Assembly (NCBI GenBank): GCA_002189035.1
Contig: NEEC01000009.1
Span: 3,389,941 to 3,453,940 of the forward strand
From: Utricularia gibba
Taxonomy: Eukaryota; Plantae; Magnoliophyta
Length of the DNA: 64,000 nucleotides
Direction: 5' to 3'
Part shown: one piece after another, positions 1 through 64,000 of the stretch
How positions within the stretch are numbered: position 1 is the first letter of the stretch
How the letters are laid out: each line of letters starts with the position of its first letter
Translations under genes and position numbers: made by a program
The notes under the pieces: generated by a model
Seen by the model: the letters and a program-made list of their open reading frames with translations, nothing else
The model's database searches: none
Told to the model about the DNA's origin: nothing

Positions 1-197
1 CAAAGGTCCAGATTGTCTTACCTAGGATCGATGACGTGTTTGTGCTATTCGGATGCACGCGTACCCGGAATGCCAAATAATTCTAATTGATAAAACATCC
101 TTCTCTCCGACCCATGTTGGGCTGGGCCCATCCACACGGCCCAAAACAGTTTTTCTAAACAAACTCCTGCACAATCTGCTGCTGTTCAAGGAATGAT

Positions 198-3100
198 TTA
201 CGTTGCGTTTGCAGCGAGCTTTGGGTGGGCTGCTGCATATATCGAACAACTGGGATCTGCCTTCAGGTGTGTTAGAAGATGCTGCAGGTCAGGTCTCAAA
301 GTTTCTGCTGTTCTGCCGATCAGCGCCAGCACTTCTGCTCTTGGTTTGCTGCTGGGTTGAACAGGTCCTCCCTGTCCATCGTAATGCGCTATCTGATGCC
401 TGCACAGGCACATCATCAACAACATAAACATGTATACCAAGACTCTGAAACTCAACGGATGATGCATGTGGTACTACTAGTAGTAGGTTCATCTTACAGG
501 AAATCTACAATGTCTGCAATTTCCGATGCTTCCACACCAGCAGACGCAGGTGAATTTCTCCCAAAGACATCGGTCATTAAACTCAATAGTACAGTCAACG
601 TCTGGCAGAAAAAAACCAAGCAGGGAACCTCTTAGCTGCTGGAAATAAGGTGGGTTCAACTCGTTTATTGGAAAGGCTACCTTTGTGAAAAGGTTGTTTG
701 CATTCACCAATCTGTGAAGCAACGGGCCAAGTATGCGGAAGGCAATTCTCAATCCCGCAACTGATGTTACGGGCTTGAGGTGATTGATGATGAGATGTGT
801 TCCCTCCATCCACTCTAATGGAAGGTTACTGAAGAAGGCATGCAGCAGTGCTACCACATTACCTATCAAATGAATACCACACGTGGAAGCAACTAAAAAC
901 GAGGACTTGAGAAAAAAAGCATCCAGGGTTATTCTCAAGAAAAGACGGGAAAAGTTAACAGTTTGAAGCAATGAGATACATCAGCATGACCAATTCCTTT
1001 CCAACGCCAACTCAAACATTAACAAGATAACTGAAAACAAACAATGCGTACCGATAGCAGTAGACGTGTTGTCCTGGGAAGCCCATGTTGGATCCAGCAA
1101 AGCATAAGACACAGCGGAATTCAGCTCACTGACTGTTCTCTTCCCATCAGAAAGCCAGCAGCTTTCTTTGATTACACGAGCAGTCTCAGTATAGAGTTCA
1201 ATGCGAAACTCGGATGGAAGTTGAGCCAAAAGGAGACCACAGGCTTGGATTACAAGGCAGGATAACTGCTGACAGGTGTATCCACTACGCCATGTGAAAT
1301 TTGAGTTACTTAATCCTGACACTGTGGAAGTCCTTGTTGCACCTGAATCACTGCTTCCACCAGAAGGAGAAGTTGGAGCAACGCAACTTTGGCCTGCACC
1401 ACTCGGTTGTAATCCATTGCTAGATTGAACAAGAGTTGGTTGTATCTGGACCACAATTTGAACAAGTGATCTTATAATCTCACTTGCTGACACGGGCAGT
1501 GAGAGCATTTCAATAACCGCTGTTTCGAGAATTAGCTGGGTGTATGTACCAGGATCCTGGATTTGGTAGAATGGTTTCTGACCTTCATTAGAAGCAGTAG
1601 TACTAGCCTGTGATGTGGTACCCTTGTTCGTTGCAGATGGTTGAAGACCACTGGACAGATCTCCAAAATGCCCATATCTGCCAGCGTTATTCAGAGGAGG
1701 GATAACATGATCTACTAGACCTAACAAAATGTTGACAAAATAGTCCCGTGGAGGGCAGATTGAAACCACACGTTGAGCAAATGACTCCGAAAATGGAACC
1801 TGAAAGAACCATTTAATTAAATAAACCGTCACAGGCTATAAATTTCAGAATTGAAAATAACCATTCACCTTTTTCGCGCTTAATAAATTCAACAACTGGT
1901 GTATGATCTTCACTTCGAGATGACCATAAAAATATGCAAGAACTTCACGCACAAATGTGAAAACCAGAGGATAATACTGAAGAAGTGGTGAATACATTCG
2001 TAGAACTTCTTCTGCTTTATCAAATCGATCATTCTCAATAAGCCTATAAATGATTAGCGGAATCACAGGTAGCAACCTCGCAGCAACATCATCAAAAAAC
2101 ACCGGGCACCTAAGAGAAAGAATATATTTTTCAAGATACTGATTTACACAAACAGGAAGCAGTAAGCATGCCATATTGTCCTGGTTCATATATGATGTAA
2201 ACTGCCTCCAAATTAATTGTTTCAAGGTTAAATAAAATTATAAATGCATCTGAACCAATCGCATTTCTGCTGAGTCAGAAATTTACGCACAGTTTCACTT
2301 GTAAATCAAATGTGTGCATATGCGGAATGAAGAAAAACTCCATTTCTAGTAGGAAGGGGCCACACTCAACAAAAATCACCTTTCTCTCCATGACAGATAA
2401 TTGCCAAGAGCTTTCTGCAATTCTGGACGTTTGAAAGTTCCAGAAAATAGCCAATGTTCTGGTGGACCACGATTCAAAATATACAACTTTGCTCTTTGTT
2501 GGAACTCCTTGCCACAAAGTATATTTACCTATTGATAGTAAGAAGGGGGTGAAATATTATGCAATCAAAGGGGTAGTGAAATGTGGAAGGAGAATGGAGT
2601 AGATGAGAATAAATGCAGAAATTAACATCTCAATGTGTACCTAACTGTGATATTTTCATAACACACGGTGAAACAAAAAATCATGCATTGCACCATTTCA
2701 TGGGATTAATAGATTCTGCTACAAGATCCCAGAACACCCGAGAGCTCTCATTAATAGGAAATAAACACTTGATGCTTATTCCTTACACTAAAGGCATAAT
2801 TAATATTTTTGTTATTCTTGAGTTAAGAATAGCACATGTGATTTGCATGAAGAGTATCAGTGCACTTCAACATTTTAAATTCAAGTAGTATCTCCAAAAA
2901 AAAATCTTATAGACTTTTTATTGGAATGAGGACTAGTTAGACTTTCAATAAACAGATCTAGTAAGAAAATTAGAGGAAATAGCACCAATAAAGATAGGTT
3001 AAGCTTACCACAATCTCCAGAGCATGAGGGTCATGATCACAATCAATAAGTGCTAAAAGCAAAATGTCCAGGGGAAGCAGTTCATGAGTCCAAATGAAGA

Positions 3101-6100
3101 ATGCCAGGTTGTTATATGCTTTGACCATGATATCCTGATAAAATATTGTAATTTCTCAAGAAAACATTTAGTGATGGAAATTGCAAGATAACGTACTTGA
3201 AAAATAACACACCTGCAAAGGACGCCCACGCTGGAGCTCTAGGTTGAGATGATGCAATAATACATCGACCATTGTATAAATATTTGCAGTAACTTCTTCA
3301 GGGGAAAATTCTCTCAGGACGCGACCCTGTATATATATATGGGGCTTGATGAGACATACTCGTGCAAAGACAGAAATTGAATGCCAATACATCGCTTTGG
3401 ACATTGAGTGATAATTCTATAAACGGATAAAAAACGCAGCTACGTAACTAATGACCAAAACTCACAAGATGCAAACTATTGATGCTTTCAGGGTGGCTGT
3501 ACATAAGTATCCAGGTACCAGCACAAAGATACTGTCGATGCTGAGGAAAGCTGTGATTCATATAAGTCATTACATAGGATGGATCAGCTGATATAGAAAC
3601 AAGTTGGGTGCATTGATTTAGTACAGTAGCCTCGGCCTGCAAAAGACAAATGCTTAGCAGGAATGCAGATTTTACACTCATGCAGCCTGAGGGTGCTAAC
3701 CTACTCATTTATAGCTTTAAGTTGGCTGGAATGCAGTGGCATACATTTCATATTTCCTTGTGTATAAGAAAGAAAATGCATGAATATTAAGATTAAGCAC
3801 CTGCTGCCATGCTTGAATTGCTATGTTCCTTTGATCAATCCGTCCTGCCAAGGCTTCACGCAGGATGGAAGGGAAATAGCGCATGGTTTTTTCTGACCAT
3901 GCATGTTGACTGTTTGCAAGTATCTGTTCCAACATAGTCGGAAGGTACAAAAGATGTTCAACCTCTGCAATTCCACGAGTTTTAATTACAATAGCAAGAA
4001 CTACAACTGTAATTCGATTCAAAGTTTCTGTGAACTCTGTTGGACCCTAAGCAGATAGATCAAGGAAACTGTCAATGTTCAGTAGGCAACACCAATCTGT
4101 ACTGTGACCAAAATGGTAAGCAAATGCATTATCCTACCTTCCCATCTCGCTTCACATAAAAAAATTCTCTCATTGATGATAAAAGATTCACACACAAATT
4201 TTCTGCCAGCCTAAAACAGCGATGATCCCCACGTTTCCCCTTCAGAGACGCAATTCTTTTTGTGATATCATGAAGTAGGGTTTTGTTCTTCCCCTGGTAC
4301 CTACAAAAGCAGAGAGTCTAAGAACTAAAAAAGCATTAAAAAGTGCAGTGTCTTCAGGATAAAATACTCAGCAAGCTAACACTTTCCATAAAAGAGGTCA
4401 TTCACCTGTACAGTGAAAGCAAACGATAGTTCAGAATTTCAAAGACCAAAATAGAGGCAGCGGGTCTGCTCAGCGTGTTTGAGTTTTTCTGGGTCAGATG
4501 CTGCAATGAAACTTTAAAGTAACTCACGAAAGCATATATCACAAAAATTAACCACTAAGATTGAGCTGAATGAATCATAACATTTTTTTTCGAGAATAGA
4601 ACTACATCACATGTGGGGAATATTGGTTTTTTTCTTTTTGTTCGGAAAAAAGCTGGAGATGGACCCATATTACTGCACAATGTTTAACTGACGAGAACAA
4701 CATAATTAGTTAAGCAGTCAACCATATGTGCAGAATAAAAAGTACCGTCAACAGGTGACGGAACAAGGCATGGGGAGAAATAAGAAGCACACGGACATAT
4801 GTTTCAATCATGGCAATGCTGGGGACAACCTGCAGCAGCACAGGCCAAAGCAAACATCATTTTACTTAAGCTTCAACCCAGGTTCAACAGTTAAAAAGAA
4901 TAAAATGTAGATGAATAGTTCCATATATGGATTGATTTTATGCAAGGCTACAGATATATTTCCATGCAGTTGAAAAGAACAAATAAATAAATGATACATT
5001 TCAGAGTTATACCTGTCCTGAGAACATGGAGTCTTCCATGTGGTTTGCGAGTTTCAAGCACAAATTTATAGAAAATCCAGATAATAAAGACATTGGTAAT
5101 GGACTGACTTCCTGCATCACCCTCAACCTCTCGTTTGCCTGTAGATTTGAACCGGATACCATTTCTGTTTCTCCGGCAGACGTTAACCAATTCATGACAG
5201 TATCCAAAGCAGGTGCTGCCATTGTGTGCGAGACTACCCAAAACATTCCTATTGATCTTTCATCCATATTTCGGTAATCCATTAGGCGTTCACCTGTTCA
5301 CATGAACATGTAGAGAATATGAAAATGCATGAATATAGAATCGAGGCCAAAGTAACACAAGGTTCTGAAGTAACTAAACGACAGGAATATCTGTAAATAT
5401 TGCAGCATATACAGATAGTGAATGAAGACGTCAATAGCCCACATTTACTCAGTCATCAACAACTCTTTCCGAAGAGGTGTCACTTTTACAACAAAGTCAG
5501 CATATTGCAAATAAATGCAACACATCCGCACCGCAAATATCAACATGTTATATCATGCAAAGCACATATATTTCTTAAACAGATAAGAAGTGTGGAAAAA
5601 TAACATTAGGTTGGAACCCAGAAGTTAAGGCCACCATGAGTTGGACCTATTAATTTTCATCAGAGCGGTCTATATGTAGCATGCGGGAATCACATCCTAG
5701 GATAATGTTTTCTCCAGATCTATTAATTAGCCATAACCACTGTCACAATCATCGTTATTACTAGGCGCTACAATTATTTTCATCATCATTGCATTTGAAT
5801 TTAGTTAATTCGGTCTTCTAACCTATATCTCACCTAAATTGTAAATAGACCAATTAACTGAGTTTTCAATGATTTCAGAAAAGACTTTGAAAACCTATAT
5901 GCATATAAATATTAGCAACCACATCTTGAGAACACGGATGAACAGCCACTCATTCATACTGCACTCAATAACAGCTCAAAAAACAGACACAATTGCACCA
6001 AGTTAGCTTCAAGTTACAAAATATCACATGCAATAGTCATGATTTGATACAACTACCTTTGCTAACTTGTCTCCACCACTCGTCAATTTGCTTTCCTTTT

Positions 6101-9100
6101 TGAAGCTGCTCGCTATTTAAGTATTCCCTTGCTGATGTATTTAATGACCAAATGCGCAGATTCAGGCAGCTGATAATAAAATCTAGCAAGACAGTTTGGG
6201 GATTATTAGGATCAGATCCACGGTCTTCTTTATGGAATGAGAGAATTTTTCTGGTTGTCTCCACCTACACATCATTACGCATTTAAATCAACTCTGAATA
6301 CCTTAAAAACCTGAATATTAAATATGAAGAGACATTGTGACAAGGAAAAGAGTAATTACTTTTCGTGGGTCTGTATTCAGTGCGCTAACGACTAGTTCCA
6401 CAAGAATTATCTGAGCAAACAGCCATGTGACATGGTTGGTTCTAAGGACATTTGGAGCACCATCTTGAAGCCGAGAAACAAGCTTATCGACAAAGTCAAC
6501 GAAGTCTATGCATCCATGCTTCATGAGGAAAAAGAATAAATCCGAAAAAATAAGCCATTCCTGCCAGCAGTTCGTCTCTGTAGATTCACAAAATCATAAG
6601 CGCCTTTCCTAATAAAAATAGCCATACAGGAGCACCTAACAGCAGAATTAATGAAAACAACCATAATTCTGTGAAATTTGAGAATGAAGGACGTTTGCTT
6701 AAGTTTGTCAATTTCATTATCTCCACAATTCTGGCATGGCTGCGTCACCAATGATTTCAAAATTAAAAAAGAACCAGCATCCACCATACCACATAATTAT
6801 TGTTTAAATTGTTCTCATCATCAAAACAGACATGAGTTCGTTTAGTCTGATAAGAATGAAGAGCTTACCTGAGTTTGAAAGTTTTAGTAGTTCCACAATT
6901 CTATCGATTGTTGCATCAGTTATCATTTCTGAGGTAAAAACAGCACCAGCAGTAGGTCCTTGTGCAGGAAGCCTATGGCATGGTGCTAAAAGTAAAACCC
7001 GTCTCCACCAATCTGGTGATGGAGTGTTACAGAAAGCATGCCTCAAACATCTAAGAGCTCTTTCCCAGTCAAGGCTTTCCCGCTGAATAGATGCTGCAAG
7101 TTCCTGTAGCATGCTTTATCAGTCCTTTGCAACTCAATTCTTAATTTCTTGGATATTCAACATAGAAACCAATTATTCGAACCCACAAACAAATATTTTT
7201 GAAGATAGAGAAGCCACAGACATCCATTCTCAACTTGTTCGCATATGTAGACCATCTAACCTAAGATTCTGACAATCCTTTGCTTTGAATCACACTATTC
7301 ATGTGTAGGCTTCTGACTATCCTTTGCTTTCAGTCACACTGTCCATCTCTAGGTTTACATGAACAATATCTTGTTAAAAATTTTGAAATTTCAGAACTGC
7401 ATTAAAAAATAAAAGTAATCACTGCTTTCTTAGAAATAGAAGCTCATAGAGCTTATGTCCCTAACACCATCTGAATTACTCACAGAAAGGGCCTAACCGA
7501 ACTTTTATTTAAGAAAAAAAACCTTTCCAATCTTATCCATTAAATAAACAGCTTTATGAAGAATTATAATTACGAATCCAGAGATTCAGTATCCAAATAC
7601 CACTCCACCTCTTCAGGATATATTTGACTTCAATGTGAAGTATAGAATCGGCACATAGGGGCGATATCATTACCTCTCCATGCAAAGGTTCCCCCAGCAA
7701 ACTAGGGTATGTGATAGGTGAATGCCGCATATTAATGACGGTTTCACCAGGTGTGTTGCCAGTGGCCTGAGGCTGAATTCTGGAAGTGCCAAAAGTCGGA
7801 CAGTGAAGGTGTTGATCCAGCATTTGCATATGCATCGCCATCATATCTCTTCTCTTGTGGATTTCAAGAAGAAGCGTAAAAAGTGCCTCATCATCTGGTA
7901 TGTTCTCAATAAATTGCAGGCCACTACGTATCAATTCATAAAATGGCACACGACATTTAGTCTCCTCCACTAACTGCCAAATTACATCCAAACAGTTATG
8001 CACCCATTCCAGCAGTGTAACATCAGGCATCCAACATTTTGCACTATCAAACTCATCGACTCCATGCTGTTTTTGATCCCAATGGCCAAGCCAATTCAAC
8101 ATGTGATTTAGAATATCAGCATGGGTCACTGGCTTTAAATTAGTGCGCAATCCTATCAAGATTATCTTACAGGACAATTTTCGTAGGCAACTAAGAGTAT
8201 TTTCTCTTACAGACGAGTTGATCCTTGCTGACTGCTGGACCATGACGGTGGTGTCATTAGACTTCAAGGGTGACAACGGAGTGCAAGAAGATGGCTCCGC
8301 TGCTGAGTGTGCAGGTGATCCAACACCATGCATTGCATTCAAGGGAGGAGAAGCAGGAGTTGATGACTGGAAACTGATAGAATTTGGAAGGGGATTTGAG
8401 GGTTGCAGGCCTGACTGCGAAGAAGTTGAAGATACAACAGCTGCAGCTCTTTGGCAGCCCTGAAAAAGGGGGATTCTGCTGAAGAAACTGATGAAAGAAG
8501 TGCTGTTAAGAATGTGTCCCAGTTAATGCACCCTCTACTGCACAAGGCGCTTACTGCAAAGAGCAAAAAATCAGCTCTAGGAGCATGAGTACAGAACTGG
8601 AGCACCAGAGATATGAGAATGGATTCTGTTACGGAACACAGTAACTCCTGGTCCTGGTTAGAATATATCATGAAATATGTAAGTAAGTACACGATCTCCA
8701 TGAAACATGTTCTTAAAGTAAGAAAAAAAAAAGCCTCAAATTGAAGTCTGCTCTTAAAACCTTACAGGAAACTCTCTCCGTATCTGCTCAAAGTCCAGAA
8801 GAAATCGTTCATTGGGTGGAGGAAACTCTTTGCTAATAGCAGTAACTCTCTTCTGTGCCTTGTTCCTGCAGTTTACTAGGCTTAAAAAATCATGCTTATA
8901 AATTAAAAAAAAAACAGAATGCAGCAGTCTTTCCAGGAAAATATTTGCCTCTAGTAAAAAAAAAGATAGGCATGGTATTAAGGAATTACGACTCACGGGG
9001 GTTCCCGAACTTGTTCGTCCGGTTTCTGCCAGGCATTTCTCTGCGAAATTGAATCGCCATAAGGAATATTAATTGAGGAATAGAAGCCGACAAGCTTAGG

Positions 9101-9266
9101 AGCAACAAAAGGGATACAACTTTTTATACGGAATGATTCAAATACTTACCCCCAAGTAAAGATTGAAGAGCTCGAGTATGCGGGGTAGAGCAGGATGGAC
9201 ATGGTGACCACGAGCGGCAGAGGAAGAAGGTCGCTGTTGCGGCTGCACGTTGCTGAGTTGCTCCAT
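198..9266 (-). CDS. MED23: Mediator of RNA polymerase II transcription subunit 23; ~21 exons, complete; one -1 frameshift at ~8462-8471
   Basis: Exons joined at GT-AG sites give MEQLSNVQPQQRPSS...LFNLYLG|RNAWQKPDEQVREP|PNKAQKRV...|DQELL...CKIILIG...HLHCPTFG...GEPLHGE|...DWERALRC...|...RGPPEHW...|...YEGQGGPVQPSSKPR...AAAHPKLAANAT*. This matches my recall of plant MED23. ATG at 9266, stop at 198-200. Confidence 0.95.
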
Positions 9267-9829
9267 CTCGGAGACGGGTTGATTTTGGGAAACAGCACGC
9301 CGCATCACCTGGAAATAGTCATCAAGCAAGTCCCACCCAATGCGGAAAAATGAAGGGAATCAAATTGCGAGTTGGATTCGCATGAACTGCGAACGGATAC
9401 TAAAGGGCAGGCAAAAATGCAAAATCAAGGTAGCTGTTCAATGGCGAACCCGCGACCCGAAGAGAAGGATTTGTATATGGGCTGGGCCGACGCCCATATC
9501 CGTTTCTCCTTTCTTTTTTTGTCTTACGGCCTTTCGCCGTTTCTGCTATTTCGTTCCAAGCAACTTTACTGTTAACCTTTTTTGTTAGTAATGACTCCAA
9601 TGGACTTGTGAATCGAGTGGGGGAGTAGAAGACGAAGCTTAATCTCATCACATCCAAGTGTCTTCATCATACAACTAGATGCCGAAAACAGTCTTCTTTC
9701 TTTTAATGACGCAAAGGCGAATCGCCGTCAAATGGAGGGATAATAAATGGAGAGGGTGACCTTCGCCTACCACTCGACTGAAGCAGACGGCTTGTGTTGT
9801 GGGATTCTGGGTCTGGATCTGGATCTGGA

Positions 9830-12382
9830 TCAAGGGTGGGCGGAGAAGTAAGCGAGTAGCCCAACCAAGGGAGCGTTTATGTACGTGGTGGGTTCAGATT
9901 CCTGGAACAATGGCCTGGAATCAGGAAATGCGTCCGACGTATTCGGTCCACCCACCACCGCTCCCACCAACACATTCGGGTTCGGATTCTGGGTCAAGTA
10001 GTAACCCGTCCCATCTTTGCACCCTATGCGAGCCGGATGGGCTGCCACAGACGGCAACGAGCTACCCCGGTGGTGGATCCGGAGCGGGAACCTCTCCCCG
10101 TACCCCACCATGTACGACATTCTCATGGGGTTGTCTCCTAGAATGTAGTCCACCTGATGATGTCCACCGCACAGATCAACCCACCTCCGGCCTCAGTTGT
10201 GTTGAACAAGAGCACGTATGTATACATACCTGACGGCGAGCCAAGGTTTTGAGGACGGAGGAGGTGGCCGGAGTACGCCCACAAGGGACGCGGTGGTTGG
10301 CATGGCTGAGATAGTTGGAGTAAGCGAGCACCAGGAAGGACAGCGACGTGACGTGCTGCATGTTGCTCCCCCCTGCCTTGAACATCAGTCCTCCTGCGCA
10401 CCCCACACAGCAATAATTAATTCAAATGATGATGATCCCATCCCAATAATAAGGATACTGTCTGCCTAGGTATTTAATGCACGATGCCATTCACAAGGTG
10501 CTCCAGTCAGTTCCCTACAGTTGAAGCATTCATGGTGATTTGACAATGAACACTGTCCCTTCATGACTACTCACTGGTTGGATGCAGTAAACCGTAAGCC
10601 TTTTTTGTAGTGGGTTAAGCCAAATGAAATGGCACCTGGGGAGTATTGAACTTGAGGAGGATGAAAGTTTCCAGGCAACAGGGAACAGATGAAGGCATCT
10701 GCATTCAACTGGAAAGACCTCAGATCCTCAGCTCTGCCCATCAGGACCTCCTGTTTTTATGGAAATTGTAATACGTGTAGTCAGCCTTCTTAATCAGCCA
10801 TTGATGGACGATTAGGACATGCACACACACCACCATCAACGGAACGTTAGCAGTTAGTAAATGGGACTGACAAGATTAGAGAATCCCATTTCCTCCGAAA
10901 CCCAGAATGGGGCATTTAATGAAAAGCCCGGCGGCACATGGAGAGAGGAAGACCGAGGATGATGAAATCCGGCAATGGAGATGGCCAAAACTAGCAAGAT
11001 TGAATGAATTCACACACACTACGTACCTTGGAAAGGAGGACATTAATGCCTGCGTGTTTGTTGTCCCACCCGAACTCATTAATTGTATCTCCAGCCCTCA
11101 AAACCACCTCATTTCCTACGATATACTCTCTGAATTCTCGCCTCCTAGATGCCTTGTGCAGCCATGCCGCTGCCCAGAGTAGCTCGTCCTGCAAACGCCA
11201 TTTTTAAACACGAGTGAAATTCCTAAATTTTCTTCTGCAACCTCCGATGTGTGATTGGAGCGGTACCTGGTAGCCATTCACATCGCAGTAAAAAGGGCAA
11301 ACAGCTTGACTTAGGCTGGAGCTGTAAGCACCTCGGTGTCTATCAGCGAAGTCGAACACCTTATGCATCAAGAAGACACGGTGCAAAGCCATGAAAAATA
11401 AACACAATCAGAGTAGAAAAAAGAATGAAGGGTGCAGAAGATGCTTGTATCATTTTCAGAAAATGTAACACGACGCGGCAATGTGCGCCAATGTCAAAGA
11501 AAAAGGACGGCTCAACGCGGCGGCCGTCTACGAGATCTTTTCGAGATACTACCCAAAAGCCGAAAAAGGGAACGAATACGGTGGAATCATAAAGTTGTCC
11601 GCCTCTGCCCATAAATCACGTGAAGGCTATACCCAAGTCTTTGCAACTAAAGTAGGCAAAAGAAAAAGAAAATTCCTTCGGTATGAGCGGCTTACTTTAA
11701 CGGCACGACTGAGTAGTAGTTTTGAGTAAGCCGGGTTTCGTGACCGGAAAACGATGGATGCGGCTGCGAGGGCGGCGGCGGTTTCCCCTGCGACGTCGGA
11801 CCCTGGGTTCTCGCGATCGATTTTGTAAGCTGTTCTTAATGTGTCCATGTCTTCAGGCCTCTCCCAGCAGCTGTGGTCCGACAATGGGTCCCCGACTTGC
11901 ACGTAGATAACGCCGTCGTGTGCGGTGGCTTTTAGCAAATAATCGGTAGCCCATTTCACTGCTGTCACTGCGTTCCCGAGTTCACTTCCCATGTTCCTTC
12001 CGAAGTCGATAATGCTCCACGACAACAATGTGGCTGTAAACGCCATGGGGAATCCGAATTTCACGTTGTCCCCTGCATCGTAGTACCCTCCGCTCAAATC
12101 CACCTAACCCAGGAAAAATCTCAGATACTGGACTATGAAATCAGAAAAAGAAGGGAAAAAAAGTCAAAGAAGCCCTACACCGTCTGAGGCTCCGTCGTGC
12201 AAGGCGGAATCTCTCCGCCAGCGAATGCGCTGGTCAGGGGGAAGCCTCCCAGAGCGTTGGCCTTCGAAGAAGATAATGCTCTTACGGAGAGCATCGTGGT
12301 AGTCATGGCGGGAGGTCACGGCGTTTCCGGCGAGGATCAAAATGAAGGCGACGGCCAATGGGAGGGAGGAGTTTGGCGCCAT
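9830..12382 (-). CDS. Secreted endo-1,4-beta-glucanase, glycoside hydrolase family 9 (class B), 7 exons
   Basis: Signal peptide [21 protein letters not shown]9 motifs: [84 protein letters not shown] junctions keep frame. Confidence 0.95.
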
Positions 12383-13113
12383 ATTCAGTGGAGCCAGAGG
12401 AGGACGGACCGGGGTTTAGGAGTAGAATATGGCAGTGGAGGGTTTGGCAGTTTACGTTGACCGCTCAAGGGAAAAAGAGGGAGAGAGCTTGACATGTGAG
12501 CCGCCAACTGACGGCCAACACGTGGAGCGCCTGAAAAGCTTGAAGATGGGGCCCACTACCGGAGCCCAGCCCACCAACCGCATGTAATGAAGTTGGTTTG
12601 GCGCGGAGGGTTTTAATGGAGCGAGCGGCTTTCATACATTAACGTGTGTTCAGAAGAATATGGTTAATAGTTCCCAAAGAGTCTTACGTGGTCGGCAAGT
12701 TGCATTGCAACTCTTTGAGCGTCAAGGGCGTTTGAATGCAGATGCGTCAAAAATGAACGAAAAGCACGAGGGTTAGGGAACCAGGTGATCAAGCGGAAAC
12801 TCAAAAAACTCCATTTTATATGTAAGTGGTGATTTGCGACGTATTCTGATCTAATTGAACCATAATGCCCCACGAGCGCCTCCTCCACGTTTGGGGAGAA
12901 TCACGCCAGACCTACCTGATGGAAAAACAAAAAAATAGAAGAGGAACCCAAGGCAGAATACTGCTCCAGAAGACAACCTGGAGTATCAGAGAAGAAATTG
13001 CCTGCCAATAATGTGTCTCTTAGTCAAAGAAACTTCGTATGGTAGCACTCTGGTTACCTATCAAGAAATTTAAAGGTTCCATCTGACTGAGAGTCTGCAG
13101 TGACGAGCCGCCT

Positions 13114-15077
13114 CTAGCCATACAAGAACAAGAGACTCCTGCAAAGTAACAGCCCCATCAGGCGAGAATGGACCGGCAGGCTATCGGCAGAGTGCTTTAG
13201 TTTAGAAATGAACACATATTCATATGTAGGCCTGTGATTTCCTTACCGCTTCTGCATTTGAACATAGATTCACAACTAGGGTTCATCATTGTCAACAAAA
13301 AACTCGCATTCATATTGTGTCAAATCTCAATTACGAATTTAAGAGTGCAAAGATCTCACGCGTAAAGCTTGATTGACCTTAAATAGAAACAATTCTTTAC
13401 ATAAACAAATTTCTAAATGGGGAACCTTCAAAACCAAGATAACGCACAAAAATTAAGCGTGAACATTCTTAATGCATAATTAAGTGCCATTTTTTAAGGT
13501 ACTTGGCTACCTAACGATAAATGGAAGAACGAACGCCGACCTGATGGTAAAGTAGAGCAAGACGAAACCGAGCACGATGTAAGTTGCTAGTCTGCATACG
13601 GTTCTGTTCGATTTCTTTTCAAACACCTGAAAGTTTCTCATGTAAGATACAACAGGATAAACAACCAACGGTCCGCTCTGACTGGTCATACTTTCAAATC
13701 TTAAATGCAAACAAGTACCCGTTTGAAATGATCAAATGTTCCTGACAATGTTCCTCTTGAAGAATCCATCTCATTACCCTAAAAAATGTAGCCAGTGATA
13801 CATAATTCTTCATCTATGACAAAGTGCTCTTGTTATCATTGACTTACCATTCTATCAAGCATTCGGTTGTGACTATCCACCTCCTCATGTATATCCCCAG
13901 TCAACTGCAGCACACATCAAGGAAATCATTTCAAATTATAATGCAATGAATGATGCATAAAAGCAGCGTTCAGCATTGACTTAAATTTAAGAAACGGGGA
14001 GCTAACTCACACATAACTAGGCAAATATTTGATTTATTATTTGTGAAACTAGGGTAAAAGCAAACTTACAGAAAAAAGGAGTTTACCAATGTTATACTAA
14101 GCTACACTCTGAAGCCCTATTCCACTAGATGGGTTGGTCTGGCACAACCAGTATTATGCTCACCAAACACAAGTAGAATAAATACGGTGTTAACCTAACA
14201 TCAGAGATACAAAGTCAATAATACACTATCTACTGTGAGGATGAAGCGTGCAAGCATATCCTAGAAAGGCTCATAATAACATATCTGATATGCTGTACAT
14301 CATTCATATACGGATTTTATATCATAGAAAGACATAACATATCTTATATGCTGTAAATCGTTCAAATACTCACTCTTTTCAAGAAGCTGACTCTGTCATG
14401 CAAGCTGTCTATACTCTCCTCATTCTCTTGATCACCAAGACGACTTGAATATGATGAAGCGGAGCGAAGACCCCCCTGTTCAAGTCTGTCCATGTCAAAT
14501 AGTGAGGCTCTTGAAGCCCGGTAGTCCCTGTAAATAAAAAAAAGGGCATATTGGAAGGACTTCATCTAAAGTACACAGCATATTATATAAATGTGCATCA
14601 TAAATCGAAGTTCTAGCACGACCCCTAACTAAACTGGAATCTCCTTGCATTGATCTTCATGTGTCTTTTTCATAATACAACGAAACTAGAATACAACAAC
14701 TCAAAATGTGAACTCATTATAAAATGCAATGATCACTCATTAATTTTACAAAACTGAGACGTCCTTGATCATTGGATATCCTTCTGAAAATTGTCACAGC
14801 TCCTGGTAAAATTTGAGCAACGACGGTTGTGTGCATATAGATTTCATTGAGCAAAATTCTAGGCAGCTACTTGGTCTGATAGTACGGAGGATTCTAAATA
14901 GGCGTAGGCACACAAGAACGTCAAGACACGCGAAAGCAATTGAAAAATTGATCAACTCAGGCAAATGCTCAGTGTCCGCTTCTGTTCTGTTTGCAGATTT
15001 GGACACCGTGATATAAGAGAAATTATCGAATTGGAAGAGATTCTTGGCTGAAGGTCATGTTACCTCCGCGAACTCAT
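13114..15077 (-). CDS. Bet1-like Qc-SNARE, 6 exons
   Basis: Exons 15064-15077 (MSSR), 14374-14527 (RDYRASRASLFD...LHDRVSFLKR), 13848-13904 (LTGDIHEEVDSHNRMLDRM), 13719-13778, a TM exon from 13541 (VFEKKS...LLYFTI) and a short last exon 13114-13138 (RSLLFLYG*). The last exon is less certain. Confidence 0.9.
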
Positions 15078-15499
15078 TGTAATTGCGAAACGGTCATAAA
15101 AAGAGCAGCAATTGGCCGATCGAACTTCCGGGGCTAGAGTTGCACAGACGAAGGGGATGCGCCCGAGCACCCCCTTTTTACATTTGGGCGACACATCAGC
15201 AATTCGCACAATCTTTAAATATTTATTACTATTTTAGAACACGCTTTAAAATCCATTTTATTTGTTATAATGTTTACAATAAAAAAAAATGAGGGGAGGG
15301 ATGGAAGGGTCTTTTTAACCTACCCAGAAAGGCTGCTTGCGGCATTCCATTCGCCACTATTTAACAGTAGCACAACCCCTAAATTTTCGAAATTATACAC
15401 CTCGTCTCCCCTGGTCTCTCTCTCGAAGCTTCTTTCTGCTCGTCTTCAAACTTCGGATTCTTGAGCCAGAAGCAAAACTCTCCTCACAGATCTACTGCA

Positions 15500-16877
15500 A
15501 TGGCGTTGCTATCCCTCATTGGAAGATTTCTCTTCGTTTCAGTATTCGTACTCGCCGCTTACAAAGAGTAATTTCATTAGCTTCTTGCTTTAGATCTGCA
15601 CTGTCTTTTTCGTTCTTGTCGTCTCCGCGTCGGTGCGGGGTCTCTTCGTTGTTTTTCTGGGTTTTCGGTCTTATGCGTCTTCTTTGAAGTTGGCTTTTGA
15701 ACTGACGGCCGAAGATTTTGGCAAGAGCTTCTATTTTCTTTTGTTTTTAGTTTGTGGTTGCATTGTCGCGAATATCTCCTCATTGATTTGGGATGCTTGT
15801 AACTGCGTCTTCTTAAGTTCACTAACTCATGTTCCTCCTTTTTTCTCCCTTCGCTCGCTATCTTCCAGGTTAAGTGTAAATGGAATATTTTTTCATGTTT
15901 CCCCGACAGCAGCTTTAAATCCTACCCAAAAAAAAAAAAAATCGCTGTGCTTGGCCGGGTCTATGAATGATTTAAAAGTTGTTCGTGAGATTGAAAAATT
16001 CTGGATTCACATCGACATGTCGTCTTAATCTCAAGTTTGACGTGGAATTGCTCGAAAAATTATGGATGCTGGGTTTTACTGCTTAAAGTTGCACTGAGCA
16101 CTTTGATGCACTCCGATATCCACGCGTGACACAATTTCGTTTCAATCATACTGCGCAGGTTCAACGAACTTGGTGCTGATGGTGGACCAGCGGCAAAACA
16201 ATTAAAACCCAAGTTTGATGTATTTTCAAAGCATGTGGCGACTCATATAGGGTTCCAAGTCCCACAAGTAGGGGTAAGGCACAAATTTGCTTCCTCATTT
16301 AATAGATTTCATGTGTATTCCAACTGATGGCGACTCGGGGTTGTTGTTCAGATGAAGGAGTTGGTAGTCGGAGGCATCATTGTGAAGTCACTTGGAAGCA
16401 TTTTGTTTGTCCTGGGCAGTTCCTTGGGAGCCGTAATACTTGTATGTCAATCCATCTGCTGGATGTGTGTATTTTATATTTTTTGTCGAAATATCTCTAA
16501 TCTATATGGCGCTTTGGTTCTACCGTTAACTGGAATTTTCATTATCTGAAGGTTCCATTTATTTTGTGACTAAAATTCATTTTTTTTGCAGTTACTGCAT
16601 CAAGCAGTTGCTGTGCCCATTCTTTATGATTTCTATAACTACGATGCTGGAAGAAAGGAATTTGCTGAACTCTTTGTTAAGTTCGCACAGGTTAGTAGGC
16701 AATTTATGTATGGAGGCTCACTCCATAATGCTAACTTATTCTGGTATTTACTGAATGTTGTCGAATTCTCCACAGAATTTGGCACTGCTTGGAGCGCTGC
16801 TCTTTTTCGTAGGCATGAAAAAATCAATCTCAAGGAGGTCATCCAAGAAAAAGGTTCCCAAGGCGAAAACAAACTAA
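15500..16877 (+). CDS. HR-like lesion-inducing protein-related membrane protein, 5 exons
   Basis: MALLSLIGRFLFVSVFVLAAYKE|FNELGADGGPAAKQLKPKF...|MKELVVGGIIVKSLGSILFVLGSSLGA..|LLHQAVAVPILYDFYNYD...|NLALLGALLFFVGMKKSISRRSSKKKVPKAKTN*. Canonical splice sites. Confidence 0.9.
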
Positions 16878-17835
16878 GCGAGTGATTTGCAAGCATGGGC
16901 TCTTCGCGTGATTATCAGTTGGCCGCAGCTCCATTTTTCGTAGTTTTGAGTATTTGATACTCTTGATGAATTATTTGCCATCAGGCAAAACCCATTTCTT
17001 AGAATGTTGTGTATTTGACTGTTGCATCATGTACTTGTGAACCCTAATTTTCCCCCCCACAGCATAATTTTCAAGCTGCCATTGCCGAATGCCAGCCATT
17101 TGAATTCTGAGATCTTCGCGCCTTTAAAGATTCGACAGCAGCCATCACACCATGCAACTGCAAAGGAGATCTCCAAAGAGGGATTTTAAAATGCCATTCA
17201 GTCCTTCCTGGACCCCAAAGAAGGCTGCATGCTTATCCCCGTGACAGCAACTCTCCAATCCGTCACTCGCTTGTGGTAGGGCAGTCATTCCCTAGGGATG
17301 GATTATCATCTCTTTTTGGTAACTGGACGGCCATTCTTTAAACCAACTCACCAAACTAAAGATCTCCAGAGTTAAGGTTCCTCGTAACTTAAGCATTCCT
17401 TATTCCTTGTTCCTCACGAAGAGTTTTCAGTCCTCGTTGCTTGCCAACCTAGACGTTACATTGACTGCAAGAGTCGTAATATTTATGAAGAGGTAAGTTG
17501 CCGTTTGTTCGTATCTTGAAATATGAAAAATATAAATAAAAAAAAGAAAAAATATTCACAGATATGGCAGGTGTATGAACATCCAACTAATCCTTCAGAA
17601 GGGCTTGGTAAACATTGATTGTAGAATCAACACAGTGAATTCCAGCACTAAATACACTCATCTGCCATAACTGCAGTACACATAAGCATGATGTTGTATC
17701 TGCTGTGTATAAGTATATGATGTGTTCCTAGCGTGGTAACTGCCCTCCTTCTCAACACTCATGGATAGACTTGGTGCGTTATATGTGGCAACATCGTTCT
17801 TAACCTCTGCAGGTTTTCAACACTACATATAAACC

Positions 17836-18362
17836 ATGCCTGATTTCCATCTCCAAGACATGGAGCAATTGAAGAGTTCGAAAAATCGCAGGTCCCCAAA
17901 AGCACCCTCAAAGCCGGTAGCCTGCTGCGTTGTAACCGGATTTTCTATAACAACGTTAGTCTCATGTTACATTTTGAATGTCACCTTAAAGATGATGCTT
18001 TCACTCCCAAGTATTTGTCTTTGGGTTTGGTTCCTTCTTCTCGCTCTACTGCAGAGATCAGTGGTGCAGCATGCACATCAGCAAGCCCAAAAACAGCTCT
18101 CACTATGACCCAATTGGATTCTTTGGAAACTCGAATCAACTTCTCAGATGCTCGATCTTCTTTGCTGCGGAAAGCTGTCAAGAGCCTCACTTGTGGACCG
18201 CCCTCTGCGTCGTTCGCATCATCCACCAATGAGTTTACGGAGAAAAAGGGAGGGAAATCTCAATCCAAGAAGGTGAAAAAGGCCATCCCTGATATAATTA
18301 TACTTGCTGACGATGATGAAGGTGGTGGTGTTGCTAAGATAGATCTAAGCTTGAAGCTTTGA
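17836..18362 (+). CDS. Single C2H2 zinc-finger protein with C-terminal EAR-like motif (DLSLKL); -1 frameshift at ~17925
   Basis: Adding one C (GCC TGC CTG CGT TGT) joins ORF 17836 to ORF 17964 and yields C-x2-C-x12-H-x3-H (CLRCNRIFYNNVSLMLHFECH). The protein ends IDLSLKL*. Probable 5'UTR intron ~17493-17812. Confidence 0.75.
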
Positions 18363-18871
18363 GGGGACATGACCATGAGTTTCTGGGAGTTTTGATTACT
18401 ATACCAGAATTATGACATTCTTGGGGGTTTTTCAATGTTATGCGATGCAACTATATGTTAAACATAAGTCCCCGAGTCGTGTTAAACTGTGCCTGCTAAT
18501 GTTCATTGATGTATTGGACACATACGCATCCATCCTTAGAGAAACAGGAGAAGAAACAGCATCAGACATAACGGTAGCCATCCATCCCATTCAGAACGGC
18601 GTCTGACTGTAATAAAAGGTGCAGACCCGGATTCTCTAGACATTCCAGGATAAACTCCATCCATCCAACACATACGCATATTTAACCCGCCTACTGAACT
18701 AAACCAGACCAACAAGTGGACTCAGAATTCTTGGTTATATGAACTGGCACCAGTATCCCTCTATACAATCAAAGAGTCAAGTCATGGCTTCATTTTCGTG
18801 GTTGTTTTTTGCGTTGACAAAATGTATTTTCCGAACCCATCATACTAACCCCTTTCACTTTCCTTCCAAAC

Positions 18872-18890
18872 ACTACTACTACTACTACTA
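18872..18890 (+). repeat. (ACT)6 microsatellite at the EDA6-like stop/3'UTR
   Basis: actactactactactacta read directly. Confidence 0.9.
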
Positions 18891-19283
18891 CATCTGCAAC
18901 CACCGTGCCAGTTGGGTGGGGTTCACTACTCCGGGGACTTGAGCATTTCCGGTTTTAAGCAAACTCGCCACCTCCACGTAGCTCGCCGAGTTCGCCTTGG
19001 GTTTCTCGCTCTTCGATCTCAAAGGTACCACCGCCGCGGGATCAAATCTCTCCCCAAACAGCGTCCCCGTAGTCAAAAACTCATATGCCATGTACCCGGC
19101 CAAAAGCCGGTTCGACGACGTCGAGCACGCCTGCGCCTCCGCGTTTCCTTCTCTTGCTTCTGGCTTGGTAACATAATTATTAACATTGACGCTAAGGGGC
19201 GTTTGTGGAAGGAGTGGCCCATGCCGATCCATCTCCTTTCGTTTACGTGACGGCGTCACGACTCTGCGGGCGTGGTGGCTCAT
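18888..19283 (-). CDS. Small conserved plant protein, EDA6 (embryo sac development arrest 6)-like
   Basis: Single-exon 131 aa with SRKRK, NRLLAGYMAYEFLTTGTLFG and YVEVASLL...PGVVNPTQLARWLQM, motifs I recall from this family. Confidence 0.8.
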   Translation of the reverse strand: MSHHARRVVTPSRKRKEMDRHGPLLPQTPLSVNVNNYVTKPEAREGNAEAQACSTSSNRLLAGYMAYEFLTTGTLFGERFDPAAVVPLRSKSEKPKANSASYVEVASLLKTGNAQVPGVVNPTQLARWLQM

Positions 19284-20596
19284 CGGGAAATTGGAGAATT
19301 TAATGCCACGTCAGCCCAAGGGCAAATAAGTCAGTTCAGTTCGAGGCGAAAAGAGGGTTTTTTATTAACCTCCGATTTCACGCAGAAGCCCAAAAATAGG
19401 CATTTGGCGTGGTGTGGCCTCTCCCTGCCCTTTTTGATTTCACAATCGCTGATAGGAGACTCCAAAGGAATGAATACCCAATTAGGCACCGAGGAGGGAG
19501 ATGATCAAAGTATTATGGAACGGATCTTCCAAAAACTTTTGAAATCGGGGCAGATCTGAAAGTGTGGGGACAGCGATTGAAGTCGGCTTCGCGGTGCACG
19601 GCGGCGGTGGGGATGAGGGAGAAGCGAAAGGGAGAGGGTGTGGTTACAATTCTGAGAGACGAGGACGACAAGTGCTGAACAAGAAGACGGTGGGTGGTCT
19701 GGGCTGCTAATCCCGTTTAGTTATAGAAAGCCTCATCATACCTTTGCCCTCGGGACTCTGATTTTATTACAGTATTGCCATGCATCACACGACGCCTATC
19801 CTCCACAATGTTCTTGCGCAATGTCGAAAACACCCTCATTCCCCTTGCTGGACACCAAGGGTATTACTGTATTTATACGATTCCCCCAAAAGCAGGATAC
19901 ATGAAGTGGTGTGACCCCAAGAAGAGGTGGATGCGGCCCGGCCCGGCCCATCCAGCCCGGCCCATATTATGAGTATTAAAGCAGCTTGTTAGGCGTTGGT
20001 CCCTTAGCCCGAGTGAAAAGCAATAATAAATAATAATAATCACGTGGAAGTGGAAGGGTGAGAGAAATTTCCAGTTCTTGATTTCCTTCAAACGCGCAAA
20101 ATCTGCTTCACAGAATCAAATCTGATGGATTAGCATTTAGCAGTAGAATAAAAAAGTCGTGCCTTTTCATTCGCATTTCATTTCGGATTCATTTGGGATT
20201 GAATGTAGGAGCCTACGCCCTCTGCCTCTCTCTCTCTCCAGAACATTCACAGCATCACTTTCCTCGTCCCTTGGGCGCACACCGCTGCTTCGGTAATTTT
20301 TGCATCCATCCTGGGAGCTGTAGTATTCTGACTCTTACTTATGCTCACTGTCCAATTTCATTGACCGATCTTGCAATATTTTGCTGGAACCTTACTTGTT
20401 GGCGGATGATATTCCCTTTCTGGTTTTTTCCGCTCATTTTATGTTTTTTTTTTTTTTTTTGTGTCGTAGGAACAGATCTCTGTGGTTGTAGCGGAACCTT
20501 GCTAATATCGTAGAGCCCCGATTTTAACAGTTCTTTTGCCGAGCACTCTTGCGTAATCAACTTAGTTCACTTTCTTTCCGCAGATTTTAAATCGAC

Positions 20597-22076
<1,480 letters not shown>

Positions 22077-22576
22077 GTGGGTAATGTCATGTGCACTTTC
22101 AGTATTAGGGAGGCGCAATATAGATTGATTCCTTCAGGTGCCTTTTTCAGGCAAATTATTGCTGGAGAGCGGGGGCGCATGTTTACGCATCAGCGTTATG
22201 CAATATGGGTTGGCTTATGCGTTTAAACACGAGGAAAGTGCTTTCTATTTCCTTTTCTCTCTTTGATATGATGGTGCACAGCTTTTCTTTCTTGTGAAAC
22301 TGAAATATTGCTGCATGGATTGTGGTGTGTTCTTGTAACTCGTGCTATTTGGTTGATCCTGCTCTTAGTTCTCAGTAGCTGTTAAGTAATTGTTCTAGTT
22401 TTGTGTTGCGGTCTAAAGAAAGCATGGCTCGCCCAGCTGAGAAATAAATGCCATTCATTCACCCAATTCACTGACTCTGCGAGTCCAAGTTACCCTTGCG
22501 TTGGCCTCGGAACCAGCTCTGAAAACTTTGCTTCGACGACTGCTGCCCGGCCCGACGCATTTGGACGCCAGGGGAA

Positions 22577-25500
22577 TCAAGTTTGCCTGGTCGAGACATC
22601 GTACCTCGTTGAAACACGAGAAATGGGCTCGCGGAAGTACTGCAGCGAAATGAAGATCGCTTCCTGATCTCAAAAAAAACTGAACGTCAGACCACCAGCA
22701 GCATTCAACTGGCGAGGTAAAGGAGAAACACTAGTTACCTCCGTCCTGATAGTTCTGCTACCTTGATGAGGGCATGTGTTCAGATAAGAGTGAAACACAT
22801 CGTTCACAGTTCTACCCTGCATTCATTGACACCGCCATACAAGGGTCAGGTTGGGCATCAAGATTCAGTCCTTATCGTCTTTGATGAAGAGGTGCACCAT
22901 GCTGGTGAAAGTAATACAATACCTGCAAGTCACTATCTTCTTCAACACACTCTTCCAACCCCGCAAGCCCACCGAAAGCAATTAAAAGATGCCTAGGGTA
23001 TTTGCAGTGACATGTTATTAGATGAGAGCCTGACGATACTAACGAATAGTCATCTGATGCTACGCACAGTGATTACACGTATGCTTAGCGTGAACCACAC
23101 CCGGAGCAACCAGTTTGTTTGGGTGTAGAACAAGAATTCCAGGACTAAAGGAGGGCTTCCAGAGCAATGAGAAGGGGATGAATGGATTGATCACAATATA
23201 CGCACCTAGTCATCTATGACATGCATGTACCTGAATGTCGGCAGCAAAAGCTCTGAAGAGTTGATAACCGACCCGTGCTCAGAAGTACCGATAGTGTGAT
23301 CATATCCTCCCTGTAAGGGCCAGTAACTCTGGATTAACTTCTGCATTTTCTCTCGCGAAATCCCTCAAAGGTGCAAGAAATGATACAGACCTCGTATGGA
23401 CAATTCCTTAGAACCGAACTGAGATTTGGAGCATATCGAACTCGGTATCCCCAGTAAATTCCCTCTTCCATAGGCTTGGTACGACTGACATGTTTACGCG
23501 GTCCTGTCTCTCAAATGTTATACACAAAATAAGCCCCTCTCTTGGATGATGCATATGAACAACAGCTTAAAGACCTGTATTCAGATCACGGTCTGTTCCC
23601 ATCTCTACAGTCACTCTCTTTCCTGGTTCGAGAACTTCATCAATGGTAACATTCTGTATGGTAAAAGGATGCCAAATCAAGCTAGCAATCAATGAGATGT
23701 TTAATAGTTCCCCATCGGTTATATGATAAAGGTTCTTTGTCTCATGCCATGCCTCAAGATTAATTTTAATTTAACGCACAAATCCTTTCTGTGATTAATA
23801 AGAATGTAAACATACCCATACAATCCAAAAAAAAAAAAAACTTTACGATCATGAATGACAACTTATGTTAAAATTCACTCCAAAAGTAGCTGTATAAATG
23901 TTTCCGATTAACAGTAAAGAAATAGACCACAGCAAGAAATCAAAAGTACAAGTAGCAGCTCCAAGAAAGTTTCCAATGTGGATAAACACCGTACCTTACT
24001 GAGACCTACGTCTACAAGCATTCCAGTGATACCTTGGGCTGCTTTTTCCAGTGTGACACCTGGAAAAAAAGGAAGATGCCGCCAAATTTCATCAGCATAG
24101 AATAGATGAATGATGAAAAACCTGAACAACATAACCATACATCATAGATGAATTCCAATAACAATTTTTGCAGGTTTCTTTCCACAGATAAAAATGACTC
24201 TAGAAAGAGAGTTCTTTAATATGAGTCACCATGCTAACAAGCATATGAGATCAAGGAAAAGCAGCATACTCAATCTCTCAAATGTTGAAACACAACAAAA
24301 AATGATGGCATCTGGATTGTTTTTCAGTCTTAGGATACTTGCTATCATTTATAACAAACATTAATAATGATTCATTGTAGGAACTGCCCAAGTTAATGAT
24401 TTTGACCTCCATAGATATCACTAAGAAGCTCATTGTGGCACTTCTTATGGATGCAACCAAGCTGAGTGATGAAGGATTGTCACGGGCATCAGAAAACAAA
24501 TAATCCACATAAAACTTACCTGAAGTTCAGCGATCAAGTGTAAGCCATCATTTGCCCAGACTTCTCCAAATTTATCGTAGCAATAAATGGAGGACATTGA
24601 AAACATGATTTGGGTTGGTAACGACAGTTTCCATTTTCAAAATATGAGGCATCAACAACGAAGATAAATTTATATGAGAAATTTATATTTCAGATTACCC
24701 TTAAACAATTTAAACCCTCCAATCGATATAAACAGCTCCATACACATTAAATAAGCAGAGAAATAATTTCAGAGGCCTGAAATGCTACTCTACCTTCCCT
24801 GTATGGAGACCATTCGTGCTTGCGCAGATGATGTGGGGCATCCAATGGAGGCAACATACCCTGCATCGAGAATATGAAAGGAGATTTGACGAAGCATGAT
24901 CACAAACAAAACTAGAAATAACATGATCTCTGTGGGATTCATGTACTTGCCACAAATCTCAAGCTTTTGTGCTTTGGGAATAGGCTCCTCCTCAGATACT
25001 GCGGCGTTTCAAGATACCTCAATATTCTATAAAGAAAAGCAGTACCGCTTTCATCCTCAATAGGATTACCATCTGATACTGTCAATGAGGAATCCTCTGG
25101 TGTACTCTTACTATCAAACACAACGACCTGATTGAGAAAGTTGGAAGTAAAAGCTGCCAATTGTTTAATTAAAAAAATTATGAAACCAAGAAGAAATCAT
25201 ACGAGAAAATGAAATACAAACCGTGGCATTGCATACAAATTGCCTTCAGATTAGGCATGTAATACAATGTCAGCACAAGCCATTATTTCTGTAAACAAAA
25301 CACACCTAGGTATGTGAACAATGAAAGGGCGGAACAAACACTACTACTAAATGCCTCCTCCCAACACGTATGGAAAAAAGATAAGCTTCAAACCACGTGA
25401 ATCATAAAGAGGTTGCCGTACTAATCAAGTCAACTGACGTCACTAATGTTAGAGACTGTTTTTTTCAGGTTTTTTTTCCTCATTTCACCCGACAATAAAA

Positions 25501-25933
25501 AAAAAGTAATTTTTGAAAACAGTTTACACTCCATCCCGGCCCCCATCCTCAAGAAAGTAAAACCCTTATAATGTCAAGAAAGTTTTCCCGCTTCTCAAGA
25601 TACAAACCTCATCGATCCTAAAGATAGTTGCAGCACGCGCAATCTGGCCAGCCAACTGCAGAGAAATAAGAGTATATCAAACATAAAACTTAATAACAAA
25701 GCGCAGAATCGCCGATCTCCAAAACATGGGATGAAGTATGAAAGACGGAAATATTACACGAGTTGCAAGTTCAGGAGATTGGGCATTTTCAATAATTGAG
25801 CCAGGGACGGCAATGGTGACGGTGGGGATCTCAGAAGTCGCCAGTGTAGTTTTAGGGCTCTTTTTCTTCCTTTTCCGTTCCCTGGGAGGGATTCCAAGTC
25901 GCCATTTTCGGAGGTCGCCTCTCTCTTCTTCAT
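22577..25933 (-). CDS. SPOUT-family RNA methyltransferase, SPOUT1/C9orf114 (CENP-32) homolog, 11 exons; -1 frameshift at ~25884-25886
   Basis: TVTIAVPGSIIENAQSPELATR|LAGQIARAATIFRIDE|VVVF...YLETPQYLRR..FV|GMLPPLDAPHH...|YWGYRVR...|GGYDHTIGTSEHG|HLLIAFGGLAGLEE|YLNTCPHQGSRTIRTE|EAIFISLQYFREPI...*. One intron is GC-AG (24861-24950). Confidence 0.9.
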
Positions 25934-26019
25934 GCCGATTGCCGACACACAACACCACGAGCCGATGGATTACCCAACCAGAAGGTACACGCTTATTACA
26001 TTACGCGCCCATTCCCCGA

Positions 26020-26120
26020 GTATAATGGGCCCAATTGAGTGCATTTCACTAAGGCCCATCATGCCGTAGAGCCCAATACTCCACAAGGAAATACATTTTT
26101 CTGAAGAAGGGCCCACAATC
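26020..26120. promoter_or_regulatory. Site II cluster in the divergent SPOUT1/RABC1-pseudogene intergenic region
   Basis: TGGGCCCA, AGGCCCAT, GAGCCCAA and GGGCCCAC within ~100 bp between ATGs at 25933 and 26374. Confidence 0.5.
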
Positions 26121-26373
26121 ACCTTGAGCGCTCTGGCACCACCGCCAAACCTGCGATCAAAAAGCCATGTGAACCCCGCAGGTTTTCCCTTGCCTCTCTG
26201 CCTTCGCAACTTTCTGGGTGCTGTTTACAGTTTCTTGAGGCATATCTGCTTTGAAGCTTCCTCTGGGTTTGGTGGGTTTTTTTTTTTTTTTTTGAATATG
26301 AATCAGTTTATATATGTAGTTATGTGCGTTACGCGTGTCCCGGGTCACTCGACACGACGACTAGGAGGATATA

Positions 26374-27258
26374 ATGGCATTGCCGTCAGGAGCTGCTTTT
26401 TATTTTGATTATTTATTCAAGTTAATGAGTGGGGATTCTGGGGTAGGAAAAAGCAGCCTTTTGCTCAGCTTCACGTCTAAAACTTTGAAGAACTCTCTCC
26501 CGCAGTTAGTAGCTCCATGAACCCTTTCATCTTGATTTCTTCCATAATACTTTTGGCTGTGTTATTCTGCTGCTACATAATGTCGTCCTTTTATAGACAA
26601 GTCTGCTTTTTTAGTATGATCAGTCTGTTAGTTTCCTTTGGGTACAACAAACTGAAGCTTAATATATGGGACACCGGTAAGGAAGCTGCTTCAAATTGAG
26701 ATCACATGTCACTTTACTGAGGGGCTCAAGGAATCATCATAGGTATGCCGAAAGCTTGGATTTTTTTGCTCCAAATCTGTGATCAAGTAAAATTGTATCG
26801 TCTCTCCCACTTCACATGTGAAAGATACGATCCAGTTTTCTCGTGGTTCAGTTTATGAGGTCACTCGTCGAGATAAATTTTCAAACCTGTCTGATGTTTG
26901 GGCCAAAGAAATTGACCAATCAAGATTGCATGAAGATGGTCGTTGGCAACAAAGTTGATGAGGTCGTGTATTTTTCATTACTGGAACTTGCAGTTTCCAA
27001 CATGTTGACCCGGAAATGCGGCTGCAGGAAGGCGAGAGAATAGTGAGCAAGAAAGAGGGGATCGAATTTGCAAGAGAGTATGGGTCGCAGTGCTTTGTTG
27101 GTGCATCGTTTCAATGTACCATGTTCTCCATTTTCGTCTGCGCATTACAGGTGTTGGAGACCCCAAGCTTGTTAGCTGGCTGCTCTACAGGTGTGAGAAA
27201 GAACATTTTCAGTCAGAAGCCCCCGGAGGTTGATGCTTCTTCATGCAGGCGCTGCAGG
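26374..27258 (+). pseudogene. RABC1 (Rab18-like) small GTPase pseudogene
   Basis: Recognisable FDYLFKLMSGDSGVGKSSLLLSFTS, KLKLNIWDT, Y*GAQGII, VYEVTRRDKFSNLSDVWAKEID, NQDCMKMVVGNKVD, ERIVSKKEGIEFAREYG and LETPSLLAG..RKNIF. Lesions: frameshift ~26485, stop 26718-26720, ~11-nt deletion ~26916, loss of the ECSAK segment. Confidence 0.85.
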
Positions 27259-27571
27259 CCTTCTGTTTTTGTGGACCCTCTTCTGTATGTTGTTTGATGT
27301 GCCTGTTTTTTGTTGAAAGAGGCATGCCAAGGCATCAATCGCATCATGGTTAAAGTGTTCTTTGCAATGGCGTTGAGTTGTATTTCATCATGTATCAACC
27401 ACTCGTCCGATCAGACGAGGTCGACCGCTGTAAAATCAATTGCCTTTTGCAATTCTTCTTCTTTTTTAAAGGTTGGTTTTTGAAGAAGCCCCGTCTTTTA
27501 GGCTCGGCCCATTTCAATTCTACTGCGACATCCTTTCTTTCGGTCACTATTCGCTACTGCTTCTCAAAATT

Positions 27572-30284
27572 ATGCGCGCGATTGCTGCAACCCACGGTTT
27601 CCTTATCCACCACCGGGTGGGGCTGGCTGTGTTCCGCTCCCCTTTGGGCAATGCTCCTCCGCTTCGGAAGTCAAATCTGGGTCTAGCGCTTTCATTTCTT
27701 CAGCCTAAAGCTTTCTTTGAAGTCAAATCTCATTCTAAGGCACACGACGATAATAATGCACTACCGGGTGCGAGGTCTGGTTCGCTTTCTTCCCCTCCAG
27801 TCCAAATGGATGCTTCTTTTCAGAGAATTGATGTTAATCCACCAAGGGGAACGCGGGATTTTCCACCAGAAGAAATGAGGCTTCGCAATTGGTTGTTTCA
27901 GAATTTCAGGGAGGTAGTCTTAAGAGTCAATTTTTTTCTTGCATACCCTTCTCCAACAAAAAGGAACTCGATTGTTGCAATTTTCAGGTTTCCCTTTTGT
28001 ATGGCTTCGAAGAGGTTGATTTTCCTGTACTAGAATCAGAGGCATTGTTCATCAGGAAAGCTGGTGAGGAGATCAGGGAACAGGTGCCGTTTTTTTATTC
28101 ACTTTTCTAGCAGAATTAATGTTATCCTGAACACCTAAATTTAGTGTGGAATATAGGTAGATAAGTGTGCAATACTTCTGCGTAAGATCTTTTATTTTTT
28201 TGTTGCGTCTGTCAGCTTTACAGCTTTGAGGATCGTGGTAACCGTCGAGTTGCACTAAGGCCAGAACTTACTCCATCTCTGGCAAGGCTAGTGATTCAAA
28301 AGGGGTAATTCCTATGTCTCATACCTATTATGAAGTGTTCGTTTGATACTGTAAATGCTTATTGCTTCCAACACCATCTCTGTGATTTTATACAGAAAAT
28401 CTATATCCCTACCGCTAAGATGGTTTGCCATTGGACAGTGCTGGCGGTATGAGCGAATGACTAGGGGGCGCCGTCGTGAGCACTACCAGTGGAACATGGA
28501 TGTCATTGGTGTACCTGGGGTCATAGTATGTCATTTCTTTTATGTGGCATTTTTACTTTATATTGGTGTTTCAAGTCCCATAATGATTGTTGTGGTACGC
28601 TTAAAATGCTTCTGAATTTAAGAGGTCCAAGTGTTGTCTGGATGATCATGTTATCAGGCAGAGGCGGAGTTAATTTCTTGTATCGTCACTTTTTTCAAGC
28701 GCATTGGAATCACGGAGGCAGATGTTGGCTTCAAAATTTCTAGTCGAAAGGTGTGAAAACTAGACCTTTTGAGGTTATTTTTCTGGTATCCAATATTAGT
28801 TTTTCATTGGTGTTCTGTTCTTTTAGAGAAAGATTTTAACAAGTGTTGGGTTTTGAGTTTTTTCCATGTGATGACTTTGAAGGTTGCATATTGAGGTATC
28901 ATTATGTTGTGATTGTGAAGAAATGAATCGGAAGACTTAAATGAGTAAAGCAAAGCCACTATTTTTGTCCAGAATGATTGCATACAACATCTTGAGAATA
29001 ATAGGATTTCCTATAATATTTTTTGTTGATTCTGTTTGCTTTGTGCCTTTAGTTTTTAAAGTTTTTTACATTCCACAGGTTTTGCAAGGATTATTGAGGC
29101 ACTATTCTGTTCCTGATGACTTATTTGGCAGAGTATGTGTCATCATCGACAAGGTAAGTGCACTAGTAAAATATGGTCATATGTTGTGATTTGCATGCCA
29201 AATCCAAGTCCTTTTTTTCCCTTAACTCTGTGCTCTGTTATGGACAGTTGGAGAAGATTCCAATAGATGAGATCAAGTCTCAGTTGACATCAGTGGGATT
29301 ATTGGAGGAAGCCGTTGAAGATCTGTTGCAGCTTCTCTCTTTGAAATCATTGGAAGAGTTGGAGGGTTGGCTGTTAATTTTCTTATCACATATTTAAACT
29401 ATGAGGCGTTCTCAGGTAATATTGACTCTGAAAGTCATTCCAGTGAAACTTGGGTGTTCAGTGGAAGGCTTATCTGAGTTGAAGGAATTATTTGCACTTG
29501 CTGAGAAGTATGGCTACTCAAGTTGGATCCAGTTTGATGCATCGGTTGTGCGTGGATTGGCCTACTACACAGGAATTGTATTTGAGGTGAGAAAGTTTTC
29601 TTTTTTCCAGAGTGCATTCCTCCTGAATATGATATGACTGTGAACTTGCCGCATGGTTGTCTATCTTCATGAACAGGGCTTTGATCGGGAAGGAAAGCTG
29701 CGGGCTATATGTGGTGGTGGGAGATATGACAAACTTCTGGCTTCTTTGGGGGGAGACGACATCCCCGCATGTGGATTTGGATTTGGGGATGCAGTCATTG
29801 TAGAGGTGAGATTGCTCCTCTGCTGGCACGGCGGGTAATCGGTCATTTGGTGCGTTTTTTTTCTGGTGCATCGTTGAAGGTTGTGTGTTTGTGATTCTCC
29901 GTTCAGCTGCTAAAAGAAAAGAATCTTATGCCAAGACTTGGCCTGGAGATAGAAAACATAGTTTGCTATCTGGATCAAGAGCTTCTAGGCGCTGCTGCCT
30001 TGGTTGCTACTAAGCTACGGGCAAAGGGGCAACGTGCGGTTTTGGTTTTTGAACACAAACCACTTAAACGGTATAAGCTTGCTGCTGCTATTCATGTGAG
30101 TAGTTTGTGTTGTTGTGCTTGCGCTACACTGTGGCTGGCGTGCAGGGTGTTCAAGGAGGCGGAGAAGATGAGCGCCCGGAGGCTGATAATAGTGGGAAGT
30201 CAGGAATGGGAAAAGGGCTCCGTTGCCGTTAAAATTCTTTCCTCCGGTGATCAACACGTCGTACCACTGGACGAGCTGGAGTAG
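27572..30284 (+). CDS. Histidine--tRNA ligase, chloroplastic/mitochondrial, 10 exons
   Basis: Transit peptide MRAIAATH..., [71 protein letters not shown], anticodon-binding C-terminus ending PLDELE*. Confidence 0.95.
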
Positions 30285-30960
30285 AATAATAAATATTAAT
30301 TTTTTTTATTATTTTTGGTTGGCTCGCATTTCTCATAGAATTCATAAATATTATTTTGAACAAGTACAGACGGGTTGTTCGTTTAAAAAAGAAAAGTGAT
30401 TATTATATAGATATTTCCGTAGAGCGCTGTTGGGCCAGCGGGCAAAGGAAACATTCAAATTTTTTAGCTTCCCTTCCCTTGTTAGTTGGATACCAAATCT
30501 TCACTCGGACAAGGCCGCCCCTAAATCGGATTTTGAATTCCGTGACTTCCTTTGGAAGGTCGCACCCTCTGCTTTAAGTCATCCCCTTCTCTGGCCATCT
30601 TCAATCAATGATGAAGCTTTCTTGACTGTTATCCAAGCTCTGGAAGGGTGGTGTCTGTGATTCGGTGATTCTGGTGCTGGATTAGCCCCGTTGGCGCTCA
30701 ATTTGCTATTTTCTGTTTCGTATTGCTATCAATCTTGGATTCTGATCCTGGCTTGTTCACATGAATGTTCAAGATATTGCCATTGAAAGGTGTATTTTCT
30801 AGGTCGCAGGTATTGAATGGGCACCCGAAAGAGTTGTTCGGTTCTTTCTTGAATTCATCTGCGCGTGTTACTTATCCTACGCATTTTCATCCGTTCCTTT
30901 TTTTTTTTTTTTTTCTCTCGCTCTCTCTTTCTCTCCTTCTTTTCATAAGAATCTGGGAAC

Positions 30961-32755
30961 ATGGGAAGAAGCCTGAGCCCAGCATTGCGTCAGGAGTTGG
31001 AAAATCTCGATAGAGATGGCGATAGCAGGAAATCAGCCATCAAGGCATTGAAATCATATGTAAAGGATTTGGACACCACGGCAATACCTATCTTTCTTGC
31101 CAAAGTTTCTGAAACCAGACAAGCTGGTCTGTCGTCAGGCGAGCATACTGTTTCACTCTATGAGGTCCTTGCTAGAGTCCATGGGGCAAAGATCGTGCCT
31201 CAGATAGACAATATTATGAGTTCCATTGTGAAAACCTTGTCTTCAAGTGCTGGGTCTTTTCCTCTTCACCAGGCTTGCTCAAAAGTTGTTCCAGCTATTG
31301 CTAGGTATGCAATTGATCCATCAACACCCGGTGATAGGAAGACAAGCATCATTCGCAGTCTGTGTAAGCCTCTTTCGGACAGTCTATTGGCAAGCCAGGA
31401 GAATCTATCTTCAGGAGCCGCGCTTTGTCTGCAGGCGCTAGTGGAATCTGATAATTGGCGTTTTGCTTCAAATGATCTGACAAATGAAGTTTGCCAGAGA
31501 GTGGCGGCTGCTTTGGAGAAGCATTCTCAGGCCAATTCCTGTATGGCTTTAGTCACAGCTTTGGCTAAGCACAACAGTCTGATTGTTGAAGCTTATTCTA
31601 GACTGCTAATTAGAGCTGGCCTGAGAATTCTTGAAGCTGGTACGAGTGAAGGAAATTCCCAGAAACAGTTTTCAGCGATACACATGGTGAGCTCTCTCAT
31701 GAGGTTTCTTGACCCGAGAAGTATATGCTCCGAACTTGAGCTGGTTATAAGGGAAATGGAGAAGTGCCAGGCTCATCGCATGCCATTTGTTACAGGTGCC
31801 GCTTTTGAAGCTTTGCAAATAGCTAAAAAAATATATCCAGGAAATGGTACGAAAATAAGCACGGTCGAAGAGTTGTCCTTCACTGCATCACCTGAGTCTC
31901 ATACTGTTGATTCGTTTATCCGAAGCGAGTTCTCTGCTGTTTCACCAAATTCAGTAAATCAGGGCCATCCCAACTTGGTATCTAGTAGCAGAACCATGAA
32001 TCGTCGTAGACTTTGGCGAAATTGTCGCGGTGGTCTCATGGACATCAATCGTGAGGATGCTATATTATCAGATATGACTGGCAGAAGTGGCCTCACTTGC
32101 TCTGACTACGACGATGAATGTCACGGCCATAGAGATTACCCTGAAAGTTTTGCAGGTTCCGATGATGGAAGTACCAAAACTCCTTGTCAAAATGTATGCC
32201 TTTCTAGCTTTTCTGAGATATTCTGATTACACTCATCTCATAATACATCTGTCATTCATTTTTCAGCATTCTAATTCTCACATTAAAGTTGAAGATGTGA
32301 AGATATTCAGCACCCCAAGAAGGCTCATCCGCTCACTGCAAGATGTGGATGATTCCAACTCGAGCGCCTCCAGCAAGAGAACTCGAAAAATCTGGAAAAT
32401 TAATGGGATACCAAAACCAATGCTTGATAAAAATTGTTTGTTTTACCCTGAAGATGCAGGAGAACCTGATCTTGATCAAGATTGTCTCTTTTACACTGAA
32501 GACGGGATGGCGCCTCACAGCTCAGAATCTGTTTCTTCTACCGATAACGTGGCTGTCAATGGAAAAGATCACAGTTTGTCTTCTGGGTTGGGTTACACAA
32601 GCGAAATGCAACTAGAAAGAGTTGCTTTTGAAAGGAACCACTTCAAAGCCAAATGGAGGTTGGTTTGTGGTTTCGTTGTATTCCTATTTGCTGGGCTTAT
32701 GTGTCTCCTTGCAAACAATGATGTCAAGGATGGCCGCATTCTCACCCCAACATAG
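30961..32755 (+). CDS. SINE1: SUN-interacting nuclear envelope protein (ARM repeats plus KASH tail), 2 exons (intron 32194-32266)
   Basis: MGRSLSPALRQELENLDRDGDSRKSAIKALKSYVKDLD...SAGSFPLHQACSKVVPAIARY matches recalled SINE1. C-terminal TM segment followed by a short tail ending ILTPT*, a plant KASH pattern. Confidence 0.88.
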
Positions 32756-33301
32756 CGCTTCTGTGGATGCGGTTGTGATGTCTTTTATCTGAACACAGAC
32801 GTTTGGTTTACCTTCCAGCAAGATATGTTGGTGCATTCCTTTTGTTACTTCAAGAACTTCAATCCCCATTTATGAATTAGTTTGAACCACGGACTTCGTT
32901 GGAACTTGTGAACACTTTCTACAAATTACCATTGCTCCGTGCCTAGGGGTGTCGTTGCCGAAGCTATGAGGAATGAGATAAGAGAAGCCATAGATGAGAA
33001 AGCTTCTTTGCAGAAGCATTTGCAGGTTTTACTTGATGGCGCTATCCCTACAACTTCTATTAATCTATTCGCCTCATCTGCATGAGTGGCATTAACGGCG
33101 GCTTATAAATAACAGCCAGTATTTAGCTACGGCAAATGGTAAATCCAACAGTATGCAACGTCGAACTGTCTAAAACATGCGACATGTCGCTAGTTTCATG
33201 CCATTATTAGACACCGCCCATTTTCAGATACTAAAAATCACAGATAGCAGAGTCCCATAAAGAGGAGATGACACGAAACCCAGTTCAAGAATGCCCTGAA
33301 T

Positions 33302-34716
33302 TTAGGAGCTCATGACGGAGCTCGAATTCCTGCGACACTCGGCCAACATATCCATGTAGAACTGGCACTTGCTGATTTCGTTGCCATAGCTGTTCAAGCA
33401 CTGCAAAAAAAGTCACCACAGTATCAACTTGAGGAATGATGCTAAACACGGGCAACCTCATTCAAATTATCCAAATAATGTCTACCGAACAGTCATTTCT
33501 AAGTCTCGTTCTTCCACCTGGGGGATAGATTACTTTCATGCATTAAACGTAATGAAACTGTAATCCCAAAATTGCAGAGGGCTTACATCCTGAAAAGCCT
33601 TTGAATGCACCATGCAGGCATCACTTCCCATGCTGGAAGCACCTGGTGCCTGCACTCCAGTGGCTTCGGACACTACTGTTTCGTGTTGAATGGTTCGAGG
33701 ACCCATAACTGCATCCACTGCCCGGTGTGCAACAGCACTACCAGTGCCAAAAGCCATTCCTAAAGAAATGTATTGGGGTCCAAGACATTAGGGCGTAGAA
33801 CATAAACCAACTCACGACATTCTGAGTTGTTGAAGTACCTTGAGCTATGGTTGCACCAATTCCTCCAAGCAATGACCCACCAGAACCACTTTGAACGGGA
33901 GCTGGTGGAGGAGCATGATTCACTACGTGCATGAAAAGATAAGTGAGCAGGAAAGAAACAAACGCCTAAAGACGAGTCAGACTAAAAATCTTGACCCTTC
34001 TCCACCGTGAAAATATCACGGCACCCCTAAATGGATAGAAAATGTTACCTGGTTGAGGTGGTGGGCTACGGACAGCAGCAGGACGAGGGGCAGGGCGTGC
34101 AGACCTTCCTAAACTCGATTCCAATAGACGTTCGGTCAGTAACTAAAGTACCAGAAAGCTTATCCAAGGTTCTCACGAAACTAGAATAAACAAGGTTTTC
34201 CACATATTTTAGCTTTTCCCAAGCAAATGTTTATTTTTTCATTCCATTGGTATTCATTATATTTCAATGCATTTCAACAATTAAACAAAGATATCATCAA
34301 ACCAATAACACAAAAAATAATCAATTACACAACGCCACACGCACATTTGGATGCAAATTAAAAAATTAGAGGAGGGAACCCACTTATCATGATTCTGATC
34401 ACGAAACAAAAACATGAATCCAAAAACATCGTCTATTAAACGATGCAAAGATTTCAGTTTACTTTGAATATGCATCAGAAGGCTTCAAAAACTATACCCT
34501 TTCTCGCTGCAATATTTCACAAGGAGATTCGAATTGTATTCTAGACCACCCGATAGAAATACCCACAAATTCCATGAAGAGGGTTCAAGCGATAGCCCAA
34601 AGTAAACAAACGTAAACACGGAAAGAACACGGGATCGAAAAAATACATTCGTGAACAACTAGGAAAGGTAGTTCGAGCGACGCAACAAACTCACCACCGG
34701 AGCTACGACGAGGCAT
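33302..34716 (-). CDS. CHCH-domain mitochondrial protein (CHCHD2/CHCHD10-like), 5 exons
   Basis: MPRRSSG|GRSARPAPRPAA...|...GGSLLGGIGATIAQG|MAFGTGSAVAHRAVDAVMGPRTIQHE...C...F|CLNSYGNEISKCQFYMDMLAECRR: twin Cx9C motif. Confidence 0.92.
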
Positions 34717-34877
34717 TGTTGTTGGCTTCGAGACTCTTCTCACACGCAACAACAGATCTGGTACTCGTCCTCGTGGCCCCTCTTGGACCCCTTTTATGGA
34801 AGGTGAAGCCCTAGGGGAGACGTGTCGTTAATCCGTCGGTTAAGTTTGGAAGGGTACCAGTCTACCAGAGACGCTCA

Positions 34878-35015
34878 TGGGCCGGGTCTGTTTTATTTTA
34901 GTTTTTAGAAATGAACCCCAGCAGCAGTGGGCCCATGCACGATACACATTCGGCCTGCTTTTTGTTAGTTTTGGTAAGCTGTGGTTGGGCCAACGTGAAA
35001 CCCTGCGTCGGCCCA
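34878..35015. promoter_or_regulatory. Site II (TGGGCY) cluster in the divergent CHCH/GYRB intergenic region
   Basis: TGGGCC at 34878, 34928 and 34986 and GGCCCA at 35010; the two ATGs are 537 bp apart head-to-head. Confidence 0.6.
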
Positions 35016-35252
35016 GACGACGTAGAGCAGCAGTGGAAATGAAACGGGCAATGCAGGCCTTTATTTTGGAGGGCTTAGAAAATAAGAAAATTGCCAAAAG
35101 TCCCCATCCGGCAGAAGCCACCAGGACCGGAGGTTTTTGTAAAAGCGCTATCTTTCGCCCGCCTCCTGCTTGTGGCCTCCCCTGCCTCCAGCAAGGATAC
35201 GAAACGAAAGCGAATCGAAAACTTGGGAACACACGGAAACATCAATATATGA

Positions 35253-39950
<4,698 letters not shown>

Positions 39951-40284
39951 AACCAGAGTCGCCAATTTCAGTAGCAGGCTCGACTGACTTGTGATGACCA
40001 ACTGGTCTGCTGAATGTCGGCAGTCGGCCAGCCTCAAGTGTCCATTTGCTTGCTGGATTTCATACTCGTGTTGTGAATGGTCGTCGTCTATTTCAAGTCG
40101 AGCCATGTCATTTATTACCACTCAATCCAAGATAATATTTCTAGGTGATGGCGTGGCAGAGGCAGAGGCAGAGGCAGGGCAAGAGCCACGGGTCTGTGAT
40201 ATAATTAATAACAACGTGAAAGTTGCCGACGAAGTGTGGTAGGCCTGAATGCGCGGACTGTTTACGCTCTAAACAGCTTTAACG

Positions 40285-40420
40285 CCTCCCATGGGCTATT
40301 TTTGAACTACAGTAATACGCCCGAGTTTTAATGAGCCTTTTGGGTTTTCGCCTGGGCCCTATCAAATTTTCTCCAGGCTAAGAAGTAACTGCTTATGGGC
40401 TCAATATACTGTATGGGCTT
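40285..40420 (+). promoter_or_regulatory. Site II cluster upstream of HMGCL
   Basis: ATGGGCT, CTGGGCCC, ATGGGCTC and ATGGGCTT within ~130 bp upstream of the gene. Confidence 0.45.
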
Positions 40421-40597
40421 TTCGGCGTCGTTTCCAAACGAGCGTCAAAATCCGGAATTGGCTGGGTGAGTGAAGCTAGTCTACGGTGGTTTTCTTTCTG
40501 GATTTCCTTTTTCCTAACCGTGGCTTGTTTTCTAAATGCGAATTTCACATTCGCAGCTTGTTGTAGTTTTGGAAACTTCTTTCATCATTCAAGCTAA

Positions 40598-42879
40598 ATG
40601 TTGATGTCTAGATTATGGAACAAGCTTTATAATTTAAGATCTGGGGCAGGAAAGTCGGTCTTCCAATGGGAGATGAACGTCCAATTTGTCGGCCATGATG
40701 GAGAAGCTCGCCGTGGTCTGCACGTCCTGTAAGCCGAACCTTTTACTGTTATGAGATTTTAGTGGTTTCTTCTGCTGGTTTAGATGAGGCGTTTTTGTTG
40801 TATGCCTGCAACACGCCAACTGATATCCCAGCTTCTCGACTTCCGCATGTTCCTTAAACTGTTTCTAGTGTTTTCTGATTACAAAGTTTGTATTGGATTG
40901 TGCCTGGTGGTGCTATTTCCTGTGTTGTTGATGCTATTTAACGTGTTAAATACTGTCCATTTTTTCTTGATGTCACTTACCAGTACATTAAAATAGGATC
41001 GCGCTATTAGAATGTTTTCTGTGTAGTAAGGATATGGCCAAGGAGGCAGCTTCCTTAGATGCCAACACGAGGAGGGGATCTCTCTCCAATGAACTTAGTA
41101 GTCCCCCAAAAAGGACAGCGGATGCAAAAGATAAGGTTATGCTGAAGTTTGTGATTCTGTACTGTAACTTAGCAGTATTGAGAACGGGTTCTTTCTAAAA
41201 GTTCATTTGCGGATTGCCTTGCAGCGTTAAAAGAAAAGATCCATTTCATACGGCTGTACATCTATATTCTCCATGCATTGCACTTGCTTTGCAAAAACAT
41301 TTCAAGCAATCCATTTCCGGCTCTCCCTTAAGAGACTTATTGTCTCTTGATCCTCAGGTGTGGGATTTTACTCCAGGATTTGTAAAGATAGTAGAAGTTG
41401 GCCCAAGAGATGGCCTTCAAAATGAGAAAGAGATCGTACCAACTTCCGTGAAAGTCAAGTTGATAGAGATGCTTGTTTCTTCTGGGTTACCTGTTGTGGA
41501 GGCTACTAGCTTTGTCTCACCTAAGTGGATTCCTCAGGTGCTGGTAACGTGTTTCCACAAATTAAAAATGGGAAGCCTGAGGCCCTGTTTCTTCTCCATT
41601 AAAAATCGTTCTTGTTAGCTAATCCGTCTAGTAATCATCAATTCTTTATGGCTAGCTTTTTGTTCCATATTTTTGTTGTGATCTTGGGACTTGGGCAGTA
41701 TTTACATCTGAATGGTGTTAATGTGTTGCACACCGTATCTTAGTTGGTCTCTCGCGTTGTATATCATGTGTTATTCATTGCTTTTGGATTTACTTAGTCG
41801 TGTTGTTCATGCAACACTTTACAATTGCAGCTAGCTGATGCAAGTGAAGTAATGTTAGGTATTAAGAACATTCAGAATTCCAGGTTCCCAGTTTTGACTC
41901 CAAATCTCAAAGTAGGCCGCTGAGTGCTAGTGAATGTTTCTTTTACCAACCACTAAATTTCCCTGTACTCGTTGTAGGGTTTTGAGGCCGCTGTTGCAGC
42001 TGGGGCCAAAGAAGTGGCTATTTTTGCTGCAGCGTCTGAGTCCTTTTCCAAATCAAACTTAAATTGCAGCATTGGAGATAGTTTGGCTCGGTATCGGGAC
42101 ATCACCACTGCTGCAAACAGCCACTCGATCCCTGTTCGTGGGTATGTCATATTGGCTTCGTTGGCCTGACCTTTACTCATTGAGCGATATATGACCGGAA
42201 AATGCGCTTTCTAATTCCTCATCAGATATGTCTCATGTGTTGTTGGCTGCCCTGTGGAAGGGTATGTATCGCCATCCAAGGTAGCAGATGTTGCAGGAAA
42301 GCTCTATGATATGGGTTGTGTTGAAATATCCCTTGGTGATACAATTGGTGTCGGGACTCCCGGTATTCCTTGCATTTGACCATGCAGACTGAAATCTTTC
42401 AATCAGTAAGCCTTGGGATTTTTTTTTCCAGGTGAAGTAGGTAGGATGCTGGATTACGTGCTTTCTGTCGTGCCTGTTGACAACGTTGCAGTTCATTTTC
42501 ACGACACTTATGGGCAAGCTCTTTCCAACATCCTTTTTTCCCTTCAAGTGAGTTTAAAATTGCTACTCACTGCTTTCAAATGCAGCTTGATTTAGGTTTT
42601 TGTTTGGTCCTACCTTTTGCTGTAAAATTGTGTTTGTGACAGAGGGGCATCCGCGTGATAGACTCCTCTGTGTCCGGACTTGGCGGTTGCCCATACGCGA
42701 AAGGCGCCTCGGGAAACGTTGCCACAGAAGACGTAGTCTACATGCTGAAGGGGATGGGGTTTGAAACAAATGTGGATCTGAAGAGGGTTATTGCGGCTGG
42801 AGAGTATATATGCAGGCACTTGGGCCGGCCCTCCGGGTCCAAGACGGCAACTGCTTATCTGGCCAAACACTCGTCGTAG
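40598..42879 (+). CDS. HMGCL: Hydroxymethylglutaryl-CoA lyase, mitochondrial
   Basis: [88 protein letters not shown]. First exons ([16 protein letters not shown]..., presequence-like) inferred from splice sites and frame. Confidence 0.9.
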
Positions 42880-43827
42880 CCTAGCCACTGTACGGCTACG
42901 CCGCCACTCACTGACTCCGGAACCCAAGGTTGCTCTTGGCAATGGCTGTTGTGTGTGGTAACGATTCTTCGCCTGTCCAACAAAGATCATATTATAATGA
43001 AAGTGCGGCGTCGGTTGAGATCCCAGCCAGTCAATTTAGGCGGAACTGATTCGATGCCACTTGGCAGCTGCAGGCACGGCTACTACTGCTATTTTCAAAG
43101 CGCCAAGCGTTTGGTTGGCCATGAACAACATGGTCGACCAGTCAAATGATAGTTAATGCAAATTTCAAAAAAGAATGTGTAGAACTGGTTCTTTCAGGGC
43201 ATGCGATGAGGGGGGAATTTTCAAGGGTTAAAATTTGATAGTAACAAATCTACAGTTTTCTGGGGCAGCACATGATAGTGTCAGCTTACTTTACAGAAAA
43301 TATATAAATTTGATTTGATTTGATTTCCGTAAACGACAGACAGACTGACTTCTCTTCTCTGCTGGTGTATGTCTGGCTTTCCTTTCGCCCTCTCGGTCAT
43401 AAATGTTTATGCACTGAATGCGAAATAAAAGAAAAGGTAAGAACCCCCATTCCATAAAAGCCACCAAACCAACCACATTTATTGCAGGGCATGGTATGCT
43501 CATGCGATGCGCTGAGATGATCCGATGCTTTCATTTGATTGATTGTTGGGGAGTTAGGTTCAGAATGAAAGTAGATGACGGGGTTGGTTCATGTCTAGAC
43601 TAGAGTTTTGAATCAAGAAATGAAAAAGCAACCGATTTGCGCTTGTCTTAAAGGAGAGGAAACCAAGACAAACCCCCACCAATCCAAGTGAAAGTCAGAC
43701 AGACGGATCTAGCTTTCATGTTCGATGTCGTAATCAAACAAAATTAATGTGACGGAGTTTAAGACAAAACTCTAGGAGTAGTGGCGTTTTTGTGGACGCA
43801 GAAGTGAGATAGTGACTCCCTTCTAGC

Positions 43828-44092
43828 TCATCTTCTTCTGTTGTGGAGAGGATTGGACCGGCGTAAACTGTCCTCTTGTCTGCTCCAAAAACTTGCTCTT
43901 CTTCTTCCCTGGACCTGGAATAATCACTTCCACAATGTCGGAGCCTGGCGCCTAATCCGGAGGAAGAGATTTTTCGTTCAACTTTGGGGAACTGCTCTTA
44001 CTCAGCAACGGATGACCCATCTCCGAGACCACCAAACATAACGCGACAAGAAAAAGAAAACCCCCAATCATAAACTTTCTCACCCGAATCAT
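43828..44092 (-). CDS. CLE (CLAVATA3/ESR-related) peptide precursor, CLE16/17/19/21/22-like; two -1 frameshifts
   Basis: Signal peptide MIRVRKFMIGGFLFLVALCLVVSE. Adding one base near 43970 and one A at 43853 gives an 88-aa precursor ending EEEEQVFGADK-RTVYAGPNPLHN-RRR*. Not in the supplied ORF track. Confidence 0.8.
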
Positions 44093-44939
44093 TCAGTTAC
44101 TCAGCCAGAAGGGACTACTCACATTTGTCTCAGCTCACCAGAAGAATCTCCCTCTCCTGCTTGTGCTGGATATATGTGTCCCCGGGGAGTTTGAATGCGC
44201 GGAATCAGAAATGAATTATTATTTGATGAAAGAAACTTGCTGCTGCTGTTGCCATATTTTCTTTTTCCGGGCTGGCAGAACCGCAGAGCCGAATGAGGGA
44301 GCAAATGAAATGAAATGCTGGAAGGCTGGCTGCTCTTCCTTTCCTAATACATGCAATGCAATGAAACGAAACCACTCCTGCTCTGGCTCTCCATCTCTCT
44401 CGTATTTAAATCCTTCGTGGGAATCAGTGAGAATTTTCATAATGCTCATAAAATCTGACAACTGCGTAAGGTTTTTTAAAGATGTAGTAAATGGGGATAG
44501 GCATTTCGTAGTAATACGATCACTAATTACCTACTGGTTTTTGTCCCGAGAAGCAAAGGGAAACAGTTACCCTCATATTTTCCAAAGCCATGCATATACG
44601 ACACACGTAATCTTTTTCATAAAAAAAGGCACCCAAAATCTCAACTCTTATAATTTGTCTGCGTTGTGTGTCAAGAGGGTGAAGAAATCGAGGTCGAGGC
44701 ACTCGAGTTGTCGATTGTTCAGTCCAGTCCCTTGCGTTGAACAATGTCTCAGGCTCCGCTCCGCAAGGGGTGGAAATGCGATTTGTTCCTTCTTCATATC
44801 ATCAATAGGAAAAGAACATCTACAAAAGCAGTATGCATTTCAAATTCGCGAATCGTGCACAAAGTATACTTAATCTTCGCACACGCAGTATAACATTTGA
44901 TTCGAGGGGTTGTGCTCACTCAAGGAATAGCTGTAGTGC

Positions 44940-45084
44940 TAGGGTTAGGGTTGGAATATCGAAATAGTGGGCGGCGAATCCTCCCACAGCTCTTAATAAG
45001 GAAAGAAGACCGACTCGACCCGACCGGCCATCCATACTGTTTAGTTGGGCTTCCCTTTCCCACCGTACTAATTGTTTAGGCCCA
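44940..45084. promoter_or_regulatory. Telo-box-like repeat plus Site II elements, a likely bidirectional promoter
   Basis: AACCCTAACCCTA on the minus strand at 44940-44952, TGGGCT at 45046, GGCCCA at 45079. Confidence 0.5.
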
Positions 45085-45195
45085 ATACCTGGAACAAGGA
45101 GCCCCAGACCAATTATTATATCGTCATTCGCCAGAGATTGGAATGAGCTTCCATCTCATACCAGATCCAGCGGCCTTGTTCCCTGATTTGGTGTT

Positions 45196-45363
45196 ATGGA
45201 TCCCTACGCGGCACGAACTGCGCGGGCTTCGTTCGATCTACCGTTTCAGATTTCGAGTATTCTGGAAACGGACCTCGATCGCCACACGTTTTCGATTCTA
45301 ATTGGCCAATGTGAAATGTGAGTCACCCCAAAATCTCTCAGCGCCGAAGAAACAGCTGTGTAG
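45196..45363 (+). pseudogene. MZT1/GIP (gamma-tubulin complex, MOZART1) degenerate copy
   Basis: MDPYAARTARASFDLPFQISSILETDLDRHTFSILIGQCEM*VTPKSLSAEETAV* aligns by eye with recalled GIP1 (..SRTARESLELVFRMSNILDTGLDRHTLSVLIALCDLGVNPEAL..). In-frame TGA at 45319-45321 replaces Gly, and the C-terminal helix is truncated. Confidence 0.7.
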
Positions 45364-45982
45364 TTAGTGGTTTTCAAGCGCCGCTTTTGAAATTTCAAGG
45401 ACTACGGAGCTGATTCTGAATGCTTTTGTTCTGGAGAAAAAAATAAGCATTTGGAAATGTTACGATGCGGAATATATATCGGAAAAGTGATGTGCGTTTT
45501 TATGATGTTCGAACGTGGACTGGATAAGCCAGCGAAGCCACAGGACTCTCCTCAGTCTAGAGGAATGGGAGTATGATGGATGAGTAACTCTCCACCACCA
45601 ACTTATACGGGCTATTTCTGGGCCACTCTCCACCACGGCCCCGGTGCATATATTTTGATTGTACGCCAAAGGTAAAAGCTTGAAGTTGGAAGCTGGCAAC
45701 AATCCGGTTTCCAGAAAAGCAGAAACACATTGATTGAAAGATTCTACAACTGAGATGATTCTATCGCATCACACCATGGCATTCATCTATTGTCTATCAG
45801 GGGGATGAACGATTCTAATCAAAGACAACTAGGGACGCTGCGGGTGGGTATGCCCCATTCGTTCACGGACGTGCATGATTGCACGCCAATGAAATTGAGG
45901 ATAAGCAGATTACATGGCTGGAGCTGCTGCTACAAGATTAGAAAGTAGTAAGCTGTGATGGGAAAAACTCATCTCGGGTAGG

Positions 45983-46304
45983 CTAGAGCTGGCGGTTGCA
46001 GGGCGTGGACTTGGACTGGTCCAAAATGGACACATCACCTGGACATCCTCGTACCCGCAGTTCATCACCTCTCCCTGAAGGTCTGCGACGCCTTCTTTTC
46101 TTGCTGTAGAGAAGAACTCATCAGAACACAATGACGATGATAGTTGGTAAAATGAGGAAAAGGATTAATTAATTTCGCATTACCATGCTTGGATGTTTTC
46201 TTGGCCTTCTTGGGCTTCGGCAAAGTGCGAGCTTTATTGAAAGGGGTAGCGATGGAACGAAGCCAGTTCGATCCTCCTACCGCTGCGGCTGCTGTCCCAC
46301 TCAT
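45983..46304 (-). CDS. Small conserved plant protein of unknown function (CxYEDVQVMW family), 2 exons (intron 46104-46183); -1 frameshift at ~46031
   Basis: MSGTAAAAVGGSNWLRSIATPFNKARTLPKPKKAKKTSKH|ARKEGVADLQGEVMNCGYEDVQVM, then with one G restored WSILDQSKSTPCNRQL*. Start ATG could be 46313 or 46388. Confidence 0.7.
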
Positions 46305-47136
46305 TCTTTGCATTGGAGCAAGCCCTGCTTTTGCCGTTGAGGAATTTGTCAACCCTTTAAAATGTTGCACAAGCGCCGACCGACCCATTGAATAGAATTC
46401 CAACGTAATTAATTAACGTAAGCCCGAGGAAGAGGAAGGCGGTGGATCTATCGCCCTTTTTTTCTTTTTCTTTTATGTTTCCTATAAATCTTCGTTTGGT
46501 AAGCTCAGCAGGAAAGAGCGAACTATGTCTCTTCGGCTTCTTTCTTCACATACACATGCTAGTTAGTTATGATCAGGTAGGTAGATACAGTTTGATAAAA
46601 TATTTTAATGTATTTAATATTAAATCTAAATGAGACAATCTATGCAAAAATGATTAATTTAATAATTTATGATTGTGTTTCGTAAAAAAATTTATTTGAA
46701 AATGTATTATTTATCATAAAACTTTATGTTTTATAGTACATAAAGTTTTTTTTTAAAAAATGATTAGATGTATAATCTATAATATTAAATACAACTACTC
46801 ATCAAATATGTGATTACTAAATATTATTTAACATAAAATAATATTTCAGATTCTACGAAACGAGCCTACGGTTCTTCACTTGCTTGACATGTCTAGGAGA
46901 TCAAACTTCCAGATGCTTACTCCTGATATTTCGATTTTCAACTAATAAAATCTCCTAACAGGCTTCAAAGTTGTCATCTCATTAGACTAGAGATACGGAA
47001 ATATATACAAATATAGAAAATGCCAATCTTACTTTGAGAAAGAATATAAACACACGAACAAATAAGGAAGTTGATGGATACACAAACATTCAGATGAGAA
47101 ACAGAGAAGATTCAGACCACTGCATTGTCTGCATGA

Positions 47137-48000
47137 TTAACATTGAAAAGGCCAGTGAGAGTAATTGGAGAAGTCCTCCTCCAGATGAGAATGTGATTCC
47201 ACTGTTGTATTGGTGCTCGAAGCAGAGCCAGGTGAACGAAACGGCCACAAGAAAGACCACCTTCTTCGCCTGCTCCTGTTTTGCTCCATTGAGTTGTTTC
47301 GTGTATCGTTGCCATCTGTTAGCTGCTGGTCTGTTAGCTCACGGCGACAAATCGGGCATGATCTCTGCTGCTCCAGCCAAGGCACAATGCAATCTGAATG
47401 GTATAAATGCTTACATGGGAGCTTTCTTGCTTGAGACCCCAGGTCAAAAAGGTCCTTGCAAACAGCACACATTGTGTCAGCACGAACGTGCTTCTTAGAA
47501 ATTTTGATGGTGGGCAATGCACGGATCAAGGATATTGAAGCAGGGGGTGGCACACGCTGATCATTAGTGACATGCTCAAAAAACTCTTCCACCCCTGGTC
47601 CAATGAAATAATCTCCCCCATTATCTCGCCTGAATCCAAGGCTTTCGTTGAGAAACTCCAGGAGTCCACCAGATCCAGGCATTCTTACAGGCATATCTCC
47701 GCTAAAAACCAAGTAAGAATCCCAAGAGTGACCGTTTTGCGTAGATATCCTGTTGGCATCAGATGCATCATTTCTAACAGCCACATGCTGCCTGAGAAAA
47801 TTAGACACAGTTTGCATGAACCTCGGTCTCTGGGTCAGCTCTTCGGCACTCATTGTATCATTCATGCTAAATGCATGGTCTAGTTCTTGAACAAAGCCTC
47901 CTCCACAGTTTGAGCACTCTGCTACATATCGCCTCCAGAGGGTTACGGGCTCCCCACAGTTATAGCACCAATGAGTAGTACCTCCGGCGGTCGTAGACAT
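47137..48000 (-). CDS. RING-H2 E3 ubiquitin ligase with N-terminal zinc ribbon, RZF1-like
   Basis: HWCYNC...CSNCGGGFVQEL, GDYFIGPGVEEFFE, PPPAS...ALPTIKI, CAVCKD...LPCKHLYHSDCIVPWL....CPICR, WSFLWPFRS, HWPF. Single exon. Confidence 0.9.
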   Translation of the reverse strand: MSTTAGGTTHWCYNCGEPVTLWRRYVAECSNCGGGFVQELDHAFSMNDTMSAEELTQRPRFMQTVSNFLRQHVAVRNDASDANRISTQNGHSWDSYLVFSGDMPVRMPGSGGLLEFLNESLGFRRDNGGDYFIGPGVEEFFEHVTNDQRVPPPASISLIRALPTIKISKKHVRADTMCAVCKDLFDLGSQARKLPCKHLYHSDCIVPWLEQQRSCPICRRELTDQQLTDGNDTRNNSMEQNRSRRRRWSFLWPFRSPGSASSTNTTVESHSHLEEDFSNYSHWPFQC

Positions 48001-49086
48001 CTGAGATCTCTTTATTCTAATCACGAGATAGCAGAACAAGCAAGCTGAATTTTGTCACCGTGGAAGGCATCCTGTTGATGGTTTGAACAAGTGAGTGATA
48101 ACAACAAATATCAAGTCTTTGAAGCTCCTAAGTTTTGTTTTCAGGGCTTTCACTTGTACGCAAAAACAAGAGTTAAAACCCCCACTGAAAATCCACAGCA
48201 GCGGAGAGAATCATATGATGCTATGTTGCTCAAATTACAAATAACATGAAGCTGCACTGCAAATCAAAACTGGCTCAATAAAAAAACAAGGGGATTGGAA
48301 AAACAGCGAAAGACTAATGAAAAAAAAGGCATGGGATGCCGGCCATTGTAAATCTAGGTAGAAAAGAGAAAACAATAGCGCATTTGGATGGATAGACGAG
48401 ACCAAGGAACAACATCGCAGGATCCGAAAATTCTAATAAGACCCAAAATTTTTAAAAGCATAGCAAAAACAAAAAGAAAAAAAATGACAATCATCATCCA
48501 GCGTAGATTAGCCCAGGGGCGAAATGCGGCTAAAGATCCATCCAGCAAGAGGGAAGGAGTAGGGTAATCAAGGTATGAATCAGAAAAGAGAAGAGCTAAC
48601 CTTTGCACAGCGAAGCGGAAGAAAGGCCCCGATTGATGGGGTTACTTAGAAACAGAATGACTAGTTGAGCATGTATAAAGACAGAGTAACAGGGAAAAGC
48701 AGGCATCTTTTTAGGAATGGGAGCTAAAACATCTACGCAAGTACGTGTCTATCTGGCAATCTGTCACTTGCGGGATTGGGCTTGTATTCAACCAAGTCTG
48801 AAATTTTCTTCAATATTTGTGTGAAAGCCATCATCTGAATGGAAAATTTCCTGTCAAATGTGATCAATTTGCCAATCCATTTCATCATTCCGATCAAACC
48901 CTCGGCTTTAACGAAAGCTTCTTATTAAAACCCCCAATAAACTAGACCGAGCCACCGTTAGTCTCCACAGATTACCAAGTTTTACTACATCCTTGTTCAT
49001 AAATTTCTCATTCATTTGACACAACGACAGCATCACGGATGCATGATGCAGCACTACCATCCTGAGATAGGTCCCGCAGGCACTCG

Positions 49087-51086
49087 TCATTGTGGAGCCG
49101 CACCACCCCCACCCCCTCCAAAGTGCTTTTGGATATCGCTGAAGGATACCGTGGCAGAGCCTCGTGCCTTCGCACGTTGCTGGGATTGATGCTCACGCCA
49201 TCCGGTCATGTAGATCACCTGAAAATGAGCTCCAACTCCAAGAGATCACACATTACATACCATCAGAAGCGACGGAGAATAAATAACACCTGGAATGTTA
49301 ACGGTACAGTGCCATCTTCTTCAGCAAACATCGACTCATAAACAGCTGCAGTGGCTAAGGCAGTTTCTCGATTCAAAATCTGATAGCAGTATTAACAACG
49401 AGTTTCATTGAGAATAACGGAAGTCGTCTAAAAGTTACATGTTTTTCCAGAAAAAAAATTTTGAATGCTGTGGGACAAATGGACACACGGAGAACACTTA
49501 CTCTGCTTCTTTGCAGTAAAGCATTTGTTTCACCCATAGCCCGCAAATGTTCGATCACCTCAAGAGCTACCTTGATGAATGATGAATGCATTCAAAAGCA
49601 GCACACACGTAAAGATTGATCTATGTCCACCTACAAAAAGAAAATCTATGGGAAGATTTGCGTACCGCTATTGTATCTAACTGTATATTCATCAACATCA
49701 ACTCCGGGAAGAGAGAAGCCAGCTCTCGTCAACAGGTTCCCAGCATCACGCACCTTTAAAAATAATTGATCGTGGTTCTGAGGTTTCAAAAACACCCGGT
49801 GCAGCTGCAAAAACTATAGGATTATAACCACCTGTGCCAATGGAGACATCCTGGGGCTAATGCCTCCTTCACGTTCCATTTGTGCTACCGTGCATGCTAT
49901 CCTCAGTTCCCTAAAAGACATAACGCGAGGATTATAAAAATCGTTCACGTTCCATCAAAACAATAAAATTCAAAGATCTTGCCTTAAAGTTTCTCCACCA
50001 AGAATAGAAGCCAAGAAAAGTCCGTCCGGTTTCAAGGCCAACCTGCTCTGCCAAAAACAGATGCTTTTTTTGAGTAAACAAAAAAGACAAGGATATAAAA
50101 AAGATTGTCAAATATGGTTTTTGTGAGTGTGAGCAGCTGAAGACGAGATACCTGTATCAGTACTCCAGGAAGATCATTAGCCCAGTGGAGTCCCAAGCTA
50201 CTAATAATCAGATCCACAGAGCTAGACAGCGATAAAACTAAATATCAAGCAATTCAGGATTGTGTTTGTTCCATTAATACACAATTTTATACCCTTCTTT
50301 TACAGGCAAAAACTCCTCATCTGCAACTAGAAATAACATCTCAATATCTTTGGTTGGCGATTCTAGCTCAGCCTTTTCACATAATTTCACCATGTCATGT
50401 GAAGAATCCATCATTATGAGCCTTTCAATGCCACCTGGAAGTTGAGAGGGATCGAGGACGGTAAATAAACATGGATGTCCTTTGATCTTACATTAGTGGA
50501 AGGACTAATGCCCTCTATGATATCCAGGCAACATTGCATTAGCCTTATTCAACTCATTTTAACTCTTACCACGTCCACGCAATAGGCGTCTAATTGGTTC
50601 CGAAGAACCCCCAAGCAGAGTGTTGTAGGAAAAGTCTTTTTACAATCCTACAAAAATACGACACCAAGGAGTATCGCCAAATGGTTGAATGAACAATTTT
50701 TTTTTACATATATTTTGGAGCGCATAAACTAGTGAGATAGCGAATGACCTCTAACCGATCGAGCAAATTTTCGGCTACAGCGTCCAGAAAAGGATCCTTG
50801 GGCCGCATTAGCCACGCAGCTCTGTCCCGCTATAACTCGTCAATCAGAAATTTTTTTTAAAAAAGAAGATTAGTCATCAATCATTCATAGAAGCTCTCAA
50901 TATTTAAAAATCGCTGAAAACAAGAACATTTAGTCGTTGGTTGGAGAAGGGAGCCTGCACCTGCTTGCGCTTGAGATTGCGGTCGAAAATTTTAACTTTG
51001 GAACTATGTTCCGTGCAGAAAAATCTACTCCATGCACCAAAATAACCAATGATATTTCTCTGGCCGACGCCGCCGGCCGATCGCAT
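49087..51086 (-). CDS. NDUFAF5-like SAM-dependent methyltransferase/hydroxylase (complex I assembly; At1g22800-like), 11 exons; -1 frameshift at 50608-50612
   Basis: [13 protein letters not shown]|[46 protein letters not shown]|[19 protein letters not shown]|[22 protein letters not shown]|[15 protein letters not shown]. One GC-AG intron (49911-49982). Confidence 0.9.
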
Positions 51087-51114
51087 CTTCTCTCTTCAGT
51101 TTTCAATTGCTCCC

Positions 51115-51132
51115 AGAGAGAGAGAGAGAGAG
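51115..51132 (+). repeat. (AG)9 microsatellite upstream of the NDUFAF5-like ATG
   Basis: agagagagagagagagag read directly. Confidence 0.9.
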
Positions 51133-51889
51133 TGAGAGCAACTCTCAGCATCAGAGCGATGTATAATTGGGCCTGACTCCCACCATGTTTCCGTGGATCT
51201 CATGGGCGTCTGATTAATTATCTAGCCCATCATCAAGCAATCCAACCCAACGAATCCCTTGGGGCCATTTGAACACAGCACGAGTCCATGATGAATAAAG
51301 AACATTATTTTTTATTTATTTATTTTTGTTCTTTTTATCTGTGCCTTCATACCACGACACATCCCCTCTGTAACTGCAGCTGTCTAAGAAAAATGCATTT
51401 GAATCGGGAAATGTGACCTATGTGTTGCTTGCTTCACTTTCCCACACTCCATTCCAGGCAAGCAGTCCCATTCTCGAGTGATTGCCCGTGAGGAAAGTTG
51501 GCATACAAAACACATGACTATTAAGCTAAGAAATAATAATGTTGAGCAAGCCACATCAATCACTCATAGCAGGTGGGATGCAGGTGTTACTGTGTTAGTT
51601 CATCACATTAAAACCAAGACGGCCTCACTGTTCTATTAGAGAAACCACTCCGCTGTTGGCCACTCAATCAGATGGCTATGATTTATTCACGAGCTACTTT
51701 TCCAATCGAAAGAAAATCCTGCAACTTTTGGAATGCCTCGAAGGTGTTGTTTATTCAAAGGCACACGCAAAGTGAACCTACAACCAAGCCTTTGATGAAG
51801 GCTGCACCCTATAGCAGACCGTTTGATAGGGAGTGGGCGTATCAGTTGAGTACCTGAAAACTTATGCCCCAAACAAATAAGCTAAATTT

Positions 51890-53116
51890 TCATTCCGATT
51901 TCTCAAACATCAATTTTGAGGCCGTCTCTTTCGGTACCAAGAGGTCTTGTTTCATAAGATGCATCATCAGTTTGAATAACTTAACTGCAGCCAAGGTGGC
52001 CATAACCGGTGCAAGCCAATAAACGATTAAATGTTCCTCTGTAATATGTTCTGCATTTGCGAAAGCCCACCCCATTACCTGCGATGCAACAAATCGAGCA
52101 ACCTTGATCAATTCCATGAACAAACAATAAAAAAACATGGAAGAAAGAGATACTAACAGAAGCCGGATTCATGCATCCACCAGTTAGATCAGAGCCAAGA
52201 ATATGAAGTGCAAGCTTGGAGACACTAGAAATCCATGTTTTCATGATGAATTTGTGCCCAATCTTTTCTGTCAGCCCGAGTGAAATGATGACAATCACAA
52301 ACGTCAGAAGGCCTTCGGTGAATGCGCCCTTAGCAATGCTGACTGTGAGGCGAGGTCCCCGTCCAATTCCGTGGAAGGTATCCAGAATGAGCTTGACACC
52401 ATAAACTGATCCCACCACCTACGAAAGAAATGATACTCAGATAAATCAAAAGCATCAACACGCATGCATTTTGCAACCTACAATGACGTTGCGCTTGACT
52501 ATTATGGGTGAAATCAAGATAAACAAATGCCTATCTATTACTGTCAAAACGCACCTCTTCTAAACCCATTCAGCCGGCTGTTCACAAATCAAAAATGCAG
52601 GGAAGAACTGGATAAGTAGAAAAAAAATTGCTTCCTAAACCACTACAATTTTTTTTTTAAAAAAAACTACGTATTCTTGATCTATATCACAACTTTCCCA
52701 AAAACTTAATTAGTGTTTAACAAATAGCCACAAGAATCATAGAGAATCTACGTCCGTATTAAATCGCCAACAAAAGTAGCGTCTTTGAGCCTGATAAACA
52801 AAACCGCAAACAGGTACCTGGGATGGAATTCTGGCTCCAACGATGAATATGAAATTAGAAAAGTCCCCGAAAACGCATCGGCCAGTATAGTAAGCGGGTT
52901 GTAGGAGCCGCCTTTGGTGATCTTGCCCATGAAGGCGAAGAAGAACATGTTGATGATCGAAGCAGCATACCTCAAAATTTCGCCTTCCACCGAATGGGCA
53001 TCATATTCCATGATTCTGTGCACGAAAATCTTGACGAGAACGCTCGACCAAACCCACATAAATGACATCACGAAATCCGCAGCCAACAAGCGTCGTTCCC
53101 GCCCTCCAGTCCCCAT
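51890..53116 (-). CDS. SIP2;1: Aquaporin SIP2;1, 3 exons; -1 frameshift at 52865-52868
   Basis: DFVMSFMWVWSSVLV, KGGSYNPLT (NPL), GPRLTV, TEGLLTF, LGSDLTGGCMNPAS (NPA), VMGWAFA..EHITEEHLIVYW, C-terminal KSE*. Confidence 0.92.
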
Positions 53117-54330
53117 TTTTGTGATCTGGCAAGGGAGACACTTCACACGAGCAAGGATGACTATATTCTATGTGCTTGATCTGTTAATTTCCGTACACCC
53201 TTTCTGCGGAAGGTTTTCCAGAGGATCGGAGTTCAATACCACACGAAAGTCACCCTTTCTGTAGGCAGTTATTCGTTATTTTGACACCTTTATTAATTAG
53301 AACGATGAAACGACGCCGTTGTGAAACATTGGCATACCCTCTTCGTTCTTGAACCTCGCACTCTCACATTTTCCTTTTTCTTAGCCCTATTTCCTCAGAG
53401 ACTGGTTTCCCTTGTGTAACATGGGATGTTTGGAATTTGATGGATTGATATATTGACGTTTTTCGTTGAACCCTTCGCTATAATTTTCATGCTTCTTTGG
53501 TGGTATTAATTTGTGTTTAGGTCAATAATTTGTGAAGTTTCGCTTCCTGAACACTGGCGTCTCCTCTAAACTTGAAACGGTGTTTCATATTGCACATTAA
53601 ACATTTTGAAGAGTTTTGAATTTTCAATGTAAAACTTCAGAAGTGCCGCGCCTGAGCTTTCTGAAAAGTTGTCATTGTCAATGTGCGTGTCCCATTTTTT
53701 TGAGTAGCTATGCTGGTGCACCAAGGTTCCGAGCCAAGAAAAGGGCAGAGATAGGGAAAATAAATGGCATAAAATGATAGGTTCACGGTGAAGATATTAT
53801 GAACCCTAGTAATTTGGATAGGATGGTGGATTTTTCACCACTGTTAGAGAACTCTTGTTCTCCATTTAGTATAGTTTCATCTCGGTGTTGTGTCTTTACC
53901 TGTAGGGTGTGATCCTCTTCAGAAGATGTGTTTCCTTAACCATCTAGAGTTCTTATATCTTTCATGAGTGGTGCGTGCTTCTTCCTTTCCCAATATGTGG
54001 ATTTCTTCATTGTTTAATACGGCTCGTGTTGCCTCCAAGCATGTCTTTGAACACAAGCGTCTGGATCATGGCTTGTCGTAGCATGGACATGGAGAGATTG
54101 CATTTAGTTAATTATTGGTGCTCAAATGTCTGAATATAAGCTGTGTGGCGGTGTTTCAATTTCCTTCATCAGGCTGGATGGTGTGATTCCTCAAGAGGCT
54201 TGTCTAATATGCATATGCTCAAAATTATATACTTTTTAGTGGTTGGTCTGTCAACTGTGTGCTATCATCAGAAAACATGAGAATTTCTTAATGCTCTCAT
54301 TCGTTCAGCTGCAGGGTTTGTGCAAATGAA

Positions 54331-54522
54331 ATGACTGGCTCTAGCGTTGCTCATGCGACATTGAAAGGACCAAGCGTGGTGAAGGAGATTATTATCGGGA
54401 TAACTCTTGGCATTGCTGCAGGAAGTGTGTGGAAGATGTACCATTAGAATCTGCAAGGGAAAGCCAAGGAATTTTACGATATGTATGACAAGGGTGAAAT
54501 CTCTGTGGTTGCTGCAGAGTAA
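54331..54522 (+). pseudogene. COX5C: Cytochrome c oxidase subunit 5C with premature TAG (codon 39): pseudogene or null allele
   Basis: MTGSSVAHATLKGPSVVKEIIIGITLGIAAGSVWKMYH*NLQGKAKEFYDMYDKGEISVVAAE*. TAG 54445-54447 replaces the Trp of recalled KMHHWN. Splice acceptor just upstream (~54314) fits the COX5C leader intron. Confidence 0.88.
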
Positions 54523-54956
54523 GCATTCTGCACCTGCTGTTATTTTTTTTCCCCGCTCCCTTCAAATAATGGGATTCTTCTGTTATGCCAAGGGCACGCC
54601 GAACTGCACCTCTGGTTGTTTAACTTGATGAATGACATAAAATGTACGGGTTGAACTACAGTGGCAAAATAATCCCTCCTTGGATGTTGAATTGATTTCG
54701 TCCTAGCAAATGCTTGTGCCAAATAATGTTATTGAAATTTCGGGTATGCTCTCGTGTTCAACTTCACAATGCATCTATCTAGTTTTTGGAAGAAAACAAC
54801 GACCCAAAATATTAATTAGGTGAATGCGTAAAATCGTTGGGTGCGCCAGCATTTTGGACTACCAAGGGGGCGGCCCGTATCCGGAGGCTGCGAGTGCTCG
54901 CCTACCCATTCATTTTTGTCCCACCAAACCAACCACAATCAAACACTGAATCTTCA

Positions 54957-55815
54957 ATGGCTTCGTGGGAAACTCTGGAAGCGGCGATCAACCATTACAC
55001 GGGCCTTTCCCCGGCGGCGCTTTTCACCATCCTGGCGCTGATGTTCGCCACGTACAAGTTAGTAGGCGGCATGTTCGTTGCGGAGGCTGATTCCGCCGTC
55101 GTAAAAAATGTCAATGAATTCGTCTTCCGAGAGCCGTTACAGATGGGCGACACCACCGAGGATGAGCTAAGATCTTATGATGGATCCGATCCGAGCAGGC
55201 CTCTGCTAATGGCGATAAAAGGACAAATATACGATGTATCCCGCTCTAGGTAACCTAATTTCAAATTGCATACGCTTTTGGAAACTTTATGCTTACAAAT
55301 CCCGTAAAGTGAGATTTACCGCTTCAAGTTAAGTTATAAATTCCTGTGGAACTTAAAACCGGCTACGAGGCTCAGGGGAATTATGGAGCAGCTGCCGTTG
55401 AGTGTTAACTGACGACTTGGTTAGGGTTTTGGTTAAGTATGCTACTGATACCATAGGTTCGATCACAACTTAGAGCTCTTGCAGCATTCTTTAGTTTGTC
55501 CCTTTATTTGTGGTGGTGAAATATGCTCACATTTACAGGATGTTCTATGGGCCTGGGGGACCGTATGCAATGTTTGCTGGAAGGGATGCAAGCAGAGCTC
55601 TTGCTCTCATGTCATTCGATCCCAAGGACCTCACTGGGAACATCCAAGGTTTGACTTCTTCTGAATTAGAGACGCTGCAAGACTGGGAATACAAGTTCAA
55701 GGAGAAATATGTAAAGGTGGGTCAGATTGTGTCAAATGACTCTACTGCTGCTGAGTCCGAAGTAACTACTGCAACTGAAGGGGACCCAACTAATAAAGGA
55801 AATGAAATGGAGTAG
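54957..55815 (+). CDS. Membrane steroid-binding protein (MAPR/MSBP, cytochrome b5-like heme/steroid-binding domain), 2 exons
   Basis: WETLEAAINHYTGLSPAALFTILA, ELRSYDGSDPSRPLLMAIKGQIYDVSRSR|MFYGPGGPYAMFAGRDASRALA, WEYKFKEKYVKVG. Confidence 0.93.
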
Positions 55816-56463
55816 ATAGAGGGGCATCTTTGAGGAGCAAAAACTTGCCGTAGCCCTACTTGTATTCAAGCAACGGCCCAAGGTACTAGACCTTGGTTGC
55901 CCTGGTGTATCATTTGAATGTTGAACACATGTTGATTGAATTGGCTTATTTTTGCAAGTCCGCAGGGTTCTTCCCACTTTCCCTGGGTACACTCTTCTTT
56001 ACTTTTTCAGTACCATTGTTCATACGAAATTGTTTTTGCATTTAGTCCATCTCTTCCAGGTAAACATTCTCCGCCGTGTTTTCTTAAGAACTTCAATTAG
56101 GGTCAGATGATGTTTACATTCATTTCGATAATCTTCTGTCGCAAGGTGGTCTTTGTTGGGTTCCAAAGCTCGCAACCATAATCCCCATGAGGTCAAGGAT
56201 GAGAAACATCTTGATAGATAAAACGGTCAATTGCTGGAGTAGTTGGTTGCGAATAGGAAAGCCAAGATCGCAAGTTGGGATAACATGAAAAAGCATATTC
56301 GAATTACCATTTTTTAATAGCTAACCTTTGGAACATCAGATCAGACCCCACGATCTCATTTGTAAACCTGGTATCTTTTATTTATCTAAAAAATTAATAT
56401 CAAATATAAGTGATATTTTACATAAAAGCGGGATTTTTACCTAACAAACATCGCCCGTCTCTG

Positions 56464-58944
56464 ATGTCCAAAGCCCTTCTTTCGCTCATCAAGCTGCGGA
56501 GCATTCCCAAACCACAAAGCAGGAACCCTGAAGAATTTCCTGACTATCGTTATATCAAGAGGTTCGTTACCGAAGTCTGCCAAATTCTTAGAGGCCAAGG
56601 TGAACAGTGGAAGGAAGCGCTTGAAAATCGGCTCTTTGAGGAAGAGATTGCTCCTTCGGAGATTGCCCACCTAGTGTTCGACGGAATTCGCGATCGCGAA
56701 TTAGGTCTCAAGTTTTTTGGCTTTCTTATTCAGAAAAGTTGCCTCCTTGATGGTTTTGCGTACTCTTCTCTTCTGAAGCTGCTAGCCCAGTCTAAAGTGT
56801 TTTCGGAATTAGACATTGTGTTGGCTGAGTGTTTGCAGTGTGAAGAGAAGCGTCCTAGACGTGATGCTTTGGATGCTGTGATCTGGGCATATGCAGATGC
56901 AGGATTCCTCAAGAAGGCGCTCGACGTATACTCCTTTGTATTGAAAGCTTATGATTCTGTACCTAACTTGCTGGCTTGTAATTCGTTACTAAAGGGACTC
57001 GTGAAAGATGGGAATATGAAAGCTGCATGGGATATATATGATGAGATGGTCAAAAGAGATGATGCTGGGGAGCAGAAGTGCGTGGACAACTATAGCGTGT
57101 GTATCATGGTGAAAGGATTGTGCAACGAAGGAAATGTAGAGAAAGGTAGAAGATTGATTGAGAAAAGGTGGGGTAAGCATTGCATTCCAAATATTGTATT
57201 CTATAATACTCTCATAGATGGATATTGCAAGATAGGTGATATTGATAGAGCCTTTGTGCTTCTTGAGGACTTGAAAAACCAAGGCTTCTTGCCTTCACAG
57301 CAGACTTACGGGGCACTTGTCAACGGCTTGTGCAAAAAAGGATACTTTGATAAAATTGATGAAATCATGAAAGAAATGTTATCCAGAGGTTTGGAAATAA
57401 ATTCTCAAATATATAACAATATTTTGGATGCCAGACTGAAATTTGGCTTTTGGGAGGAAGCTTTGGAGACAACGAAAAATATGACCAAGCTTGGATGCAC
57501 TCTCGACATTGTTACATATAATACGTTGATTTGTGGGCTGTGTAAGGATGGCAAGGTTCATGAAGCAGAAAACGTTTTATGTGAGTCCAGTAATGGTGGA
57601 CTGCTCCCAAATAAACTCAGCTTTACTCCTATAATACATGCATACTGCAAGATGAGAAACTTTGACAGAGCGTTGACTCTGCTGCTTGAAATGGCCAAGT
57701 GTGGTCATAAACCTGATTTAGTAACGTATTCTGTTGTTATCAATGGATTAGTTGTTGCTGGAGATGTTGATGCCGCATTATCAGTCCGAAATAAGATGAT
57801 GGAACACGGTACATATCCAGATACATGCATTTACAATATTTTGATCAACGGACTTTTCAAAAGTTCCAGGATAAGTGATGCTAAGAAGCTTATCGTGGAG
57901 ATGCTCAACAATGATGTGGAACCTGATGAATTTGTCTGTGCAACTCTAGTTGATGGCCATATAAGGCGTGGTGATTTGGCTGACGCAGAGAAGCTTTTTA
58001 ATTTGATGATTGAGAAAGGAGTCGATCCTGGGCTTGTAGGGTACAATGCCATGATCAAGGGTTATTGCAAATTAGGGAGGATAAAGGAAGCTTTTCGTTG
58101 TGTGAGAAGAATGACTAGAAGAAAAATTCCCCCAGATGAATTTACTTATTCTACCATTATCGATGGTTGCATTAAGCAGAAGAATTTGTATAGTGCATTT
58201 GGTGTGTTTAGTCATGCATTTAAATTGAACAGGAGCTCCAACGTCGTAATATATACCTGTCTGATTAATGGATTATGTCGCTCTGGAGATGTTGTGGGAG
58301 CTGTAAAAATCTTGAAAGACATGCGGTCAAATAGTATGGCACCTAATGTGGTTACATACACTATACTCATTGGGAGTTGCTGCAAAGAGGGAAAACTAGC
58401 AGAAGCATCATTGTTCTTTGAAGAAATGCTGACGAGGAAGTGCAATCCCAATGATGTGACATTTTATTATTTGGTGAATGGATTATCAAACAATATCCCC
58501 CTTGCCATCTTGAGGACACAAAGCAGATCGATGCTACTTGATATTTTTGGGACACTAATATCCCATGGTCTCCTGCCTATGTCTGCGGCATATGCTTCGA
58601 TAATCGCATCCCTTTGTTTGAAAAGAATGCTTCAAACTGCATTGCTTCTCATGGATAAGATCCTGAAAGAAGGCATTACGCTGGAATCCGTTACTTTTGG
58701 TGCATTATTGTTTGGCGTGTGTTCGGAGGGTAAATCAGAAGAATGGAGGAATATCATTTCTTCCAGAATAACTCAGATCGATGTTGATGTTGTTTTTCAG
58801 TGCTTGTACAAGTTTGAATGCTACTCGACTCCTGAAGTGGCTAAGCAGGTTTCCTTGATTCTGCGAGGCATGCTCAAGGAACGTGACTCTACAGATAACA
58901 AGATATCATTCTTGTCGAAGTATTCAGGTGTTGAAAAAGGGTAA
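56464..58944 (+). CDS. P-class pentatricopeptide repeat protein (At1g52620-like), single exon
   Basis: Tandem 35-aa repeats (PNIVFYNTLIDGYCKIG, PDLVTYSVVINGL, PGLVGYNAMIKGYCKLG, PNVVTYTILIGSCC). No E/DYW tail. Start MSKALLSLIK. Confidence 0.93.
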   Translation: MSKALLSLIKLRSIPKPQSRNPEEFPDYRYIKRFVTEVCQILRGQGEQWKEALENRLFEEEIAPSEIAHLVFDGIRDRELGLKFFGFLIQKSCLLDGFAYSSLLKLLAQSKVFSELDIVLAECLQCEEKRPRRDALDAVIWAYADAGFLKKALDVYSFVLKAYDSVPNLLACNSLLKGLVKDGNMKAAWDIYDEMVKRDDAGEQKCVDNYSVCIMVKGLCNEGNVEKGRRLIEKRWGKHCIPNIVFYNTLIDGYCKIGDIDRAFVLLEDLKNQGFLPSQQTYGALVNGLCKKGYFDKIDEIMKEMLSRGLEINSQIYNNILDARLKFGFWEEALETTKNMTKLGCTLDIVTYNTLICGLCKDGKVHEAENVLCESSNGGLLPNKLSFTPIIHAYCKMRNFDRALTLLLEMAKCGHKPDLVTYSVVINGLVVAGDVDAALSVRNKMMEHGTYPDTCIYNILINGLFKSSRISDAKKLIVEMLNNDVEPDEFVCATLVDGHIRRGDLADAEKLFNLMIEKGVDPGLVGYNAMIKGYCKLGRIKEAFRCVRRMTRRKIPPDEFTYSTIIDGCIKQKNLYSAFGVFSHAFKLNRSSNVVIYTCLINGLCRSGDVVGAVKILKDMRSNSMAPNVVTYTILIGSCCKEGKLAEASLFFEEMLTRKCNPNDVTFYYLVNGLSNNIPLAILRTQSRSMLLDIFGTLISHGLLPMSAAYASIIASLCLKRMLQTALLLMDKILKEGITLESVTFGALLFGVCSEGKSEEWRNIISSRITQIDVDVVFQCLYKFECYSTPEVAKQVSLILRGMLKERDSTDNKISFLSKYSGVEKG

Positions 58945-59755
58945 CATTAGAGGGGCATCATTTTTGGAACAAGAATATCTGTTGAAAAGCATTGAAAAGG
59001 GATGAAGCTTGCTTTTGCACTGTTGCAGAGCTGGAGTCAATCTTCACGTCATTCCCTGGCAGTTGTCCTTAACTGTTGAGCTGAAGGCACTTATGTTTTC
59101 TGAGTCACATGTATTTTGGTAATAAAGAGGTAAGATTGCCGAAGATACGCTATCCAATGAGGCGGGGATTCTGAATTAGAATTGTCATCTTTTCTAGGTC
59201 GCACTACAAGGGCCCCGAAGAGGATTGCATCAAAGGCAAAATGGGTGATGCTGCATCTCATTTTAGTCATCAAGGTGACAAGATTAGGGAACTGGAGATG
59301 GCAATCAACCGGCATGAAGAATTTGACGAGGGGTTTGATGATGTGAGGGGTGCGTTTACTTTTTCTTTTCAATTTTCTTTCTTTTTTTTTTCTTGAAGCT
59401 GCTTGCATTCGCGTTAAACATGTCGAAGATATGATTTCCACTGCAGCTCTGTACAAAAGACGCACTACGAGGCGAAAGATACGTGAGAATTCAAGCCATT
59501 GTGGACAATAAGCTGCTGACTCTGCGTAGGTCTCTTGGTAACGGCCTTAACAAGGGCGGGACAATTTTAGATTATTTGCATTGAGGCAGTTCATTGATGG
59601 GTTATGGACGAAAGGACAGCCACCCGTTAGGAACATGGGAATAAACACACATTCGTGAATCACATAAGGAAGATGCAAGCATGCTTTACAATTTTCACAC
59701 AAACATGCGAAACTTACGAATCCAAAATCAGGGAGACAGAAAAATGCCAGATTTG

Positions 59756-61248
59756 TCATGCCACGAAAGCCAGGGGCATCCGCCCCGAGTGTTGTGACCT
59801 TTCGGAGCGTGGGGGGCGGCCGCCAATGTGCAGAGGGAAATTGACTGGCCCCCCGGCGGAGACGAGATTCACAGGCCGAGGACCGACGTTCACGGCCTTT
59901 TCCTGACGGCAGTTCATGAGCAGCAGCCCTCCTGCGTTGGGAGCTGTTCTCCTTTCGGCATCGGCTGCCATGTCCACCTTCATCCGCTGCTGGAAGGATG
60001 CCTCTTCGCCGACATCGGAGGCGGACGCGGAGATATTCGAGAGGCTCGCCCGTCCCTCGACGGTAGCAACACTCCAGACAACGCTGACCTCACTCGGCGG
60101 GTAACAATCTGTGGCAGCGATACTTGGAGTCTGAGGCTCCTCGAGACAGCTCCGTTCGTAGGGAGTTTTGGCGGCAAGTTTTCTGGGCGTTTCTCCGTCG
60201 ATGGTCCTATACATCCCCGGAATCGATGTGGAGAAGCTCTCGATCTCGAAAAGATCGGAACTGGCATCACTTCCGACGTCGTCATCCAGGCGCTTGACCG
60301 GAGGACTTGCTGTTTTGAAATAATTTGGAGGTTGGAAAACCTCGATGGAATCTCGAGCTCGATCATCATCTTCCAAGATAATCTTCTTTTTCTTCTCTAT
60401 CAGCATCGGTGTGGGCTTCTCCAGTACTGGAAACGAAATTCCTGGGCTAAGTCGGGTCTGCGGCTGCTTCAGAATGGGCACTTGAGAGGCCGCAAAGTCC
60501 TGTGGCTGCCTGACGGTAGTCTTTATGAGGAGTTTGTGAGGATCCACCCTGTTGACTGCAATTTCATCCCGTTTCTCGCATGAGTTATTCCTCGATGATC
60601 TGCTGTTGCTCTCAATGCCAGCAACTCCCATACCGGCTCGGGGGTGTCGGCGGTGACGAATCCTTTCCTCACCCCAATTGATTTCTCTCCTGCACAACAG
60701 CATGGTTTCCTGATCCCCCCGAGTATCATCCAGGTGTGTTTCTTGCTTTCGTGTTTCCTCAAAGGCTGCTGCTGCTGATGATGATTGGCCAGGAGCCTTG
60801 CTTGGCTGTTCCAGCTGACTTCAGATGAACCTCTCGACCTGGGAGCCCCCAGCACGAGGCCTAGACTATGATGATGATGGCTTTCATCAGTATTCTTATT
60901 ATTGTTGCCTTGTCTGTTGACGGAGGACTTTGTCGCCGTCGCCGAATATGAGGAGGAGGATTGCTCGGCAGCAAGTTGATGATGTTGTTTTGGGTACGCG
61001 CAAGCGGCGGAGTTCTCGCTGAAATACTTTTGAGCGTCGAAAATGCTGAGCTCGGTGTCGTATTTCGGGGCCAATTTTCCCCCGGAAGGAGCTGGAGGAG
61101 GCGGAAGGAGATAGTAGGAGTTGGAAGTATCATCTCCGAGGTCGAAATCTCCGGCCGAATATCTCCCCTTGTCAGTAGAAGATGTCCCCAACCCCTCCTC
61201 CTCTACTCCCACAGCACTTGGATACATCAAGTTGCGTTGAGTTGGCAT
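59756..61248 (-). CDS. PHYTOCHROME KINASE SUBSTRATE 4-like; -1 frameshift around 60630-60680
   Basis: Frame A has ELSIFDAQKYF, SSEVSWNSQ and CCC.G.KS. Frame B has DSIEVF, DDDVGSDASSDLFEIESF, CYPPSEVSVVWSVAT and GLLLMNC..EKAVNVG. These are PKS-family motifs. Confidence 0.85.
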
Positions 61249-63012
61249 TCTATGCGCTTCTGCGGACTAGCTGCGGGTATAAGTAGACAGACAGCTTCCT
61301 TCCATTCGCATAACATATTTTTTAACTGCTGATTATTTCCATCTACCTTGCAAACCGAACCAAATCTCTCTTTCTTCTTTGGATACCCTATTTGCTATGC
61401 TGTACATTAATTTGTAATCGTGCCTATAAAAGAAGAATAAACTCAATAATCGTCGGAATGGGCCAAGTAAAGAAGAAACTATACCAAGGACAATACTAGA
61501 CCAATTATTCCCAAAAGAAAAAGAAACAGTTATGCGAAGGCGATAATCCAAATCAACCCCCTCCAGTCCCAAAGCGGAAAGTCCCAAGAGACTGCAACTG
61601 TTCAGTAGGGTCAGGAATCTGCCACGTCCCTCGCTAAATCTTAGTCGCAAGAAACAGATCTCAGATGATGAAATAATGGACAGATGGAATAACAGAAACA
61701 AACACGAACCATGCATCCCTGTATCACTAAAAGATAATTAATGAAACCGTAATCCCTGACAAGGTCTTAATATCCGAGGTTTTACATGCATTATTTAGGA
61801 ATCCAATCAATGACTCGAGGCGAGGGGTGCAGCTCCGGAGAGGAAAGCATTGGGCGGGATGGACGGACCCACTATGCATGACAAAATTGGGGATCTCGAG
61901 GAGATTGGGTGTTGTGATGATTGGTCTCTAGAAATGGAAAACGTTAAGATACATGTTGATTATACTTTAAGCCCAGATAGATACTAAAAAGCTATCGAAA
62001 GGTCGGTCGATTTGTTGCCCCTACCAAACGCATAATGAATGTTCTAATGCCTTTTATGCAAGTGTATCCTATCAGATGCAACTAAAATGTTCAATAGTAT
62101 ATAAAATACAATTGGAGGGATGTTTTGTGTAATTCTAGACAACCATTGTGTGTGAGATTCACATGGCATCATTTATATTCCTTATTTTGATGATGTGTAA
62201 GGCTGTTTTGTGCATAATTTTAGCCTCTGATTTGCTTTTTATTCCATGCTTTCGTTTTACTCTCTTCTCATCAATGACTATGCATGCTCGTTGTATTCAC
62301 TGACTTTTCAAAAGATGGAGGCGGATTTAACGACCATCCATTAAATAATTGTATGGGGCAGACAGGTTAGACGACATGATATCCTGTGGCCATGTGGCTT
62401 CTTATTCATCTCATGTGTGGGACTCAGGATGAGCTGTGGTCCTGCTGGATCTTCTACGCTTATCCTCAGCACTCGAGTATGGCATGGCATACCTCACTGC
62501 TACATGCTTTTGGACCACACCAAGAATGAACGTGAAGTTGAACACAACACGACGATCCAACACATGGGTTGAAACTAACTAACAAGATTCTCGAGAGGAT
62601 GATGCCATTTGTCATGTGAGTTGAGTCACCCGAAATACCCATGTAAACTATTACTATTCCACCGCCAATATAACAGTCTCACTTGATTAGCCCCGAAATA
62701 CGCAAGGTGCATTTTATGTTTTGGTGGTTTCTCAACAGTAATGTTTCTATAATCTCTATAGAACAATTTTTTTTTTAACTCGACATAATAATATGAAAAT
62801 CAAAATGAAAGATAACTATCAGCTAGTCAGGGATAAATCAAATTATATATTTGATGAGATTAACTTAGAATTTAAGGTCTATGGTTGATAACCCAACAAT
62901 AGAAGTCAAAGGTCTATATTTTAACGTATATCATTTAGCACTTACGACTTAAGAGGTTGGCCTAAGGTTCATAGGTATTCACACCAAGGCTTAACCTGAT
63001 TTAGGGATTTAG

Positions 63013-63180
63013 TATTCACCATTTCAAGGTTTAGGGATTGAGGACTTAAGGATTCATGATTCACCGTTTAAGGGTTAAGGGAATGAGGACTTAGAAATTC
63101 AGGAATCATCGTTTCAGGATTAAAGGATTAAGGACTTACGATGATGATTCACCGCTTCAAGGTTCATATTTCAGCGTTTT
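63013..63180 (+). repeat. Telomere-adjacent ~45-bp tandem repeat (about 3.5 copies) built from degenerate telomere-like 7-mers
   Basis: Units start at 63013, 63058, 63103 and 63146 (45/45/43 bp), consensus about GATTCACCGTTTCAAGGTTTAGGGATTGAGGACTTAAGGATTCAT. Confidence 0.8.
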
Positions 63181-63184
63181 AAGG

Positions 63185-64000
63185 TTCAGGGTTCAGGGTT
63201 TAGGGTTTAGGTTTAGGGTTTAGGGTTTAGGGTTAAGGTTTAGGTTTAGGGTTTAGGGTTTAGGGTTTAGGGTTTAGGGTTAGGGTTTAGGGTTTAGGGT
63301 TTAGGGTTTAGGGTTTAGGGTTTAGGGTTTAGGGTTTAGGGTTTAGGGTTAGGGTTTAGGTTTAGGGTTTTTAGGGTTTAGGGTTTAGGGTTTAGGGTTT
63401 AGGGTTTAGGGTTTAGGGTTTAGGGTTTAGGGTTTAGGGTTTAGGGTTAGGTTTAGGGTTTAGGGTTTAGGGTTTAGGGTTTAGGGTTTAGGGTTTAGGG
63501 TTTAGGTTTAGGGTTTAGGGTTTAGGGTTTAGGGTTTAGGGTTTAGGTTTAGTTTAGGGTTTAGGGTTTAGGGTTTAGGGTTTAGGGTTTAGGGTTTAGG
63601 GTTTAGGGTTTAGGGTTTAGGGTTTAGGGTTTTAGGGTTTAGGGTTTAGGGTTTAGGGTTAGGGTTTAGGGTTTAGGGTTTAGGGTTTAGGGTTTAGGGT
63701 TTAGGGTTTAGGGTTTAGGGTTTAGGGTTTAGGGTTTTTTAGGGTTTAGGGTTAGGGTTTAGGGTTTAGGGTTTAGGGTTTAGGGTTTAGGGTTTAGGGT
63801 TTAGGGTTTAGGGTTTAGGGTTTAGGGTTTAGGGTTTAGGGTTTAGGGTTTAGGGTTTAGGGTTTAGGGTTTAGGGTTTAGGGTTTTTAGGGTTTAGGGT
63901 TTAGGGTTTAGGGTTTAGGGTTTAGGGTTTAGGGTTTAGGGTTTAGGGTTTAGGTTTAGGGTTTAGGGTTAGGGTTTAGGGTTTAGGGTTTAGGGTTAGG
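63185..64000 (+). repeat. Arabidopsis-type telomere array (TTTAGGG)n, G-rich strand running to the window end
   Basis: Two TTCAGGG units (63185-63198), then ~800 bp of TTTAGGG with occasional TTAGGG, TTTAGG, TTTTAGGG and TTTAGGGG variants. Confidence 0.99.

Follow-up and report, generated by a model that had tools for sequence, protein, structure and literature searches.

Genomic context of the locus

The window, by which we mean the whole 64-kb stretch of DNA that was analysed, carries on its minus strand, at 44092-43828, a locus that is, as far as its sequence can tell, a genuine but ordinary plant CLE gene, frame-broken as assembled. Inspection of the reading frames of the window showed the coding sequence to be split over three frames. 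The initial annotation had proposed a CLE signalling-peptide gene outside the open reading frame (ORF) track, and both a split CLE box and a signal-peptide-like start were recovered at this site, with the proposed coordinates and peptide correct. The gene was left unannotated because it is tiny and its frame is broken in the assembly. The following features surround it:

489-2225 and 7554-8701, minus strand: strings of adjacent ORFs, with a weak match to Mediator MED23 at 1848-2225
11627-12103, minus strand: exon of glycosyl hydrolase family 9 (GH9)
17836-18362, plus strand: small gene for a C2H2 zinc-finger protein whose C-terminus carries an EAR motif (IDLSLKL-stop); a one-base break interrupts the finger
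20871-21955, plus strand: actin gene, of which the exon 21323-21952 aligns unbroken to residues 148-339 of pollen F-actin (6iug)
24485-24546, minus strand: full-length C/D-box snoRNA of plants, snoR101, scoring 65 bits where the gathering score is 40
30961-32752, plus strand: SINE1 (TORTIFOLIA1/SINE1-2 N-terminal domain), as two overlapping ORFs (30961-32226 and 32087-32755)
41214-41618, plus strand: HMGL-like exon, with a match just under the Pfam cut-off
47137-48039, minus strand: RING-H2 protein that bears a zinc ribbon at its N-terminus
56410-58944, plus strand: intact 844-aa PPR protein

The plant genes of the window, namely snoR101, PPR, RING-H2/zinc-ribbon, actin, SINE1, the GH9 exon and the MED23 fragment, establish a plant context. 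An exon upstream in the actin gene matched positions 29-150 of the actin profile. The adjacent minus-strand ORFs at 489-2225 and 7554-8701 probably form one large multi-exon MED23 gene. An ORF junction of the MED23 region, near 8340, falls in a Ser/Pro-rich stretch and represents either an intron or a one-base gap.

The overlap of the two SINE1 ORFs was considered as a frameshift or assembly error and rejected, since a normal intron of 73 nt (32194-32266) joins them. The best relatives of SINE1 were Lamiales proteins (64-71% identity), including those of Sesamum, Striga, Rehmannia, Handroanthus and Erythranthe at 64-69% and that of Genlisea aurea, which was the highest at 71%; Sesamum, Striga and Genlisea together span 66-71%. 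On these comparisons, the window is Lamiales (Lentibulariaceae-like) nuclear genome. A CLE mimic of nematode or fungal origin was likewise rejected, the gene being the plant's own.

Reading frames of the CLE locus

The elements of the locus, all on the minus strand, are listed below in the direction of reading:

44403-44410: TTTAAATA, candidate promoter element, 318 nt 5' of the ATG, noted in the initial annotation
44170-44174: TATAT, candidate core-promoter element, 82 nt 5' of the ATG, picked out by eye only
44002-44092: exon 1 or 5' coding part, with Met, the basic n-region MIRVRK, the hydrophobic core MIGGFLFLVALCLVV and a likely cleavage site after VVS (residue 23)
43952-44001: frame-switch segment, either a 50-nt GT-AG intron or coding sequence with one base missing, weighed by base composition
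43855-43951: variable region with the acidic stretch SREEEEQ, then K-R-T-V-Y-A-G-P, which holds the first seven box residues (Arg1 codon at 43874-43872)
43853-43856: one-base break inside the CLE box at a CC/AA junction, located by codon reading
43828-43854: last five box residues NPLHN, the tail RRR and the stop TGA, in frame 2

Frame 1 opens at the ATG (44092-44090), which has an in-frame TGA directly 5', reads MIRVRKFMIGGFLFLVALCLVVSEMGHPLLSKSSSPKLNEKSLPPD and ends at the TAG of 43954-43952. Frame 3, which is open from 43996 onwards, gives ...SGLGARLRHCGSDYSRSREEEEQVFGADKRTVYAGP, the box end being also written as ...GLGARLRHCGSDYSRSREEEEQVFGADKRTVYAGP, with the Pro codon CCA at 43856-43854; past the box, the assembled sequence continues in this frame as ILSTTEEDEL... 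up to a TGA at 43736-43734. Frame 2 supplies NPLHNRRR, beginning with AAT (43854-43852) and closing with the TGA at 43830-43828.

KRTVYAGP in frame 3 is followed by NPLHNRRR-stop in frame 2, with an offset of one base. Because the two halves of the box lie in these frames one base apart, exactly one base is missing at the junction of GGTCC and AATCC (43855/43854). The lesion inside the CLE box had been placed at 43853 in the initial annotation, which is essentially right, and the acidic stretch described there is the SREEEEQ of the frame 3 variable region. Any base inserted before A43854 restores Pro-Asn, while after A43854 an inserted A gives Asn and an inserted G gives Asp; Asn and Asp both belong to the usual residues of CLE peptides. 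The TATA-like TTTAAATA is present where it had been reported, and is no better a promoter candidate than the TATAT at -82.

Features of the CLE family

The N-terminus is signal-peptide-like, with an n-region of charge +3, a 15-residue core of mean Kyte-Doolittle hydropathy 2.89 (residues 8-22) and small residues at -3/-1 (VVS/E). Only one of the 794 open ATG starts in the window combined so hydrophobic a core with a basic n-region, and this was the ATG of the CLE locus; the best signal-peptide-like start of the window thus lies 220 nt 5' of the split CLE box on the same strand, in agreement with the signal peptide originally described. The joined reading was obtained by local translation from the window coordinates and was used for product length and stop position only. 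The resulting precursor is small, at 71 aa under an intron model or 88 aa with two missing bases, and CLE precursors range from about 60 to 150 aa with a poorly conserved middle. R1, G6, P7, P9, H11 and N12 follow in order in a single C-terminal box, only if one base is bridged at 43855/43854. A Lys precedes Arg1, as K/R does in most poplar entries, and RRR and then TGA follow Asn12, so that the stop is three codons past the box. The signal peptide, the small size, the single C-terminal K-RxxxxGPNPLHN box and the short basic tail before the stop agree with the CLE assignment that had been made. Taken together, the locus is very probably a CLE family gene, alive or recently dead.

The part Y4-A5-GPNPLHN combines a non-Pro residue at position 4, T/A at position 5 and the GPNPLHN ending, as in the CLE16/17/22-like subgroup, a resemblance of motif only. 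By motif, the box would belong to the Asn8/Asn12 class without Pro4 (CLE16/17/22-like).

Searches with separate pieces of the gene returned no relatives. A Pfam-A scan of the three reading-frame pieces matched no family. Word-based protein searches with the 46-aa exon-1 ORF (length range 25-80 aa) and with the 71-aa frame-3 reading as assembled (39-124 aa), neither of which contains the whole box, yielded zero candidates, and the protein collection therefore holds no independent intact copy of the CLE gene within the lengths searched. The 0.77 scores of an ESM Atlas search, for which residues 1-32 of exon 2 served as the query, were noise.

Comparison with documented CLE peptides

The box was compared position by position with published CLE boxes in the peptide tables of Arabidopsis, poplar and tomato. 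Of the 12 positions of RTVYAGPNPLHN, 11 agree with documented CLE dodecapeptides, the exception being Tyr4, and each of its other residues occurs at the same position in some tabulated CLE peptide. Tyr at position 4 had no precedent in the Arabidopsis, poplar and tomato tables compared, and the combination of Tyr4 with Ala5 appeared in no single tabulated peptide. Position 4 nevertheless tolerates His (CLE16, CLE17) and Phe (PtCLE6) (PMC5538625, PMC4776436). The reference peptides from Arabidopsis are CLE16 RLVHTGPNPLHN, CLE17 RVVHTGPNPLHN, CLE21 RSIPTGPNPLHN and CLV3 RTVPSGPDPLHH (PMC5538625); those from poplar are PtCLE10 KRRVPAGPNPLHN (74 aa), PtCLE11 RRKIPAGPNPLHN and PtCLE6 KRKIFTGPNPLHN (88 aa) (PMC4776436); and tomato SlCLE26 is identical to CLE16, at RLVHTGPNPLHN (PMC9670457). 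The GPNPLHN ending, which had been described as of the CLE16/17/19/21/22 type, is indeed found in CLE16, CLE17 and CLE21, and the same list adds CLE9/10 and CLE14 (PMC5538625).

Arabidopsis CLE16 and CLE17 share R1, V3 and G6-P7-N8-P9-L10-H11-N12 with the present box, have a ring-bearing, non-Pro side chain at position 4 and are small secreted precursors with one C-terminal box; they differ in His4 (here Tyr4), in Thr5 (here Ala5) and at position 2 (here Thr2), and the present copy is frame-broken as assembled. PtCLE10 of Populus has 11 of 13 residues in common with K-RTVYAGPNPLHN, including the preceding Lys and Ala5, and a similar precursor length, but it keeps Pro4, and two positions differ from K-RTVYAGPNPLHN. 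PtCLE6 resembles the present box in its aromatic residue at position 4 and departs from it in Thr5 and in Lys2-Ile3. CLV3 has the same R-T-V start and G-P-x-P-L-H core, whereas its Pro4, Asp8 and His12 set it apart from the Asn8/Asn12 class of the present box. The CLV3 gene has two introns.

Neither the exact dodecapeptide RTVYAGPNPLHN nor even YAGPNPLHN was found in the literature searched, and nothing specific on CLE in Utricularia was found there. It was therefore fair to suggest, as the initial annotation did, that RTVYAG may mark a ligand sequence that is new, albeit as a minor variant. On the tables compared, RTVYAGPNPLHN is a new sequence at a small step from known peptides, and would represent a somewhat atypical member of a family that is well known.

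Chance expectation

The pattern [ND]P[LI]H[NH] occurred only once in the six frames of the 64 kb, and that occurrence was this box. The expected number of chance occurrences of R....GP followed by a tail of this pattern one or two bases off-frame was 2.7e-4 per window, and a split CLE box appeared in 0 of 300 Markov-simulated windows. A metagenome scan for DNA encoding YAGPNPLHN gave one match (L001:126-152, minus strand, contig MDTC01074021.1). It was rejected as a CLE gene, since it lies antisense within a bacterial, AT-rich gene whose product is a secreted protein of 175 aa, and it has no signal-peptide or stop context.

A mere resemblance, in which no gene exists and a fortuitous hydrophobic ORF happens to lie near a fortuitous NPLHN, draws some support from the lack of any homologue or Pfam match in the searches of separate pieces. 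We regard it as extremely improbable, however, given that the expectation of split boxes was calculated before a signal peptide, Lys-Arg and a nearby stop were required, and that a real chance match, that of the metagenome, looks different.

Nature of the first frame switch

The switch from frame 1 to frame 3 within 44002-43952 is real, and it can be bridged by one added base or by excising a 50-nt GT...AG segment. This segment (44001-43952) has the donor TGA/GTAAGA, an 11-nt pyrimidine stretch TCTCTTCCTCC and the acceptor TTAG/GC, in phase 1, and it contains the runs CCCC (43989-43986), AAA (43985-43983) and AAAAA (43974-43970). Splicing joins ...HPLL-S-ARLRH... and gives the precursor of 71 aa; one base added instead, to either the CCCC or the AAAAA run for instance, gives that of 88 aa. 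The two single-base restorations of the initial annotation thus stand in part: the break in the box is one missing base, while the first break can also be bridged by the GT-AG segment, and its 88-aa protein is obtained if the segment is coding with a second base added, but becomes 71 aa if the segment is spliced.

We lean slightly towards a second missing base at this switch rather than an intron. A true intron at 44001-43952, which is a sub-question compatible with the best explanation of the locus, seems to us possible at somewhat less than even odds, and it would leave only one base missing in the whole gene. The GTAAG donor, the pyrimidine stretch, the TAG/G acceptor and the correct phase all speak for splicing, and so do the introns carried by 13 of 50 poplar CLE genes according to the literature and the short introns of the lineage, with a reported median of 89 nt in Genlisea and 73 nt in the SINE1 gene of the window. 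However, 50 nt is far under the usual plant minimum, and tomato CLE genes seldom bear introns (PMC9670457). The A+T and U contents of the segment (AT 0.56, T 0.24) are no higher than those of the flanking exon 1 (AT 0.55, T 0.41), in contrast with those of the SINE1 intron, 73 nt long and proven, that the window also holds (AT 0.67, T 0.44). Moreover, dozens of in-phase GT..AG pairs are present by chance in the stretch, and both frames run open through the segment, which is Ser/Lys-rich in either reading and has the CCCC and AAAAA runs.

Origin of the break in the CLE box

Overall, the best explanation is a CLE gene from which a base was dropped by the assembly, with a probability of roughly 0.6, and we hold with moderate confidence that the break inside the box is an assembly slip rather than a mutation of the plant. 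The box flanks at the break are perfect consensus on both sides, with the diagnostic residues kept, and the rest of the box, the Lys-Arg, the tail and the stop are undecayed, which counts for an error and against a dead gene, the whole lesion amounting to one base (or two). Each of the two frame breaks has the direction expected of a single lost base and lies at or near short runs of C or A, which also counts for an error. The same kind of lesion affects the unrelated small C2H2/EAR gene of the window, where KPVAC and (L)RCNRIFYNNVSLMLHFECH...IDLSLKL-stop fall in two successive frames; the reading breaks at gcctgctg, around 17921-17928, and a base added there rebuilds the finger C-x2-C-x3-F-x5-L-x2-H-x3-H. 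This again favours error. The half finger of this gene went undetected in a Pfam search. There is also a precedent for a CLE frameshift made by assembly, namely tomato SlCLE31, in which a frameshift of the newer SL4.0 assembly proved not to be real by Sanger sequencing (PMC9670457). SlCLE31 is likewise a CLE gene passing for a pseudogene through a one-base indel in an assembly, although its case involved an inserted base and an older assembly for comparison, whereas the present locus has a missing base and a single assembly.

The competing account is that the plant itself carries the one-base deletion in the box and that the gene died recently and makes no CLE peptide, which we judge unlikely but worth weighing. 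The sequence is frameshifted as given, the break sits at runs of just two bases with no long homopolymer, and the protein searches (25-80 and 39-124 aa) found no intact copy. Larger conserved genes of the window are unbroken, including PPR (2.5 kb), SINE1 (1.8 kb), the actin exon and the RING gene; assembly errors are therefore not exceedingly frequent, and it would take bad luck for two of them to fall within 270 nt. Bladderworts are rootless. A young pseudogene is plausible, since gene loss is a known trait of this lineage. Such a death in a rootless, much simplified Lentibulariaceae plant could reflect the loss of a root-active CLE16/17-like ligand, CLE16 and CLE17 being reported to act in the differentiation of root stem cells and in the emergence of lateral roots (PMC9062579), and five CLE pseudogenes have been recognised in tomato (PMC9670457). 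As assembled, and with the 50-nt segment spliced, a dead gene would yield a 102-aa secreted protein ending ...GPILSTTEEDEL...INFV. The odds left after the assembly error and the young pseudogene fall to other readings. We consider it quite improbable that the locus is of the more far-reaching kind, that is, either a real deletion in a freshly inactivated CLE16/17-like gene, as a trace of lost root-meristem signalling, or an intact, lineage-specific Tyr4 ligand with altered receptor preference.

Proposed product and significance

Under the preferred reading, a CLE gene with a base dropped by the assembly, the transcript of the intact gene would encode ...YAGPNPLHNRRR, and a second dropped base may lie at the upstream CCCC or AAAAA run. 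The product would be a secreted prepropeptide, of 71 aa with the 50-nt segment removed by splicing and of 88 aa with the segment as coding sequence. By analogy with the family, the signal peptide would be removed on entry into the secretory pathway, a subtilase-type cleavage would occur before Arg1, after the Lys, and a carboxypeptidase would trim the RRR tail, thereby releasing a mature peptide of 12-13 residues, RTVYAGPNPLHN, in which Pro7 would be hydroxylated and possibly arabinosylated. Such a peptide would be expected to bind the LRR ectodomain of a CLV1/BAM-type receptor kinase and to restrain the proliferation of stem cells or phloem cells, and its signalling may depend on CLV2/CRN, as that of other root-active CLEs does (PMC5538625).

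Annotation routinely overlooks CLE genes, which are tiny, and an assembly error of one base can remove them from ORF tracks or give them the look of pseudogenes, as in the case of SlCLE31. In this assembly, small-gene losses should be confirmed at the level of reads before any interpretation. The Tyr4 peptide would be a modest variant that leaves the knowledge of the family unchallenged, and the locus would add one more unannotated CLE ligand to a lineage studied for its radical body-plan simplification.
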